Positions 1-64,000 of a stretch of 64,000 nt of DNA are shown one piece after another (positions within the stretch are counted from its first letter, which is position 1; every line of letters begins with the position of its first letter). The stretch lies in assembly GCA_965287045.1 (NCBI GenBank), contig OZ336877.1:81406001-81470000 (forward strand). Direction: 5' to 3'. The notes beneath the pieces were generated by a model that worked only from the letters and a program-made list of their open reading frames with translations, was not told the DNA's origin and ran no database searches. The stretch is from Carcharhinus amblyrhynchos. Its lineage: Eukaryota. The translations under genes and the position numbers were made by a program.

Positions 1-899
1 AATCAGGGTGCACTGTTCTGAAGAGAAAAATTTTAACGTTTTCCAGAACAATAACTCCATATCTTCGGGTTCCCACCTCCTGTATAGTAGGTTTGCAAAT
101 GGCAAAAATGACTAATCTGTAAGAAATAAAAACTTCTCTAAATTAGCTATCTATAGTGCTCATCTGTCAAATAAGATTAATGGAAAATGGCGGCCATAAG
201 AATAACAATCTTTCCCATGAACACTGTGCCATGCAAAAACAGAAAACTGCTCTGTGATACATGTTTGCTTTTTCATTGCAATCTGTATTTGCTACCTTTT
301 TTAAGCTCTTCATTCAGCTGAAAATTGCACGTTTTCCACACTGAAAGCTGTACCATTGTATTGTGGTACACAACAATCCAATACAGTTTATATGCCAGTT
401 ATATTTGCTTAATTAAAAAGTAAGGTGACGAGAATGCAGCATGCAGATTTTATTATTTAAATATTACCGTATAAAAATCAAAAACCTTAAATCTGCAAAC
501 ATTTTATGCCAATGTTTTTCCATTATTAATTCCTGAGTCAAAAGTATTAATGTGAAATGCCTGGGTATACTTGTCACACTGTAATTACTATGTTCCACCA
601 GGTGAGGCATTGCATTGGCCTCATTGGTGGAATTATACTGTGGCACCATAGTGCAGCTCCAGCAACTTCCATATCAAGGAGACTTGTAAATTCAATGCAG
701 CCTGCCAAAACTGGACACTCAAGTGACTGATATTTGAAAATGCTGTAAAGGAGCACAGATCTAATCACAGGCTACTTCTTCTTTGCATTTCTTGCTGATC
801 GGCTTGCTAATGAGCCATTCAGCAGCATATCAGACGGAAACTAGTCTGTGATTGAATAAGCAGGAATGAGTGGGAAAGTAAGTATTGAAGGTAGGTTTC

Positions 900-1108
900 T
901 GGGCCTGGAGTATGAGGCAGTTGGAGCATCGGTGCAAGTACCAGGCACTGTAGCTGGAGCAGAGTTTTGAGGCCCAGGCAAGGTAGTAGCAGTGACAGTA
1001 TGGGGGCCCAGGTATAGTGGTTGGAGCAATGTGCAGGGCCCAGGCTAGGCAGCTGGAATGGAGGTGAAGGGTCCAAGTGAGACAGCTGGAACAGCAATGC
1101 AGGGCCTA
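900..1108. repeat. Degenerate ~32-34 bp tandem repeat, about 6 units
   Basis: Recurring units such as CCCAGGtatagtggtTGGAGCaatgtgcaGGG and CCCAGGctaggcagcTGGAAtggaggtgaaGGG. Confidence 0.55.
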
Positions 1109-1109
1109 C

Positions 1110-1280
1110 TAATATCCTTTATGGAAGGAAATCTGCCGTTAATATCTGATCTGGCCTACATACGACTCCAGATCTACAGCAATGTGGTTGACTCTTAACT
1201 GAAATGGAGGAATAGAGATGGGCAATAAATACTAGTCCAGCCACTAACATCCACATTCCATAAATGATTTAAAGAAAAAA
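1110..1280 (+). mobile_element. 3' half of an old tRNA-derived SINE whose tail matches the second, older CR1-clade LINE family in the window
   Basis: GGAAGGAAATCTGCC...GACTCCAGATCTACAGCAATGTGGTTGACTCTTAACTG, then tail GATGGGCAATAAAT...; homologous to 11487-11790 and 63330-63501. Confidence 0.7.
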
Positions 1281-1365
1281 TTTCTTCAAAATGGTCCTAT
1301 AGTGGTACCTGTAGTCTTGAGGCAGTGCAGATGTGTGATGAACCCCTGTCTGAGTACACCCCTGC

Positions 1366-2137
1366 TTGGAAAAGTGTGAGGTGATTCACTTTGGAAGGAG
1401 TAACAGGATTACAGAGTATTGGGCTAATGGAAAGACTCTTGATAGTGTGGATGAGCAGAGAGATCTCGGTGAACATGTGCATAGATCCCTGAAAGTTGGC
1501 ACCCAGGTTGATAAGGTTGTTAAGAAGGCATACAGTCTGTTAGCTTTTACTGGAAGAGGGATTGAATTTCGGAGCCATGAGAACATGTTGCAGCTGTACA
1601 AAACTCTGGTGCAGCTGCACTTGGAGTATTGCGTACAGTTCTGGTCGCCGCATTATAAGAAAGATGTGGAAGCATTGGAAAGGGTGCAGAAGAGGTTTAC
1701 CAGGATGTTGCCTGGTATGGTGGGAAGGTCGTATGAGGAAAGGCTGTGGGACTTGAGGTTGTTTTTGTTAGAGAGAAGAAGGTTAAGAGGTGACCTAATT
1801 GAGGCATACAAGATGATCAGAGGATTAGATAGGGTGGACAGTGAGAGCCTTTTTCCTCAGATGGTGATGGCTAACACGAGGGGATATAGCTTTAAATTGA
1901 GGGGTGATAAATATAGGACAGATGTCAGAGGTAGGTTCTTTACTCAGAGGGTAGTAAGGGCGTGGAATGCCCTGCCTGCAGCAGTTGCGGACTCGCCAAC
2001 TTTAAAAGCGTTCACATGGTCATTGGATAGGCATATGGATAATATTGGAATAGTTTAGGTTAGAGGGTCATTAGATTGGTTCCACTGGTCGGCGCAACAT
2101 CGAGGGCTGAAGGGCCTGTAATGTTCTATGTTCTATG
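1366..2137 (+). mobile_element. 5'-truncated CR1/HER1-type LINE (RT C-terminus and 3' tail)
   Basis: ORF 1366-2058 has KCEVIHFG, RDLG, HLEYCVQFWSP and FFTQRVV..WNALP; ends in GTTCTAT repeats. Same subfamily as 22313-25481. Confidence 0.95.
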
Positions 2138-2751
2138 GATGGAATTTCACATTGGTCTCAAGTTCCAAACACCCTGTGAGAGTCAGAACCCCACAGCTCG
2201 AGCCATCATGCGGAGATGTCCTCTGTGTCCTTTCACATGGCATGGAGGGGCTTCCTGTCTGGGCTACTGCTGCACATCCTTCACTTCCTTGCCCTTGCCA
2301 ATGGCCCAGACCTAGTTACCATCCAGTGGCAGAAGTCCCTAGTGGAGCTGGCACCCACAATCATGGCTTCAGTCTCTTAGGCAGGGTTGGTGATCTTGCT
2401 TGCTGCATGTCTGCCTGATCATGGGTAGAGGGTTTCCCACCTCTGCTTGACCCCATTGAGAAGTTTGCAGTCAAGTTTCCCTTGTAAACCATGGTGCAGT
2501 CTCCCTGGAAGCCATTCCCCAACTGGTCTAGGGCAAGCACTGGGGAGGTGTTTAAAAAGATAACCACACTGATTAAGGAGATTAATCTTTCCCAGGGCAA
2601 GCCACCACAAGCGCAGTGTGATTCATGTGGAGAAAAAAACATTTGATGTTTAATATGCAATGAGTTTTCCTGCCATCAGTGTCAATGGGACTCTCGCTGT
2701 TTTCTCATTGGAACTGACACTTTGAAAACCTTTGGTAAGATTCTGTCCACA

Positions 2752-3060
2752 GTGTGAGGGGGTGGGGCGAGAGTATGATGGAGTGGGAAAGAGAGAGTAT
2801 GAGGGAATGGGGAGGTGAGAGGATGTGAAAGAGAGAGCATGAAGCGTAGAGAGTGAGTGTGAGGGAATGATGAAAGAGGCAGTGTGGGGGAATGGGAGAG
2901 AGAGTGTGAAGGGAGAAGAGAGAGATAATGGGGAAGGAAGAATGGGAGTGAGAGAGTGCAAGAGGAGAGATTATGTGCATTGAGAGCATGCGAGTGAGAG
3001 AGATGGGGGGGGGAGTGTGTGGGGGCAAGTTTTGGTTGAGGTGGTGCAAGAGAGAGCATG
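2752..3060. repeat. Purine-rich (GA/GT) low-complexity tract
   Basis: About 300 bp of GAGAGAGT/GGGAATG-type sequence. It explains the S/L/P/H-rich spurious minus-strand ORFs. Confidence 0.85.
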
Positions 3061-3142
3061 ATTCACATTACCTCCTTAGCTGTGATGGCCTGAGACTGTG
3101 AGACACAACATGTTGCTTGTGTTCCCTGCTGGCACCTTTTAT

Positions 3143-4240
3143 GGAATTTATAGCACAAAACCAGGCCATCTATGTTGGTGTTTGTGCTCCACACAAATCT
3201 CCTCCCACCTTTCTTAATTACACTATCAGGACAACTTTCAGCTCCTTTCTTCCTTGTGTGTTTATCAACTCAACTTCCTTAATGTACCTATACTAGAATC
3301 ATAGAATGATTACAGCACAGGAGGAGGTCATTCAACACACTGTCATTGTGTCAGTTCTCTACAACAATAACTCAGCTAGTTCCACTCCTTAACCTTTTCC
3401 CTGTAGCCTAGTAAAATATTTTCTCTTCAGATAGTTATCCAGCTCCCTTCTGAAAACTGCCATTGGGTTTCCAGACCCAAAACGCTGGGTCTGGAATGTT
3501 CAGTCAGTGCATTCCAGACCCAAACCATTTGTTGCATAAAAGGATTTTCTTCATGTCACTGCTGGTTCTTTTGTTAATCCTCTTAGGGTTATTAACCTTT
3601 TGCAGGAGGGAACAGTTTCTTCCCACTTAAGCTGTCTGGACCCCTCACGATTCTCAACACATCTAACAAATCTCCTTCCAGCCTTCTCTTCTCCAAGAAC
3701 AATAGCCCCATCTCCATCAATCTAATCACATAACTGAAGTCTCTGATCCTCAGAATCTTCCTTGTAAATCTTTTCTGCTACCTTTTTAAAACTTCACATC
3801 CTTCCCTTGAGGCTGAAACAATAGTTTATCAAAGTTCATAACTAACTTTTGTACTCTGTTCCCCTGTGTATAAAACACAGTATTCAGTATATTTTATTAC
3901 TTGCTTTCTCAACTGTCTGGTCACCTTCAATGATTTATGCGCATGTACGCCCAGATTCCTCTGTTCCTACATTTGTTTTAGAATTGCACCCTTTATTTTA
4001 TGTCACCTCTTCTCGTTCTTCTGACCAAAATGTACTACTTCACACTCGTCTGCATTAAATTTCAATTGCCACAAATCTGCCCATTCCACCTCTGTATGCT
4101 CTTGAAGTCTATCGCAATCCACCTCACAGTTCATAATACTTCCAAGTCTTACATCATCTTCAAAACTTGAAATTATGCCCTGTACGCTCAGGTTTAGAAT
4201 AGAAATATATAAATCAACAAAAAATAGTGACCCCTTCATC
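3143..4240 (-). mobile_element. Old degraded CR1 LINE fragments
   Basis: TAGAATCATAGAAT tail near 3295. ORF 4003-4272 has FEDDVRL..LQEH..WADLWQLKFNADECEVVHFG (degenerate FADD motif). Confidence 0.8.
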
Positions 4241-4748
4241 CCCAGTCTGAAATAAGTTTTTTTGTAATTCATGTTTTTAATAGTATTGAATCAAATAATT
4301 AATAAACTGTTGCATAATGAAGGTTTAACTAGGTTAAAGACAAATGTTTCAAAATACCACAAGGTTGGAAATAAATGCTTATTTGCACCAACATTTTTCA
4401 CTGACATTTGGCGACAAAAGGGATTAATACATAGAACAACATAATAGTAGGTTTAGAAATAATATAGCCAACACATTTTCTTAGAGCCCCTGTACCTCAA
4501 AATTTCCCACTACACAACTGCTGTGATGTATTTACAAATTGGCATTTTCCCATGACGAATGTAAACATCTGAATTTATATTGGGACCATTAAAAGGAGGA
4601 TTCAGTTAGATACTTTCACACTGGTCTAATTATCCTTGCTCTGATTTCTGTCACCTAAAGACTGCTCCAGGTTTTAACTTTCCTGTGTAGTGCCATGGAA
4701 GATCGACTCCTATATGAAATAGACGCGAGGAATAAAATCAATACTAGT

Positions 4749-4758
4749 TGATTGACAG
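4749..4758 (+). promoter_or_regulatory. PBX-MEIS/PKNOX-type decamer TGATTGACAG
   Basis: Exact consensus match in TE-free DNA about 1 kb upstream of the CpG-rich block. Function is inferred. Confidence 0.35.
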
Positions 4759-5639
4759 CACTTTCATGAGTGCTAATACTTTAACTCAGTCTCTCCAGTC
4801 ATAAAGCTACACAAACAGTACCTTTATCCGTTTCTATGATCAGAGTACTTATTTCCTACAAAGAGTAAAGCAACTTTTACTTATTGTACGCCTGGGCCAT
4901 TAAAATACACCGAGGATAGCTCAGTAAGCATTTTTATGATCAATCGCCCAAAAGTGCATGGATCTGGAGAAAGTAGGAAATGCGCCAAAGGAGGGAGCAC
5001 ATTAAAAGATTGGGGAAGATTATGTCCAACCTGATCGGTTTATACATTTATATCAATCTGTACAAAGCATTCTTCATAATATTAAAGCTGAGATTGTGCG
5101 TGTGTGTGAGAGAGAGAAAACCAAAGTCAGAATATAGGTGTGCATCTGTTAGACAGGAAAGATGGTGAGAATCATGTTATTGCTGCCATGTCCGGAATTT
5201 AATGAATTCGTTGTTTCTTTTTTCAAGAACTGTAGAGGGAAACTGCTGAAATCAGTGTTATTCTAACCTCCTCTCTGATACTTTCATATTCTTTGAAATT
5301 GCGCATTTATGTGCTGCTGTGTGTGTATCTGTTACGATGCTGTTTCAAAGGTAGGTCGAATTCTCAATAGTTTGAATTGTATTTTCTTGTAACAAAACTG
5401 CTAAATCGGGGGCTTTGAAAGTTTTCTTTGATTTGCAGTGAAAGCTGCCCGGAATTATGTATTCATGTTAATACCCACGAGGTTCATTTCTTTGGCGTAA
5501 GCATTTCTGTAGCTGTGTGCAGATGCTGCTGGCTGGAGACCACCAGAAATGTGCAATAAGGGTGGGGAGTGTGTATTTAACACATATGTGTGTATTTAAC
5601 TTACTTACAAATGAAACAAAAAAAGACATCAATCAAAAG

Positions 5640-6600
5640 AGACCAAAAAAAAAATCACGGCGAGGTTCGGATTGCTGTAAATCCGTGCACACACACATAC
5701 ACACACACCAGTCAGAGAGACAGAGAGAGAGATGTCATCCAGCATTTGCCCATCACATCGCGATTGTTCCCACGTAGAGGCAAAGCTGGCAGGAAATATT
5801 TCAGATTAAAACCGAATGAATATGCCACTCGCAAATAAGATCTCTCCGAGAAAGAGAGAGAGAAAAAATAATGTGTGTGACAGATTTATAATGCTCTCTG
5901 GGCATCTGAGTATCTAAAAAAAAACATTTCCAGTTGTGTGAAATCTCCGGCTGGACGGTCCATCGGAAATGATTCCAGCAGGTAGAAAAGAGAGTGGCAG
6001 CATCTCTGTACGAGAGAGAGAGAGAATCCCCCTCCTCCTCTATTAACCCTCTATTTCCCTGGACTGTCAGCCAGCCGGCTCCCTCCTCCTCCTCCCTATT
6101 TATTAACCCCTCTATTTCTCTGGATCGCCCGCCAGCCGACTCCCCCTCCTCTGCCCCCCACACCCCATCATATTAACCCCCCTGTTTCTCCGGACCGGCC
6201 TCCTCCCAGCCCAGCGGACTGCACCATCTGATGGTGAGGGATGCGCAGCAGCTTGGCTTGTTCTCGGGGAGGCGCCGATTGCTGAGTGTGTGTGTGAGAG
6301 AGAGAGAGAGAGCGGGGTGTGGGAAGGGAAGACAAGCGCTCTGACAAGACTGGCTGTGAGGGGATGAGTTGGGCCGAGCTGTGTTGATTATTTTGGGGAG
6401 GGGGTGGTTATTGTGGGGGTAGGTGGGAGGGGGGGGGGGGTGAGGATTTGTCTCTCTCATCCTTTGGGCATTGCTGGGAGCAGGCTCTCTGGATCACGTG
6501 CCTTTGCCTGAGGCTGAGGGCGCTTCATTACTTCTTCCACCGCCATATTACAAACTTCAGTATTTTTCCTCTCTTGAATTTTTCCCGCTCGGTGAGTAGG
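5640..6600 (+). promoter_or_regulatory. CpG-island-like promoter / first-exon region of an unidentified gene
   Basis: Dense CpGs in an otherwise CpG-poor window, GA/CA microsatellites and G-runs, inside a ~4.8 kb TE-free block. + strand donors ATG|GTGAGG (6234) and TCG|GTGAGT (6592). Confidence 0.65.
6028..6210. repeat. Three-copy ~60-70 bp degenerate repeat within the promoter region
   Basis: Core TATTAACCC(C)YCTRTTTCYCYGGA begins at 6041, 6101 and 6171, each preceded by a C-rich run. Confidence 0.8.
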
Positions 6601-9109
6601 TTTTTTTTTCTATCTGGATTTTTTCAGTGCTTTCTCTCTCTTTTTTTTGGTAATTTTCAACTACTTTTTTAATTAAAAAAAAAACAAGAAATTGAGCCTA
6701 TACGAAGCATGGTTGATAAATTCTATTTTGCAGAATAAGTTCTTGCATGCTGTATAGTGGTAAGTCATTGACGGCTTTGGCAAAAGGAACTGTGTATATT
6801 TTGTATATTTTTTTGTTACTGTTGCCAGCCCCAAAAAAAAGCAAAAAATATTTTTTAACACGCATGCATATATAGCCGTAGTTTTTTTTTCTCTACAACA
6901 CAAATTACAAATTTTAAAAGAAATGCTCTCTCATTCTATTTGCAAAGCTTTATTTGGTGTGTATTTTTCTATACCGGTATTGACACACATCTGTGTGCTT
7001 CGCTTGGTTGAGCTGAAGTGACAAGCTACCAACAAGCACGACCCTGGAACAAGTTCTCGTTGTCAATAACAACCAAAGTGTTTTGCAGACTTTTCCACCT
7101 TTTTTTAACGGGAAACTTTTCTTGCAGCTTGTTGCTTTTCTTTTTCTTGAGAAGTCATTTTCCTACATGTATACCTATTTCAGATGGTTGTGTTTTTTCA
7201 AAAAAAAAGACAAATCCGCTATCCAGTTGTTGAAAACTTTTTAATCTTTAAAACGATCCGCCCCCCCCAAAAAAAAACAAAGTTGTGGATGGCAGTGGAA
7301 GTTCTTGAGGGGAAAATGAAGTGTGTTATTGGTTATATTGTTCGCAGAAGGCACAACGACACTTCAGCACAGGTATTTACTTCAGGGCCAATATGATGTA
7401 ACCTAATCATTGTCATCAGAAAAGCTGGGAATAAAATATTGATGATAAAGTCAATAACGTGTGTTTTTATTTAATGCTTTCCCTCAGTGGCTAGTCTGCC
7501 TTAACAGGTCAATTTGCACTGTAAAGGCTGTGTCACGTTATTTCTGAACTGCCTGCTTTCACTGGGACCCTTGTTTTGCGTTTTCATTCAATTGTGTGAA
7601 TGGGGAACGGGTGAGATGCTTCCCACTGAAGAGCTTCGGGGAGCTGTGAGGGGGAGGCAGTGCATCATGTTTCTAACAGTGCTACCACAATGTAAGTAAC
7701 TGTACTCTGATGCTCGATACGACAGCCGTACATTGCCGTAGTTGACGTTACTTGTATCCTCCATGTGCATTCAGACGGTGCTCGCCACAGCAGTGGAGTT
7801 GCACCTTTCCATTTTAATCATTCTAATTGAAACCGGTTCCGTTTGGTTGGAGCTGGTAAAACAAATGTGTCCGATCTTGAGGAAAACGTATCCATTTGGC
7901 AGCCACTCTTTACCCAGAATTGGATCGTTGTGAAGGAATGAGGATATGATCAAGGGATCATGGACTTATCCATGAGGACAAGTCGGTTTGCCAATGCAGA
8001 AGTTTGGAAAGTTCTAGCTAAATTTTAATGTTTTGTAAGCAAAGTGATTGCCGAGCATTGTTCCTCCATGTAACTGATATCTACCAGTGATATCAGTTAC
8101 ATCTTCAGCATCAGGTTTTCAGTGACAAGGCAGGGTTCCTTCCTCCGGTAGGATCTAAGAAACAAAACGTTATAAATATTTGACCCAGTTATATCTATCT
8201 AGAATGAAAATTGGCCAGGGACATTTTTTTTGCAGACACCACAGAAGATTTATTATTACAGGTGTGCTGTGTCATTTTTCTCACCCCTCTGGAAGCTGCT
8301 AGTTCCACTTACCTCTATTTTCGCCGGTAGTGAAGCATTTACACCTCTTGTTCAGTGTACTGCCTGAGCAAGGGAATCAGTTGTCCTAAGATTAGAAAAC
8401 CCAGATTTAGAATATATATATTGCAATAGCTGTAGCAACATTGTGATTAGGTGAAAACTGTGTTTAGATCTCTTTTAAAGATTCTTGTGAAACAGCCAAC
8501 GCATCCTACTCGTTTGAGTTTTAACATTTCTATAAGTAGTTAGAGCATTAGCAGGGGTAATATTATTTTTGAATCAGTCAATGAAATTTGGCTTTTGCAG
8601 AATGTGACTTCTTTTTGAAGAAAACATGTAACATTATTGTTGCATTTGCAATTGATGTGAAGGTGGCTGAGAGTAGTTAGTATATAATACATCAATATGT
8701 TGTCAAATCATTACTCTTATAGTGTATTGATGCTGCTGAATGTTTCCTCACTACAGCATTAAGTCACATTTTGGCAATTTGTAAAATGCCACCCATTTCA
8801 AACCTGTGGATGGAATATAGATATATATATATGCCATAGTAACACCACACCAAAACAAATGCCATTTTCATTTGTCACTTTGCCCAAGTGAATGCTAAAC
8901 AAAGAACAAACCCAGACATTTTCCATGAGGATCAAATGTCAATTGGAAGTTATTGTGTGGTGCTTGCATTAACTGTTAGCACAGCACAGTAAACACAGTG
9001 ATAGACTGTTAAAATGTTAACTACATTAGGGAAGATTTGGTTTTACATTTCCTTTGAAGCTAATCTGATGCTAGTTAAATCTTATAACTTACCTTTATTT
9101 CTTCCCTTA

Positions 9110-9270
9110 GAAATACCATAAATTAACTGGATGAACATTTGGCACGTTATAACATTCAAGGCTATGGGCCAAATGCTGGTAAATGGAATTAGGTGGGAGG
9201 CCAGGTGCTTCTCGTATTGGTGCAGACTCGACCAGCTGAAGGGTCTTATCTGCACTATGATTCTTACATG
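9110..9270 (+). mobile_element. CR1 LINE 3' tail fragment
   Basis: CAAGGCTATGGGCCAAATGCTGGTAAATGGAATTAG...GGTGCAGACTCG...GAAGGG, a typical CR1/HER1 end. Confidence 0.75.
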
Positions 9271-9399
9271 AATTATATTTCCAGTCATGTAATTTTAGTG
9301 AGTAATTAACCTAGATGAAGTTTTTTTTCACCCATTTGGATGATATTGCTAACATGTACATATAAATTAATGCATTTTCTTCTTTAAAAACTTTTACTT

Positions 9400-9640
9400 A
9401 AGGGTCTAAATGAGATCGGGATCGAGAATGAAAAAGTGCAGATTTAAAGTAGTTGGTAAAAGAAGCAAAAGAGAAATGAGCAAAAACTTTTTCATGCAAT
9501 GAGTGGCTAAGGTCTGGAATGTACTGCCTGAGTGTGATGGAGGCAAATTCCATTCAAAAGGGAATTTATGTTGTGTTTCTTTTTTAAAAAAAAAAGTGTG
9601 CACGGTTATAGTGAGCAAACAGAAGGGTGCTGATTCAATG
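9400..9640 (+). mobile_element. Old CR1 LINE RT C-terminal fragment
   Basis: Degenerate FKVVGKRSKREMSKNFFMQ-VAKVWNVLPE motif. Confidence 0.65.
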
Positions 9641-9879
9641 AGCAAAGCCAAATTTAACATTAAAATTTAATATTTTAACATAACATTTGTATAATTGTGT
9701 TTACTGATATTCGGAGTACCAATGTGAGAAGAGAGGTACAATGAGGGATAAATCATCCCACTATCCTCCGCAATATTAGATACTTATGAAGATGAATGAG
9801 ACACTAAAACTTAATGAACGAATTAGCATGTCTATAGTCTGCCATTGTGATTAAATAACCAATTAAACAAATAGGCAGA

Positions 9880-10517
9880 CAGGACCTAATCATTTCTCCC
9901 CGACATTCAATGGCATTGCTGTCACCAAATCCCCTACTGTCAACATCTTGGTGATTGCCATTGACCAGATACTTAACTGGACCACAAAGGTACTGTGGCT
10001 GCAAAGAATAGTCCAGACAATAGGAATGCTGTGGCGAATAACTGACTTCCTGTTTCTCCAAACCCTGTCCACCATCTATATGCAAGAAGTCAGGAATGTG
10101 ATGGAATATTCCCCACTTGCCTGAATGAATGTAGCTCCAATGATATCACCCAGCCTTCTCGATTGGTGCCTCTTCAACCATCTTAAGCATTTAATCCATC
10201 CACTCCTGTCACACGATAGCAGCACTGTGTACCATCTACAAAATGCACTGCTAGCAACTCATCAAGGCACCTTCCAAACCTGTGATCACTACCACCCAGA
10301 TCAAGGGCAACAGGTGCAGAGGAGCTTCACCACCTGTAAGTCATATATCATCCTGACTTGAAAATATATTCCCATCTTTTCTCTTGACTTTGAGTCAAAA
10401 AACTTGGTTTCCCTAACAGAAATGTGGGTATATGTATACCACATGGAACTATATCAAGATGGACAATAAATGCTGGCCTTGCTAGAGATGCTGACATCCC
10501 AAGACTGAATAAGAAAC
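9880..10517 (+). mobile_element. Old CR1-clade LINE (second family), 3' end
   Basis: Encodes degenerate STIY..VRNVMEYSPLA; tail ACAATAAATGCTGGCCTTGCTAGAGATGCTGACATCCC. Confidence 0.75.
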
Positions 10518-11486
10518 GCTATTTTGAAGTTTTTGGTATAGTCTTGAGTGGTAAACTTTGAGGCCAAGTTTACTGTTTAGCTAGAATTAAGCTCAAATTG
10601 GAATTCTGGAATTCTTTGATTATACTTGAGCTGCACCATTTGATTATAAACTTATGATACTACATTTTTGGAAGCACGAAGACCATATTTTCACTGACTC
10701 TCTGTGTAGAGACATTAGATGTAAGAAGTATAGGAAAAGACTCTCCTCTCAAATAATTTTTTTCCAAGGTAACTGAGCAGGGCATGAATAAAGCCAAAGA
10801 ATTCACAAGCCAAATAGCTAATATTCATTGGAGCTATTATTGGCTTGGGAGTACCACAAAATGGGTAACAGCCAAAGTTTTCATGTTGGTGAGGAAGAAA
10901 ATTTATTTTTCCCCACTTTACATTACTGCTGAAGACAAATTTTACACTCAACAGTTCAGAATACCAAATGTTTTGTTTTCTTTTTAAGTAAAATTGTTCA
11001 ACAATGAAAGTTCTTGAATTTAGATTTTAAAATTAACATATTTAATCTATTGAACCTGGTTCATCTGCTAGTGAACTATGAAGGGGCTACACTAATTTTT
11101 GGAATGGTCAGAGGAAGCTGTAATAACAAGGATTAAGATTTCAATAAACAAAGTCAAAGGACAACAACCTGTGAATTGTATAGATAACAGGTAACCAGAG
11201 GAAAAGTTGCTACAAAGAGGGCAATGTTCCCAGAGTGTAGGACCAGATTCCAACTTTTGAAGGTAACTGAGGCATATTGAGAACAGAGATAAATGCAAGA
11301 ACGTTTGGAAAACAGCTTGTTTTATCGTGAAAGAACTAATTGTCTCAAGTTGAAATCCTGCATCACTGAATTTACATCTGAATGCAACTGGACATGTGAT
11401 AACATGTGTATCTTACCTGTGTTTATGCATAACTAAAGAGCTTTTGATTCAAATAAACTTCTATTTTATCGTTAGATATGGTAGGT

Positions 11487-11790
11487 GGAGGCAGTGGTGT
11501 AGTGGTATTGTCACTAGTCCAGAGACACATGGCAATGGCTCTGGGGACCTGGGTTCGAACTCCTCCATGGCATTTTGATGAAAATTGAATTCAGTAAAAA
11601 TCTGGAATTAAAAGTCTAATAACAACAATGAAATCATTGTTGATCATTGTAAAAACCATCTGGAAGGAAACTGCCATCCTTATTTGGGCTACATGTGACT
11701 CCAGATCCACAGCAATATGCTTCACTCTTAACTGTCCTCAGAAATGGCCAAATTGCAATTAGGGATGAACAATAATGCAACCTGTGAATT
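11487..11790 (+). mobile_element. Near full-length old tRNA-derived SINE
   Basis: A-box TGGTGTAGTGG, B-box GGTTCGAACTCC, central GTGACTCCAGATCCACAGCAAT, tail GCAATTAGGGATG. Confidence 0.8.
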
Positions 11791-11937
11791 AATTTAATCT
11801 GAATTTTGCTGACAAGATTCAGTGTCTTGATGCCAAAAGGAGGCCACCAGTTGTTTTACTGGGAACAAAATGTCAGATATTGTAAACAGTTATTCTTAAA
11901 CATTTTTAAAATGGAATGGAGCTGGGATCTTGAGTGC

Positions 11938-12033
11938 AAAGTTTATTTTATTTATTAGTGTCACAAGTAGGCTTACATTAACACTGCAATGCAGTTAATG
12001 TGAACCACACTCTGCTACCTGTTTGGGTACACT
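11938..12033 (-). mobile_element. 3' fragment of the V-SINE with Rex1-like tail
   Basis: TTTATTAGTGTCACAAGTAGGCTTACATTAACACTGCAATG matches the tails of 55922-56203 and 57981-58264. Confidence 0.75.
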
Positions 12034-13419
12034 ACGGTAGCTAATTAACATTTCCACCTGGATACAAGACTCTCAGCATTCACGTTACCATGGAGATGAA
12101 CCTTAAGTGGGGAAGACTCATAGGTAGCTATTGCAGGATCAAACAATGGGTTTTCCAGATAAATCATTGAACCTCTCGGGGTCGACCTGTAAGAATCTGA
12201 GAGAGACAGTGCAGAAAGATAAAGGCAGCAAGTCTATTGTTCACCATGTAGATGCAGGTGGGAGATGGCACTTCGAGTGAAGAAACCAGATTTGTGATGG
12301 TTAGGCTGGGGGAACTGTTCTCCAATCTGTCCCTCACTGTGAAAGTCAGTTTGGGGAGTAGAAGCTATCTGGCTGGAAAAGAAAGAAAGGAGCTTTGGAC
12401 TGGTTTGCGAAGATTGAAGTGTCCACTTAAGAAACATAGTAAAGTATAACCGGGGGCTTTTTTCTCTAATTTACAGTATAAATTGCTAAATAAAATAGTG
12501 ACTAATCAATGTTACTTTTAGTTTTTTGTTACAATGAAAGACTTAAAACTTGGAATCTTGTCATATGATCCTTCCAGCCAACCACTGGAAGTTTGAATTT
12601 CTTATTAGTCTCTGCAGGAGTCGTAATAATTAAAATCACACATGGTGGGAAATACAGTAGTAAGAGTGCACATCATCTTTGGAACCAGGGTTTCAAATTG
12701 AGCCTTGTCTGTTTAAAATAAGTCTCTTATTTCAGCAGGTTGTAAGATCCCAATATAAAATGGATATGTGGAGGTTCAGTTCATTTCCTAGAAAGGATGA
12801 TCTCAACAAAGACCTTATTTAATTTGGGGGATGCAATACAAATTATGGAAGAATTAGAATGGAAAGTGTCATCCTTATGCATTTATGGTTTTAGACTGAA
12901 ATTGTGACTGAGGCAAGTTGGGACAGAAGGAGAGTTATTCTGCACCTAAACCTTCAATGCTAGATGCTGATGCTAACTGCTGAGTAGAATGTATCATTTC
13001 ACAAAATAGCTGAGAACAAAAGAATCATTAAAAAATGAGTTGGAATATTCTGTTTGAAGTAAAATACAGCAAAACAAGCAAGCAAAATAATCAAGTGCAC
13101 GGTTTCACCCAAGGCAAATCTATGAATGTAGCTTTCTTGCATTTGATTTTATACCATGTCAAATCATAAAATATCAAATTAACTTCTAAGTAGAAAACTG
13201 TATTTATACTATAGTGTCCCAAATACAGATAGTTTGTGTATCATTCTGTTCCCATATGTGGACCAAGCATGGTGTAAATGTATTATGGAACACTGGAGAG
13301 ATTTAGTTGTTTTTGCCTGACTCGAAACAGACTCAACCAATTCTGGAACCAAGGGTTCAGAGTCGCATTTTGCACTCATGATAGACAAGTAAACAACTAA
13401 TAGGGAGACAAAATGCTGC

Positions 13420-14522
13420 AACACCCATCCTCCAAGATGATGGAGTCCAGTATGTCATTGCAGAAGACAGGGCTTCTGGAATGAGGCATTCATGGTCACC
13501 TTCAGTCAGAAGTGCTGAGTGGATAATCCATCTTGACCCCCTCCGGAGGCCAGTCTTCAGACAATTTGATTCACTCCATTTGATGTCAAGAAATGGTTGA
13601 AGACACGACACAGTACATGTTGTGGGCCCTGACAACATCTCCAATGCCGAACAAAAGACTCAGCTGGAGAACTACTTGTGCCATTAGTCAAGCTATTCTA
13701 GTACAGCTACAACATGGGCATCTACCTGGTAATGTAGAAAATTGCCAGGGATGTCCTGCCCGGGGTGGGGGAGGTGGGGTGGTGAAGGAAAATTTGAACC
13801 AGCAAAATACTGCCCCCATCAATTATAAGAAAAGTGATGGAAGGTGTTGTTGACAATGCTATTAAGCAGCACTTACTCAGCAATAATCTGATCACTAATA
13901 CTCAATTTTGGTTCTGCCAGAGCCACTTGGTCAAGACTTATTTATAGCCTTGATCCTAACATGAACAAAAGTGTAGAATTTTCATGGTGAGATGAAGCTC
14001 TTGACATAAAGGCATTATTTAGCTTTGAGTGGAATCGTTGTGTCTCAGCAAAATGGAAGTTGATGGGAAAATTTTCCATTGGTTAGAATCATACCAGCAT
14101 AAAGAAAGGTTTGTGGTTGTTGGACACCAGTCATCTCAGCCCCAAGACATTGCTGTTGGGGTTCCTCAGCGTAGTGTCCTAAACCAAACCATCTTTAGTT
14201 GCTTCGTGAATGACTTTTCCTCCAGTAACAAATCCTTTAGTGAAAATTATACCACTTAGATTGGACAAGGGCAACAAATGCGTGGGAACACCATTAACTG
14301 TGATTTTTCCCCTAAATCATCCAATCCCCTAAATCACTCAATCTTGACTTGGGTCAATACTGTTATTCCTTCACTGTGTTGCTGGGTTGAAACCCTGGAT
14401 CTCCCTCCTCAACACTAATGTAGCCGCACCAAGAAGGGGCTTATGAGTCATTTGAAGTGCAATTAGGGATGGGCAATAAAGTTGGCCAGCCAACGGTATT
14501 GACCTCCCAAGAATGAATGAAA
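13420..14522 (+). mobile_element. Old CR1-clade LINE (second family), RT fragment and 3' UTR
   Basis: ORF 14029-14259 has WLESY..VVVGHQSSQPQDIAVGVPQRSVL..IFSCFVND; tail GCAATTAGGGATGGGCAATAAA. Confidence 0.85.
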
Positions 14523-14652
14523 ACAAAATGGAGTGCTTGCAAACTTAAACTGTTCTGCAGCCATTTTTTTTTCTGGGTGCTATCACTGGATGCCCGAGAG
14601 TACCAGTCAGAGTCAGGCAAAGCTTCACACCGAAAACCTCATCCTTATTCAT

Positions 14653-15150
14653 AGCTGGGATTCTCCTGTGCTGCTGAAAGTGAATAGCATTTTGGTTGGA
14701 ATACCAAATTCTCTATTCTCTCTTGCAGTGGAGTGGGCATGGATAAGATGGGAGAATCCAGCCTATTGGCAGACATTGGCTCCTGAGAGCAGGAAATGGG
14801 GGGAGGGCCAACAACGTGGTGGGTCTTTGGTGGAGAATATCCCTGAACAATTTTCCATCTTCATGCACTCCAAATGTCCTGAAAAATTGATGGACAAGTG
14901 GAACATCTATGCCTTATCTTCAAAAATGCTTCAAATATTCCTAATTATTGTAAAGTAAAATTTTTAATATCTAAATCATAGAATTTCAGGAATTTGTCTA
15001 AATCACATTTGTTTGTCTACCACCTCATTTATCTTGAAAATCTGGCAGAATTTTACGCCAATCATTTCTGTTCTTATTCGTGGCTGGAATTCTTTGGTGC
15101 TGCTGAAAGTGAATGGAGTTTTAGCTGAAACACCAAATCCTCTGAATCCC
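14653..15150. mobile_element. Two related MITE-like ends
   Basis: GCTGGGATTCTCCTGTGCTGCTGAAAGTGAATAG (~14653) and GCTGGAATTCTTTGGTGCTGCTGAAAGTGAATGG (~15082). Confidence 0.5.
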
Positions 15151-15804
15151 ACCCTTAACCTGTCCAAATATAGGTGTATGATGTAAATGTACATGACACT
15201 AGAACCCCGCTTACAGAGTGCAGTGTTTTCTGTAGATCACTGTTCAGTAAAAGCTGGCTATGCAGCACAATGAACAGGAGTGCCCCACTTGCGCTCTACA
15301 AGAACAATGTAGGATCAGAACACATTCTCCAACCCCACCCACAACTCCGACCCCTCCTCTGATCCCAGAGCTATATTTTCTTCGTGTAGAGTCAGTGAGC
15401 AGCACACCAACAGGTTTTCAGGCCATGGTGCTCACTTTGTGCAAGCTAATGGTACTGAAAATGCAGTGGGAAGTATTTTTGCTTATATCTGAGATTGCCA
15501 ACAAGTCCAGGGATAGTAAGGCTTCCTGGGATGGACATTCTAGAAGTTTCAGCTCAAAACTTCTAATGGTAATGGAAAACCTAGTATTACAGTAATAATA
15601 TTGTTCAAATCCTATTTCTGACGGTACTTAAAATGATATTTCAGATTTCTGGATTGTAGTAAGTGTTAAACTTAAAACACATTTTTTAAAATCAAATTTA
15701 AAAGTTTATTCTTCTCCTTTCCACCACTTTTTCTAGCTATTCATCATCCTCCTCCATCCCTTGATTGATTTAACTTTGTTTAATGTATACAGTTGTAACT
15801 TTTA

Positions 15805-15936
15805 TCTGGAAAATCTCAGCAGGTCTGACCGCATCTGTGAAGAGAGACTAGAGCCAATTCCCCACAGATACTATTGGGCTTGTAGAGATTTTATGTTTTT
15901 GTTTCAGATTCCAGATTCTGCAGTATTTTGTTTTTG
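15805..15936. mobile_element. Penelope-like element terminal fragment in fold-back arrangement
   Basis: CTGGAAAATCTCAGCAGGTCTG on one strand and TTTCAGATTCCAGATTCTGCAGTATTTTG on the other; same family as 31257-31392. Confidence 0.6.
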
Positions 15937-16604
15937 ACTTTTATTCATATTTTACTCAGTGGAGAAAAAGATGTGAGGTGTTTTGCATGTTTTACTGTCT
16001 CTGAACTCCCATGGTCCATTGTGAATTAGAACATTTCTCATCAAACAATTAACTGGCAAATACTCCAAAGGTTAGTTTTTCAGTTGGACAAAACCCAAAA
16101 GGATTGACAGGGTCTAATTGTTAGAATAGATTTTTCAGTATTAAAAAGAAACATGCCACTGTTGGACAAGTTGTGTTGCCTGTGGCAATCATAGTATGAT
16201 TATGTCTAGTGAGATAAATCATCTGTCTTGCAGTAGGGGTTAAGATCTGATTATGCTTTGCATCAGTAAAGAAATGAAAGACAATAGAAGCATGGGCATT
16301 TGCCACAACTCAAATATGCTAACCTTTGTGTAGAAGAGGTGGCAATTAAAGAACGTGCATCAATAATCTGTTGACTGATAGCTACCTAATTCAATAGTGA
16401 AGCAGGCTTAAATGGCCTGCTCCTCCTATTTCCTATGTTTCTATCCAAGTCTTGGGACAAAGAAATATGTTACGATGTTTGATTTTCCCGTTGAGTAAAT
16501 AATTTAACAAAGTCCATAATTTTTTTTGTAACATGAGTTTAAATAACAAAAATTAATTTAATGTCACTTGTAGTAATACATACCTAATAGAGATTAAGGT
16601 GCCC

Positions 16605-17680
16605 CATAGTAGAGTCACAGAGCACAGAAACAGGCCCTTCAGCCCAACTTGTCCATGCTGCCTTTTTTTTTTAAACTTCTAAATTAATCCCCAATGGCCC
16701 GCATTTGGTTCATATCCCTCTTTACCCATCTCATCCATGTCTAAATGATTTTTAAAAGGCAAAATTGTACCTGCCTTTACTGTTACTTCTGGCAGCTTGT
16801 TCCAGACACCCTGTGTGAAAAAATTGCCCCTCTGCACCTTTCTGTATTTTTCCCCTCTCACCTATGCTCTCTAGTTTTGGACTCCCTTATGTTTGGGAAA
16901 AGATATTGACAACCTAGTTGATCTATGCCCCTCGTTATTTTATAGACCTCAAAGATCACCTCTCAGCCTTCTACACTCCAGAGAAAAAAAGTCCTAGGAC
17001 ATCCAGCCTCTCCTTATAACTCAATCCATCAAGTCCTGGTGGCATTCTAGTAAATCTTTTCTGCACCTTTCTAGTTTAATAATATCCTTTCTATAATAGG
17101 GTGACCAGGACTGTACACAGTATTCCAAGTGTGTCCTTACCAATGTGTTGTACAACTTCAACAAGATGTCCCAACTCCTGTATTCAATGTTCTGACCAAT
17201 GAAACCAAACATGCCGAATACATTGTTCACCACTCTGCCCACCTGTGACTCCACATATACCCCTAGATCTCTTTATTCTGTAACTCTCCCCAACACCTAC
17301 CGTTAACTGAGTAAATCCTGCCCTGGTTCAATCTACCAAAATGCATTACCTCGCATTTATCTAAATTAAACTCCATCTTCCACTTGGCAACCCATTGATC
17401 AAGACCCCATTGCAATCAGAGATAACTTTCTTCACTATCCACTACGCCACCAATCTTGTTGTCATCTACAAACTTACTAACCATGCCTCCTATATCCTCA
17501 TCCAAATCATTAATATAAATGACAAATAACAGTAGCCCCAGTACTGATCCCTGAGGCACAGTGCTGGTCACAGGCCTCCAGTTTGAAAAACAATCCTCTA
17601 CAACCACCTTTTGGCTTCTGTCAAGCCAATTTTGTATTCATTTAGGTACCTCACCCTATAAACCGTGAGATTTAACCTTA
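16605..17680 (-). mobile_element. 5'-truncated CR1/HER1 LINE with frameshifts
   Basis: ORFs 17416-17607 (VPQGSVLGLLLFVIYINDLD..SKFVDD), 17021-17254 (HLEYCVQSWSP) and 16679-16861. Confidence 0.9.
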
Positions 17681-17693
17681 TCCCCTCATTGTA

Positions 17694-18060
17694 AGTGGAA
17701 TGGAATATAAAAGTAGTAATGTTTTGCTACAAATATACATTGGCAGCGAGGAGGCCATACCTGGATTATTGTCCACAGTTTTGGGTCTTCTTACTTAAGG
17801 AGGGATATAATTGTATTGAAAGCAGTTCAACGAAGGTTCAGTGGGACAATTCCTGGGATGAAGGAATTATCTTACAAGGAAAGACTGAGCATATTGAACT
17901 TAGAGTTTAGAAGACTGAACATGCATGCTAGCTTTTTGTGATTCATATGCAAGGACATGCAGCTCCCTCTGTCCTACAGCATTTTGTAGTCTCTTCCCAC
18001 TTAAATAATATTTTGCTTTTCTATTTTTCCTGCCTAAAGATTCACCCGCCATGCATTGCT
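17694..18060. mobile_element. Old CR1 fragments in opposite orientations
   Basis: 17694-17915 (+) covers the GxEYKS...EFRR region; 17917-18060 (-) covers the upstream ESQKASM region. Confidence 0.6.
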
Positions 18061-18184
18061 ACCCATAATGGGGGGGCAACCTGATTATTATACAAACCCA
18101 CTAATTATGTTACAATTAGTGGGCTTGATGGTCCATTTACTGCAGCTCCCACCATTTACCCACCTCTCCATCTGTATGATTCCA

Positions 18185-18352
18185 TTGGCTATGGGCCAAG
18201 GGCTGGTAACTGGGATTAGGTGGGAATGATGTGGAGATGCCAGCGTTGGATGGGGTAAAACGCCGGCATCTCCACACATGAGTATTAGGTGGGAAGACAG
18301 GCGTGTCCGTGTGTGTCAGTGTCAGTCTCTTTTGCATTGTATGATTCTATGA
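18185..18352 (+). mobile_element. CR1 3' tail interrupted by a 57-bp fold-back insert (18227-18283)
   Basis: GGCTATGGGCCAAGGGCTGG...TGTATGATTCTATG; the insert is flanked by direct repeats ATTAGGTGGGAA. Confidence 0.7.
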
Positions 18353-19344
18353 AATGCACCAGTTGGGCTTTGGTGCTGGTAAGTCCCTTCGAGGACACCA
18401 CAGGCATATCTACCTTGGTTAGGAACAATGGGGGTACCTGAGATACATTGAACCTTGAAGCTGATTGGGGCATGAGTAAAAATCTATTAAACTGTCAAAG
18501 CAGTGAAATTGAGAGAGGTCAAAGGTTTTCAGTAGAATAGAGAGGATTTCAGTGTGCTAGGATGGTTCAGAGATTTCAAATGAAAGTGATTACATTGGGA
18601 TCAGTGCATGGCTGTGGAGAAGGGGCCCCCACGTGAACTTGACATCTTTCCTCTGTCATAGGACTTCAAATGTGTCTGCTCACACCTGCAGCTTCTGACA
18701 GAGAGAAAGAGAAATCTCTGCTGCAGAATGGATTGCTGCAGTGATTTAAAAGACTACCAGGTGGCCGGGGACACTGAGGTTAAAGTGATCTGGTCACTTC
18801 AAAACCTTCACAGCTGAAAGATAGGATTACAGACGCTGGTCACAGAGCTGCCTGAAATCACCATGTCAGCATGATCTTGTGGTTGGACTGCCAAGTCTAG
18901 AAGGGACAGTCCAACCACAAGACCCTCATCTGGGGGAATGTGGCAATTGTCAAAGTGCGGGGCCTAACTGGGGGGTCCTGGTGGCTGAGTGGGAATCTGA
19001 GTAGGAAGGAGGCCCCAGGTTCAGGGTGGGGTCAGGTTGGGACACCCTCCTGCCTGCATAGTGTGGGAGTGGGGGGGGGAAGGCAGGCAGGCATTATTTG
19101 TGTGTTGGGGCGGGGGGGAATGCCCAGACAATAAAGTCTGTTTCAGCTTATATTTCTCATTTTGTCTGGATTTACTGGCTCTGGAGGTTTGGAAGGGCTT
19201 TGCATAACATGCTTATCCCATTAGTGAATTTGAAGATGTACTCCCAGAGGTGTCTTCTGTTGAACAAACTAACTTTATATACAAGGCTGCTTCATTGGCT
19301 GCATACTTTGAGAAGGCATTTGCCTAGTGGTATATCGCTAGACT

Positions 19345-19715
19345 AATTGAAGAGCAGGGGAGTTCACCTCAGCGTACAATTGATATCCCAAAAACAGATT
19401 ATCTGGTCATGATCAATTTCACTACCACAGAAAGCAGCGAAGGCCAAAACTTTGTATGTTTTCAAGAAGGAGTTAGATATAGCTTGAGGCAAACGGGATC
19501 ATAGGATATTGTGGGGTGGGGGGGGGGCGGAGGCGGAGGATAGTGGGATGAGGCTATTGAGTTGAGTGATCAGCCATGATCTTGATAAATGCTGGAGCAG
19601 GCTTAAAGTGCTGAATGATCTCCTGTTCCTATTTTTTATGTTTCTATGACTACACTTCAAAAGTACTTCATTGGCATTGAAGTGCTTTGAGCATCTGGTA
19701 ATTATGAGAAGTAAT
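19345..19715 (+). mobile_element. DeuSINE (SacSINE1-like) interrupted by a CR1 3' fragment (19424-19648)
   Basis: GAAGAGCAGGGGAGTT...AAAACAGATTATCTGGTCAT and TGACTACACTTCAAAAGTACTTCATTGGC lie on either side of a CR1 tail. Confidence 0.7.
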
Positions 19716-19717
19716 AT

Positions 19718-20630
19718 GTCTATGTGGAGTTTGTACCTTCTCTCCGTGTCTGCATGGTGCCCTGGTTTCCTCCCACAGTCCAAAGATGTGCAGGTTAGTT
19801 AGATTGGCCATGCTAAATTGACTCTTGGTGTCAGGGCAACTAACCAGGGTAAATAGAACATAGAAAAACTACAGCACAAACAGGCCCTTCGGTCCACAAG
19901 TTGTGCCGAACATATCTCTACCTACTAGGCTTACCTATAACCCTCAATCCTGCTAAGTCCCATGTACTCATCCAGAAGTCTCTTAAAAGACCCTATTGAA
20001 TCTGCCTCCACCACCACCGAAGGCAGCCGATTCCATGCATCCACCACCCTCTGAGTGAAAAATTTATCCCTGACATCTTCTCTGTACCAACTCCCCAGCA
20101 CCCTAAACCTGTGTTCTCTTGTGACAGCCATTTCAGCCCTGGGAAAAAGCCTCTGAGAATCCACCTGATCAATACCTCTCAACATCTTATACACCTCTAT
20201 CAGGTCACCTCTCATCCTTTGCCTCTCCAAGGAGAAAAGACTGAGCTCTCTCAACCTATCCTCATAAGGCACACCACCCAATCCAGGCAACATCCTTGTA
20301 AGTCTCCTCTGCACCCTTTCAATGGCTTCCACATCCTTCCTGTAATGAGGCAACCAGAACTGAGCACTGTACTCCAAGTGGGGTCTGACCAGGGTCTTAT
20401 ACAGCTGCAGCATTATCTCCCAACTCCTAAACTCAGTTCCTCAATTGATGAAGGCCAGAACACCATACGTCTTCTTAACCACATCCTCTACCTACGAAAC
20501 ATATTTGAGAGTCCTGTGAACCCGGACCCCAAGATCCTTCAAATACATGGAGTTAGGGCCTGAGTGGGATTGTGGTCGGTGCAGACTCAGTGCGCCAAAT
20601 GGTCTCTTTCTGCACGCTAGGATTCTGTGA
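19718..20630 (+). mobile_element. HE1-type V-SINE split by a LINE insertion
   Basis: V-domain (GGTTTCCTCCCACAGTCCAAAGATGTGCAGG) at 19718-19855 continues at 20541-20630; AAATA is duplicated at 19851 and 20541. Confidence 0.85.
19856..20540 (-). mobile_element. 5'-truncated CR1/HER1 LINE
   Basis: ORF 19931-20413 (160 aa) is the RT C-terminus; same subfamily as 49310-51011. Confidence 0.95.
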
Positions 20631-21009
20631 TTGGTGACCATATATTGATGTCTTAAATGGCTTCTTGAAAAAGCTACCAAAGCCTCCCATAGATTTATAA
20701 TTCTTCTTAAAGTAAAACAAAACATTTAACAGAAAGAGAGGGAACAATAGAGATCACTTCAGTTGTATCATTAAGATAGCTAACATTGATTTAAGGCATT
20801 CTGAACGTGCTGTAATCCCGTTTCCAACTGTTGGGGAGAGGGAATCATAAATTACTGCATTGATGTGCAGTTGGACCACCTTTCTTTATGTTGCACACCA
20901 AATTTAAGCACCCAGTTTGGGGTGGGGTGCAGGGGGGAGGAGGTGACTTTCTTGTAGATCACACTTAAACATAAATGTTGCATCTATCACAACCGGATGC
21001 TTCAAAGAC

Positions 21010-21328
21010 AGCCTTTGGAATATCGTTTGTAGTCACTGCTTTAATGAGGAAATACACACTTGCCAATTTGCACACAGCAAACTCCTAGAAACTGCAATCT
21101 GATAATGACTTGATAATATTTATTTCTGTGATGTTGATTGAGACATAAATATTGACCAGGACACTGCGGGTAACTCTCTGCTGTTTGAAATATGTCTCAA
21201 GTGAAAAATGGCAATTCTCACAGTGAAGCACTGACTTGTCAGCTAGGGTTTCGTGTTCAGGTCCTGGAGTGAGACTTGAACCCAGAATCTTCTGAGTCAG
21301 AAGCAACAGCCCTACCAGCTAAGCTGAC
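21010..21328 (-). mobile_element. DeuSINE (SacSINE1-like)
   Basis: Minus strand has a tRNA head with GGGTTCAAGTCTCACTCC and the Deu core GTGTCCTGGTCAATATTTAT...TTTGCTGTGTGCAAATTGGC. Confidence 0.75.
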
Positions 21329-21343
21329 TATGTTATTTAAAAT

Positions 21344-21494
21344 GATTAGGATTTTCTAGTCCTGCCAGTGACAGACAGACATCTGAGGCAGGATGAAAAA
21401 ATTCAGAGAGCTGGTGACTTTTAACAGTTCTCCAAATTTTCTTGTCTCACCTGGAAACTATGCCCTTCGGTGTTTAGGCTGGAAAATCCTGGCC
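21344..21494. mobile_element. MITE
   Basis: Imperfect TIRs GATTAGGATTTTCTAGTC / GGCTGGAAAATCCTGGCC. Confidence 0.55.
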
Positions 21495-21924
21495 AATATG
21501 TCTTCAGTTTGAATACGATCTCCAGATGTAATTTGCGATTAGAAGTTGGTCAAATTTGTATCTGGGGGCTTGGAGGTTTCTAAATTTGCCCCACTTGGTT
21601 GCTTTGGAGTTGAAGAAGTGACAGATGAGTGTGAATTTTTTTTTTAAATCAAGCATTTTTAACAGTGTGAAAACATACGGGCGTTGCAGTACAGAAACAT
21701 TGTGAAGACATCTGAAATGCAATTTGGTATTTTAAAAGGGATGGAATTTCAGACTGAAGGTTCAAGTTCAGAAACACGCATCCTGATTAGACATAATGAG
21801 GGCAGTTTCCTATGAGTACTGTGATACTTGAACTATTTATGAGGGTTCAGACTTGAGCAGACTAAATAATGACACTGGCAAATGCATTGGATTACAAAAT
21901 TCTTAAGCTAACTTTATTGAAATG

Positions 21925-24900
21925 ATAGCCAATGAATAGGTGAACAACATCTTACCCCCAACCTCATGAATCTTTATCATGAGCATTAACTTTTTATGTG
22001 GCACCTTACTGAATGCTCTTTTGAAATCCAAATATAGTGGATCCATTGGTTCCCTTTTTAATCATCCTCAAAAAAAACTCCAGCTAAATTTGTTGTAAGC
22101 AACTTCTGTTTTGTAAACCTGTTGACTTTGCCTGATCATACTATGATTTTCTAAGTGCATTGTTAAATTCCCTGAACAGATTAGTACGTTTTCCTAATGG
22201 CTGACATAAAGTTACCTGGTCTCTGTTTTTTTTTCTCTCTCCTTTCTTGAATACTGCAGTTTTTTTCGCTAACTTCCATTAAGCTGGGGATCTTCCAGAA
22301 TTCAGGGGATTTCATAGAACATAGAACATTACAGCGCAGTACAGGCCCTTTGGCCCTGGATGTTGCACCGACCAGTGGAACCAATGTAATGACCTAAACT
22401 ATTCTAATGTTATCCATATGCCTATCCACTGACCATTTGAACGCCCTTAAAGTTGGCGAGTCCACAACTGCTGCAGGCACGGCATTCCACACCCTTACTA
22501 CCCTCTGAGTAAAGAACCTACCTCTGACATCCGTCCTATAACTACCACCCCTTAATTTAAAGCTATGTCCCCTCGTGTTAGCCATCACCATCCGAGGTAA
22601 AAGACCCTCACTGTCCACCCTATCCAATCCTTTGATCATCTTGTATGCCTCAATTAGGTCATTTCGTAACCTTCTCTCTAATGAAAATAACCTCAAGTCC
22701 CTCAGCCTTTCCTCATACAACCTTCCCACCATACCAGGCAACATCCTGGTAAACCTTCTCTGCACCCTTTCCAACGCCTCCACATCTTTCTTATAATGCG
22801 GCGATCAGAACTGTACGCAATACTCCAAGTGCGGCCGCGCCAGAGTTTTGTACAGTTGTAACGTGACCTCATGGCTCCGAAATTCAATCCCTCTACCAAT
22901 AAAAGCTAACACACTGTACGCCTTCTTAACAACCTTATCAACCTGGGTGCCAACTTTCAGGGAGCTATGCACATGTACCCCGAGATCTCTCTGCTCGTCA
23001 ACACTACTAAGAGTCCTTCCATTAGCCCTATATTCTGTACTCCTGTTACTCTTACCAAAGTGAATCACCTCACACTTTTCCATATTAAACTCCATTTGCC
23101 ACCTCTCGGCCCAGCTCTGCAGCTTATCTATGTCCCTCTGCAAACTGTAACATCCATCCTCACGGTCTACAACTCCTCCAACTTTGGTGTCATCAGCAAA
23201 TTTACTAACCCATCCTTCTACACCCTCATCTAGGTCATTTATAAAAATGACTAACAGCAGTGGCCCCAAAACAGATTCTTGACGAACGCCACTTATAACT
23301 GAACTCCAGGTTGAATATTTCCCATAACCACCGCCCTCTGTCTTCTATCAGCTAGCCAATTCCTGATCCAAACTGCTAAATCACCCTCAATCCCATGCAT
23401 CTGCATTTTCTGCAGTAGCCTACCATGGGGAACCTTATCAAACGCTTAGCTAAAATCCATATGTGCCACATCAACTGCCTTACCCTTATCCACCTCTTTG
23501 GTCACCTTTTCAAAAAACTCGATAAGGTTTGTGAGGCACGACCTACCCTTCACAAAACCATGTTGACTATCCCTAATCAATTTATTTCCCTCTAGGTCCT
23601 ATCCCTCTAAATCCTATCCCTTATAATTCTTTCCAAAACGTTGCCCACAACAGAAGTAAGGCTCACTGGTCTATAATTCCCAAGATGGTCTTTACTCCCC
23701 TTCTTGAACAAGGGGACAACATTTGCTATCCTCCAGTCTTCCAGCACTATACCTCTAGCCAATGACGACATGAAGATCAAAGCCAAAGGCTCTGCAATCT
23801 CCTCCCTAGCCTCCCAGAGAATCCTAGAGTAAATCTCATCCGGCCCAGTGGACTTATCTATTTTCATACTTGTAAGAATTGCTAACACCTCCTCCTTATG
23901 TACCTCAATCCCGTCTAGTCTACTACCTGGTATCGCAGTATTCTCCTCGACTACACTGACTTTGTCCTGCGTGAATACTGACAAAAAATACTCATTCAAT
24001 GCCTCTCCTATCTCTTCAGGCTCCATGCACAACTTCCCACTGCTGTCTGTGACTGGCCCTAATCTTGCCCTAACCAATCTTTTATTCTTGACATACCTGT
24101 AGAAAGCTTTAGGATTTTCCTTGATCCTATCCGCCAGAGTCTTCTCATGTCCTCTTCTAAACTCTCTCTTTAGCTCCTTCCTGGCTAATTTATAACTCTC
24201 CAGTGCCCTAACTGAGCCTTCACGTCTCATCTTTACATAAGCCTCCTTCTTCCTCTTCACCAGAGATTCAACTTCCTTAGTACACCACGGTTCCCTCGCT
24301 CAACCACTTCCTCCCTGCCTGACAGGTACATATTTATCAAGGACTTGCAGTAGCTGCTCCTTGAATAAGCTCCACATTTCAGATGTTCCCAGCCCCTGCA
24401 ATTTCCTACTCCACCCTATGTATCCTAAATCTCGCCTAATAGCCTCATAATTACCTTTCCCCCAGCTATAACTTCCGCCCTTCAGTATATGCCTATCCCT
24501 TTCCATCACTAAGGTAAACGTAACTGAATTGTGGTCACTATCACCAAGTGCTCACCTACCTCCAAGTCCAACACGTGCTCTGGTTCATTACCCAGTACCA
24601 AATCCAATGTAGCCTCACCTCTTGTTGGCCTATCTACATACTGTGTCACGAAACCTTCCTGCACACATTGGACAAAAACTGACCCCTCTAACGTGCTTGA
24701 ACTATAGCTTTTCCAATCGATATTTGTAAAGTTAAAGTCCCCCGTAACAACTACCCTGTTACTTTTGCACCTATCCAGGATCATCTTTGCAATCCTTTCC
24801 TCTACATCTCTGGAACTTTTTGGAGGCCTATAGAAAACTCCCAACAGTGTGATCTCTCCTTTCCTGTTTCTAATCTCAGCGCATACTACCTCAATAGACA

Positions 24901-25730
24901 GGTCCACATCAAACATCCTTTCTGCCACTGTAATACTGTCCTTGACTAACAATGCCACGCTTTCCTCTCTTCTACCACCTTCTGTGCTCTGACTGAAACA
25001 TCTGAACCCCGGAACCTGCAACAACCATTCCTGTCCCTGCTCTATCCATGTCTCTGAAATGGCCACAACGTTGAAGTCCCAGGCACCAATTTAGGCTGCA
25101 AATTCGTCCACCTTATTGCGTATGCTCCTCTCTTTAAAGTATACGCACTTCGAACCACCCTCCCGCCTGCCAATACACTGCTGTGACCTAGAAACCTTAT
25201 CCATGACCTCCCTATTCTCATCCTCCTGTACATTGGAGCTACAATTCAGGTTCCCATATCCCCTCTGAATCAGTTTAAACTTCCCCCGAATAGCATTGGC
25301 AAACTCCCCCCCCCCCCCCCCCCCCCCCCCCCCAAGATATTAGTACCCCTCTGGTTCAGGTGCAGACCATCCCTCTTGTAGAGGTCCCATCTACCCCAGA
25401 ATGAGTCCCAATTGTCCAAGTATCTGAACCCTTCCCTCCTGCACCATCCCTTTAGCCACGAGTTCAAATGTTCTCTCTCTCTAATTAGGATTTTGGGAAA
25501 TCAGAACCAGTGCATCCACCAGCTCTATGGCTACCCCATTCGGAACTCTAGGATGTAAGCCGTCAACTCCTGAGGGGTTATGAACTTTTAGTCTCTTAAA
25601 TTTGTACAATAATTTTACCCTCATATCAATTATCTCATACTCCTTGCTTTCATTAGCTCCTTGGTCAACTTCTATTTCAGCTATGCAATTTATCCTCTAC
25701 TATAAAGACCAAACAGATATTTTGTACTTA
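21925..25730 (-). mobile_element. Old CR1 LINE hosting the younger insertion 22313-25481
   Basis: Degenerate RT sequence at 21925-22312 resumes at 25482-25730. Confidence 0.65.
22313..25481 (-). mobile_element. CR1/HER1 LINE, ~3.2 kb: end of ORF1 esterase, then APE endonuclease and RT, frameshifted
   Basis: ORFs 25270-25467 (WDLYKRDGLHLN, SGNH block V), 24509-25066 (ISETW, YRPP, GDFN, TLDLV), 23607-24260, 22805-23269 (FADD) and 22394-22783; CATAGAA tail repeats. Confidence 0.95.
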
Positions 25731-26489
25731 CGGCTAGAATTTCATCCTTGATACAGTAGGGAGAGTCGGGAAATTTCCCAGCTTATCTTGGCATGCCTAC
25801 CTCGAGAGAGAGAGAGAGTGCCTGCAAAGGTGGGATCCTGATGGCTGGGGGTGTGGGGGGGGTGGGGGGGGGGGGGGGTGCAGGCTGGAATCAGGCTGTC
25901 AACCCTGAAAGAAGTGTGGAGGCAGCCACAGGCTGCTAGGTATGGATTTGGGGTGTTTAAAATACCCGCCTTGGTGTCATGGAACTATCTCCCAAATAAA
26001 ATTGAAAACATAAAAGCCTTCCACACCTAATCCCTAACATTTCTTCACCCTCTAATATTCCTCATGCCCCCATACTAAAATCTGCCCTTCCACCCATCCC
26101 CTCTGGCCCCACATGCCTCTTATAACCAAGCTATCCACGATCATCGAACTACTTGCACTTTCTAGAATCAATGAACCCATTAGTGTATCGAGGTGTTTGT
26201 AGAGAAAAACTTTCAAAATGTCCTGCAATACATGCTAATAAAATTATTAGTCATCCATCCAGGTGTCTCAAAACCATATACGTTTGAAAACATTTAACTT
26301 GTGAAAACAAATGTGCAATTGATGGCCACTATTGGAGAACCTGAGCTATCAATCAAATAACGTTTCCTCCGGAGAGCAGGTGTTCCAGTATTCTAATTGC
26401 TGACTGGTCTCTCAGTCAAGTGTATATAATGAGGGGGAATGTGCATCTCATTATTTCCTCCCGTTGTCCGGCAGTATAAGTTCATAACT

Positions 26490-26764
26490 CAAAGAAAAAC
26501 TAAGGGGCATAGGTTGAAAGCACGAGGGGGAGGATTTAAAAGAGATGCAAGGGTTAAGTTTTTCACAAAGCAAGGTGACTACTTGAAATGCACTGCCGGA
26601 GGAGGTGGTGGAAGCAGATTGTATAACAGTGTTCAAGAAGCATCGGGATAGATACATGAATAGGCAGGGAATAGAGAGATTTGGACCACGTAGAGGCAAA
26701 AAAAAATTAGATTAGAGAGGCATCTCTGTCAGCTCTTGGGCCTGTTCTGTTCTTTATTCTTTGG
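26490..26764 (+). mobile_element. CR1 LINE 3' fragment
   Basis: TKGHRLKARGGGFKRDARVKFFT motif followed by the tail. Confidence 0.8.
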
Positions 26765-26935
26765 AAACGCACTGCTAAGCAATGCAGGTTTTAAAACTCA
26801 TAATTCAAACTGCATTTTCTGTAACCAATGCTGCTAACTGCATCAAATCATATGACGTAATATAAAGTTACCAGATTTTTTGAACTCTTAGCATGTCAAA
26901 ACACCTTTTTTTTTAGTTTACCTTCATCTTTTGAT

Positions 26936-27745
26936 GTAGACCATAAGATGTAGGAGCAGATGTAGGCAATTCAGTCCAACAAGTTTGCTCAAGCCTTCAT
27001 GAGACCATGCCTGATCTGATATGATAATCCTCAACTCCACTTCCCCATCTTATCCCCATAACTCTTGATTCCCTTACTGACTAAAAATCTGTCTATCTCA
27101 GCCTTCAGCATACTTAACAACCCAAACTCTAGAGCCCTCTGTGGTAAAGAATTCCACAGATTCACTACCTTCTGAAAAAAGAAAGTCCTACTCATCTCTA
27201 TCTTAAATTGGCGACCCTTAACTCTGCTCTTTGATTTTCCCACAAGGGAGCAACCACTCAACATCTACCCTGTCAAGCCCCCTGATAACCCTATATTTCT
27301 CAGTAAGGTCACTTCTCATTCTTCTCAACTCCAGTGAATGCAAGGCCAACCTACTCAACCTCTCCTCATAGTGATCCTTCTCTGGACTGCCTCCAATGCC
27401 AGTTTATTTTTCCTTGGATAAGAAGACCAAAACTGTTCACAGTATTGCAGATGTGGCCTAACTAGTGACCTTCCTATTTTCATACTCCATTCGCTTTTAA
27501 ATAATAAGGACAACATTCAGTTTGCCTTCCCTATTACTTAACTTGCATGCTAGCTTTTTGTGATTTATGCTTGAAGATACCCTCTGTGCTGCAGCTTTCT
27601 GCAGTCTTTCTCAATTTAAATAATGTTCAGCTCCTTTATTCTTCCTACCAAAGCACATAACTTCACATTTTCCTATATTATTTTTCAGCAACAAAGTTTT
27701 AGCCCACTCATTTAATCTGTCTATATCTTTCAGTAGACTCTGTTT
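26936..27745 (-). mobile_element. Old CR1 LINE 3' fragment
   Basis: ORF 27031-27264 has FFFQKVVNLWNSLPQRA..IDRFL..GIKSYG. Confidence 0.85.
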
Positions 27746-28671
27746 ACTTTGATCAATAATTCATTATGTATGCTATCAGATATAAAAATGAACTTTCCTG
27801 TTTATTAATACAGAAAAAACATGTTATTTGTTGGCTCTCTTGATTCAGTATCACTTCATATAGTTTTTTGTTGAAGTATATCAATCACTGTAACTCTGGA
27901 GTTAAAATTGCAGCCTTGCTGTTAACAGTCACAAAATGAACTGAAAGGATTGCTGGATTCTAATCATTCATTATGGCTTACACAACATTTTGTGACCTTC
28001 TGAAACGTCTGACAAAATGTTCGAAATATCACAAAGCTTAAAGTGCTTTTAATTCTGCAACAACTTCTTGGCTTGAAGATAATGGATTTTTTTAAACAAA
28101 TAAACGTCAAAGGGAAAGGAATTTAAAATGGAATATTATCTGCTCGGTGAGAGAGACAATTTTTCAAGAATTAATTTAGGTCATGTATTATTTCACACAT
28201 TAGTGATCTGCCAAGCAACAATATATTTTACTATTTTCTATCAATGTATTCCACTTGTTGACATCTTGGATCATGAACCATTGAAATTTATAATGACCAG
28301 ATCATAATATTTGTCCTTTGGAAATAAAATTATTCATTGCCTGTCATTGCAATGTGTAGCCTTTACTTTCATTCACAGGCTAAGCAATGAGTTGTGTTTG
28401 TTATTATTGGCTAAGAAGTTAACACTGCTGCTTAAAGAATCTTAGTCATTCCTGTGTTTTGTTTCTATGGGTTGTGCATATGGGTAGTGTATTCCCAGAC
28501 CAACAATCAGTTATGTTCAGAGTAAACTACCTCAGCTTACTGGTCAGTTGGGTGATAGGCTCCTTGTCTTTTGAAACACTAATGCTGTCTGGATGGTCAC
28601 CTTTTGCTGTATCTCCCCACGGATTTTCAACTAAGTGAGGCATTACCCTTTCTTCCTGAGCCAGTTTGATC

Positions 28672-29471
28672 AGGGGTGACATGGTGGCACAATGGTCAGC
28701 ACTGCTGCCTCACAGCTCCAAGGACTTAGAACAAAGAACAACCCAGCACGGGAAACAGGCCCTTCGGCCCAATGAGCCCGCGCCGCCACATCACCCTACA
28801 CCTATTCTACCCTGCATGTCTACGAATGGAACCCCTAACTTAGCCAGATTCAGGGGAGAATAGTGTCAATTTGGTAAAACCAATCAGTCTAAGAGCACAT
28901 CTTTGGGGTGTGGGAGGAAACCGGAGCGCCCGGAGGAAACCCACGCAACCACAGGGAGAATGCGCAAACTCCCACAGACACAGGCCATGTATCTGCACAG
29001 CTAGCAGTGCTAGTCACTGAGCTGTTGCGGCGCCCGTCTACCGGTCCAGGATCAAGCACACACACCGACACGAAGTACTAGGCCACTCCCGGAACTTCCA
29101 AGAGCAGCCCACGCATGACCCACCGTGTACATGCCCCTCGTTTGACACGAGGTGGACCTCCTCCTGCGGAATAAAAAGACAAAAACGTTAATCTTACAAG
29201 CCTGCTTGGGTTCAATTCCAGCCTAAGGTGACTGTGTGGAGTTTGTGCATTGTCCCCGTGTGTGCACGGGATTCCTCCTGGTGCTCTGCTTTCCTCCCGC
29301 AGTCTAAAGCTGTATGGGTTAGGTTGATTGGCCATGTTAAATTGCTCCTTAGTGTCAGGGCCTCTATCAGGGTAGATATGTGGGGTACTGGGATAGGACC
29401 TGAGTGGGCTTGTTGTTGGTGTAGGCTTGATGGGCCAAATGGCCTCCTTATGCACTGTAGGGATTCTATGG
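28672..29471 (+). mobile_element. HE1-type V-SINE split by the insertion 28728-29204
   Basis: Head GGTGGCACAATGGTCAGCACTGCTGCCTCACAG at 28672-28727 resumes at 29205 with the B-box, V-domain and GGGATTCTATG tail. Confidence 0.9.
28728..29204 (-). mobile_element. 5'-truncated copy of the extended LINE 3' UTR (structured domain, V-SINE-like segment, CR1 tail)
   Basis: Collinear homology with ~48383-48953; GTTCTTT tail repeats; CTT duplicated at 28725-28727 and 29205-29207. Confidence 0.85.
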
Positions 29472-29669
29472 TAACATTCCTGGCTCTCATTTAAATTTGT
29501 CATAAACCTGCAAGTTAGCTCATTTGCTGGCTTCTTAGCCAGTGTGTTTGGATTGACAGGGGAGCATTCTGCTGACTTCCTGGTCCCTGGAACACCGCTG
29601 CCCTCAAGTGAAAGTGTAGCTCTGGCTACCCTCCCTTGTGGTTTTTCTACTGGGGGAGGCATCTCACTC

Positions 29670-29861
29670 CTTGCTGCTATCAGACTTTTGAATGGACTCA
29701 CCTTGCATTAATCTGATCTTTCTCTACACCCTAGCAATGACTGTAACACTACATTCTGTACTCTTTCCTTCTCTATGTACAGCATGCTTTGTCTGTGTAG
29801 TGTGCAAGAAACAATACTTTTCACCGTATGTTAACGCATGTGACAATAATAAATCAAATCA
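29670..29861 (+). mobile_element. Rex1/Babar-type LINE 3' end
   Basis: Codes AAIRLLN, then a UTR ending TGTGACAATAATAAATCAAATC; homologous to 60797-60995. Confidence 0.7.
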
Positions 29862-31256
29862 GTTTGGGAATACCCTTTGTCCAGATTTAATATCGGAAAT
29901 GTGGTTTCTGCCAGCCATACTCCAACAATTCCTTAACCTTTGTCTTTTCTGGTTCAATAGCCTGCCTTCAACTATATGAAACATTATGCTCACTATCTTT
30001 TTCCTGTTGCAGGACGGCTCTGGTTCCCATTTAAATTGGGATATTCTGAGGGGCTGTTTCTTCTGAACTTTATTGGCTTGGCTTTGACTTTGCTGCACTT
30101 AAGCAGGCCTTGCTCACTGCTTATGGGTGCGATTTCTTGCTTTTGTGCCTCTGGACCTTCCCCAGCTTTTTGTTCTGCAAGTTTCTGCTGGCTGATGTTG
30201 GCCTCTTCCTTTTTGCTGGCTGACACGCTATTGCCAGACAAATCATTTCCAAGAAGGAAATTGATTCGTGCTACAGGTAGTTGAGGGACATTTCTGCCAG
30301 GGCAGGGCCTGAAACAAGGTCACACTCGAGGTGCACTTTATGGAGTGGTGCAAACACATCCCTCTCCCACTTTATTGATCAATATTCTGGTTTTCAGAAG
30401 GACTTCAACTTGGGGTGGTATGGGTGGTGGTGGGGATTAGGTTTCTCTCTGTCAGTAGGGACTGTATGGTCCCTGTGTTCTGCAGCAGAACAACAAACTT
30501 ACACTCAAATCAGGATGAGTATGGGGTCACTGTTTCTGAAAGGACAAAACTCCAGAAGCTCTCTAAGAGTTTGTCTGGCTTACAGACACACAGTGCTATG
30601 TCCTCAAAGGGTTAAGTTTCTATAGCAAAAGTTTCTGCCTGCTATACCATGCAGATGTATGGGATGTCCTTCAGAAGAGTATTCATATGGAACCTGATTA
30701 GATTTACTTACTTTTCTCGCAATCTCCAGCACTCAGGTCTGGAATGACCTATTTTATTATAATGGAAGCACAGTGGACTTCCTTCCATGTTCTCCTTTCA
30801 GGCTACAGGAGGATTTTTGTGTTTTCTGGGTGGAGAGCTTTCCCAACTAGGCTGTCCTACTTATCTTTCAGAAGTTCATGGGAACGGCTTTGAAAGGGTT
30901 TGCCAGAGTTTCCATTCCTGTAAATGAGATTGTAGCTGTCTGCTGTGATGGCCACACCTTGGGCTATGAGGATTCTCTGCTCCTTCATGTGCATCTGTAG
31001 GCAGGAGAGTAAGCAGTTTTTAAATTCCTCTAGCAATATCAACTCCCACAACCCCTCATTAGTACATGGTAAGCACCTCACTCGTCAATCAAATGCGATT
31101 TGCTTTAGCTGTTGGAACTCAAGGTAGATTTATTTATTTTCTTCTAATCATTCTGGAATTGCTGCCAATATGCTTCCAGGACTTACTCATAGGCACTTAG
31201 GATGGCAGCTTTCATCTGCTCATAATCATAGACACATCAGGAGTCAGCATGGCCTA

Positions 31257-31392
31257 AAAGCAAATTACTGTGGATACTGGAATCTGAAACCAAAAGAGAA
31301 AATGCTGGAAAATCTCAGCAGGTCTGCCAGCATCTGTAAGGTGAAAAAAAGAGCTGAAGTTTCAAGTCCAGATGACACTTTAGCAAAGCTGG
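31257..31392 (-). mobile_element. Penelope-like short insertion with 14-bp TSD
   Basis: GTCAGCATGGCCTA at 31243-31256 and 31393-31406; body CAGACCTGCTGAGATTTTCCAGCATTTTCT on the minus strand. Confidence 0.8.
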
Positions 31393-32014
31393 GTCAGCAT
31401 GGCCTAGACCACTTGAGCACACCCTGCCCTTGAATTAAAAAGGTCCAGATTTCTGGCCATTTTAGCTGTCCTGTTACTTTCACAAAAGTGGCAAAAATGA
31501 CTCCACGTCATTCCCTTCAAACATGGGATGAATCTAGCATATTTACCAACCTCAGACTGGTTTTGGTTAGGAAGATAGGGAGTGCTACCAGGTAGAGAGA
31601 GATTTTCCCTCGCAGCTTCCCATCTCTTCTATGGAGCTGCTAGCTCCACTTCCAAATTTTGGAGCTGGAATTCTCTCTCCCTTTCTCCCTATCTCTCTCT
31701 CTCCTCGTCTCACTTTGAATTCTAGTTGTAATCCAATCTTTTCCAGCTCAAATTTAGCTAGGGGAGGGGATTCAGAACCATTGTGGAGCTATTCATCTAC
31801 CTGTTCTACTGGATATGAGATCCAAATACTCCACCAACAACTGGATCAGTTCACTTCACTTTACCAGTATCTCCTAGCTACAGCTTTCAATTGCTCTGTG
31901 TTAACATTTTACTGTTCAAATCTCCTTGCTTGACCCCCTTCTGAGCATCTAAAGTTGCCATGTTCTTGGTGTTGGGAAGTTATTTCTGCTTTAAAATTTG
32001 TTCCAAACACATAG

Positions 32015-32280
32015 GCCCTGATTTTACCGGCATGGCTGCTCGAGGCTCATAAGATCACGCCCAAGGCCAAGGGGGAATGCCGTTCTGTGAGCTTCACCCT
32101 CCCCAGTTTTGGAGTGGCTGTGCTAGTAGAATTAGGGTTTCAGGGTGGGATTTTCTGGCTGTGCTTGCCACAAAACTGGAAAACCCTGCCATAGATCAAC
32201 AGACATAGATCAACATAGATCATGGTCCGTCCCTTGACCCCTTCAGTTCCCATGGCAGGCGGAAAAGGAAGATTCATCCT
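32015..32280. mobile_element. Two adjacent MITEs (32015-32138 and 32142-32280)
   Basis: Imperfect TIRs GCCCTGATTTTACCGGCA / TGCTAGTAGAATTAGGGT and AGGGTGGGATTTTC / GAAGATTCATCCT. Confidence 0.55.
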
Positions 32281-32386
32281 ACTGTTTTTTTCACTTTGCG
32301 TTTTAAATTGGCTCTTTTATGTGAGATGTGGCTTGCATCTCTAGTCAACTTCAAATGGGTTATCCCACATTTGAACACTCAATTTC

Positions 32387-33356
32387 TGTTATGGACAGGA
32401 GGGGGTTAATTTAAACGACATTATTTTCTCCTCTCATTCTCATCTCTATAAATGATGGCGGTTTTTCCTAACCCCTTGGTTTTTGTGTGATATCATTTTC
32501 CATTCATAACCCCATGGAAGACTTGAGATGGGATCAACTCAAAGGGTTAATTTATTTTCACACATTGAATAGGAGAGGATGTTTGCAACATCACTTCCAC
32601 ACTAGAGATAAGAAGGATTTGTAGTACAGAGGTCACAAAGAAAGAAAATATTGGTCCACTTGGGTTCCAGAGTCCAGAACTCGAGTCCAATAAAATATTG
32701 CTTCATGGAGATTGGTTTTCAACCCACCTTTGTAATGGAATTCACTTTTCCAGTGGTGTTTACTTCATATAATGTGAGAGACACACAGAGATGAATCAAT
32801 CTTTTTGGCAATGGTATGGAACTTCGAGACGAAGCAATGTGGATAGGGCCAGGCACCAACCTAGGCAGAGCTTCTTTTCTGTAAGGCAGGTAAATAGGAG
32901 ACTGAGCTTGTTATTCATCAAGGTAATATTACTGTTTCCACAAGCTGGAGCACCATGTCACATGACCCCCAACCTTTCCATGCTGTCTTTGACAAAGGAT
33001 ATGTATGGCTCGTCTGGGTCCCCAGGATTGTTAAATATCTCAACTGTTAAGAATTGAGAGACAGGCTGTGGGGCCCTTTGTCTTAGCAGACAAACAGACT
33101 GCTGTTGGCCAGCCTGGGTTATGGAATGCAGATATCCTTTGTATAGCTCTCTTTGAATTTGGCCTGTGCCCCCACGAAGGGTCATTAGTGGCTCCCCAGA
33201 GATAATCATTTGCTAATTCTGACGTTGCTCCTTTTGTTTGAGGGGAGGTAGGGGGTAGGACAGACAGACAGACATAGATTCAGCCATTTTTAAAGGTCTT
33301 TGTCCATTCTTTAATTTTAGAAATGGTTGTGCCTATATAAATATTTCTGTATAACC
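32387..33356 (-). mobile_element. Putative 5' LTR of the Gypsy element
   Basis: Bounded by TGTTAT...ATAAC; minus-strand AATAAA near 32550; followed on minus by PBS-like AATTGAGTGTTCAAATGTGGGAT and then gag. Confidence 0.55.
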
Positions 33357-33357
33357 C

Positions 33358-33578
33358 AAGTCACTCACCATCATGACTTGGAAATAGATCGCTGTTCCTT
33401 AGCTGTTGCTGGATCACAATCCTGGAACTCCCTCCCTAACAGCACTATGGGTGTATCAACACCATATGGACTGCAGTGGTTTAAGAGGTAGCTCCCCTTC
33501 TCAAGGGCACTTAGGGATAAACAATAAATGCTGGCTTTGCCAGCAACAGCCACTTCCCATGAATGAATTTTTAAAAAT
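33358..33578 (+). mobile_element. 3' UTR of the old CR1-clade LINE (second family)
   Basis: CCTGGAACTCCCTCCCTAACAGCACT...CAATAAATGCTGGCTTTGCCAGC...ATGAATGAAT. Confidence 0.75.
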
Positions 33579-34285
33579 ATTGATAGTGTGAGGTCTTAGT
33601 CAACTCATATACCACTTTACAAAACAAGTGGATGAAAAGCCTATGGGATATTTGTCAGTATAGCTTCTCCTAGTCAAGTACCAGGCAGCTTGAGATTTCT
33701 TGTTCCATCTTTCTTCTCCTTGCCTGACATCAAAAACTGAAAGCATTGACACACACAGAAGAAAGAATAGTGTGAGATGGGTGATAAAACAACAGCCTCA
33801 CTCAAAAGTTTCCAAAGGGCAGCTGTTCAACTCGTGTATGCCTAGAGATTTACAAGACCAAGGTAAATCATTTGACGTTGCTTTGGTGCCTGCTGTTTGT
33901 TAGAGTAGTCAAAAATTGATCATTGTATGTCATGCCCTCCCCATCACTGTTTTCCTTTGCTTCAAGTATTTATTGGCTGCACTCTTAAAGGGCGCAATAG
34001 TCTCTGTCTCAATTTTGTCCCTGTGGCAAAACATTCTATGCTGTAATAATTCTCTGAGGAAATAACTTTGTTTTAAGCATGTTCCTCACAATTTAAATTG
34101 ATGACTGACTTCCCAACCAGAGGAACAATTCTTTTCCTATTCACTTATTAAAACCTTTAAAATTTTGAAAACATCTAATAAATATTCTTCTGGCCATCTC
34201 TGACCTTGTTCAAATAGTCCCATATATCTCATCTCCTTATAACCTCAGGTTTCCATTTCCAAAGCACTTAAAACAACTTGGAGTC

Positions 34286-34391
34286 CTTGTGTATCTCCCA
34301 AATCGCCTCTGAAATGTGTCAGTAAATTTGTACTGCTCTTGTGTATCTCCCAAATCACCTCTGAAGTGTGTCAGTAAATTCATATTACTCT
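34286..34391. repeat. 52-bp tandem duplication
   Basis: CTTGTGTATCTCCCAAATCRCCTCTGAARTGTGTCAGTAAATT starts at 34286 and again at 34338. Confidence 0.9.
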
Positions 34392-34545
34392 CAATGGACA
34401 TTGTTTGGCATCCAATAGAAAACAACTACAGCAATCTGGTTTTAATTTGCAAATGTATGGTACAAAAAACAGGGTAAACAAAATGTGCAGTGACAACACA
34501 AATGTACAAAGCTATGTAAAATATTGAGTAATAAAAGTATTACAG

Positions 34546-34652
34546 AAGTTTAAAGTTTATTAGTCACGAGTAAGGCTTACATTAACACTGCAATTAAGCT
34601 CCTACGAAGTTCCTCTAGTTGCCACTATTCGGATCAGTGCACTTAACCAGCA
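34546..34652 (-). mobile_element. 3' fragment of the V-SINE with Rex1-like tail
   Basis: TTTATTAGTCACGAGTAAGGCTTACATTAACACTGCAA. Confidence 0.7.
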
Positions 34653-37587
34653 AACAATGAAAAAAACATTTAACAACAGATAGCAAGACAATCCTTAAAA
34701 TGCTTTTCAATACAATCGTTCACCATTTGTAAAAATCAGTTTATATAATGTCTTGTTGAGGATATCAAAATATATACTGTCTTCTATTGCTTCTCAGTAA
34801 TAGCCTCTGCTTGAAATTAAAGATAAGTTGTACACATGCCTTGAGACAAACTTCTCAGCTTTAAATATTTTCATGCTCATTGTCTTTAGTCTGAATAGCA
34901 TTTTTTTGAAGAATTAGGGAACAAATCCATCATTTTGGGAGAAAAAAAATCAAATGTTATTTTGTAGCAGTGCAATAAGTTTTGTGTATTTAATGTATTG
35001 CATACATTCAGGTCACTTTGATCTAGGAATGCAAGCCAAATAAGTGACAACCAGCTCTTTGAACTCTGCCACCGACACTTTGAGCTCATTACTTTTTAAG
35101 CTTAAAGCTAAGTACCAAAATAATATTTGTAAATGCTTAGGGCAAAACTGCTTTGATGAACTGACACCAATTACAAACTAAGAAATCCCTAATTACTACA
35201 TAACTGGACAGGAATAAATCTGTGTTGCATATGGGTTTGAGCATAATTCAGGGCATTGAATAGTACTGATGGTGCTTATTAAAAAGATTTTCATTTGCAG
35301 AACAGCAAAGGCATTTTCCAGCATAACTAAAAGCAGCTATAAATTTTCATTAGCTTCTGGAATGATACAATGTAATGGTCTCAAATAGTCCTTCCCAGAG
35401 TTATCTTTAGTTTTGTTAGTGTCCTCATATTTCTCAACAGGAAGACAATTGCAATCTGACTGGAATTCAGCATAATGATATTGCTGTGTCCTGAATTGAT
35501 CACTTCTCTTTTCAAAGCACTTGAGTTTTTCTTAATAGGATATATTAGCACAAGTGTTTTAAATGATTCCAATATATTTTCCCTGCACTATCAGAATTAG
35601 CTGGAACAAGTCTTTCCTAAGGGAAAATGCTTCTGTTTTAAAATAAGAATTTTGTTCCTGAATTTAAGCAACCACTTAATTTAAGGCCGCACAATTTAGT
35701 ATCCCACCCTTAGAAGCATAATTTCATTCTCCACATTTTTCCCTGGTTCAAATATTTATCCAAGTTTTCCAGCAAAAGTTAGTTATTCACCTGTACCCTG
35801 TGGGAAAGTCCTTCCCAAACTGGACCTCAGTGATGAACTGCTACTATTGCAGAAGTGCACGCTCTTCAGGCCTCTCTCACTTCACTGGCTTCTCCATTCT
35901 CAATAATAGAAGTTAAAACTAATCTGACTAGAACCTGGAATGTAACTTTTTTTTTGTAAATGTGTGGAATAACAAGAGAGATTTTAAAGTTTATTTTAGA
36001 AGAAAATTTGGTACTTTGAAAACAGTTTTCAAGGATAGAATGTGAAATTGAATAACTCAGTTCAGGTACAGCAATTGCAATGCAAAACTTCAAGGTCTAC
36101 TTGATTTTTTGCCAGAAAACCTAGTGGCCACAGGTTGAATTCCTGTCTCTTAAACTGAATGTAATATGTTGGCATGAAGTCGCTTTAACACATATCAAAG
36201 ATAAATGTTTTAATCTTTGTTCTTCCTTTTGCTGTTTCACATTTTAATAAAAACATTTTGATCTTTCTCAAATCTTTTTGTTTCCTTTGGATGTACATTT
36301 TGGTCAGAATTTCAATTGAAGAGTTCATCCAGGGTAACAATTAATCTGCTCAGCTGTTTAGTGACATTAGTTACCTTGGATTTCAAAGACTTGATAAAAT
36401 ATCGGATTCTTGGATCCTGGGATTGTTTACCTGGTTATTGAAACTTTGAGTAGAGGATTTTTATCATTAAAGTGCACTGAGCAATGGACATTTTATTTAC
36501 TAGTAACTTTAAATCAAATTTAATTGCAACCACACTAACCAAATCCTGACAGCGCGGCGATTTAGATTTGCTTCAAATAAGAAACTAGTTTTCTACTTTC
36601 TACAGTTCTTAAAACTGTAGGAGAAAAATATTTTGGGTAGGGAAAGGGAGGAAATTATAATGCAGTCCTGGTTCATGAGTTTGTAATAGGGTTGAATTTT
36701 ATCCAGTCAAGTCCGTAAATTAGTGATGTATCACTATATATTGATTGCAGGCTCATGTACATTTTGGACAAACCCTGGCCCGCACCTTTAGGATTAAGAT
36801 GAGAGGTTGCTCATGATTTCACTGAACAAGAAAATGCATGTGATTTCCTAAAGGATCAAAACTTAATTAACCTCATCCAGTGGCTATTATATTCAGCAGG
36901 AAAATGTGAAACTCTTTGATGCATAATGAATTCTGTACTTTCAATAGCTGGAGGCAAATTCACTGGGCGATTGCCAGTTTGGAAAGATCATTTTCAGTTT
37001 GCAACTAAGCCGCAATAAGTTTGGAAAAGATGCATAGTGCTCCTTGAAGGATTGTTACTGATAGTCAAATCTGCTTTATGGTTTCTGGCTAAGTCCAAAC
37101 ATGGAATGGTGCTGTGTTAAGAATTTGCATTCTGGTAATCTTTACTACTCTGCACACTTTAAGTATGTTGTGTATAGTCCTGATAAGGTATTATTTTTGG
37201 ATGCTGAGAACAATGTAGTTATAATGTTCACTTGGTTCACCACTGAATTAACAACAGAAGAATATGTCAGATATATGCTAAGCTCTTTTCATTAATTTCC
37301 AATTTGGCTCAAACGTTTTCTAACAATGTTGAGCAGAGCAGTGTAGGGGAAGGGCTTTGTAATTTTTATTTTCCCCTGGGGCTATATTTTGTCCTCATCT
37401 ATTACTATTAGATGTTTTTAGACCCAGAGTTTAATGCCTAATGGGCCGCAGACCTACCGTGGTGGGATTTTGACTATATGAGACTTCACAGTCAAACCAA
37501 TTTGATTGCCTGTTAATTTGATGTCCACTGGCACATTATTCCAATGGATGATACAGGATTGTGATATGCAGAAGGAACCTTAAACAA

Positions 37588-40350
37588 GGGAACAGAATAT
37601 CCAGGGGTATCAGGTGTTTAGGAAGGATAGATGGGAGGAAAAAGGGGGTGGGGTAGCTCTGTTTAATTAAGGATAATATCAGAATGGTAGTAAGAGAAGA
37701 TATAGGCTCCAAAGAGCAAAACGTGGAATCGTTGTGGGTGAAGATAAGGAATAGTAAGGGGAGGAAGACGCTGGTGGGTGTGGTCTATAGACCCCCCAAA
37801 TAATAACTTTGAGGTGGGGCGGGCTATAAACAAACAAATAATTGATGCGTGCAGAAACAGAACAGCAATAATTATGGGGGATTTTAATCTGTATATTGAT
37901 TGAATGACCCAAGTCGGACACGGTGGGCTTGAGGAAGAGTTCTTGGAATGCTGTCAGGATAGTTTCCTTGAACAGTATGTATCGGAACCTATGCAGGAGC
38001 GAGCTACCTTAGATCTGGTACTGTGTGACGAGGCAGGTAGAATTAGGGATCTTCTAGTGAGGGATCCTCTTGGGACGAGTGATCATAGTATGGTTGAATT
38101 TCTGATGCAGATGGAGGATGAGAAAGTAGGGTCCCAAACCCGTGTCCTCTGTTTGAACAGAGGGGAGTATGATAGGATGAGAGCGGAATTGGAGAATGTA
38201 GATTGGGGCCGCAGATTGGTTGGTAGGACAGCTGAGGAACAGTGGAGGATTTTTAAGGAGATCTTTTTCAGTACTCAGCAGATATATATTCCGATGGTAA
38301 AGAAGGACCGTAGGAGAAGGGATAACCAGCCATGGTTATCGAAGGAAATAAAGGAGAGTATTGAATTAAAAGCTGATGCGTTCAGAGTGGCTAAAAATAG
38401 TGGGCGATTAGAAGATTGGGAAAGATTTAAAAAACGACAAAGAATGACTAAGAAGGTGATAAAGAAAGGAAAGATAGAGTATGAAGCTAAACTAGCTCTA
38501 AATATAAAAAATGACAGTAAAAGTTTTTACAAATATATAAAGAAGAGACTGGCTAGAGTGAAGGTTGCACCCTTGGAGGACTAGAGGGGGGATTTAGCGG
38601 TGGGCGATGAGGAAGTGGCTGAGGCTTTAAATAAGTTTTTTGTGCCGGTCTTCACGGAGGAGGACACAAATAGTTTGCCGGATATTAAAGATAGAAGGAT
38701 GGTAGGAGATGAGGTCCTTAATGCGATCACTGTCACTAGAGAGGTAGTGCTTGATAGACTAACAGGACTGAAGGTAGACAAGTCCCCAGGACCGGATGGA
38801 ATGCGTCCCAGGGTTCTGAAAGACATGGCGGGGTGATAGCGGATGCCTTGGTAATTATTTATCAAAATTCGCTGGACTCCGGGGAAGTGCCGGAAGATTG
38901 GAAAATGGCTAATGTTATGCCGCTGTTCAAAAAAGGCAGCAGACAAAAGGCAGGGAATTATAGGCCGGTTAGTTTAACGTCTGTAGTTGGAAAAATGCTA
39001 GAATCCGTCATCAAAGAAGAAATAGTGAGGCACCTAGAAAAGAACGGTTTGATCAAGCAGACGCAGCATGGATTCGTTATGGGGAAGTCGTGTTTAACGA
39101 ATTTACTGGATTTCTGAGGATGTGACTAGTGTGGTAGACAGAGGGGAACAGGTGGATGTGGTGTTTTTAGAGTTCCAGAAGGCGTTTGATAAGGTGCCTC
39201 ACAAAAGGTTGCTGCAAAAGGTTAGGATGCACGGAGTTGGGGGTAAGGTGTTAGCGTGGATAGAGGATTGGTTGTCTAATGGGAAGCAGAGAGTTAGAAT
39301 CAATGGGTGCTATTCTGGTTGGTGACTAGTGGAGTGCCACAGAGATCAGTGCTGGCGCCTCAACTGTTTACCATTTACATAGATGATCTGGAGGAGGGGG
39401 CTGAGTGTAGGGTAACAAAATTTGCTGATGACACAAAGATGAGTGGAAAAGCGAATTGCATGGAAGGCGCGGAAAGTCTGCAGAGAGATCTGGATAGGCT
39501 GAGTGAATGGGTGAGGACCTGGCAGATGGAGTATAACGTTAGCAAATGTGAGGTTATCCACTTTGGCAGAAATAATAGAAGGAGGGATTATTATTTAAGA
39601 GGCGAAAAGCTGCAGCATGCTGCAGAGGGACCTGGGGGTCCTTGTGCATGAGTCGCAAAAACCCAGTCTGCAGGTGCAGCAGGTGATCAAGAAGGCTAAT
39701 GAAATGTTACCCCTTTATAGCGAGGGGGATAGAATATAAAAGTAGGGAGGTCTTGCTGCAACTGTACAGGGTACTGGTGAGGTCGCAACTGGAGTACTGT
39801 GTGCAGTTTTGGTCACCGCATTTGCAGAAGGTTATATTGGCCTTGAAGGGAGTGCAAAGAAGGTTCACTAGGCTGATATCGGAGATGAGGTGGTTAGCCT
39901 ATGAGGAGGGATTGAATAGACTGGGTCTGTACTCGGAGTTTAGAAGGCTGAGGAGGGATCTTATAGAGACATATAAGATAATGAAGGGGATAGATAAAGT
40001 AGAGGTAGAGAGATTCTTCCCGCTTAGAAAGGATAGCAGAACTAGAGGGCACAGCCTCAAAATACGGGGGTAGAGGGGGCAGTTTAGATCGGAGTTGAGG
40101 AGGAACTTCTTCACTCAAAGGGTGGTGAGTCTCTGGAATTCTCTGCCCATTGAAGTGGTGGAGGCTACCTCGCTGAATATATTTAAGTCACGGGTAGATA
40201 GGTTTCTGATAGACAAGGGAATTAAGGATTATGGGGAGAAAGTGGGAAAGTGGAACTGATCTACTTCAGATCAGCCATGATCTCGCTGAATGGCGGGGCA
40301 GGCTCGAAGGGCTAAATGGCCTACTCCTGCTCCTATTTCTTATGTTCTTA
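37588..40350 (+). mobile_element. CR1 LINE, ~2.8 kb of ORF2 (endonuclease and RT) with stops and frameshifts
   Basis: ORFs 37904-38584, 38833-39117 (NYRPVSLTS, QHGF), 39122-39325 (KAFDKVPH), 39307-39651 (FADD) and 39699-40073; TTCTTATG tail. Confidence 0.95.
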
Positions 40351-40727
40351 ATTTGTTCTCCTTAAAGAAGGACATTGAGCCTATGCTAGAATCCCCGTGC
40401 TAGGTTAGTTGAGAGTAACTCAATAAGAATATACCAGAAATCAAAAGCACCTTGTCACACATGATTCTGTTAATCATTGAACAAACACCCTTAGAAAATA
40501 GTCTAGATACTTCACTGAATTACCTTTAACTTTCAGGTTCTGTTATAAGGGCTTGAATCAATTGTAATCCTTTTGCTGTTGGCATAAAACAAGCATTGGA
40601 AGGCCACATCCTCCAGATAGCAAAGGAGCAACAAGAAATATAGGGTGAGTAAGTTATGAATATAACTCTGGTCTTGAAGAGAGTTTTTAGTTTTAGAACA
40701 ACCTGGTCTCAAAGCAAGAAATGTCTC

Positions 40728-41047
40728 AGAATCATAGAAACCCTACAGTGCAGGAAGAGACCATTTGGCCCATTGAGTCTGCACTGACCATGATCCCACC
40801 CAGGCCCTACCCCCATATGCCTACATATTTACCTGCTAATCCCTTTAACCTACGCATCTCAGGATACTGAGGGGCAATTTTGGCATGGCCAATCAACCTA
40901 ACCCGCACATCTTTGGACTGTGGGAGGAAACCCATGCAGACTCGAGAATGTGCAAACTCCACACAGATGGTGACCCAAAGTGGGAATCAAACCCAGGTCC
41001 CTGCAGCTGTGAAGCAGCAGTGCTAACCACTATGCTACCATGCCGCC
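40728..41047 (-). mobile_element. HE1-type V-SINE
   Basis: tRNA head, V-domain and CR1-type tail on the minus strand. Confidence 0.9.
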
Positions 41048-42815
41048 ATCTCCTTCCGGCAGAATCCATTTGGTATTCTAGCTAAAAGCATTTTAAACCT
41101 CTTGTTAACTGGAGCATTCCTAATGGTGAATTAGACTTCTGGGATAGCAAATCTGAGAAGAGGGAGAGATAATTACAAATGCAAGACTGCAGGGTTAGAG
41201 AATAAAGATCAGGAGGGTCTGACCCATGGTGATTCTGATTAAGATGCTGGGAATCTGGCACTGTGAATCGGTAGTGGGAAGCCTGAAGGAGAAACATATC
41301 AGAAGGAAGAAATCCAAACAGCCCAACAATTTTGATTGACCAAGTGGTTAATCTTTCAAGTTTTTAATACATATCTGACTTGAGTTTTAGGACAAAGTAA
41401 AATGGGTGTAACAGGAAATTTGAGTTAAATTTGGCTTAGAAAATAAGTAATTGTGTTCATTGTATATCATTATTATCTTAGTAGTTAGTTAAATTATAGT
41501 TCTGAATATTAATTTTATAAATTAATCTAGATTTCTATTAAGTAAAATTATTTTGCTTTAAACTGTGACCTTGTATCTTCTTTTTTTTGGTAAATATGAG
41601 TTGAAGTGGAGCAATGATGATACAGGCTGAAATGTTCACCATCATTATCATCGCAAAACCCAGACCGGTGGATCAAGCATCTTTCAATGCATCCAAGTGT
41701 CCACCTGAAATGGGCTTTTAATTCCTTAAATGTGCATATCAGGGCTCCGGTCTCGCTTCAGGTCCTCAAATATATGGGTACAAATACAATTTCTGCCTGA
41801 TTTTACAAGGTGTTGAGTGACTTAGCGAGAGACCTTAAATCGATCACTGGAGGTTGCAGAACAGAAAGGTGCCCAGGAGCAAGGAATGCTCAATTTGAAC
41901 CCACGGAACCACCAGTCAGTAGCCAGAGCAGAGAAGACTGCTAGCGATTGCTCTTTCTACTACCTTCTGCCTCCTTGATATTGGCCAGCTTGGAGTATCA
42001 ACAGACAATTCTTCATCTTCCTAGGCCATCTAGTTGCAACAGGGGGATGTTTTGGTGCCGACTGTTCAACAGCAGTATTTTAAGTGAATCCCAAAGTTGA
42101 ATTTGTGTCAAGTCTCAGGGAGGCATAGCTGGCCCGTGCAGTTATCCCTCCATCAACTTTGTACCCATTTGGATACAAGTGCAATTTCTATCAGTCTAAG
42201 TAGAAGGATGCTTAACTTCAAGTTGTTTAAATTAACCTGCACTGCTGCACAGTCATAAAGGGCAAGTTAAATGTAAGGACTGGCATTGATACCGAGCAAT
42301 AGGAAGCAATTTGTTTTTTAATGAAAATGGAACAATGTGTGCTTTGCTCTCATTAATGTGATAATGAGTCCCGTTTGCAGAAATTTGCAGAGTTGTTCCT
42401 ATGGAAAAAAATATGGACACCCTTTTATTTTTCAATGAAAGAATTAACTTCAGCCCCCAGAGTTTCTCTTGTATCTATGATTAATTAGCTAGCCTTTTTT
42501 TTAAATTAGTTTGTTTAAAAGCCTTCACTTTCAACACTAGCTTTATCATGTGAAATAGATGTGTGTGAATGGCACCACACCAGCTTAAAGTAGCAAAAGG
42601 AGGGAGGGTGATTCAAAGTTTGCCCCTCTCACAATGGTATGTAACACGTTAGCAATATCAGCTAAATGGGGTCAAGGGAGAAGGTTAAGTAGTTAGCAGT
42701 TCAGTGGAATTGAGTCAGGGATGCAGGAAGTGAATCTAGTGATCAATGGGAGCTCAGAGGAAATAAGGGAAGGCAGAGAAACTGGAGGAAGATGTGTGTT
42801 AAGGTCTAGTGAAGA

Positions 42816-45800
42816 TAAGAACATAAGAAATAGGAGCAGGAGTGGGCCATCTAGCCCTTCGAGCCTGCCCCGCCATTCAGTAAGATCATGGCTGATCTGT
42901 CGTGGCTCAGTTCCACATTCCCGCCCTCTCCCCATAACCCTTAATCCCCTCTCTTATCAAAAACCCATCAACCCGCGTCTTAAAAATATTTAGCGAAGTA
43001 GCCTCCACCACTTCAACGGGCAGAGAATTCCAGAGATTCACCACCCTTTGAGTGAAGAAGTTCCTCCTCAACTCCGTTCTAAACCGCCCCCCCTTTATCT
43101 TGAGGCTGTGCCCCCAAGTCCTACTATCCTTTCTGAGCGGGAAGAGTCTCTCCACCTCTATCCTATCCATCCCATTCATCATCTTATACGTCTCAATGAG
43201 ATCTCCCCTCATTCTTCTAAACTCCAACGAGTATAAGCCCAGTTTATTCAGCCTCTCCTCATTGCTCAACCCCCTCAACTCCGGCATCAGCCTAGTAAAC
43301 CTCCTGTGCACTCCCTCCAAGGCCAAAATATCCTTGCGTAAGTACGGCGCCCAAAACTGCACACAATACTCCAGCTGCGGCCTCACCAATGCCCTATACA
43401 ACCGCAGCAAGACCTCCCTACTTTTATATTCAATCCCCCTCGCTATGAAGGCCAGCATCCCATTAGCCTTCCTGACCACCTGCTGCACCTGCAAGCTGGG
43501 TTTTTGCGACTCATACACAAGGACCCCTAGGTCCCTCTGCACTGTCGCCTGCTGCAGTTTTTCGCCACGTAAGTAATAATCCTTCCTACCATTATTCCTA
43601 CCAAAGTGGACCACCTCGCACTTGCCAACATTAAATTCCATTTGCCAGTTCCTGGCCCATTCGCCCAGCCTATCTAGATCCGTCTGTAGACTCTCCACAC
43701 CCTCCGCACAATTTGCCGTTCCACCAATCTTGGTGTCATCAGCAAATTTCGACACCATACACTCAGTTCCCTCCTCCAGATCATCTATATAAATGGTAAA
43801 TAGCTGAGGCCCCAGCACCGACCCCTGAGGCACTCCACTAGTCACCAACCGCCAATCCGAATAGCACCCATTTACCCCCACTCTCTGCCTCCTATTTGAC
43901 AACCAATCCTCTATCCACGCTAACACCCTACCCCCAACTCCATGTCCCCTGACCTTCTGCAATAACCTCTTGTGAGGTACCTTGTCAAACGCCTTCTGAA
44001 AATCAAGAAAGACCACATCCACCAGCTCTCCTCTATCCACCGCCCTAGACACATCCTCATAGAACTCCAGTAAATTTGTCAGACACGACTTCCCTTTAAC
44101 GAAACCGTGCTGCGTCTGCTCTATCAAGCAATTCCCCTCAAGATGCCTCGCTATTTCCTCCTTGATGACGGATTCTAACATTTTACCTACAACAGACGTT
44201 AAACTAACCGGCCTATAATTCCCTGCCTTTTGCCTGGCACCCTTCTTAAACAACGGCGTAAGATTAGCCGTTTTCCAATCTTCCGGCACTTCCCCGGAAT
44301 CCAGCGACGTCTGGAAAATAACCACCAAGGCATCCACTATCACCTCCGCCATTTCTTTCAGAACCCTCGGATGCATTCCATCCGGTCCTGGCGACTTGTC
44401 CACTATCAGCCCCTCCAGTCTGTCGAGCACCGCCTCTCTAGTAACAGTAATGTCATTAAGGCCCTCCAGTCCTACCATCTTTCCATCTCTAACACCCGGC
44501 AAATTATTCATGTCTTCCTCCGTGAAGACCGAAACAAAAAAGTTATTCAAGACCTCAGCCATTTCCCCATCCCCTACCACTAAGTCCCCCTTCTCATCCT
44601 CTAAGGGACCAACGTTCACCCTAGCCAGCCTCTTCCTTTTTATATATTTATAAAAACTCTTGCTATCCTTTTTTATATTAAGCACTAGCCCAGCTTCATA
44701 GTTTCTCCTACCCTTCTTTGTCAACTTCTTTGTCAATCTTTGTTGACATTTAAACCTCTCTCAATCCTCTTCTTGCCCACTACTCTTAGCTACTCTAAAC
44801 GCCTCCGCTCTTAATTTAACACTTTCCTTCACCTCCTTCGTTATCCATGGCTTATTACCTCTCCTCCTAGGGTCCTTTTTAACCATCGGAATAAATTTCT
44901 GCTGAGCACCAAGAAAGATCTCCTTAAAGATCCTCCACTGCTCCTCAGCAGACCTACCTTCCAACGCGCTCCCCCAGTCCACATTCGCCAATTCTTCTCT
45001 CATCCTACCGTGCTCCCCTCTGTTCAAACAAAGGACGCATGTCCGGGAACCCACTTTCTCCTCCTCCATCTGCACCAGAAACTCCACCATACAATGATCA
45101 TTCTCCCCAAGAGGATCCTTCACCACAAGGTCCCTAATTCTACCCGCCTCATTACATAACACCAGATCCAAGATAGCTTGCTCCCTCGTCGGCTCCAACA
45201 CACACTGTTCAAGGAAACTATCCCGGCAGCATTCCAAGAACAACTCCTCGAGCCCACCGCGTCCAACATGGGTCGACCAATCAATATGTAGATTGAAATC
45301 CCCCATAACTACGGCCGTCCCATTCCTGCACGCCACACTTATTTGCGCATTAACAGCCCGCCCCACCTCCAGATCATTATTCGGGGGCCTATAGATGACA
45401 CCCACCAGCGTCTTCCTCCCTTTGCTGTTCCCAATCTCTACCCACAACGATTCCACTTTCTGCTCCTTGGCTCCAGTATCATCCCTTGCTCCCACCCTGA
45501 TGCTATCCTTAATCAGCAGAGCTACGCACCCCCCCCCCCCACTTTTTCCTCCCGCCTATCCTTCCTAAACACTTGATACCCCTGGACATTCAGCTTCCAG
45601 TCCCTGTCACCTTGCAGCCACGTCTCTGTAATGGCCACCAGATCATATCCATTTGTGCCGAACTGCGCCACCAGCTCATCCACTTTATTCCGAATGCTTC
45701 ATGCATTCAGATAAAGCGCCTTCATCCCAGCCTTCACCTGGACCCTATTTGCCGTAATGCCACCAACCATACTCACGCCCCCTACTCCCTCTATTATTGG

Positions 45801-45881
45801 GACATCCTCGGCCTCTACCCTTACCTGTACCCTCTCCTTAACTTTAGACCCCGTAATGTCACCTACCCTCGCACCCTCCTC
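42816..45881 (-). mobile_element. Young CR1 LINE, ~3.1 kb covering all of ORF2 with few disablements
   Basis: Begins MKALYLNA*SIRNKVDEL near 45720; endonuclease ORF 44761-45495; RT ORF 42907-44736; TAAGAACATAAGAA tail. Confidence 0.95.
42907..44736 (-). CDS. CR1 ORF2 reverse transcriptase portion (609 aa uninterrupted), TE-derived
   Basis: KSPGPDG, NYRPVSLTS, QHGF, DFQKAFDKVPH, GVPQGSVLGP and FADD motifs are all intact. Confidence 0.9.
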   Translation of the reverse strand: MTKKLTKKGRRNYEAGLVLNIKKDSKSFYKYIKRKRLARVNVGPLEDEKGDLVVGDGEMAEVLNNFFVSVFTEEDMNNLPGVRDGKMVGLEGLNDITVTREAVLDRLEGLIVDKSPGPDGMHPRVLKEMAEVIVDALVVIFQTSLDSGEVPEDWKTANLTPLFKKGARQKAGNYRPVSLTSVVGKMLESVIKEEIARHLEGNCLIEQTQHGFVKGKSCLTNLLEFYEDVSRAVDRGELVDVVFLDFQKAFDKVPHKRLLQKVRGHGVGGRVLAWIEDWLSNRRQRVGVNGCYSDWRLVTSGVPQGSVLGPQLFTIYIDDLEEGTECMVSKFADDTKIGGTANCAEGVESLQTDLDRLGEWARNWQMEFNVGKCEVVHFGRNNGRKDYYLRGEKLQQATVQRDLGVLVYESQKPSLQVQQVVRKANGMLAFIARGIEYKSREVLLRLYRALVRPQLEYCVQFWAPYLRKDILALEGVHRRFTRLMPELRGLSNEERLNKLGLYSLEFRRMRGDLIETYKMMNGMDRIEVERLFPLRKDSRTWGHSLKIKGGRFRTELRRNFFTQRVVNLWNSLPVEVVEATSLNIFKTRVDGFLIREGIKGYGERAGMWN

Positions 45882-47462
45882 AAAGGTTCAGAGGAAGATT
45901 GGGCTCATCGGTGAGAGTGAAACAACAGATGATCAGATGATCTCGATCCCAATGATGAAGCCCATGAGCTCATTTCAATAATTATTTTGCCAAGAGCCAC
46001 ATTAGCCGCAGAAATATGCTCATCATGAGTACAGCTACATACTGTTGAATGCTAAAATCCCATTCAAGTTTTCCCAAGTCCACTGTTGGAATGCTGAAGC
46101 ATGTGGGGTGAGATGTGGAGCCATACGTGTGATTATCCCTTCACTCATATCACTTCCTTGAATTGCCACAGTCAACCGCTTACTCTTAGTAACAGACAAT
46201 ATGAGTGATAGAATGGATTATCTTGAGTTATATTTCAACAAGATCCTTCCTGATAAAAGCTGGATTAACCAGGCCTACTAATAGCATTCCAACTTAATCC
46301 CTAACCGCAAAGAAGGATGACACAGCACTATCTCTTATTTTGATGCTGAGGCACAGCCAAGCAGATTGGACGGAGACTCAGAAGCATGTGTTTGCTGAGA
46401 GTTATAAGTAAAGGGGAGGACAGCCACAAATACCCTCAGGGCCCCACTGTAAGTACTGTTGATCTTGGGAGAAGGCAGTCAGTTGGTTTACTTTATCAAA
46501 TGTTTCCTCTACAGAATCATTACTACAAGCACAAAGGGGAAGTTGAAATTAGAAATTAGAAATTCTTTAAATTAGAGATGAGGGTGAAATCATGCTTATC
46601 ATGCCTTTCACTGCTGATGCCACTAGACTTTGAATAATCAATGGAAGGGCATGTATCTAGTATGGGGCTGGTGGATGCAATCATCATTGCAAGCACACCT
46701 CCAGTGCACACCTGTCTCATGTAACTGGAAATTATAGTGCTCATTTATAGGTTATGAAGGGAAATTGTATAGGCTTGCTCCTATCTTGCCACACTCCAAT
46801 TTTTATGTTGACCTCTATTCAAATTCACTGAATGTTTCAAAAATAGCTTTTATACTAATTTGCATTTGGCTGCAAAATATATCTAGTCCTATCTGTTTCT
46901 ATTGTGGAGGATGTAGGTATTGGCAATGCCTTCGGCACGGTGAGGAAGGAGTTTGGAAGTTGCTGTGCAAATTTGGCTGTAATGTTAAAATTGTTGATGT
47001 AACCAGGCAACTTCACAAGGCATGATGGGTACAATAATGGAAACACATCTGAAACATTTCCTGCAGAATATTTAAGACTAAATACTGATTCTGAGCCTTT
47101 CCTGGCTCTTTTGCACAGCTACACTATATGATGCCATGACAGATTTGCATAAAGCAATCGATGTACAATACTGAATAAACATTTTCAATCTTAGAAGATT
47201 AAATGACAAAAGTAAGATCAGATAGCTCATCGTTGTACAGTTTTGTGAACAGGCACTAACCCATCCATTCTGAAGCTGCTCTGCAGCATATCATTGATTA
47301 ATTTGCTGGATCAGCCCAGGTTGACCATCAGCTTAACATAAATATCCAGATTGCGCCACAGCTTGCAGTAAACTGAAAATTGTGGTTAGACATACAAGTT
47401 AACTGCAATTGCTAGTTTTACGTATCTAGGCATTGTATTCGGTTGGGTTGCAGCTTTGAACT

Positions 47463-48953
47463 TGCTGATAGTGATGAACAGTGACAGACAATACAGCAGG
47501 ATATAGATAGGCTGGTAAATTGGGCGGTGAAACGGCAGATGAAATTTAATCCAGATAAATGCAAGGTAATGCATTTTGGAAGAAATAATGTAGGGGGGAG
47601 TTATACAATAAATGGTAGGACCATTAAGAGTACAGAAACACAGAGAGACCTAGGTGTGCAAGTTCACAAGTCCTTGAAGGTGGCAGCACAGGTGGAGAAG
47701 GTGGTAAAGAAGGCATATGGTATGCTTGCCTTTATAGGAAGGGGTATTGAGTATAAAAGCTGGAGTCTAATGTTGCAGTTGTATAGAACGTTGGTTAGAC
47801 CACATTTGGAGTTCTGCATCCAGTTCTGGTTGCTGCACTACCGGGAGGACATGGAGGCCTTGGAGAGAGTGCAGAGGAGGTTTACCAGGATGCTGCCTGG
47901 CATGGAGGGTCTCAGCTATGAGGAGAGATTGGACAAATTGGGGTTGTTCTCCCTGGAAAGACAGAGAACAAGGGAAGACCTAATAGAGGTGTTTAAGATT
48001 ATAGGGTATAGACAGAGTGAACAGTGGGAAGCTTTTTCCCAGGTTGGATGCGAAAACCACAAGGGGTCATGGGCTTAAGGTGAGAGGGGTGAGGTATAAT
48101 TCATATGTTAGAGGGAGATTTTTCACACACAGGGTTGTGGGGGCCTGGAATGTACTGCCAAGTAGGGTGGTAGAGGCAGGCATGTTAGAATTGTTTAAGG
48201 CTTACCTAGACAGGCACGCAAGCACGCTAGAGATGGAGGGATGAAAAAGAATGTTCTAGTTGAGGATCAAGAGCCTCAGGACGTTCCTGGGAATTAATAG
48301 ATTCCTGTGGGCCGTCCAACATATTTTATGGCTCACCTGTCTCTTATGCTGGAGCTACTGGGGATCTTCCTTAATGTCTGTATAGGCTGTTGTACGTTTA
48401 TTGATGTCTTTTTTTTTTACATCCACAGGCGATTCGGTCCGCTTTGTTGGCCAACAAGGGGCATACACGCGGTGGGTCGTGCAAGGGCTGCTCTTGGATG
48501 TTGCTTCGAGAGTTGCCTTGCGCTTCACGTCGTTAGTGTATGCTTAAACTGGACCAACTGACGGGCGACACGACAGCTCAGTGACTATCACTGTTTACTG
48601 TGCAGTTACAGGGACCCGGGTTGGATCCGGCTTGGGTCAGTATCTGTGGGAGCTTGCACATTCTCCCTGTGCTTGCGTGGATTTTCTCCGGGTGCTCCGG
48701 TTTCCTCCAACACCCCAAAAATGTGCTTTTAGGCTGATTGGTGTTAATAAATTGTCCCTAAATTGGACCCCTCTTAATCTGGCGCACATATAATTCTCTA
48801 AATTTGCACCCCTTTATTGTGGAGTCCACAAGATGTAGTCAAGAGTCATAGGTAGAAGAAGGATTGGAATGAGGCACTCACTGAGTGTTAAAATGGGTGG
48901 CGCCGGCTTGTAGGGCCAAAGGGCCTGTTTCCTGTGCTGTGTTGTTCTTTGTT
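47463..48953 (+). mobile_element. 5'-truncated CR1 LINE with a ~700-nt composite 3' UTR
   Basis: RT C-terminal ORFs 47527-48078 and 48017-48244, then hairpins, a V-SINE-like segment and the CR1 tail; TSD CTTTGAACT at 47454-47462 and 48954-48962. Confidence 0.9.
48436..48555 (+). other. Putative structured RNA domain (three-way junction) in the LINE 3' UTR
   Basis: GGTCC/GGACC closing stem, CTTTGTT/AACAAGG hairpin and an ~83-nt hairpin GCATACAC...GTGTATGC; the same pairings occur in 29043-29158 (-). Confidence 0.65.
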
Positions 48954-49139
48954 CTTTGAACTAGAACATCAACAATCACATCAGGAAGACCATTGCAGTA
49001 TATGTGTTTAAAACAACTGAGGCCTAAAGCTATGAAAGTATATTGCAGTTTCATTTATGCAGCTGTGGAATTTGAAGTCTTTGTTTGCATATGAATGTCG
49101 CAAACCCACTCTATCTCCTAGAATATGAGTGGTGAATAG

Positions 49140-49295
49140 AAATACCACCACCTCCAAGCTCCCCTTTAAGTCACACATCACACCAACTTGGAAATATGTA
49201 ATTATTTCTTAATTGTCACTGGTTAAAATTTTTGGGTCTCCCTATCTAACACCATGTGTGGGAATTCCGTTACCACATGGGCTGCAGCTGTGAAA
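49140..49295 (+). mobile_element. Old CR1-clade (second family) 3' UTR fragment
   Basis: CACCACCTCCAAGCTCCCCTTTAAGTCACACATC...ACTTGGAAATAT resembles 10330-10460 and 33358-33578. Confidence 0.6.
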
Positions 49296-49309
49296 GATTG
49301 TGTATAAAT

Positions 49310-51011
49310 ATAGAACATAGAACATAGAACACTACAGCACAAACAGGCCCTTCGGCCCACAAGTTGCGCCGATCACATCATCACCTACCAACCTACAGAC
49401 CTATCTATAACCCTCAATCTCATTAAACCCCATATACTCATCCAGAAGTCTTTTAAAAGACCCCAGCGAGTTCGCCTCCACCACCACTGACGGCAGCCGA
49501 TTCCATTCACTCACCACCCTCTGAGTGAAAAACTTACCCCTAACATCACTTCTGAACCTCCCTCCCCGCACCTTAAATCTGTGTCCTCTCGTAGCGACCA
49601 TTTCAAACCGGGGAAATAGCCTCTGAGAGTCCACCCTATCTATTCCTCTCAACATTTTGTAAACTTCTATCAGGTCGCCTCTCAACCTTCGTCTCTCCAG
49701 GGAAAAGAGTCCCAGCTCCCTCAACCTAACTTCATAAGGCATGCCTCCCAGTCCAGGCAACATCCTTGTAAATCTCCTCTGCACCCTTTCAATAGCTTCT
49801 ACATCCTTCCTATAGTGAGGCGACCAGAACTGCGCACAATACTCCAAATGAGGCCTGACAAGGGTCTTATAAAGTTCCAGCATTACCTCCCGACTCCTAA
49901 ACTCAATCCCTCGATTAATGAAGGCCAGTACACCATACGCCTTCTTGACCACCTCCTCCACCTGCGAGGCCGATTTAAGAGTCCTGTGGACCCGGACCCC
50001 AAGATCCTTCTGCTCCTCAACACTACTCAGACTTCTGCCCTTGATAGTGTACTCGTTCATCCCGTTGGTTCTGCCAAAATGGACGACTACACATTTATCC
50101 GCGTTGAAGTCCATCTGCCACTTCTCCGCCCAGTCCTGCATCCTATCTATGTCCTGCTGCAACTTTTGCCATCCTTCCAGACCATCCACAACACCACCGA
50201 CCTTGGTGTCATCAGCGAACTTACTTACCCATCCCTCCACTTCCTCATCCAGGTCATTTATGAAAATGACAAACAACAAGGGTCCCAGAACAGATCCTTG
50301 AGGCACTCCGCTGGTGACTGACCTCCATTCAGAAAAAGCCCCATCCACAACCACTCTCTGCCTTCTGCAGGCAAGCCAGTTCTGGATCCACAAGGCCAAA
50401 GGCCCTTGGATCCCATGCCCTCTCACCTTCTCAAGAAGTCTTGCATGGGGGACCTTATCAAACGCCTTGCTGAAGTCCATGTACACTACGTCCACGGCAC
50501 TTCCTTCGTCAATGTGTTCAGTCACATTATCGAAGAACTCAACTAGGCTTGTAAGGCACGACCTGCCCTTGACAAATCCATGCTGACTATTCCTGATCAT
50601 GTCAAACCTCTCCAAATGTTCGTAAATCTTGTCCCTCAGAAGCCTCTCCATCAGCTTACCAACCACTGAGGTCAGACTCACCGGTCGGTAATTTCCCGGG
50701 CTATCTCTGTTCCCTTTCTTAAAAATAGGAACTACATCCGCAATCCTCCAATCCTCTGGAACCTCTCCCGTCTCCATTGACGACGCAAAGATCATCGCCA
50801 GGGGCTCTGCAATCTCTTCCCTCGCCTCCCACAGTATCCTGGGGTACATCCCATCTGGTCCCGGCGACTTATCTACCTTGATAGAATTCAAAAGTTCCAA
50901 CACATCCTCCTCCTTAATATTCACGTACTCAATCCTTTCCATCTGCTGCAAATCCATAACAAAATCTCCCAGATCGGCTTCCACCGTGAATACTGAGGCG
51001 AAGTACTCGTT
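49310..51011 (-). mobile_element. Young 5'-truncated CR1/HER1 LINE
   Basis: TAGAACA tail repeats, high CpG retention and an intact RT ORF. Confidence 0.95.
49401..50984 (-). CDS. CR1 ORF2 reverse transcriptase portion (527 aa uninterrupted), TE-derived
   Basis: All RT motifs are intact (MDFSKAFDKVPH, GVPQGSVLGP, FADDTK). Confidence 0.9.
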   Translation of the reverse strand: MEADLGDFVMDLQQMERIEYVNIKEEDVLELLNSIKVDKSPGPDGMYPRILWEAREEIAEPLAMIFASSMETGEVPEDWRIADVVPIFKKGNRDSPGNYRPVSLTSVVGKLMERLLRDKIYEHLERFDMIRNSQHGFVKGRSCLTSLVEFFDNVTEHIDEGSAVDVVYMDFSKAFDKVPHARLLEKVRGHGIQGPLALWIQNWLACRRQRVVVDGAFSEWRSVTSGVPQGSVLGPLLFVIFINDLDEEVEGWVSKFADDTKVGGVVDGLEGWQKLQQDIDRMQDWAEKWQMDFNADKCVVVHFGRTNGMNEYTIKGRSLSSVEEQKDLGVRVHRTLKSASQVEEVVKKAYGVLAFINRGIEFRSREVMLELYKTLVRPHLEYCAQFWSPHYRKDVEAIERVQRRFTRMLPGLGGMPYEVRLRELGLFSLERRRLRGDLIEVYKMLRGIDRVDSQRLFPRFEMVATRGHRFKVRGGRFRSDVRGKFFTQRVVSEWNRLPSVVVEANSLGSFKRLLDEYMGFNEIEGYR

Positions 51012-52179
51012 ATGAAAGAATCCAGCTCTAAAATAGGAGCTATGAGATTGATATAATGATGCTCCTTGGAAGTAGGGATTAAAAATTAAAGGCAGTGCTC
51101 AAATCAAAGCAGAGTTCATCTGCTGGACAAAAGGAAACCTTTTCAAAAATGTAAAAACTAGTCTCGGCATGATTTTGTGCTCAGGAACAATAATGTTCTG
51201 TAACATTGAAATGGGAAACACTTCACCATAAGGCATTTCTGAAAAAAAGAGAAACTGACCTATACATCACCTCAACAAGACATTGATAAAAGCAAAGAGC
51301 AATGGACAAATCTAGTAAAGATTGTCACTGAGCTTTACAGCACAGAAAGAAGCCATTGCGTCTCTCCTGCTCATTAAGCAACTGTCTATTCTATTCCCAT
51401 TTTCCTGCACTTGGTCTTGTATGCTGTGGCGTTCCAAGTGCTTAAATGAGAGGGGGTTTCCTTTGAGCCTGAATTGAACTAGTGTCTTAAGGATGTCAGT
51501 TTTAATCATCTACACGCCTCTGCTTTACCAGCTGAACTATCTGTTGTGTTGTACAAAGAATTGATCGAACCCCATTTGGACCCCATCAGGATATTCAATT
51601 ACGAGAAAGGATTTAGAAAGTCACACTTATGTTTCAGAAAGTGGGATTTTGAGGTACATTTTCAAGATTATGAAAAGTTGTTTGCTTTACCGAAAAGCTC
51701 AACTATTAGGGGGATGGAAGTTTAAAATTGGAGGTCAGAAATAAGGCTCACGTACAAACTCATAATGCGGTCATTTGAAAAGTCCTTCTCATTTTTAGAG
51801 GTGTTGTTCTATTTATTTTAAACTGGTTAATGTTACCACTAAAATAGTGACAAGGAATTTCAGACATATGTTTGCACCTCCACAACATAATTTTAGGAGT
51901 AAAATGGAACGTTAAGTTTTTTTCACTTTCGTTGCAGAAATAAGTAATTGAAGCAGACAGCATCAAGCATTTCAGGTGACAATCAGATACTTTTTTGGAG
52001 AACAAAAATGTCTGAGGCATATGCTAAATAGATGATTTTCTGTTGTGGTATCTTGTTTTACATGGTCATTTGAGAATGCAGTTGTGTGCAGCATGAACAT
52101 TTGATCACTTCCCCATCCTGAAATTGTATGAAGTACTAATTTTGAATGAAACCTCCAGTAAGGTTATACTTTGGTAGTA

Positions 52180-53198
52180 TTAGTTGAGTTACATTTGATG
52201 GCACTTTGACTTCTGCAATAATAGATTGTGGGTTTGAAGCTCTACACCAGGACTTGAGCATATCATCAAGGCTGAAGTGTCAATGTGTTTTTGAAGGAGT
52301 GCTGCGCTGTCAGAGTTGTCATTGGTTGAATGAAATGTTAAAACAGAGACATGTTACCTGCTCAGATGGACGTACATTCCACACTAAACGATTTGAATAA
52401 GAGAGTTCTAATATGCAGGCTTGATGGACTGAAGGGCCTGTTCCTGTGCAGTCTTGTTCTTCGTTCTTACCAACATCTATGGCTCAACATGTTGAATGTT
52501 GTATGTTCAGTGGGTTCAGAAGAGGTTCTGAACCTTGTATGGTTAAACGTAAGTGTTTATTGATAACACATAATCATGTGCATATCTACATTGAATCCTA
52601 TAGTGCCGAAGGAGGCCATTCAGCCCATCGAGTCTACACTGACACAATCCCATCCAGGCCCTATCCCCATACGTTTACCCTAAGCATGGCCAATCCAACT
52701 AATCCTAATCTGCACGTCTTTGGACTGTAGGAGGAAACAGGAGCACCTGGAGGAAACCCACACAGACACGCGGAAAACATGCAAACTTCTCACGGACAGT
52801 GACCCAAGTCTCTGTTGAATCGAACCTAGGCTTCTGGCACTGTGAGGCAGCAGTGCTAACCACTGAGCCGCTATGTCACCAGGGTTATATACAGGGTTTA
52901 ATCAAAGCTATGAGCTAACTCCATGTTTGCTTCTTCAAAGGGTGTCTGTTCAGTCACAACTGACCCAAGTCTCCCATCGTGTCATTACACTGTTTCCCAG
53001 TCCCACACTAACCCTTGCTATGCCAGATACTCTTGCACCACTGGACCAACACCACCAGAAATTTATCTCATAACTGAGTGTGATGTTTTGTTTTGGCAAC
53101 CATGACGGCACTTCAAAATATCCCTTTGCTGTGAAGTGCTTTGGATGACCTGAGGATGTGAAGTACTCTATATAAATGGATATTCAATTCTTCTTTTA
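52180..53198 (+). mobile_element. DeuSINE pieces (52180-52410 and 53095-53198) separated by younger inserts
   Basis: GGAGTGCTGCGCTGTCAGAG...GATGGACGTA and tail CACTTCAAAA...GTGCTTTGGATGACCTGAGG...TATATAAATG. Confidence 0.55.
52589..52880 (-). mobile_element. HE1-type V-SINE
   Basis: Head, V-domain and tail on the minus strand. Confidence 0.9.
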
Positions 53199-53795
53199 TG
53201 ATTTAGGGTCTGACAATCCATTTATGCAGATCTGAATCATTCAGTCAGAGTTAGATCTTGGGAGATTTATCACAAGGTTATATTGCTTCAGTATAATTGC
53301 TTTCCTCAGCTCCAGCTCAAAAATTACTTTAGCCGTTGATTTGTTTTATTGTGCTTAGTTGGGGGTCTTAAATGGTGTGGGAATATTCTTACTCAGTTTT
53401 TAATTTGTGAAAATGACTTGCTGGTCTTTGATTGCCTTTTATGATATAATGGATAGGTGCAGCAGTAATAACCCAAGAACACAATTATGGATTAATTCTG
53501 TGTTTCAGTAAATATAGTCTTGACATAATTCAAATATTGTTGTAATTTGATTTTCCTGTGTTTGTGGTTTTGCTGGATCAAAATCTATCTTTATCATTTT
53601 TAGATTATGGTCAGAATTTTCATTTAATGTAGTGATGGGTCGCAAAGTCAGCACAATTCTCACTCTGTGGCAGGATGGAGTTTAACAACAGATCTTCGGC
53701 CTTTCCGTTCATTGAATTCTGCATCAAGGAGCTTGTGGTGGGCAGCTATTCACCTGCCCAGCTGTGGAGGTCAAAGGTCCTGGTGCCAGATTTAG

Positions 53796-54028
53796 CTAAA
53801 GATAAAGTCGCCATACTCCCAGATGACTGTAGGCTGCTGTCTCTTTTGAGTGGAAGAGCTGCCTGATGGTGATTTAACCTGAGGATTTTACACCTTAGGT
53901 GAGAGGAGTAAAGTTGAGAAGGCAGGATTTCATGAATAATATCAGCTGGTATGGAAACTGAATCCATGCTGTTGACGTCGCTTTGCATCACAAATCAACT
54001 GTCCAGCCAACTGAGATAAACTGACCCC
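53796..54028 (-). mobile_element. Distinct old tRNA-headed SINE
   Basis: Minus strand reads GGGGTCAGTTTATCTCAGTTGGCTGG...GGATTCAGTTTCC, CCTCAGGTTAAATCACC, and ends TATGGCGACTTTATCTTTA. Confidence 0.6.
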
Positions 54029-54534
54029 CTGCACACACACTTACTCACTGCTGGCCAGGTAATCCATGGCACCTAAAAGATCTATACCTTCAACTTCCTT
54101 GGTTCAACGAGGCCTCTCTGGTTGTGCTCCAGGAATGGCAGAGGGTCCTCTTTCCTCAGGATGGGATCTGGAGATACACCCACCTGAGTAAAGGCAACCT
54201 TGGATGAGGTCAGTACCCATGGCACACAAAAAAGGCCACCCTGCAGGGCAGGAAAAGGACAAATGATCTGCTGTGCTTCGTCAGGGTAAGTGAACCTTCT
54301 CACAAAATGTGCAGTGTCATATGTGTGTTAGACAGAGTTCACAGGGATGCCAAATGATTAGCTGATGAGACATCAGCACTGATTGTCTGCCAGCCTACTT
54401 TAATCTCACCATCTCCTGTAGGATCCTACACAACTGATGTTTTAATCCCTTATTGGCGAGGACTGAGCACACACAGGGGGCATGCATGCTCTGGGACTAC
54501 TCTTTCATCCATAGCTCTTACAGTTGATTGCTTT

Positions 54535-54861
54535 CATAGAATCAAAGAATCCTTACAGTGCCGAAGGAGGCATTCAGCCCATCAGGTCTGCACTGACAAC
54601 AATCTCACCTAGGCCCTATTCCCAGATATTTAATCTGCTAATTCCTCTAAACTGCTCATCCCGGAAACTAAATGGCAATTTAGCATGGCCAGTGTACCTA
54701 ACTTTCACATCTTTGAACTGTGGGAGGAAATTGGAACACCCAGAGGAAACCAGTGCTGACATGGGGAAAATGTGCAAGCTCGACAAAGAGTCATCCAAGG
54801 CCAGAATTAAACCCAGGTCCCTGGAGCTGTGAGACAGCAGTGCTAACCACTGTGCCACCCG
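54535..54861 (-). mobile_element. HE1-type V-SINE
   Basis: Head, V-domain and CR1-type tail. Confidence 0.9.
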
Positions 54862-55921
54862 GTCTATCTTTATCAAGACACTATTTCAGCCGGATTTGCA
54901 CTGGAACTTGAACTCCATTGCTCTAGCCTTGGGTACACTCCAGCACTGGCAAGGTGAGAAGTCTGCCTCACTTCAGGTGCCCCTTCTCCTCAGTGAGCAA
55001 AGGAGAGGCAAATTGGACACCTAAAGGGAGGAGGAGCACCAGCCAGAAACCTGGGGACATTGACCCAGGATTCTTGAAGGGTAGCCTGCTGCTTCACTTC
55101 TACCAATGACCCCATCGGCTCCTGTGGGTCAGGACGAGGAGGGTGCAGTTGCGCTGGTGCAGGAGACCTTTAGCAGGTTATGGCCTTCCAGACCTCGGCG
55201 TCCCAGAAAATACCCACTAAAGTAATCTCAGACAGCAGGGTGTAGCTGTCTACAGACCCTGTCTCTCCCCACCCCCGAACCAACCCCTGAATTATCTCTC
55301 ATCTTGTTCCTCTGTTCCACATAATCTCACACAATTTCACCACAATCAATTGTCTTTGATTTCACATTACCAACATGAACGAATTTCTATGTGAAAACAA
55401 TGTCTTCACGATAAACACACAACTCTTGCATCTGAGACACATATTAGATAATCTCGTGAGAAATATTCAGACAGTCATTAATCTGATGATGTTGCACTGA
55501 TGACTCTTTGTGTCGTAAGTTGAAACCTTTTATTCCAGATGCACTCTGCATGGCCTTTATCTTATGATTATGAGGTTTTGGTAAAAGTATTATTCATCAT
55601 GGAGCATCATAGTCCTTTATGCCTCCCTGCTGTGTTGTTTTATCACTAGCTTTAAGGCTGAATGTTTCTCCTTTATTATTGTCCACTCTCCCCATGCAAG
55701 TTGCTGAGCGATGGAGGTTAGTACCACTCAATGACAGTTGAAGTGTCTGCTAGACAGGAATGAGAGTGTGATATCGGAATTGTGTGTTCTAATGAAGCTG
55801 TCCAGTTACCTGTGAGGATGTTACTTTGCTTCTGAATGGCTGCCTAGTGATCATTAACAGAAATGGAATTCATGACAATGCATTCAGTGACTAAGATTTA
55901 ATGGGAAGGATTGGCCTATGA

Positions 55922-56203
55922 GTGGCACGTTGGCACAGTGGTTAGTACTGCTACCTCACAGCACCAGGGACCCAGATTCAATTCCCAGATTGGGCGACTG
56001 TGCGGACTCTGCACATTCTCCCAGCATCTGCATGGGTTTCTTCCCACAGTCTGAAAGCCATGCTGGTTAGGTGAATTGTTCATACTAAATACTCCCTCAG
56101 TGCAACTGAACAGGCACCAGAGTGTGGCGACAAGGGAATTTTCACAGTAACTTCATTGCAATGTTAATGCACACCTACTTGTGACACTAATAAATAAACT
56201 TTA
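55922..56203 (+). mobile_element. V-SINE with HE1-like head and Rex1-like tail
   Basis: TGGCACAGTGG A-box and V-domain, ending TTTTCACAGTAAC...CTTGTGACACTAATAAATAAACTTT. Confidence 0.85.
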
Positions 56204-57980
56204 AATTTTGCGAGATGGACAGTGTTGAAGTTTGCAGTGGTATGAAACCCATGGTCTGGAACGTCATCTGATTGCTCATCAGTATCTGTGAAGGGACTAA
56301 GTTATCATTGGCTGCAGTGTCGAGACTGGGTCACAGTCATCTCTCCCAGATGCCAAAACAATGTAGCAAGAAACTACAAAGGGTCATGAATGAAAAACTA
56401 AACATATTTTAAGAAAAGGGAACTGATCTCACATGCTGAGACACCTCCCTGACTTTTTCTTCTGACTTGATTTCCAAACTGTGTATTGGATGGTAAAGTC
56501 AAAAATGGTGCTGCTGATATTCATTTGGAAGTCCAACCTCCCCCAGAATCCACTAAATCCTGCGCCCCCCCCCTCCCTCCTCACTGATTCTTAGTTTGCC
56601 TTCCTCAAATAACTATCCCACCTCCTGGTTACCCTTAAATCTATCATTATCCATGTTTATAGTTCCGTCTCCATCACACCACCCCCCCCCATGACTTTTC
56701 TGCTTCTGACTTGCAGGTTGCAGATGCCTCCTTTGATCATGACTGTGCCACTTGCCTCATGGTATTGTGGCTCCTACCCTCAGGATCAACTTCCTTGGGT
56801 GACTGATCATGCCCTACATATCATATTGTGTATGACCATCACTGCCCAGAGAGACCTTCCCTGGGACTGAGACATGTTTGCCATGCAGTGTCCTCTAACA
56901 TGATCTGCACAGCTCCAGGACAGTCTCTTCAATATGCCCCAAACAACATGGCCTCAGTCCAGTAACATCTCTTCAATCTGCCACCAACAGCATGGTCTCA
57001 GCCCCAGAACAGTATCTACGCCTTCTTCGACAGTCTTATAACACTTGCCCCAGGATAGTTTTTCTCTCCCATGAGCTATATCTCCCTATCACCACCAGTT
57101 CTGCATCCATCTCCACCCGCTCTCACTCCTCCCCTGCCCCACCCCACCCCAACCCCTAGTATTTCCATCTATTAGCCTTGGCACAGCTTCTGATACAAGC
57201 ACTTCATCTCGCAGCACCATTCTTAAAGGTAGGTGAAAGCAGCATCTATGTATATCAAAGTTATTGATAAACTGAAGCTCACCGGATGCATGTCATTTGT
57301 ATATAGTCAAAAAACAGACCATTCTAATTGTCTGCTGACAGGACCTCAATTTGGAGGGTGAACATAATTCTGGTGAGTTGGCCTTTTAATGAACATTTAT
57401 GAGGAGCAAATGAATGTAAGTGTTGGAAACTTGGTCTGCCTTTAACCCAACCCATTAAAGTCAACAAGAGAACAAAATTCCAAACTAATTTTCTATTAGC
57501 AGGAAAACTTGACTTTTTCCAACATGCCAAATTATGTGGCCCAGCCCACCATTATTCCACCACTCGTGGGAGCGGAAAACTCCACCTTGTATCTCCCTCC
57601 TTATATTTTGTATAGGGCTGCATTAATTTTATTCAGTGTCTTTACTGTTCTGTCACAGGTCAGGAGAGTCAGAAGAGTCAGACAGTAGAAGCAGCTATGA
57701 CTTCCGAGTGTAAACGCGCATCTCGTGAAGAAACATTATGCTAAACATAATATCAATAACAGTTGAATTAATATTTTTATGTGAAGTGTTTTTGTTATTT
57801 CAAATGATGCCTTTGTTCCAGTAGAGTACGTAGGAGTTTTGGAGTCTGAATGAACACATTTGTTATTCAATTAGTGTGATTTTAATGCACATCTGAATTG
57901 TATTTCCATGTTATACAGAAGTTACTGAACTGTGACAGAGAAATTTGAGGTGAAGTTTTATATGATTCTTTTTGTAACAA

Positions 57981-58264
57981 AAGTTAAAGTTTTATTTATT
58001 AGTCACAAGTAAGGCTTACATTAACACTGTAATGAAGTTCCTGTGAAATTCCCCTGGTTGCCACATTCTGGCACCTGTTTGGGTTAATGCACCAAACCAG
58101 CACATCTTTGAGAACGTGGGAGGAAACCTGAGCACCTGGAGGAAACCCACACCGACATAAGGAGAATGTGCAAACTCCACACTGACAGTGACTGAAGCCA
58201 GGAATTGAACCTGGGACCCTGGTGCTGTGAGGCAGCAGTGCTAACCACTGTGCCATCATGCCAC
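57981..58264 (-). mobile_element. V-SINE with Rex1-like tail
   Basis: Reverse-complement homologue of 55922-56203; possible AACAAAA TSD. Confidence 0.85.
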
Positions 58265-58794
58265 TCAACAAAATTGCATCAATAAACAGAGCTTATTTAA
58301 TTGAAGATACTGCAGCTCGGACTGTAAATTACAAATATTCAATATTCATTGGGTGAAATCTGAAAATAGATAAAGGTTTGAATAACCAAAAATGGCAGGA
58401 GTTTAAATTTCCCGCCAAAACATCCTCTGGGCGTCTGTGTTTTAACCTCAGAATTTGCATTCATCGCAGCCAAGATACTAATTTCTTTGGAATATGTTGT
58501 GTGTTACTTTACCATGTTAAAGTGTCAAGTCTAAGCTTAAACACAATTCTTGGGATTCTGAATGAATGTTGAAGAAGAACATATGGAACGACAAAATTGA
58601 CAGATGGGAAAAGGTCTGGTCTACTAAGAGCGTCCCATATAGTCAAGCACTGGCTAAGCACCATGATCTTTAATGGTCCCATTCACTAACAAAATTATAA
58701 CTTTCCAGAAGAAATGTTTCTGAAAATCAATTTAGGAATAGCAGCATTCAGGGAAATCCTCCTTCAAACACTATGATCAAGCGAAAACATTGGT

Positions 58795-59110
58795 AATCAT
58801 GAGAATCATACAGTGCAGAAGGAAGCCATTTGGCCGACTGTACCTGTGTTTTCTGAAAGAGCCATCAATTAGTACCAAATCTCCTGCTTATCCCCATGGC
58901 CTTTCAAAGTTTGCCTTTTCAAATATAAATCCAGTTCCCTTTCGAAAGTTACTGTTGATTCTGCTTCCACCGACTGCTCAGGCAATGCATTCTGGTCATA
59001 ATTCAATGAGTAAAACATTTTCTCGTTATTGGCAAAAAGCCAAAGGAGCAATCTTAAACCTGCGCCCTGTAGTTACTTAGCTGTCCTGCCAGAAATGATT
59101 TATCCCAATT
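58795..59110 (-). mobile_element. Old CR1 3' fragment
   Basis: CATGAGAATCATACAGTGCAGAAGGAAGCCATT tail; NALPEQSVEAES..FERELDLYL. Confidence 0.75.
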
Positions 59111-59599
59111 GAATTATCTCCCTTAGCCTCTCTCTCACTCATTTCTCCTTTAAGACAAACCTTAAAACTTACCTTTAACCAAGCTTTTGATCATAAGCAT
59201 CGTGAGTGCTCCTAATGCATTGCATATTTGTGCGTGCAACAGTGTAAGAGCTGGAAAGTACTACACAGGCCTTGATCAGTGCTAAACACTGCACAGTCAC
59301 TGTAAGCAATTTAAAAGGTACTGTGCATTTGAAAAACTGACCAAGCATAACAGTGAAATTTTAGAGGAAGTATTGTCCTAATCTCCTTTTATGAGGCTTG
59401 GTGGCCCAGAGTACATCCTCTGATTCATCTAGCTTATCCTGCAAAATGACACCTTTATATCACAATATATACAGTCTTCACTACAACCAAAAATTATGTG
59501 ATCTCTATTTCATCAAAGCATTTAAATCTAATCAATCAAACAAGATTTGCTTTTACCAAGTCAGTACAGACTCTCATTTATTAACCTGTGTACTTCTAA

Positions 59600-60420
59600 A
59601 ATGACAATTTTGCTTCAGGTTATTGTCTCTCCAAGTTTCCCCACCACCAATTTTACGCTGACCAGTTGACAATTACCTCTCTCCTGAACAGAAGTGTCAT
59701 GTTTCCAACCCTCCATCCTCCAGTACCACTGCCATCACCCAGGATTCTGAGCAGAGGCTTCCATCAATAACTATCCCAGCTGCACGAGGTGACTTTACTT
59801 CTTCAGCACTGCCAACTGTTTTAACAGTTTATCTATTTTTCCACTATCTAGCTTTTCTACGACTTACTTACTTACCCTGTATTGGCAGCATCTCTTTGGT
59901 GAAGACAGATGCAATGTACTTGTTTTGTTATCTCAACCATGTTCTTGGCCTCCACAGATCATTTTGGTTTCCAATCATTTTTCTTTCCTTTGTTTTTTTT
60001 TCACTATATATTTGTAAAAGTAATTTGTTTTCCTTTTTGTATTATAAACTAATCTTTTGGTATTCTCTGAGCTCTTTTTTACCTTTTTCAGGTCTCCTGT
60101 GCAGTCTGTATCCCGACTGTTCTCTAGTGTAGCATCTAGCATTAATTGTTAGCTCCTTTTTCCTGTTTCATGTTAATCTCTATTTCTTTAGTCACCTAGG
60201 GAGCTGACTTCTGCTTCCCCTCATTGGACTATGTCTATTCTATACTCAAACTATCTTTCTTCTGGAAAGCCTCCCCAAATCATTTTACTGTTTTACCTGG
60301 CAGTCTTTGTTTCAAATCCACCTGATCTCTACAACTCACTTAAATTAGCCCTCTTGCTGTTGAGTATTTTCATATTTTGATTTTTCCTTGTCCTTCTCTG
60401 CAACTGCTCCAAACATCACA
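59600..60420 (-). mobile_element. Very old CR1 ORF2 fragment
   Basis: TTTGGTGAAGACAGATGCAATGTACTTGTT corresponds to the NKYxASVFT motif; heavily decayed. Confidence 0.5.
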
Positions 60421-60796
60421 AAGTATATCACCTATCTTATATCCGCAGTGTTTTCTGTCTCGACCAGTATCTTCTCCAGATCCATATGGAACATTGTAGG
60501 TGCAGTGGATCTGCACTTACTGCTTGAGCTGGCCAGTTGGCCCAGAGGTCAATGATGCTATGAGCAAAGAAAAACCTCTTGACATCTAACCTAATTCTGT
60601 GCTAATGTAACTTTCACACTTGTCCCCTCATTCTCCCTGACTCATCTAATTGAAATAATCTGTCCACATGGTCACAGTCTATCTAGTCCTTTACTGAATT
60701 TAAATGCCTCAACTAAATCTCCCAGAAGTTGTTTTTCTAGAATGATGAGATCTGTTTCTCTACTGAGATAACTAAGGGTTTTTAAACTAGATATCA

Positions 60797-60995
60797 GCCT
60801 TCTTCCCTGCTGCCATCAGACTTTTGAATAGACCTACCTCACATTAAATTGGTCTTTCCTTAGACCCTAGCTATGGCTGTAATGCTACATTCTGCACACA
60901 CCCTCATTTCCTTCCCTATGAACGGTATGCTTTGTATAGTAGGCAAGAAACAATGCTTTTCACTATGTACATGTGGCAATAATAAATCAAATCAA
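60797..60995 (+). mobile_element. Rex1/Babar-type LINE 3' end
   Basis: Codes LPAAIRLLN; UTR ends TGTGGCAATAATAAATCAAATC. Confidence 0.7.
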
Positions 60996-61412
60996 TTTAA
61001 TGCTCTCATCGAAACCTTTTCCAGGAACTTCACGTAATGACATGGTATAATAGGTGAAATGTTGATGGGTTTTATGTAATTAGATGATTGTAATCTTTGT
61101 TACTTTCTGACTTTGTTACTATTCTGATTATTCCAATTACTTCTGAACAATCTGGTATTTTTATAACATTTCCAATGCATCAAGCTGAATTAGAGCTTGT
61201 GTCACAATGAGTTTGTACTACTTTTTCAATCAAAAATATGGAACAATAATTTCCCATCTCCTCCTGCTGTATGAGTCCTTTAGATAGCTCAAATCAATTT
61301 GTGATAATCACAAACCCACAGAGCAATGCTTCTTAAAGTTCAGGGATTTATTTCGACATTCAGTGCTTGGGGGTAGTTGGTACAGGAGTGGAAAAATGCA
61401 TATGCAGCAGAA

Positions 61413-61695
61413 AAAGTTAAAGTTTATTTAATAGTCTCAAGTAGGCTTACATTCACACAGGTACTGAGAAAATCCTCTAATCGCCACACACTGAAGGCTG
61501 TTTAGGCACCCTGGGAGAGAATTTAGCATGGCCAATTCAGCTTACCTGCATGTTTTTGGACTGTGGGAAGAAACAGGAGCACCCAGAGAAAACCCACGTA
61601 GACATGGGGAGAATGTGAAAACTCCACACAGTGATCCAGGCAGGGGTTGCTGGTGCTTTGAGGCAGCAGTGCTAATCACTGTGCCACCATGACAC
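61413..61695 (-). mobile_element. V-SINE with Rex1-like tail
   Basis: AAAGTTTATT...CAAGTAGGCTTACATT tail, V-domain and head. Confidence 0.8.
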
Positions 61696-62055
61696 TCTTT
61701 TGAAGTTGGAGTTAAAAATAAAATAATTGAGCAGAGTAGAGGAAGCTGCAGTTTGTATTTGGCACTTCCTATGTTTGGCGTTGGAATGCTTAGTGTAAAT
61801 ACGAGGTGTGAAAAAGTAGAAAATATTAAATCTGGGCATAGTTTTTTTTCTGTTTCCTAACTGCAAAAATTCACCAAAAATATACATTTTAAACGTACTC
61901 AAATTTTCACTTCCATTTAAGATAGAAATATTTAACATTACAGCGGTATGAGAGGCTTTCTTAGCTTTATAACATTAGAAATGTTCTATACATTTAAGTT
62001 GTTGTGATTGTTGAATTTTGTTATCCTATATCCATTGTGACAAAGAAATCTATCG

Positions 62056-63192
62056 ATGGCGTTGGGGGTAAGGTGTTAGCGTGGATAGAGGGTTGGCTGC
62101 CTAATAGGAGGCAGAGAGTTGGTATCAATGGGTGCTATTCTGATTGGCGGTTGGTAACTAGTGGAGTGCCGCAGGGATCGGTGCTGGGGCCTCAGCTATT
62201 TACCATTTATATAGATGATCTGGAGGAGGGGGCTGAGTGTAGGGTGACGAAATTTGCTGAGGACACAAAGATAAGTGGAAAAGCAAATTGTGCGGAGGGT
62301 GTGGAAAGTCTGCAGAGGGATCTAGATAGGCTGAGCGAGTGGGCGAGGACCTGGCAGATGGAGTACAATGTTAGCAAGTGTGAGGTTATCCACTTTGGCA
62401 GGAATAATAGTAGGAGGGATTACTATTTAAAGGGCGAAAAGCTGCAGCATGCTACGGTGCAGAGGGACCTGGGGGTCCTTGTGCATGAGTCGCAAAAACC
62501 CAGTCTGCAGGTGCAGCAGGTGATCAAGAAGGCGAATGGGATGCTGGCCTTTATAGCGAGGGGGATAGAATATAAAAGCAGGGAGGTCTTGCTGCAACTG
62601 TACTGGGCACTGGTGAGGCCGCAGCTGGAGTACAGTGTGCAGTTTTGGTCGCTGCACTTGTGTAAGGATATTTTGGCCTTGGAGGGAGTGCAGAGGAGGT
62701 TCACTAGGCTGATACCGGAGATGAGGGGGTTAGACTATGAAGAGAGACTAAATAGACTGGGTCTGTACTCGTTGGAGTTTAGAAGGATGAGGGGGGATCT
62801 TATAGAGACGTATAAGATAATGAAAGGGATGGATAGGATAGAGGTAGAGAGATTCTTCCTGCTCAGAAAGGACAACAGGACTAGAGGGCACAGCCTCAAG
62901 ATAAGGGGGGGGGGGGGGGTTGCAGTTTAGAACGGAGTTGAGGAGGAACTTCTTCACTCAAAGGGTGGTGAATCTGTGGAATTCTCTGCCCGTTGAAGTG
63001 GTGGAGGCTACCTCACTAAATATATTTAAGACATGGGTAGATAGGTTTTTGTAGGCAAGGCAATTAAGGGTTATGGGGAGAAAGCGGGAAAGTGGAACTG
63101 AGCCACTTCAGATCAGCCATGATGTTGTTGAATGGTGGGGCAGGCTCGAAGGGCTAGATGGCCTACTCCTGCTCCTACTTCTTATGTTCTTA
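62056..63192 (+). mobile_element. 5'-truncated CR1 LINE
   Basis: ORF 62004-62930 encodes RT, with FADD changed to FAED; same subfamily as 37588-40350 and 42816-45881. Confidence 0.95.
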
Positions 63193-63329
63193 TACTCTCA
63201 TTGCACTTCTTGTTGAAGGAAATTTGGTGTTTAAATTGGTGGCTTTTATTTGGCGGGGAGACAAGGAGTGGGGTGGTGGGGGAGGGAGGAGAATCTCGTG
63301 TTCCTTCTCTCCATGATGATCCGAAGGTT

Positions 63330-63501
63330 AGTGCTCATTCATGAGGAATGAGCATCACTGACTGGTCAGCATTTATTGCCCATCCCTAATTACCTGAGGG
63401 AGTTGCGAGTCAACCATATTGCTGCAGCTCTGGAATCACACGTAGGCCACACCAGGTAAGAACGGCAGATTTCCTTCTCTAAAGGACATTAGTGAACCAG
63501 T
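63330..63501 (-). mobile_element. Old tRNA-derived SINE, 3' half
   Basis: CAGCATTTATTGCCCATCCCTAATT...GAGTCAACCATATTGCTG...GGACATTAGTGAACCAG; homologue of 11487-11790. Confidence 0.8.
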
Positions 63502-64000
63502 GATGTGATGCAGCCAGATTAGGTGGATATGCACTAGTCTGTCCCTTTTGAGGATGAAATCTGAAATGGGATAATGGGCAGAATGGAAGAGAATAAACAT
63601 TGTTCAAGGGACCAGATGATCAGCAGTAGAAATGGGGCAATGATCAAGACAATGCTAAGAGGTCAAAACTGCAAATTTAAGAGTGCAGATGTAAGTGACG
63701 AGCAGGAATTGGCTGCTGAAGGAACTGGCACCTTTTTGAAAGTCCATGCATACAGTGGCAAAGCAACCTACTTTCATCCATGACCAGGTTGGTAAAACGT
63801 AGCTTTCTTCTCCAGAGGCCATGTTGCATATCCCTAATAATCCATTCTCTCTCAAAGTAGTCTTAGACAGCATCCTAATGATTGATCCCATCAAGCTATT
63901 TTCCTGCAACTGACATCAAATTAATCATAGAATAATGTCGAACAGAAGAAGGCTTTTCGACACTGTGCCAGCTTTTTGAAGGGATTATCTGTGCCAGCTT

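Follow-up and report, generated by a model that had tools for sequence, protein, structure and literature searches.

A CR1 LINE copy in the shark Carcharhinus amblyrhynchos ends in a long 3' UTR that contains a SINE, and this locus raises the question of whether the copy belongs to a LINE lineage that carries the SINE as part of its own transcript or is a single accidental joining of two RNAs. We address this question in a stretch of 64,000 nucleotides (OZ336877.1:81406001-81470000), referred to here as the window; all positions are counted from its first letter. The copy in question is referred to as the focal copy.

The window has a GC content of 34-49% in 2-kb bins and is dense in CR1 and SINE fragments. 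No convincing host Pfam domain was found in the 148 frames scanned, out of 439 non-repeat frames of at least 42 amino acids. We presume that its free SINEs are HE1; this name and HER1, that of the LINE, follow a table entry and not a sequence comparison. In two of the free SINEs (19717-20632 and 28672-29470), a CR1-type element was inserted later and divides the SINE in two. The free V-SINEs include some with an AT-rich tail unlike CR1 (55920-56210, 57978-58266 and 61412-61697) and others with a CR1-like stem-loop tail (40728-41044, 52590-52880 and 54538-54862), and these two tail types suggest two partner LINEs. Among the CR1 copies, the long one at 22313-25500 (minus strand) has an endonuclease frame at 24512-25090 and a weak GDSL esterase match at 25273-25500, and is probably near full length; a run of 28 C lies in its 5' part (25306-25333). 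Two 2.8-kb CR1 copies, at 37595-40350 (plus strand) and 42816-45591 (minus strand), are 81% identical and face each other 2.5 kb apart, with a third relative at 62058-63192.

The coding part of the focal copy (47463-48259, plus strand) is the 5'-truncated end of a CR1 ORF2. The fragment is similar to CR1 reverse transcriptase proteins: in a protein search, 239 of 327 candidates matched it at E <= 1e-20, the top ones at 79-82%. The closest named protein relative is from the bamboo shark (P0019), and another relative from outside the window (P0009) gives amino acid identities of 82% and 68%; at the nucleotide level, the fragment is 66-71% identical to the other CR1 copies of the window. A first-pass annotation of this DNA placed a reverse transcriptase at this position. 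CR1 ORF2 is indeed present, but only as the end of the reverse transcriptase region and the C-terminal part, and neither of its two frames matches any Pfam family. The copy has the features of CR1, namely the likeness of its ORF2, a 3' stem-loop, a short tandem-repeat tail without poly(A), a target-site duplication (TSD) and 5' truncation; the reverse transcriptase core was lost through this truncation, and the placement in CR1 is based on similarity. A tree was built of nine window copies. In that tree the focal branch is long (0.45), and no other ORF2 of the focal subfamily was found in the window. One window CR1 that matches the fragment has endonuclease and GDSL esterase-like frames upstream. 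The protein P0121, a eukaryotic gene model with PF10185, has CR1 ORF2 fragments as its first and last stretches and is likely a gene-prediction artefact.

Three lesions interrupt the fragment: a stop codon (47482-84), a frameshift (near 48003) and a TGA (48242-44). Since two outside relatives (P0009 and P0050) stop five codons past this TGA, at the position of the TAG at 48257-59, and the last residues of P0009 are similar to those encoded in the window, the TGA is probably premature and the TAG is probably the natural stop of ORF2. Thus, of the earlier description, the order of ORF2 followed by a long UTR stands, and the end of ORF2 at about 48244 probably does not.

Counted from the TAG, the focal UTR is about 696 nt long. 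By comparison, the UTR is 69-93 nt long in eight of the eight other CR1 3' ends that we measured, a set that does not comprise all CR1 fragments of the window. This agrees with the earlier remark that the other CR1 copies reach their tail within roughly 100 nt, and the excess of about 600-630 nt is close to the 650 extra nucleotides then estimated. The UTR can be divided into successive modules, all on the plus strand. The first is the proximal UTR (48260-48399, 140 nt), which contains a weak hairpin and has no other match within the window except that a second copy, described below, covers just its last ~14 nt. It shows no similarity to 12 native CR1 and SINE 3' ends (z <= 1.6), and for lack of this likeness a remnant of the native UTR 3' of the ORF2 stop was rejected. 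It is followed by a pyrimidine tract with T10 at 48409-18 and a CAG/G acceptor-like motif (together 48400-48429), a predicted three-way-junction RNA domain (48436-48555), a tRNA-type V-SINE head (48563-48640), a V domain (48641-48755), a variable 3' body (48756-48865) that contains a 28-nt internal duplication (48755-82 and 48795-822), and a CR1-type 3' end (48866-48955) that consists of a stem-loop and a 7-nt terminal repeat.

The whole unit is bracketed by a TSD of 9 bp, CTTTGAACT, at 47454-47462 and 48954-48962, in accordance with the first-pass annotation, which had described it as a perfect duplication around the reverse transcriptase and the UTR together. The left copy lies directly 5' of the ORF2 homology, which begins at 47462 in the alignment to another window CR1 and at 47461 and 47464 in the alignments to outside proteins. 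Only 20 of 5000 random 31-mers share at least 9 nt with the real right flank. Note, however, that the first five bases of the TSD also continue the tail repeat, so that the right side offers less independent information, with only four bases that do not depend on the tail. Such an overlap is the outcome expected when target priming proceeds through annealing of the tail. The same 9-mer is found at two further places in the window. We accept the TSD as genuine. There is also a perfect 11-nt inverted repeat between 48251-48261, spanning the inferred ORF2 stop, and 48959-48969, which comprises the end of the right TSD and flanking sequence. About 0.3 such pairs are expected per 1.65 kb; it is nevertheless unusual that the two arms mark the two ends of the UTR, and no inversion is seen.

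One could suppose that the structure was formed locally after insertion, by nesting of a SINE, deletion or gene conversion, or that the TSD is a chance match. Nested repeats are dense in the window and the tail repeat extends over five of the nine TSD bases, as this explanation would expect. However, the low chance frequency of the TSD, its coincidence with the ORF2 boundary, the absence of a free SINE of the composite type among the eight compared, and the occurrence in a second copy of the whole module order, with 22 derived columns in common, all speak against local formation, which we regard as very improbable.

The SINE part of the UTR begins at 48563 with the first base of the SINE. Its head and V domain align with six free SINEs of the window, the head with their 5' ends. 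The V domain is also identical to a frog V-SINE consensus (supplement of PMC6887750) at about 77 of 92 positions, by a count made by eye. The V-SINE origin proposed at first is thus upheld, while the term "V-SINE-derived segment" understates what is present, namely a SINE that begins at its 5' end and includes a tRNA-type head. Conversely, a LINE UTR of the focal kind might have been the source of the V domain of V-SINEs. There is a precedent in that LINEs have contributed the middle bodies of SINEs, as stated in the available text of PMC5786205 for 5' parts of RTE and Vingi elements. In the focal copy, however, the piece has a tRNA-type head, with its A and B boxes decayed, from the first base on, and the head and the V domain match frog and fish V-SINEs, which argues that the piece entered as a SINE; the reverse derivation is hardly conceivable. 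By eye, some positions in the captured V domain (48641-48735) are common to frog V-SINE consensuses and not to the local free SINEs, and the captured domain may come from an older V-SINE lineage.

The SINE does not appear to drive its own transcription. The boxes were scored against consensus sequences. On this scale, the A box has two mismatches, with the same two changes in both composite copies, and the B box has three mismatches in the focal copy and is deleted in the second copy. Of the six free SINEs, four have a perfect A box and four a B box with at most one mismatch. No tRNA gene is predicted in the SINE head by ARAGORN, as expected for a decayed one. The focal SINE differs from an active V-SINE or HE1 member in that its unit does not begin with intact A and B boxes and its head is internal. 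Given that the boxes are decayed or deleted and that runs of T precede the head, the composite is unlikely to stem from Pol III transcription. With such boxes, another promoter would be required, most simply that of the LINE.

The first-pass annotation also reported hairpins and a structured domain in the UTR. The fold of the 120 nt at 48436-48555 has a z score of -4.21 in the sense and -1.92 in the antisense direction, and the corresponding values in the second copy are -4.41 and -1.04; the proximal hairpin (48246-48390) is only weak (z -1.96). The structured domain is borne out as a predicted three-way junction, consisting of a closing helix, a short hairpin and a long rod, that folds alike in both copies. 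Among the 45 pairs of the two-copy consensus fold, which were chosen to fit, the changes are one-sided in 11 cases and two-sided in 2; when each copy is folded independently, 30 of the 47 and 45 pairs are shared (in one alignment). In an earlier count with wider windows, pairing is kept in 10 of the 18 and 13 of the 21 pairs that changed, as against 6.0 and 8.8 expected. A naive simulation of broken pairs gives P values of 0.02 and 0.003, but it is biased in that both copies descend from a better-paired ancestor. A conservative simulation starting from the best-paired mosaic gives P values of about 0.08 (energy) and 0.15 (two-sided changes), neither of which is significant. We therefore take the predicted hairpin fold to be real and claim no selection on it.

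Several known RNA classes were considered for this domain. A search of 4227 Rfam families yields two matches at E 7-8, neither of them inside 48436-48555, and a ribozyme or small RNA of a known type (ribozyme, SRP, Y, vault, snoRNA or miRNA) was rejected for want of an Rfam match in the hairpin. HDV-like and hammerhead motifs, compared by eye, do not fit. An antisense retrocopy with a poly(A) tail was also rejected: the antisense fold is far weaker and no convincing TSD is present. A window scan with a covariance model of the hairpin returns the two training copies and one antisense echo, and no further copy.

The UTR reaches a tail, as had been claimed, and the tail is of CR1 type by its best scores among the 12 ends compared, with a predicted stem-loop. 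The last 90 nt of the focal copy score 71 and 70 against CR1_49 and CR1_22, and 62 against the best SINE; the tail of the second copy scores 78 against the best CR1 end and 64 against the best SINE. These score margins are small, and a tree of 13 tails does not resolve a CR1 from a SINE origin of the composite tail.

A self-comparison of the window reveals a second copy of the composite UTR, 5'-truncated and on the minus strand (28728-29204). This copy lies inside a free V-SINE of the plus strand (about 28672-29470), with a 3-nt duplication, so the composite was active after that free SINE had been inserted. Its start corresponds to about 48386, and its modules follow the same order as in the focal copy: pyrimidine tract (22 of 32 columns identical), three-way-junction hairpin (90/115), SINE head (43/54), V domain (100/114), body (43/79 aligned columns, for 48756-48895) and tail (52/60). 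In a tree of 10 head and V sequences, the two composite copies form the only starred clade (support 100/100, stem 0.21, tips 0.09). They share 22 derived columns that are rare in free SINEs, the next best of the 45 pairs sharing nine. The two copies thus descend from a common composite, which for its 3' 570 nt represents a mobile lineage and no isolated event. A single 3' transduction, which had been named in advance as a case that would refute the proposal, is removed for the UTR itself by this second copy with its own site in the window. Moreover, the same A-box changes in both copies and their clade with 22 derived columns indicate that the composite existed as one unit for a long time and that its spread followed the decay of its Pol III promoter. 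A tail-only fragment at 52412-52469 (plus strand) has a similar terminal repeat and is identical at 44 of 59 positions to the focal copy and at 42 of 59 to the second copy; it is possibly a third copy, although its grouping has no tree support.

Between the two copies, the V domain is 88% identical and the adjoining body 54%. It is significantly better kept than the 3' body (P 3e-7), whose alignment is gappy, and not significantly better kept than the hairpin (P 0.08), the head (0.17) or the tail (0.82).

The longest frame of the UTR was also searched against 1.84 billion proteins, and this yields three matches. Two of them (P0123 and P0124) were dropped as cysteine-rich or compositional chance matches. 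The third, a spurious protein from a Logan contig (P0122), matches 48349-48504 (E 2e-6, 56%). At the base level, its residues 23-51, corresponding to the acceptor-like site together with the hairpin's first half, score 70 as against 16 for shuffled sequences; residues 1-22 alone (the 48349-59 end) and residues 52-116 score within the shuffles. By eye, the P0122 match had seemed to run on past the hairpin as far as the SINE; given the score of residues 52-116, this impression was rejected. The match ends at 48504, in the middle of the hairpin, and has neither a SINE part nor a link to ORF2. Judged by this similarity, P0122 represents part of the composite module in another contig.

The acceptor-like motif of the first-pass annotation corresponds to the tract and CAG/G at 48400-29, which recur in the second copy. 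Motifs of this kind occur 29 times in 128 kb (both strands of the window), and two of these are the two composite copies. The motif is kept in three of three instances (the focal copy, the second copy and P0122), which points to an RNA that transposed unspliced at this site. We therefore read the motif as a U-rich tract, presumably not a splice site that was used before insertion.

The junction between ORF2 and the UTR (48260-48385) is seen in one copy only. No protein that bridges ORF2 and the UTR occurs among the matches listed (120 of 239), nor in the two and three matches of further searches. A scan of bacterial and archaeal genomes for the junction pattern gives no locus, and phage records give no match; shark DNA is not expected in either, and these results carry no weight. 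A scan of the bacterial and archaeal genomes for ORF2 confirms one of 510 stretches, at 46% identity and with no DNA similarity to the window.

The single junction bears on the central claim of the first-pass annotation, that a LINE lineage carries a SINE-bearing composite. The repeated movement of the UTR, the V-SINE origin of its SINE part, the dead Pol III promoter and the CR1-type tail are supported, and the junction is found in one copy. Our preferred reading, with a probability of about 0.6, is that a CR1 subfamily absorbed a V-SINE into a 3' UTR of about 700 nt and that the focal copy is one 5'-truncated member of it. The principal competitor is that the composite is a non-autonomous family of its own, produced by read-through or splicing from host or LINE promoters, and that the focal copy is a one-off template-switch chimera of this composite with a CR1 RNA. 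The junction seen once, the second copy without ORF2 and the acceptor-like motif retained in both copies all speak for such a family, and template switching by the CR1 machinery is proposed in the available text of PMC5729268. Yet the focal ORF2 runs to its inferred natural stop with no native short UTR or tail after it, so that a one-off switch must land in the interval of about 125 nt that separates this stop from the point where the second copy begins. In addition, the second copy starts in mid-sequence like a truncation, rather than at a shared 5' end, the Pol III boxes are dead, and the pyrimidine tract would be lost from spliced RNAs. We consider a chimera rather unlikely.

Alternatively, the link between ORF2 and the UTR may be a family trait of elements that are themselves non-autonomous, with an internally deleted or dead ORF2, and that are moved in trans by a CR1 whose tail is related to theirs. 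The only copy with ORF2 has two stops and a frameshift, and CR1 derivatives with internal deletions exist according to the accessible part of PMC6740152. Against this, three lesions in 797 nt would fit ordinary decay after insertion, and ORF2 is still 68-82% identical to P0009. Mobilisation of a defective family in trans thus seems quite unlikely.

Under the preferred reading of an absorbed SINE, we infer that ORF2 and the UTR are linked at the level of the family, that the family is autonomous, and that capture would have followed one of two routes. In the ancestral source, a V-SINE (head, V domain and some of the body), together with sequence upstream of it, would have been placed 3' of the ORF2 stop and 5' of a CR1-type tail. 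Either the SINE was inserted into the UTR and its own tail was lost, or transcription read through into a SINE further downstream, and the tail of that SINE was taken over. The Pol III promoter of the SINE could then decay after capture because the unit would be transcribed from the 5' end of the LINE. The ORF2 protein would bind the terminal stem-loop while the tail repeat anneals to the nicked target, and reverse transcription would pass through the UTR, usually stopping early. Early stops would produce UTR-only copies that resemble an odd SINE, such as that at 28728-29204, and later stops would produce copies with ORF2, such as the focal one. Recognition of the terminal stem-loop by the LINE protein would mean that sequence upstream of the tail is copied as cargo.

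Joining parts of different RNAs inside one TSD is a feature of composite elements such as SVA and LAVA. It is also found in template-switch chimeras such as U6-L1 and PittSINE, the latter in the available text of PMC5729268. The focal element differs from both in that the LINE coding part is at the 5' side, the SINE is internal, and the composite 3' part recurs. With elasmobranch CR1 LINEs (HER1 and its relatives), it shares the ORF2 C-terminus, 5' truncation, a short TSD, a terminal stem-loop and a microsatellite tail; the difference is the UTR, which is about 696 nt long instead of 69-93 nt and holds a SINE and a folded domain. With the V-SINE superfamily (HE1 of sharks and rays, Ac1 and anuran V-SINEs), it shares the tRNA-type head from the first base and the V domain. 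It differs from these in the decayed A and B boxes, in at least 175 nt of extra sequence 5' of the head, and in a tail of the CR1_49/CR1_22 type instead of the local free-SINE tail, the tail being closer to CR1 by score with the tree unresolved.

Several published systems are related. The accessible portion of PMC3747384 tabulates HE1 and HER1 as a SINE-LINE pair, and exchange of tails and modules between SINEs and LINEs is described as standard in that of PMC5499810. Stringent LINE proteins recognise the terminal stem-loop, as the available text of PMC4176376 states to be shown for zebrafish L2. The capture and spread of a V-SINE by another element is known for MER6/MER6A, where the carrier, as far as PMC6887750 is accessible, is a Mariner-derived MITE (a DNA transposon) and the SINE head was lost, in contrast to the LINE RNA carrier and the retained head of the focal copy. 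In Ingi-3_AC, a LINE is suggested to have gained a Ceph-SINE-like sequence through recombination, but in the available part of PMC5786205 this concerns 68 nt of the 5' UTR in another clade and is given only as a possibility, whereas in the focal copy it is the 3' UTR. In the accessible text of a 2026 survey of vertebrate CR1-group elements (PMC13343379), UTRs are mentioned once and SINEs only in the references. Its supplement contains many elasmobranch CR1 consensuses, of which the first 400 bases are visible, and the focal family may be among them. Our literature search, whose coverage did not extend to the original HE1/HER1 and V-SINE papers, found no description of a CR1-V-SINE composite architecture.

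If the junction is unique, what remains is modest: a new composite non-autonomous element and one chimera. A bolder proposal, which we put forward as doubtful, is that an autonomous shark CR1 lineage domesticated the V-SINE and the three-way-junction RNA as working parts of its transcript. The V domain is the best-kept internal part although the Pol III promoter is dead, and under this proposal this would mean that the V domain acts at the RNA level, in retrotransposition or RNA stability; the lineage would then offer a direct assay for why the conserved domains of SINEs persist. More generally, if the V domain or the hairpin affects the mobility of the LINE, the function of SINE conserved domains would be testable by deletions. 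For genome annotation, truncated copies of such a family would be masked as SINEs or fragmented, and the family would be hidden. Sequence usually flows from the tail of a LINE to a SINE, and a LINE lineage with a whole, disabled SINE would represent the opposite flow. Such a lineage would provide a route by which SINE conserved domains persist and change partners.

Follow-up and report, generated by a model that had tools for sequence, protein, structure and literature searches.

The window, by which the whole analysed stretch of 64,000 nt from Carcharhinus amblyrhynchos is meant (contig OZ336877.1, positions 81,406,001 to 81,470,000), contains two copies of a 120-nt fold, both of which are the 3' ends of CR1-type LINEs. 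A preliminary description made from the sequence had singled out this fold as unrecognised and had missed its context, a CR1 3' UTR in which it lies between an acceptor-like tract and a captured V-SINE. The parts of the UTR follow one another in the order stop codon, lineage spacer, acceptor-like tract, 5-10 nt, fold, SINE head, V domain, spacer and CR1 tail, and those of the two window copies are as follows.

47457..48259 (+): 3' end of a CR1 ORF2, 5'-truncated, lineage A; copies align from here, and others extend 5' into the reverse transcriptase (RT)
48260..48396 (+): lineage-specific spacer, with 20-48% ungapped identity between lineages in the 40 nt directly upstream of the tract
48397..48428 (+): 3' splice-site-like tract (branch-like TTGAT, T/C tract, CAG/G), kept in all lineages
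48436..48555 (+): 120-nt fold of lineage A, predicted by folding (closing stem, 7-bp hairpin, long arm with internal loops)
48563..48640 (+): degenerate tRNA-derived SINE head, by alignment to the window's free SINEs
48641..48746 (+): V domain of a V-SINE, with ~90% identity between lineages
48747..48895 (+): fast-evolving spacer with many gaps, serving as an internal near-neutral control (p-distance 0.36-0.54 among A, B/C and E)
48896..48959 (+): terminal CR1 tail with a stem-loop and TGTTCTT-type repeats, the common 3' end of the copies and the same in family S
29164..29193 (-): acceptor-like tract of lineage B, by sequence (branch-like TTAAC, T/C tract, CAG)
29043..29158 (-): fold of lineage B, by folding and alignment (young; copies 97-98% identical)
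28875..29035 (-): degenerate SINE head and V domain of lineage B, by alignment
28728..28787 (-): terminal CR1 tail of lineage B, by alignment

The ORF2 fragment at 47457..48259 ends at a TAG matching the stop codon of a sister family; it gave no Pfam match by itself, and the ORF2 of its relative L070 matches RVT_1 (E 3.9e-32). Stop codon and fold are about 175 nt apart in lineage A and 75-90 nt apart in lineages B, C and E. The lineage-B window copy is 5'-truncated at 29207 and nested, in opposite orientation, in an older free SINE.

Genome searches (2.9 Gb) with each of the two window copies returned 3,273 and 1,956 candidates, an exact-pattern count gave 5,941 copies of lineages A and D/C/B (0 with the reversed-pattern control), and a pattern with one mismatch gave 5,352 copies of lineage E (1 with the reversed-pattern control); taken together, these counts put the fold-bearing family, with its three lineages, at no fewer than about 11,000 copies. 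Sequence data from six organisms contain the stretch, and none of the sets containing it is recorded as RNA. A common 3' end is shared by 30 of the 30 best matches of lineage A and by 30 of 30 of lineage B, and the 5' ends of these top loci are ragged and reach into ORF2/RT sequence. The CR1 trait of a fixed 3' end with stem-loop and microsatellite, combined with ragged 5' truncation, is present. Full-length copies (L070, L063 and L243) measure about 4.8 kb and consist of ~200-nt 5' monomers, an SGNH-type ORF1 and an RT-encoding ORF2, whose endonuclease part was recognised by eye in the translation. The ORF1 of a full-length B copy matches OSK (E 2e-7, above the cut-off) and Lipase_GDSL_2 (E 5e-6, below the cut-off), and passages of one source describe an esterase ORF1 in vertebrate CR1 and a CR1-group content of 22-34% in sharks and rays (PMC13343379); the V-SINEs together with the amount of CR1 would suit a cartilaginous fish. 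The element is a CR1-type LINE, placed by its ORFs and 3' end, with a tree drawn from this genome's elements only.

The 5' UTR of L070 (2960-3360), L063 and L243 consists of monomers of ~200 nt arranged in tandem. At the end of each, a TATA box lies ~27 nt before an initiator-like CTCATTG, the exact start of these full-length copies. The monomers are a monomer-fed promoter in an ORF1-bearing CR1; 5' subunits of such a kind are mentioned for ORF1-less elements in the same source (PMC13343379, passages). At L242, two fold-clade elements stand head to tail, one ending where the ORF1 fragment of the next starts. Near the start of contig C1, the copy pairs L172/L174, L178/L180, L217/L220, L218/L219, L094/L098 and L109/L110 share flanking DNA; such pairs are segmental duplications and do not count as separate insertion events.

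The closest sister CR1 family, termed S, comprises at least 2,508 copies with a UTR of ~75 nt that lacks fold, tract and SINE, and other CR1 families of the window have tails of about 70-100 nt. A tree of ORF2 DNA with 26 rows was rooted at its midpoint, two CR1s of the window serving as outgroup. All 18 rows that carry the fold fall into a single clade (99/100) placed within or next to S, lineage A being basal and E and C/B derived. Given this position relative to short-tailed S, the 3' UTR module is a gain, by which the clade acquired about 400-550 nt. None of the 44 S loci reaches the ORF1 start, and no full-length S or A copy was found among the loci collected. The 5' 66 nt of the fold are collinear with the S tail, at most 3 of 300 shuffles scoring as high in 6 of 11 copies (all A or E); the match is weak in the other five (12-80 of 300 shuffles) and weakest in young B. 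From this alignment, the 5' arm of the fold seems to descend from a second copy of the old tail that was later remodelled. The data do not support an origin of the 3' arm by inverted duplication, as 83-328 of 500 shuffles score equally high.

The stems quoted in the preliminary description are indeed present at 48436-48555 (+) and 29043-29158 (-), and both window copies are predicted to form the same three-way junction of closing stem, 6-7-bp hairpin and long arm, the last with ~34 pairs. Their calculated energies are -53.8 and -55.1 kcal/mol, with z scores of -3.9 and -4.4, and 0 of 200 shuffles reached the same stability; the opposite strands are less stable (z -2.2 and -1.0). In eight copies the sense strand gave z -1.6 to -6.3 against 0.0 to -2.7 for the antisense strand, and in a 1.3-kb scan of one B copy z -3 was passed only by the fold and the terminal tail. 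The most stable folds belong to younger D, C and B copies (z -5.3 to -6.3) and the least stable to some A and old-E copies (z -1.6 to -1.7, including the A copy L003 at -1.7). RNAalifold recovered the same topology from 32 copies, with a covariation term of -2.6 of -33.5 kcal/mol. The GGUC/CUU bases of the internal loop are nearly invariant across lineages. Some of the neat pairing in the plus-strand window copy is private to it, and the lineage-A majority shows an A-C mismatch there.

A covariance model, proposed earlier as a check, was built from 32 copies and matches the window twice, at 137 and 114 bits, both window copies having belonged to the training set; the next match has 11 bits. 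A known Rfam family, which would have spoken against a new element, did not appear in the Rfam search (0 matches at the gathering score across the window), and searches of 551-801 bases around each copy gave chance matches only (E 0.49-7.9). The reported lack of hammerhead, HDV, tRNA, 5S and 7SL signatures held, with no Rfam match, 0 ARAGORN predictions and no hammerhead core. The Rfam covariance models for tRNA, 5S, 7SL, snRNA, vault, Y and other RNAs gave no match at the gathering score, twister motif and hammerhead core were absent, and an HDV-like descriptor matches only one of four lineage copies. A search for distant relatives or a stand-alone source with the covariance model in 94 of the 296 loci collected gave nine matches of 64-126 bits and no weak tail; to the same end, profile searches with 79 and 217 sequences revealed no new class, and an exclusion pattern gave almost only lineage E among the 100 matches listed of 3,847. 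As modelled, the fold is a real RNA structure in a LINE 3' UTR and is part of the LINE, not a free-standing RNA; the RNA probably adopts this fold in cells. The suggestion of a Drosha-sized microRNA hairpin fared poorly: the length suits a ~35-bp stem, but the base of the long arm is a three-way junction where a pri-miRNA would have single-stranded flanks, no 22-nt arm stays invariant, as the apical loop and the arms vary between lineages and both arms differ in E, and cleavage would sever the element's own RNA.

The difference between lineages is 0.16-0.19 in the fold and 0.49-0.59 at four-fold sites of ORF2 (0.49 for B-E, 0.50 for A-E and 0.59 for A-B), where B-E is the firm codon comparison and the A codon figures come from two copies, a usable ORF2 tail being absent from 4 of 6 A, 1 of 6 E and 2 of 5 C copies. 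The fold alignment excluded 4 of 166 copies that are truncated within the fold. Fold divergence is roughly threefold below that of silent sites of the same element. Corresponding values are 0.14 at second codon positions (B-E), 0.11-0.19 in the SINE head, 0.10-0.11 in the V core, 0.10-0.17 in the tail and 0.36-0.54 in the downstream spacer, and fold and V domain are kept about as well as the second codon positions of the RT. Because their divergence lies below that of the four-fold sites and of the UTR spacer, the fold and the V domain are under purifying selection. It is almost certain that the fold belongs to the 3' UTR of a single clade of CR1 LINEs and changes slowly there.

The claim that pairing is maintained by compensatory changes proved overstated, although pairing is largely kept: two-sided change at the lineage level occurs in only 2 of 46 pairs, namely U-A/U-G/C-G in the short hairpin and G-C/G-U/A-U in the long arm (the latter visible only with lineage E added), and the other changes are mostly one-sided G-U exchanges. 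Among 31 distinct copies, 93.6% of cells pair and 5 of 46 pairs show any two-sided change, a number reached by 10 of 500 shuffles in a test inflated by relatedness; depending on the measure, 0-64 of 500 shuffles equal the data, with the same inflation. Pairing survives 24 of 30 lineage substitutions, hand-counted along the tree, versus 61 of 113 private mutations (Fisher p 0.012), or 27 of 30 lineage changes if helix slips are counted as kept (p 0.0002); since the structure was drawn from the same sequences, this counts as support and not as proof. Private, effectively random mutations in this G/U-rich strand keep pairing in 54%. Lineages B and E arrived at the same short hairpin by two shared steps, a T-to-C change and the loss of one base, but took them in reverse order, and fixed pairing breaks occur in A (U-U) and in E (the terminal pair and one arm pair). 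The earlier idea of a selected cis-acting RNA element gains support from the low divergence, the pairing ratio of lineage to private changes and the sense-strand bias, and this sequence evidence points to a sense-strand RNA element selected in active master copies.

The acceptor-like tract is kept in all lineages while its upstream neighbours diverge, and 74 of 91 randomly sampled copies possess both the YAG and the pyrimidine tract, which may bind splicing factors. Reading the T tract as an antisense poly(A) signal meets a hexamer that varies between lineages. GTGAGT donors lie ~35-40 nt after the start of full-length B and C copies, in which the 5' UTR is unspliced. This donor is kept in B and C (C-type L243; L070 at 3000 and 3201) though the preceding exon sequence differs; C additionally carries a second donor, which the B copies examined have lost, and an acceptor immediately upstream of ORF1. 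Genome pattern searches for retrocopies joining a donor to the 3' acceptor found 0 for the B donor-1 junction and 0 for the donor-2 junction, and none of the 91 randomly sampled copies had a spliced appearance. Because no retrocopy joins donor and 3' acceptor, the transposing RNA is concluded to escape splicing although the acceptor is kept. Five copies without a normal tract, obtained with exclusion patterns (2 + 3 matches), turned out not to be spliced.

Contigs from runs that are only presumed to be RNA, and that carry no strand, start or level information, hold a single, indecisive hint of splicing into the 3' acceptor: in run X3, the consensus of eight contig ends leaves the genome match at the acceptor position. 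In run X1, one joint in two contigs fits splicing of the 5' UTR. Depth rises at the acceptor in X3 and X8, at a point where cross-mapping of lineages begins as well, and no donor-to-3'-acceptor joint occurs among the 15 listed of 25 joints from such contigs. Two independent B insertions, L077 and L078 (both at ~1500), begin at the acceptor and have five upstream letters in common; these letters are identical to the last ones of the exon that precedes donor 2 in C-type copies, and they extend a local palindrome; fold-back priming on that palindrome and truncated spliced copies explain them equally well. Two further roles for the tract were rejected: an alternative coding exon, as the acceptor-to-long-arm distance is 30, 31, 33, 35 or 36 nt across subfamilies (hand-counted) and the frame is lost, and pairing of the acceptor with the V domain, which is unstable in whole-UTR folds of five copies.

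The tRNA-derived V-SINE is found as free copies in the window and as a copy within the fold-bearing UTR, where its V domain matches by eye the V-domain sequences of MER6, Ac1 and frog V-SINEs in the available part of the PMC6887750 supplement. In the captured head the A-box region is altered, the B-box region is deleted in B, C, E and some A copies, and ARAGORN finds 0 tRNAs; the intact Pol III A/B boxes and independent transposition that define a V-SINE are not seen in the captured SINE. Only 252 SINE heads lack the fold end upstream, and the 100 listed of these have no common start or flank and resemble scattered truncations or small deletions, for which reason the captured part is judged not to move alone. 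The embedded V domain keeps shared differences from the free SINEs and is therefore not being homogenised with them. It is more conserved (0.10-0.11) than the fold (0.16-0.19), which may form just a portion of a bigger unit. A second branched structure is predicted for the SINE head and the start of the V domain (48563-48680; 28940-29035 (-)), similar in whole-UTR folds of F, C, B and E copies and partly so in A.

Several described systems share single traits with this arrangement. The elasmobranch HER1 LINE/HE1 V-SINE pair, compared by description (PMC3747384, in part), likewise involves a CR1-type LINE and a tail type shared with a SINE; here, in contrast, an autonomous LINE has taken up the SINE head and V domain into its own 3' UTR, where they follow a new fold and an acceptor tract. 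Among stringent LINEs, the 3' stem-loops of ZfL2-1/2 and UnaL2 (PMC4176376, in part) are also structured 3' UTR RNAs under selection, and the 5' arm of the fold looks derived from a tail of this type; unlike them, the fold is 120 nt long, branched, ~400 nt from the 3' end and additional to a normal terminal stem-loop. The MER6 MITE (PMC6887750, in part) is likewise a non-SINE element bearing a V domain without a working SINE promoter, but MER6 is a DNA MITE, whereas the present V domain resides in autonomous retrotransposon RNA and is measurably conserved between active lineages. LINE parts inside SINEs (PMC5786205) and individual Alu/L1 chimeras at L1 3' ends (PMC13174262) have been described, and the passages concerned in these two sources mention no LINE lineage retaining a SINE. 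No match was found in the part of the PMC4824008 supplement that was available, and the literature consulted yielded no description of the fold or of a CR1 with a V-SINE 3' UTR; Repbase or Dfam may already catalogue the consensus.

The function that we favour, though tentatively, is that of a cis element for processing and export of the unspliced full-length LINE RNA, by analogy with retroviral transport elements. The fold would act on the element's own RNA as a protein-binding platform and, together with the upstream acceptor-like tract, would allow the full-length transcript to be processed and exported while it remains unspliced. A transcript that carries strong donors would have to leave the nucleus unspliced, a kept but unused acceptor beside a stable fold would fit such a need, and the near-invariant GGUC/CUU bases are what might be expected of a binding site; processing and export thus seem preferable to another post-transcriptional step. 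The retroviral CTE, like the fold, has a long irregular hairpin with conserved internal loops. The present likeness to the CTE (PMC4829213, in part) and to the L1 NXF1-binding element (PMC3045867, in part), reported in human L1 as an export element at the ORF2/3' UTR border, concerns position and shape alone, the structure apparently following the last ORF of an RNA that leaves the nucleus with unused splice sites; unlike the CTE, the fold is a three-way junction and has no Rfam sequence match. Against an export role, no known export-element motif was found, S reached at least 2,508 copies although it lacks the fold, covariation is thin in a strand where 54% of random mutations keep pairing, breaks are fixed in A and E, the V domain is conserved more than the fold, and a synthetic L1 did not need the L1 export element, which even had a slight inhibitory effect there (PMC3045867, in part).

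The resemblance of the fold's 5' 66 nt to the S tail (6 of 11 copies), together with the binding of ORF2p to the 3' stem-loop in zebrafish stringent LINEs (PMC4176376, in part), opens another reading, which appears rather unlikely: the remodelled duplicate tail could be a second binding site for ORF2p (or ORF1p) that aids RNP assembly or priming in cis. It has to contend with the weak match in 5 of 11 copies, with the counterpart of the tail's GAAG stem-loop being buried in the long arm and with a terminal tail that is intact and conserved (0.10-0.17), and it leaves the conserved acceptor tract unexplained. In a further reading the acceptor would be used in some tissues, joining the 5' exon and removing both ORFs to leave a ~500-nt structured non-coding RNA, with the fold tuning a self-limiting switch or decoying dsRNA or Microprocessor sensors. 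Strong donors and a conserved acceptor do flank both ORFs, the eight X3 contig ends and the depth step in X3 and X8 (runs presumed to be RNA) fall at the acceptor, and a long arm of this many pairs would suit a decoy; such a spliced RNA carries the tail, however, and should be retroposed, but donor-1 and donor-2 junction copies number 0, no joint is seen among the 15 listed of 25, and the depth step also marks lineage cross-mapping, which makes this reading unlikely. It is quite improbable that the fold arose only as a side effect of duplications in a G/U-rich strand and is carried along with no function of its own. The 54% of random mutations that keep pairing, the z of -1.6 to -1.7 in some A and old-E copies and the lack of a fold in S would fit this; the threefold lower divergence than at four-fold sites and in both flanking spacers, the parallel changes in B and E and the greater stability of younger D, C and B copies would not. 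Ribozymes occur in other retrotransposons. A novel self-cleaving ribozyme, to which size and three-way junction would correspond, is nevertheless very improbable here: 5' ends are somewhat more frequent in the 85 nt leading up to mid-fold (14 of 91 copies; 0.15-0.25% versus 0.04-0.10% per nt further up), but they are scattered without a sharp end, 35 of 91 copies extend at least 990 nt upstream, neither an Rfam ribozyme nor a core motif was detected (the HDV-like descriptor fits one of four lineage copies), and cleavage at this place would split the ORFs from the tail.

Taken beyond the fold, the favoured processing and export role could be extended to a CR1 lineage that rebuilt its 3' end as a terminal-exon-like module of decoy acceptor, duplicated-tail fold and captured V domain controlling splicing and export, a possibility that we regard as doubtful. 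If it were true, the V domain would be conserved by cis work on retroelement RNA, without Pol III or host exaptation, which would give a first direct handle on the persistence of SINE conserved domains; rival ideas on the conservation of such 'highly conserved domains' have been put forward in PMC5499810 and PMC6887750 (both in part). Vertebrate CR1 tails are short, including those of other families in this genome, and the fold clade is exceptional in its long UTR, which holds an RNA structure not represented in Rfam. A LINE that bears a V domain but no functional Pol III head and the sister family S, which has no V domain, form a natural matched pair for a cell-culture assay, and the contrast of S with A, B and E makes the function of both fold and V domain directly testable. 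The thousands of acceptor-bearing copies could also be exonised in host genes.

The window holds further CR1 sequences. Two copies of another family (37595-40350 (+) and 42816-45591 (-)), 81% identical, form a large inverted pair, with a third copy at 62058-63192. Additional short-tailed CR1 families lie at 1354-2137, 19853-20540, 22313-25090 and 49316-51098, and at least four distinct tail types are present in the window and the loci.
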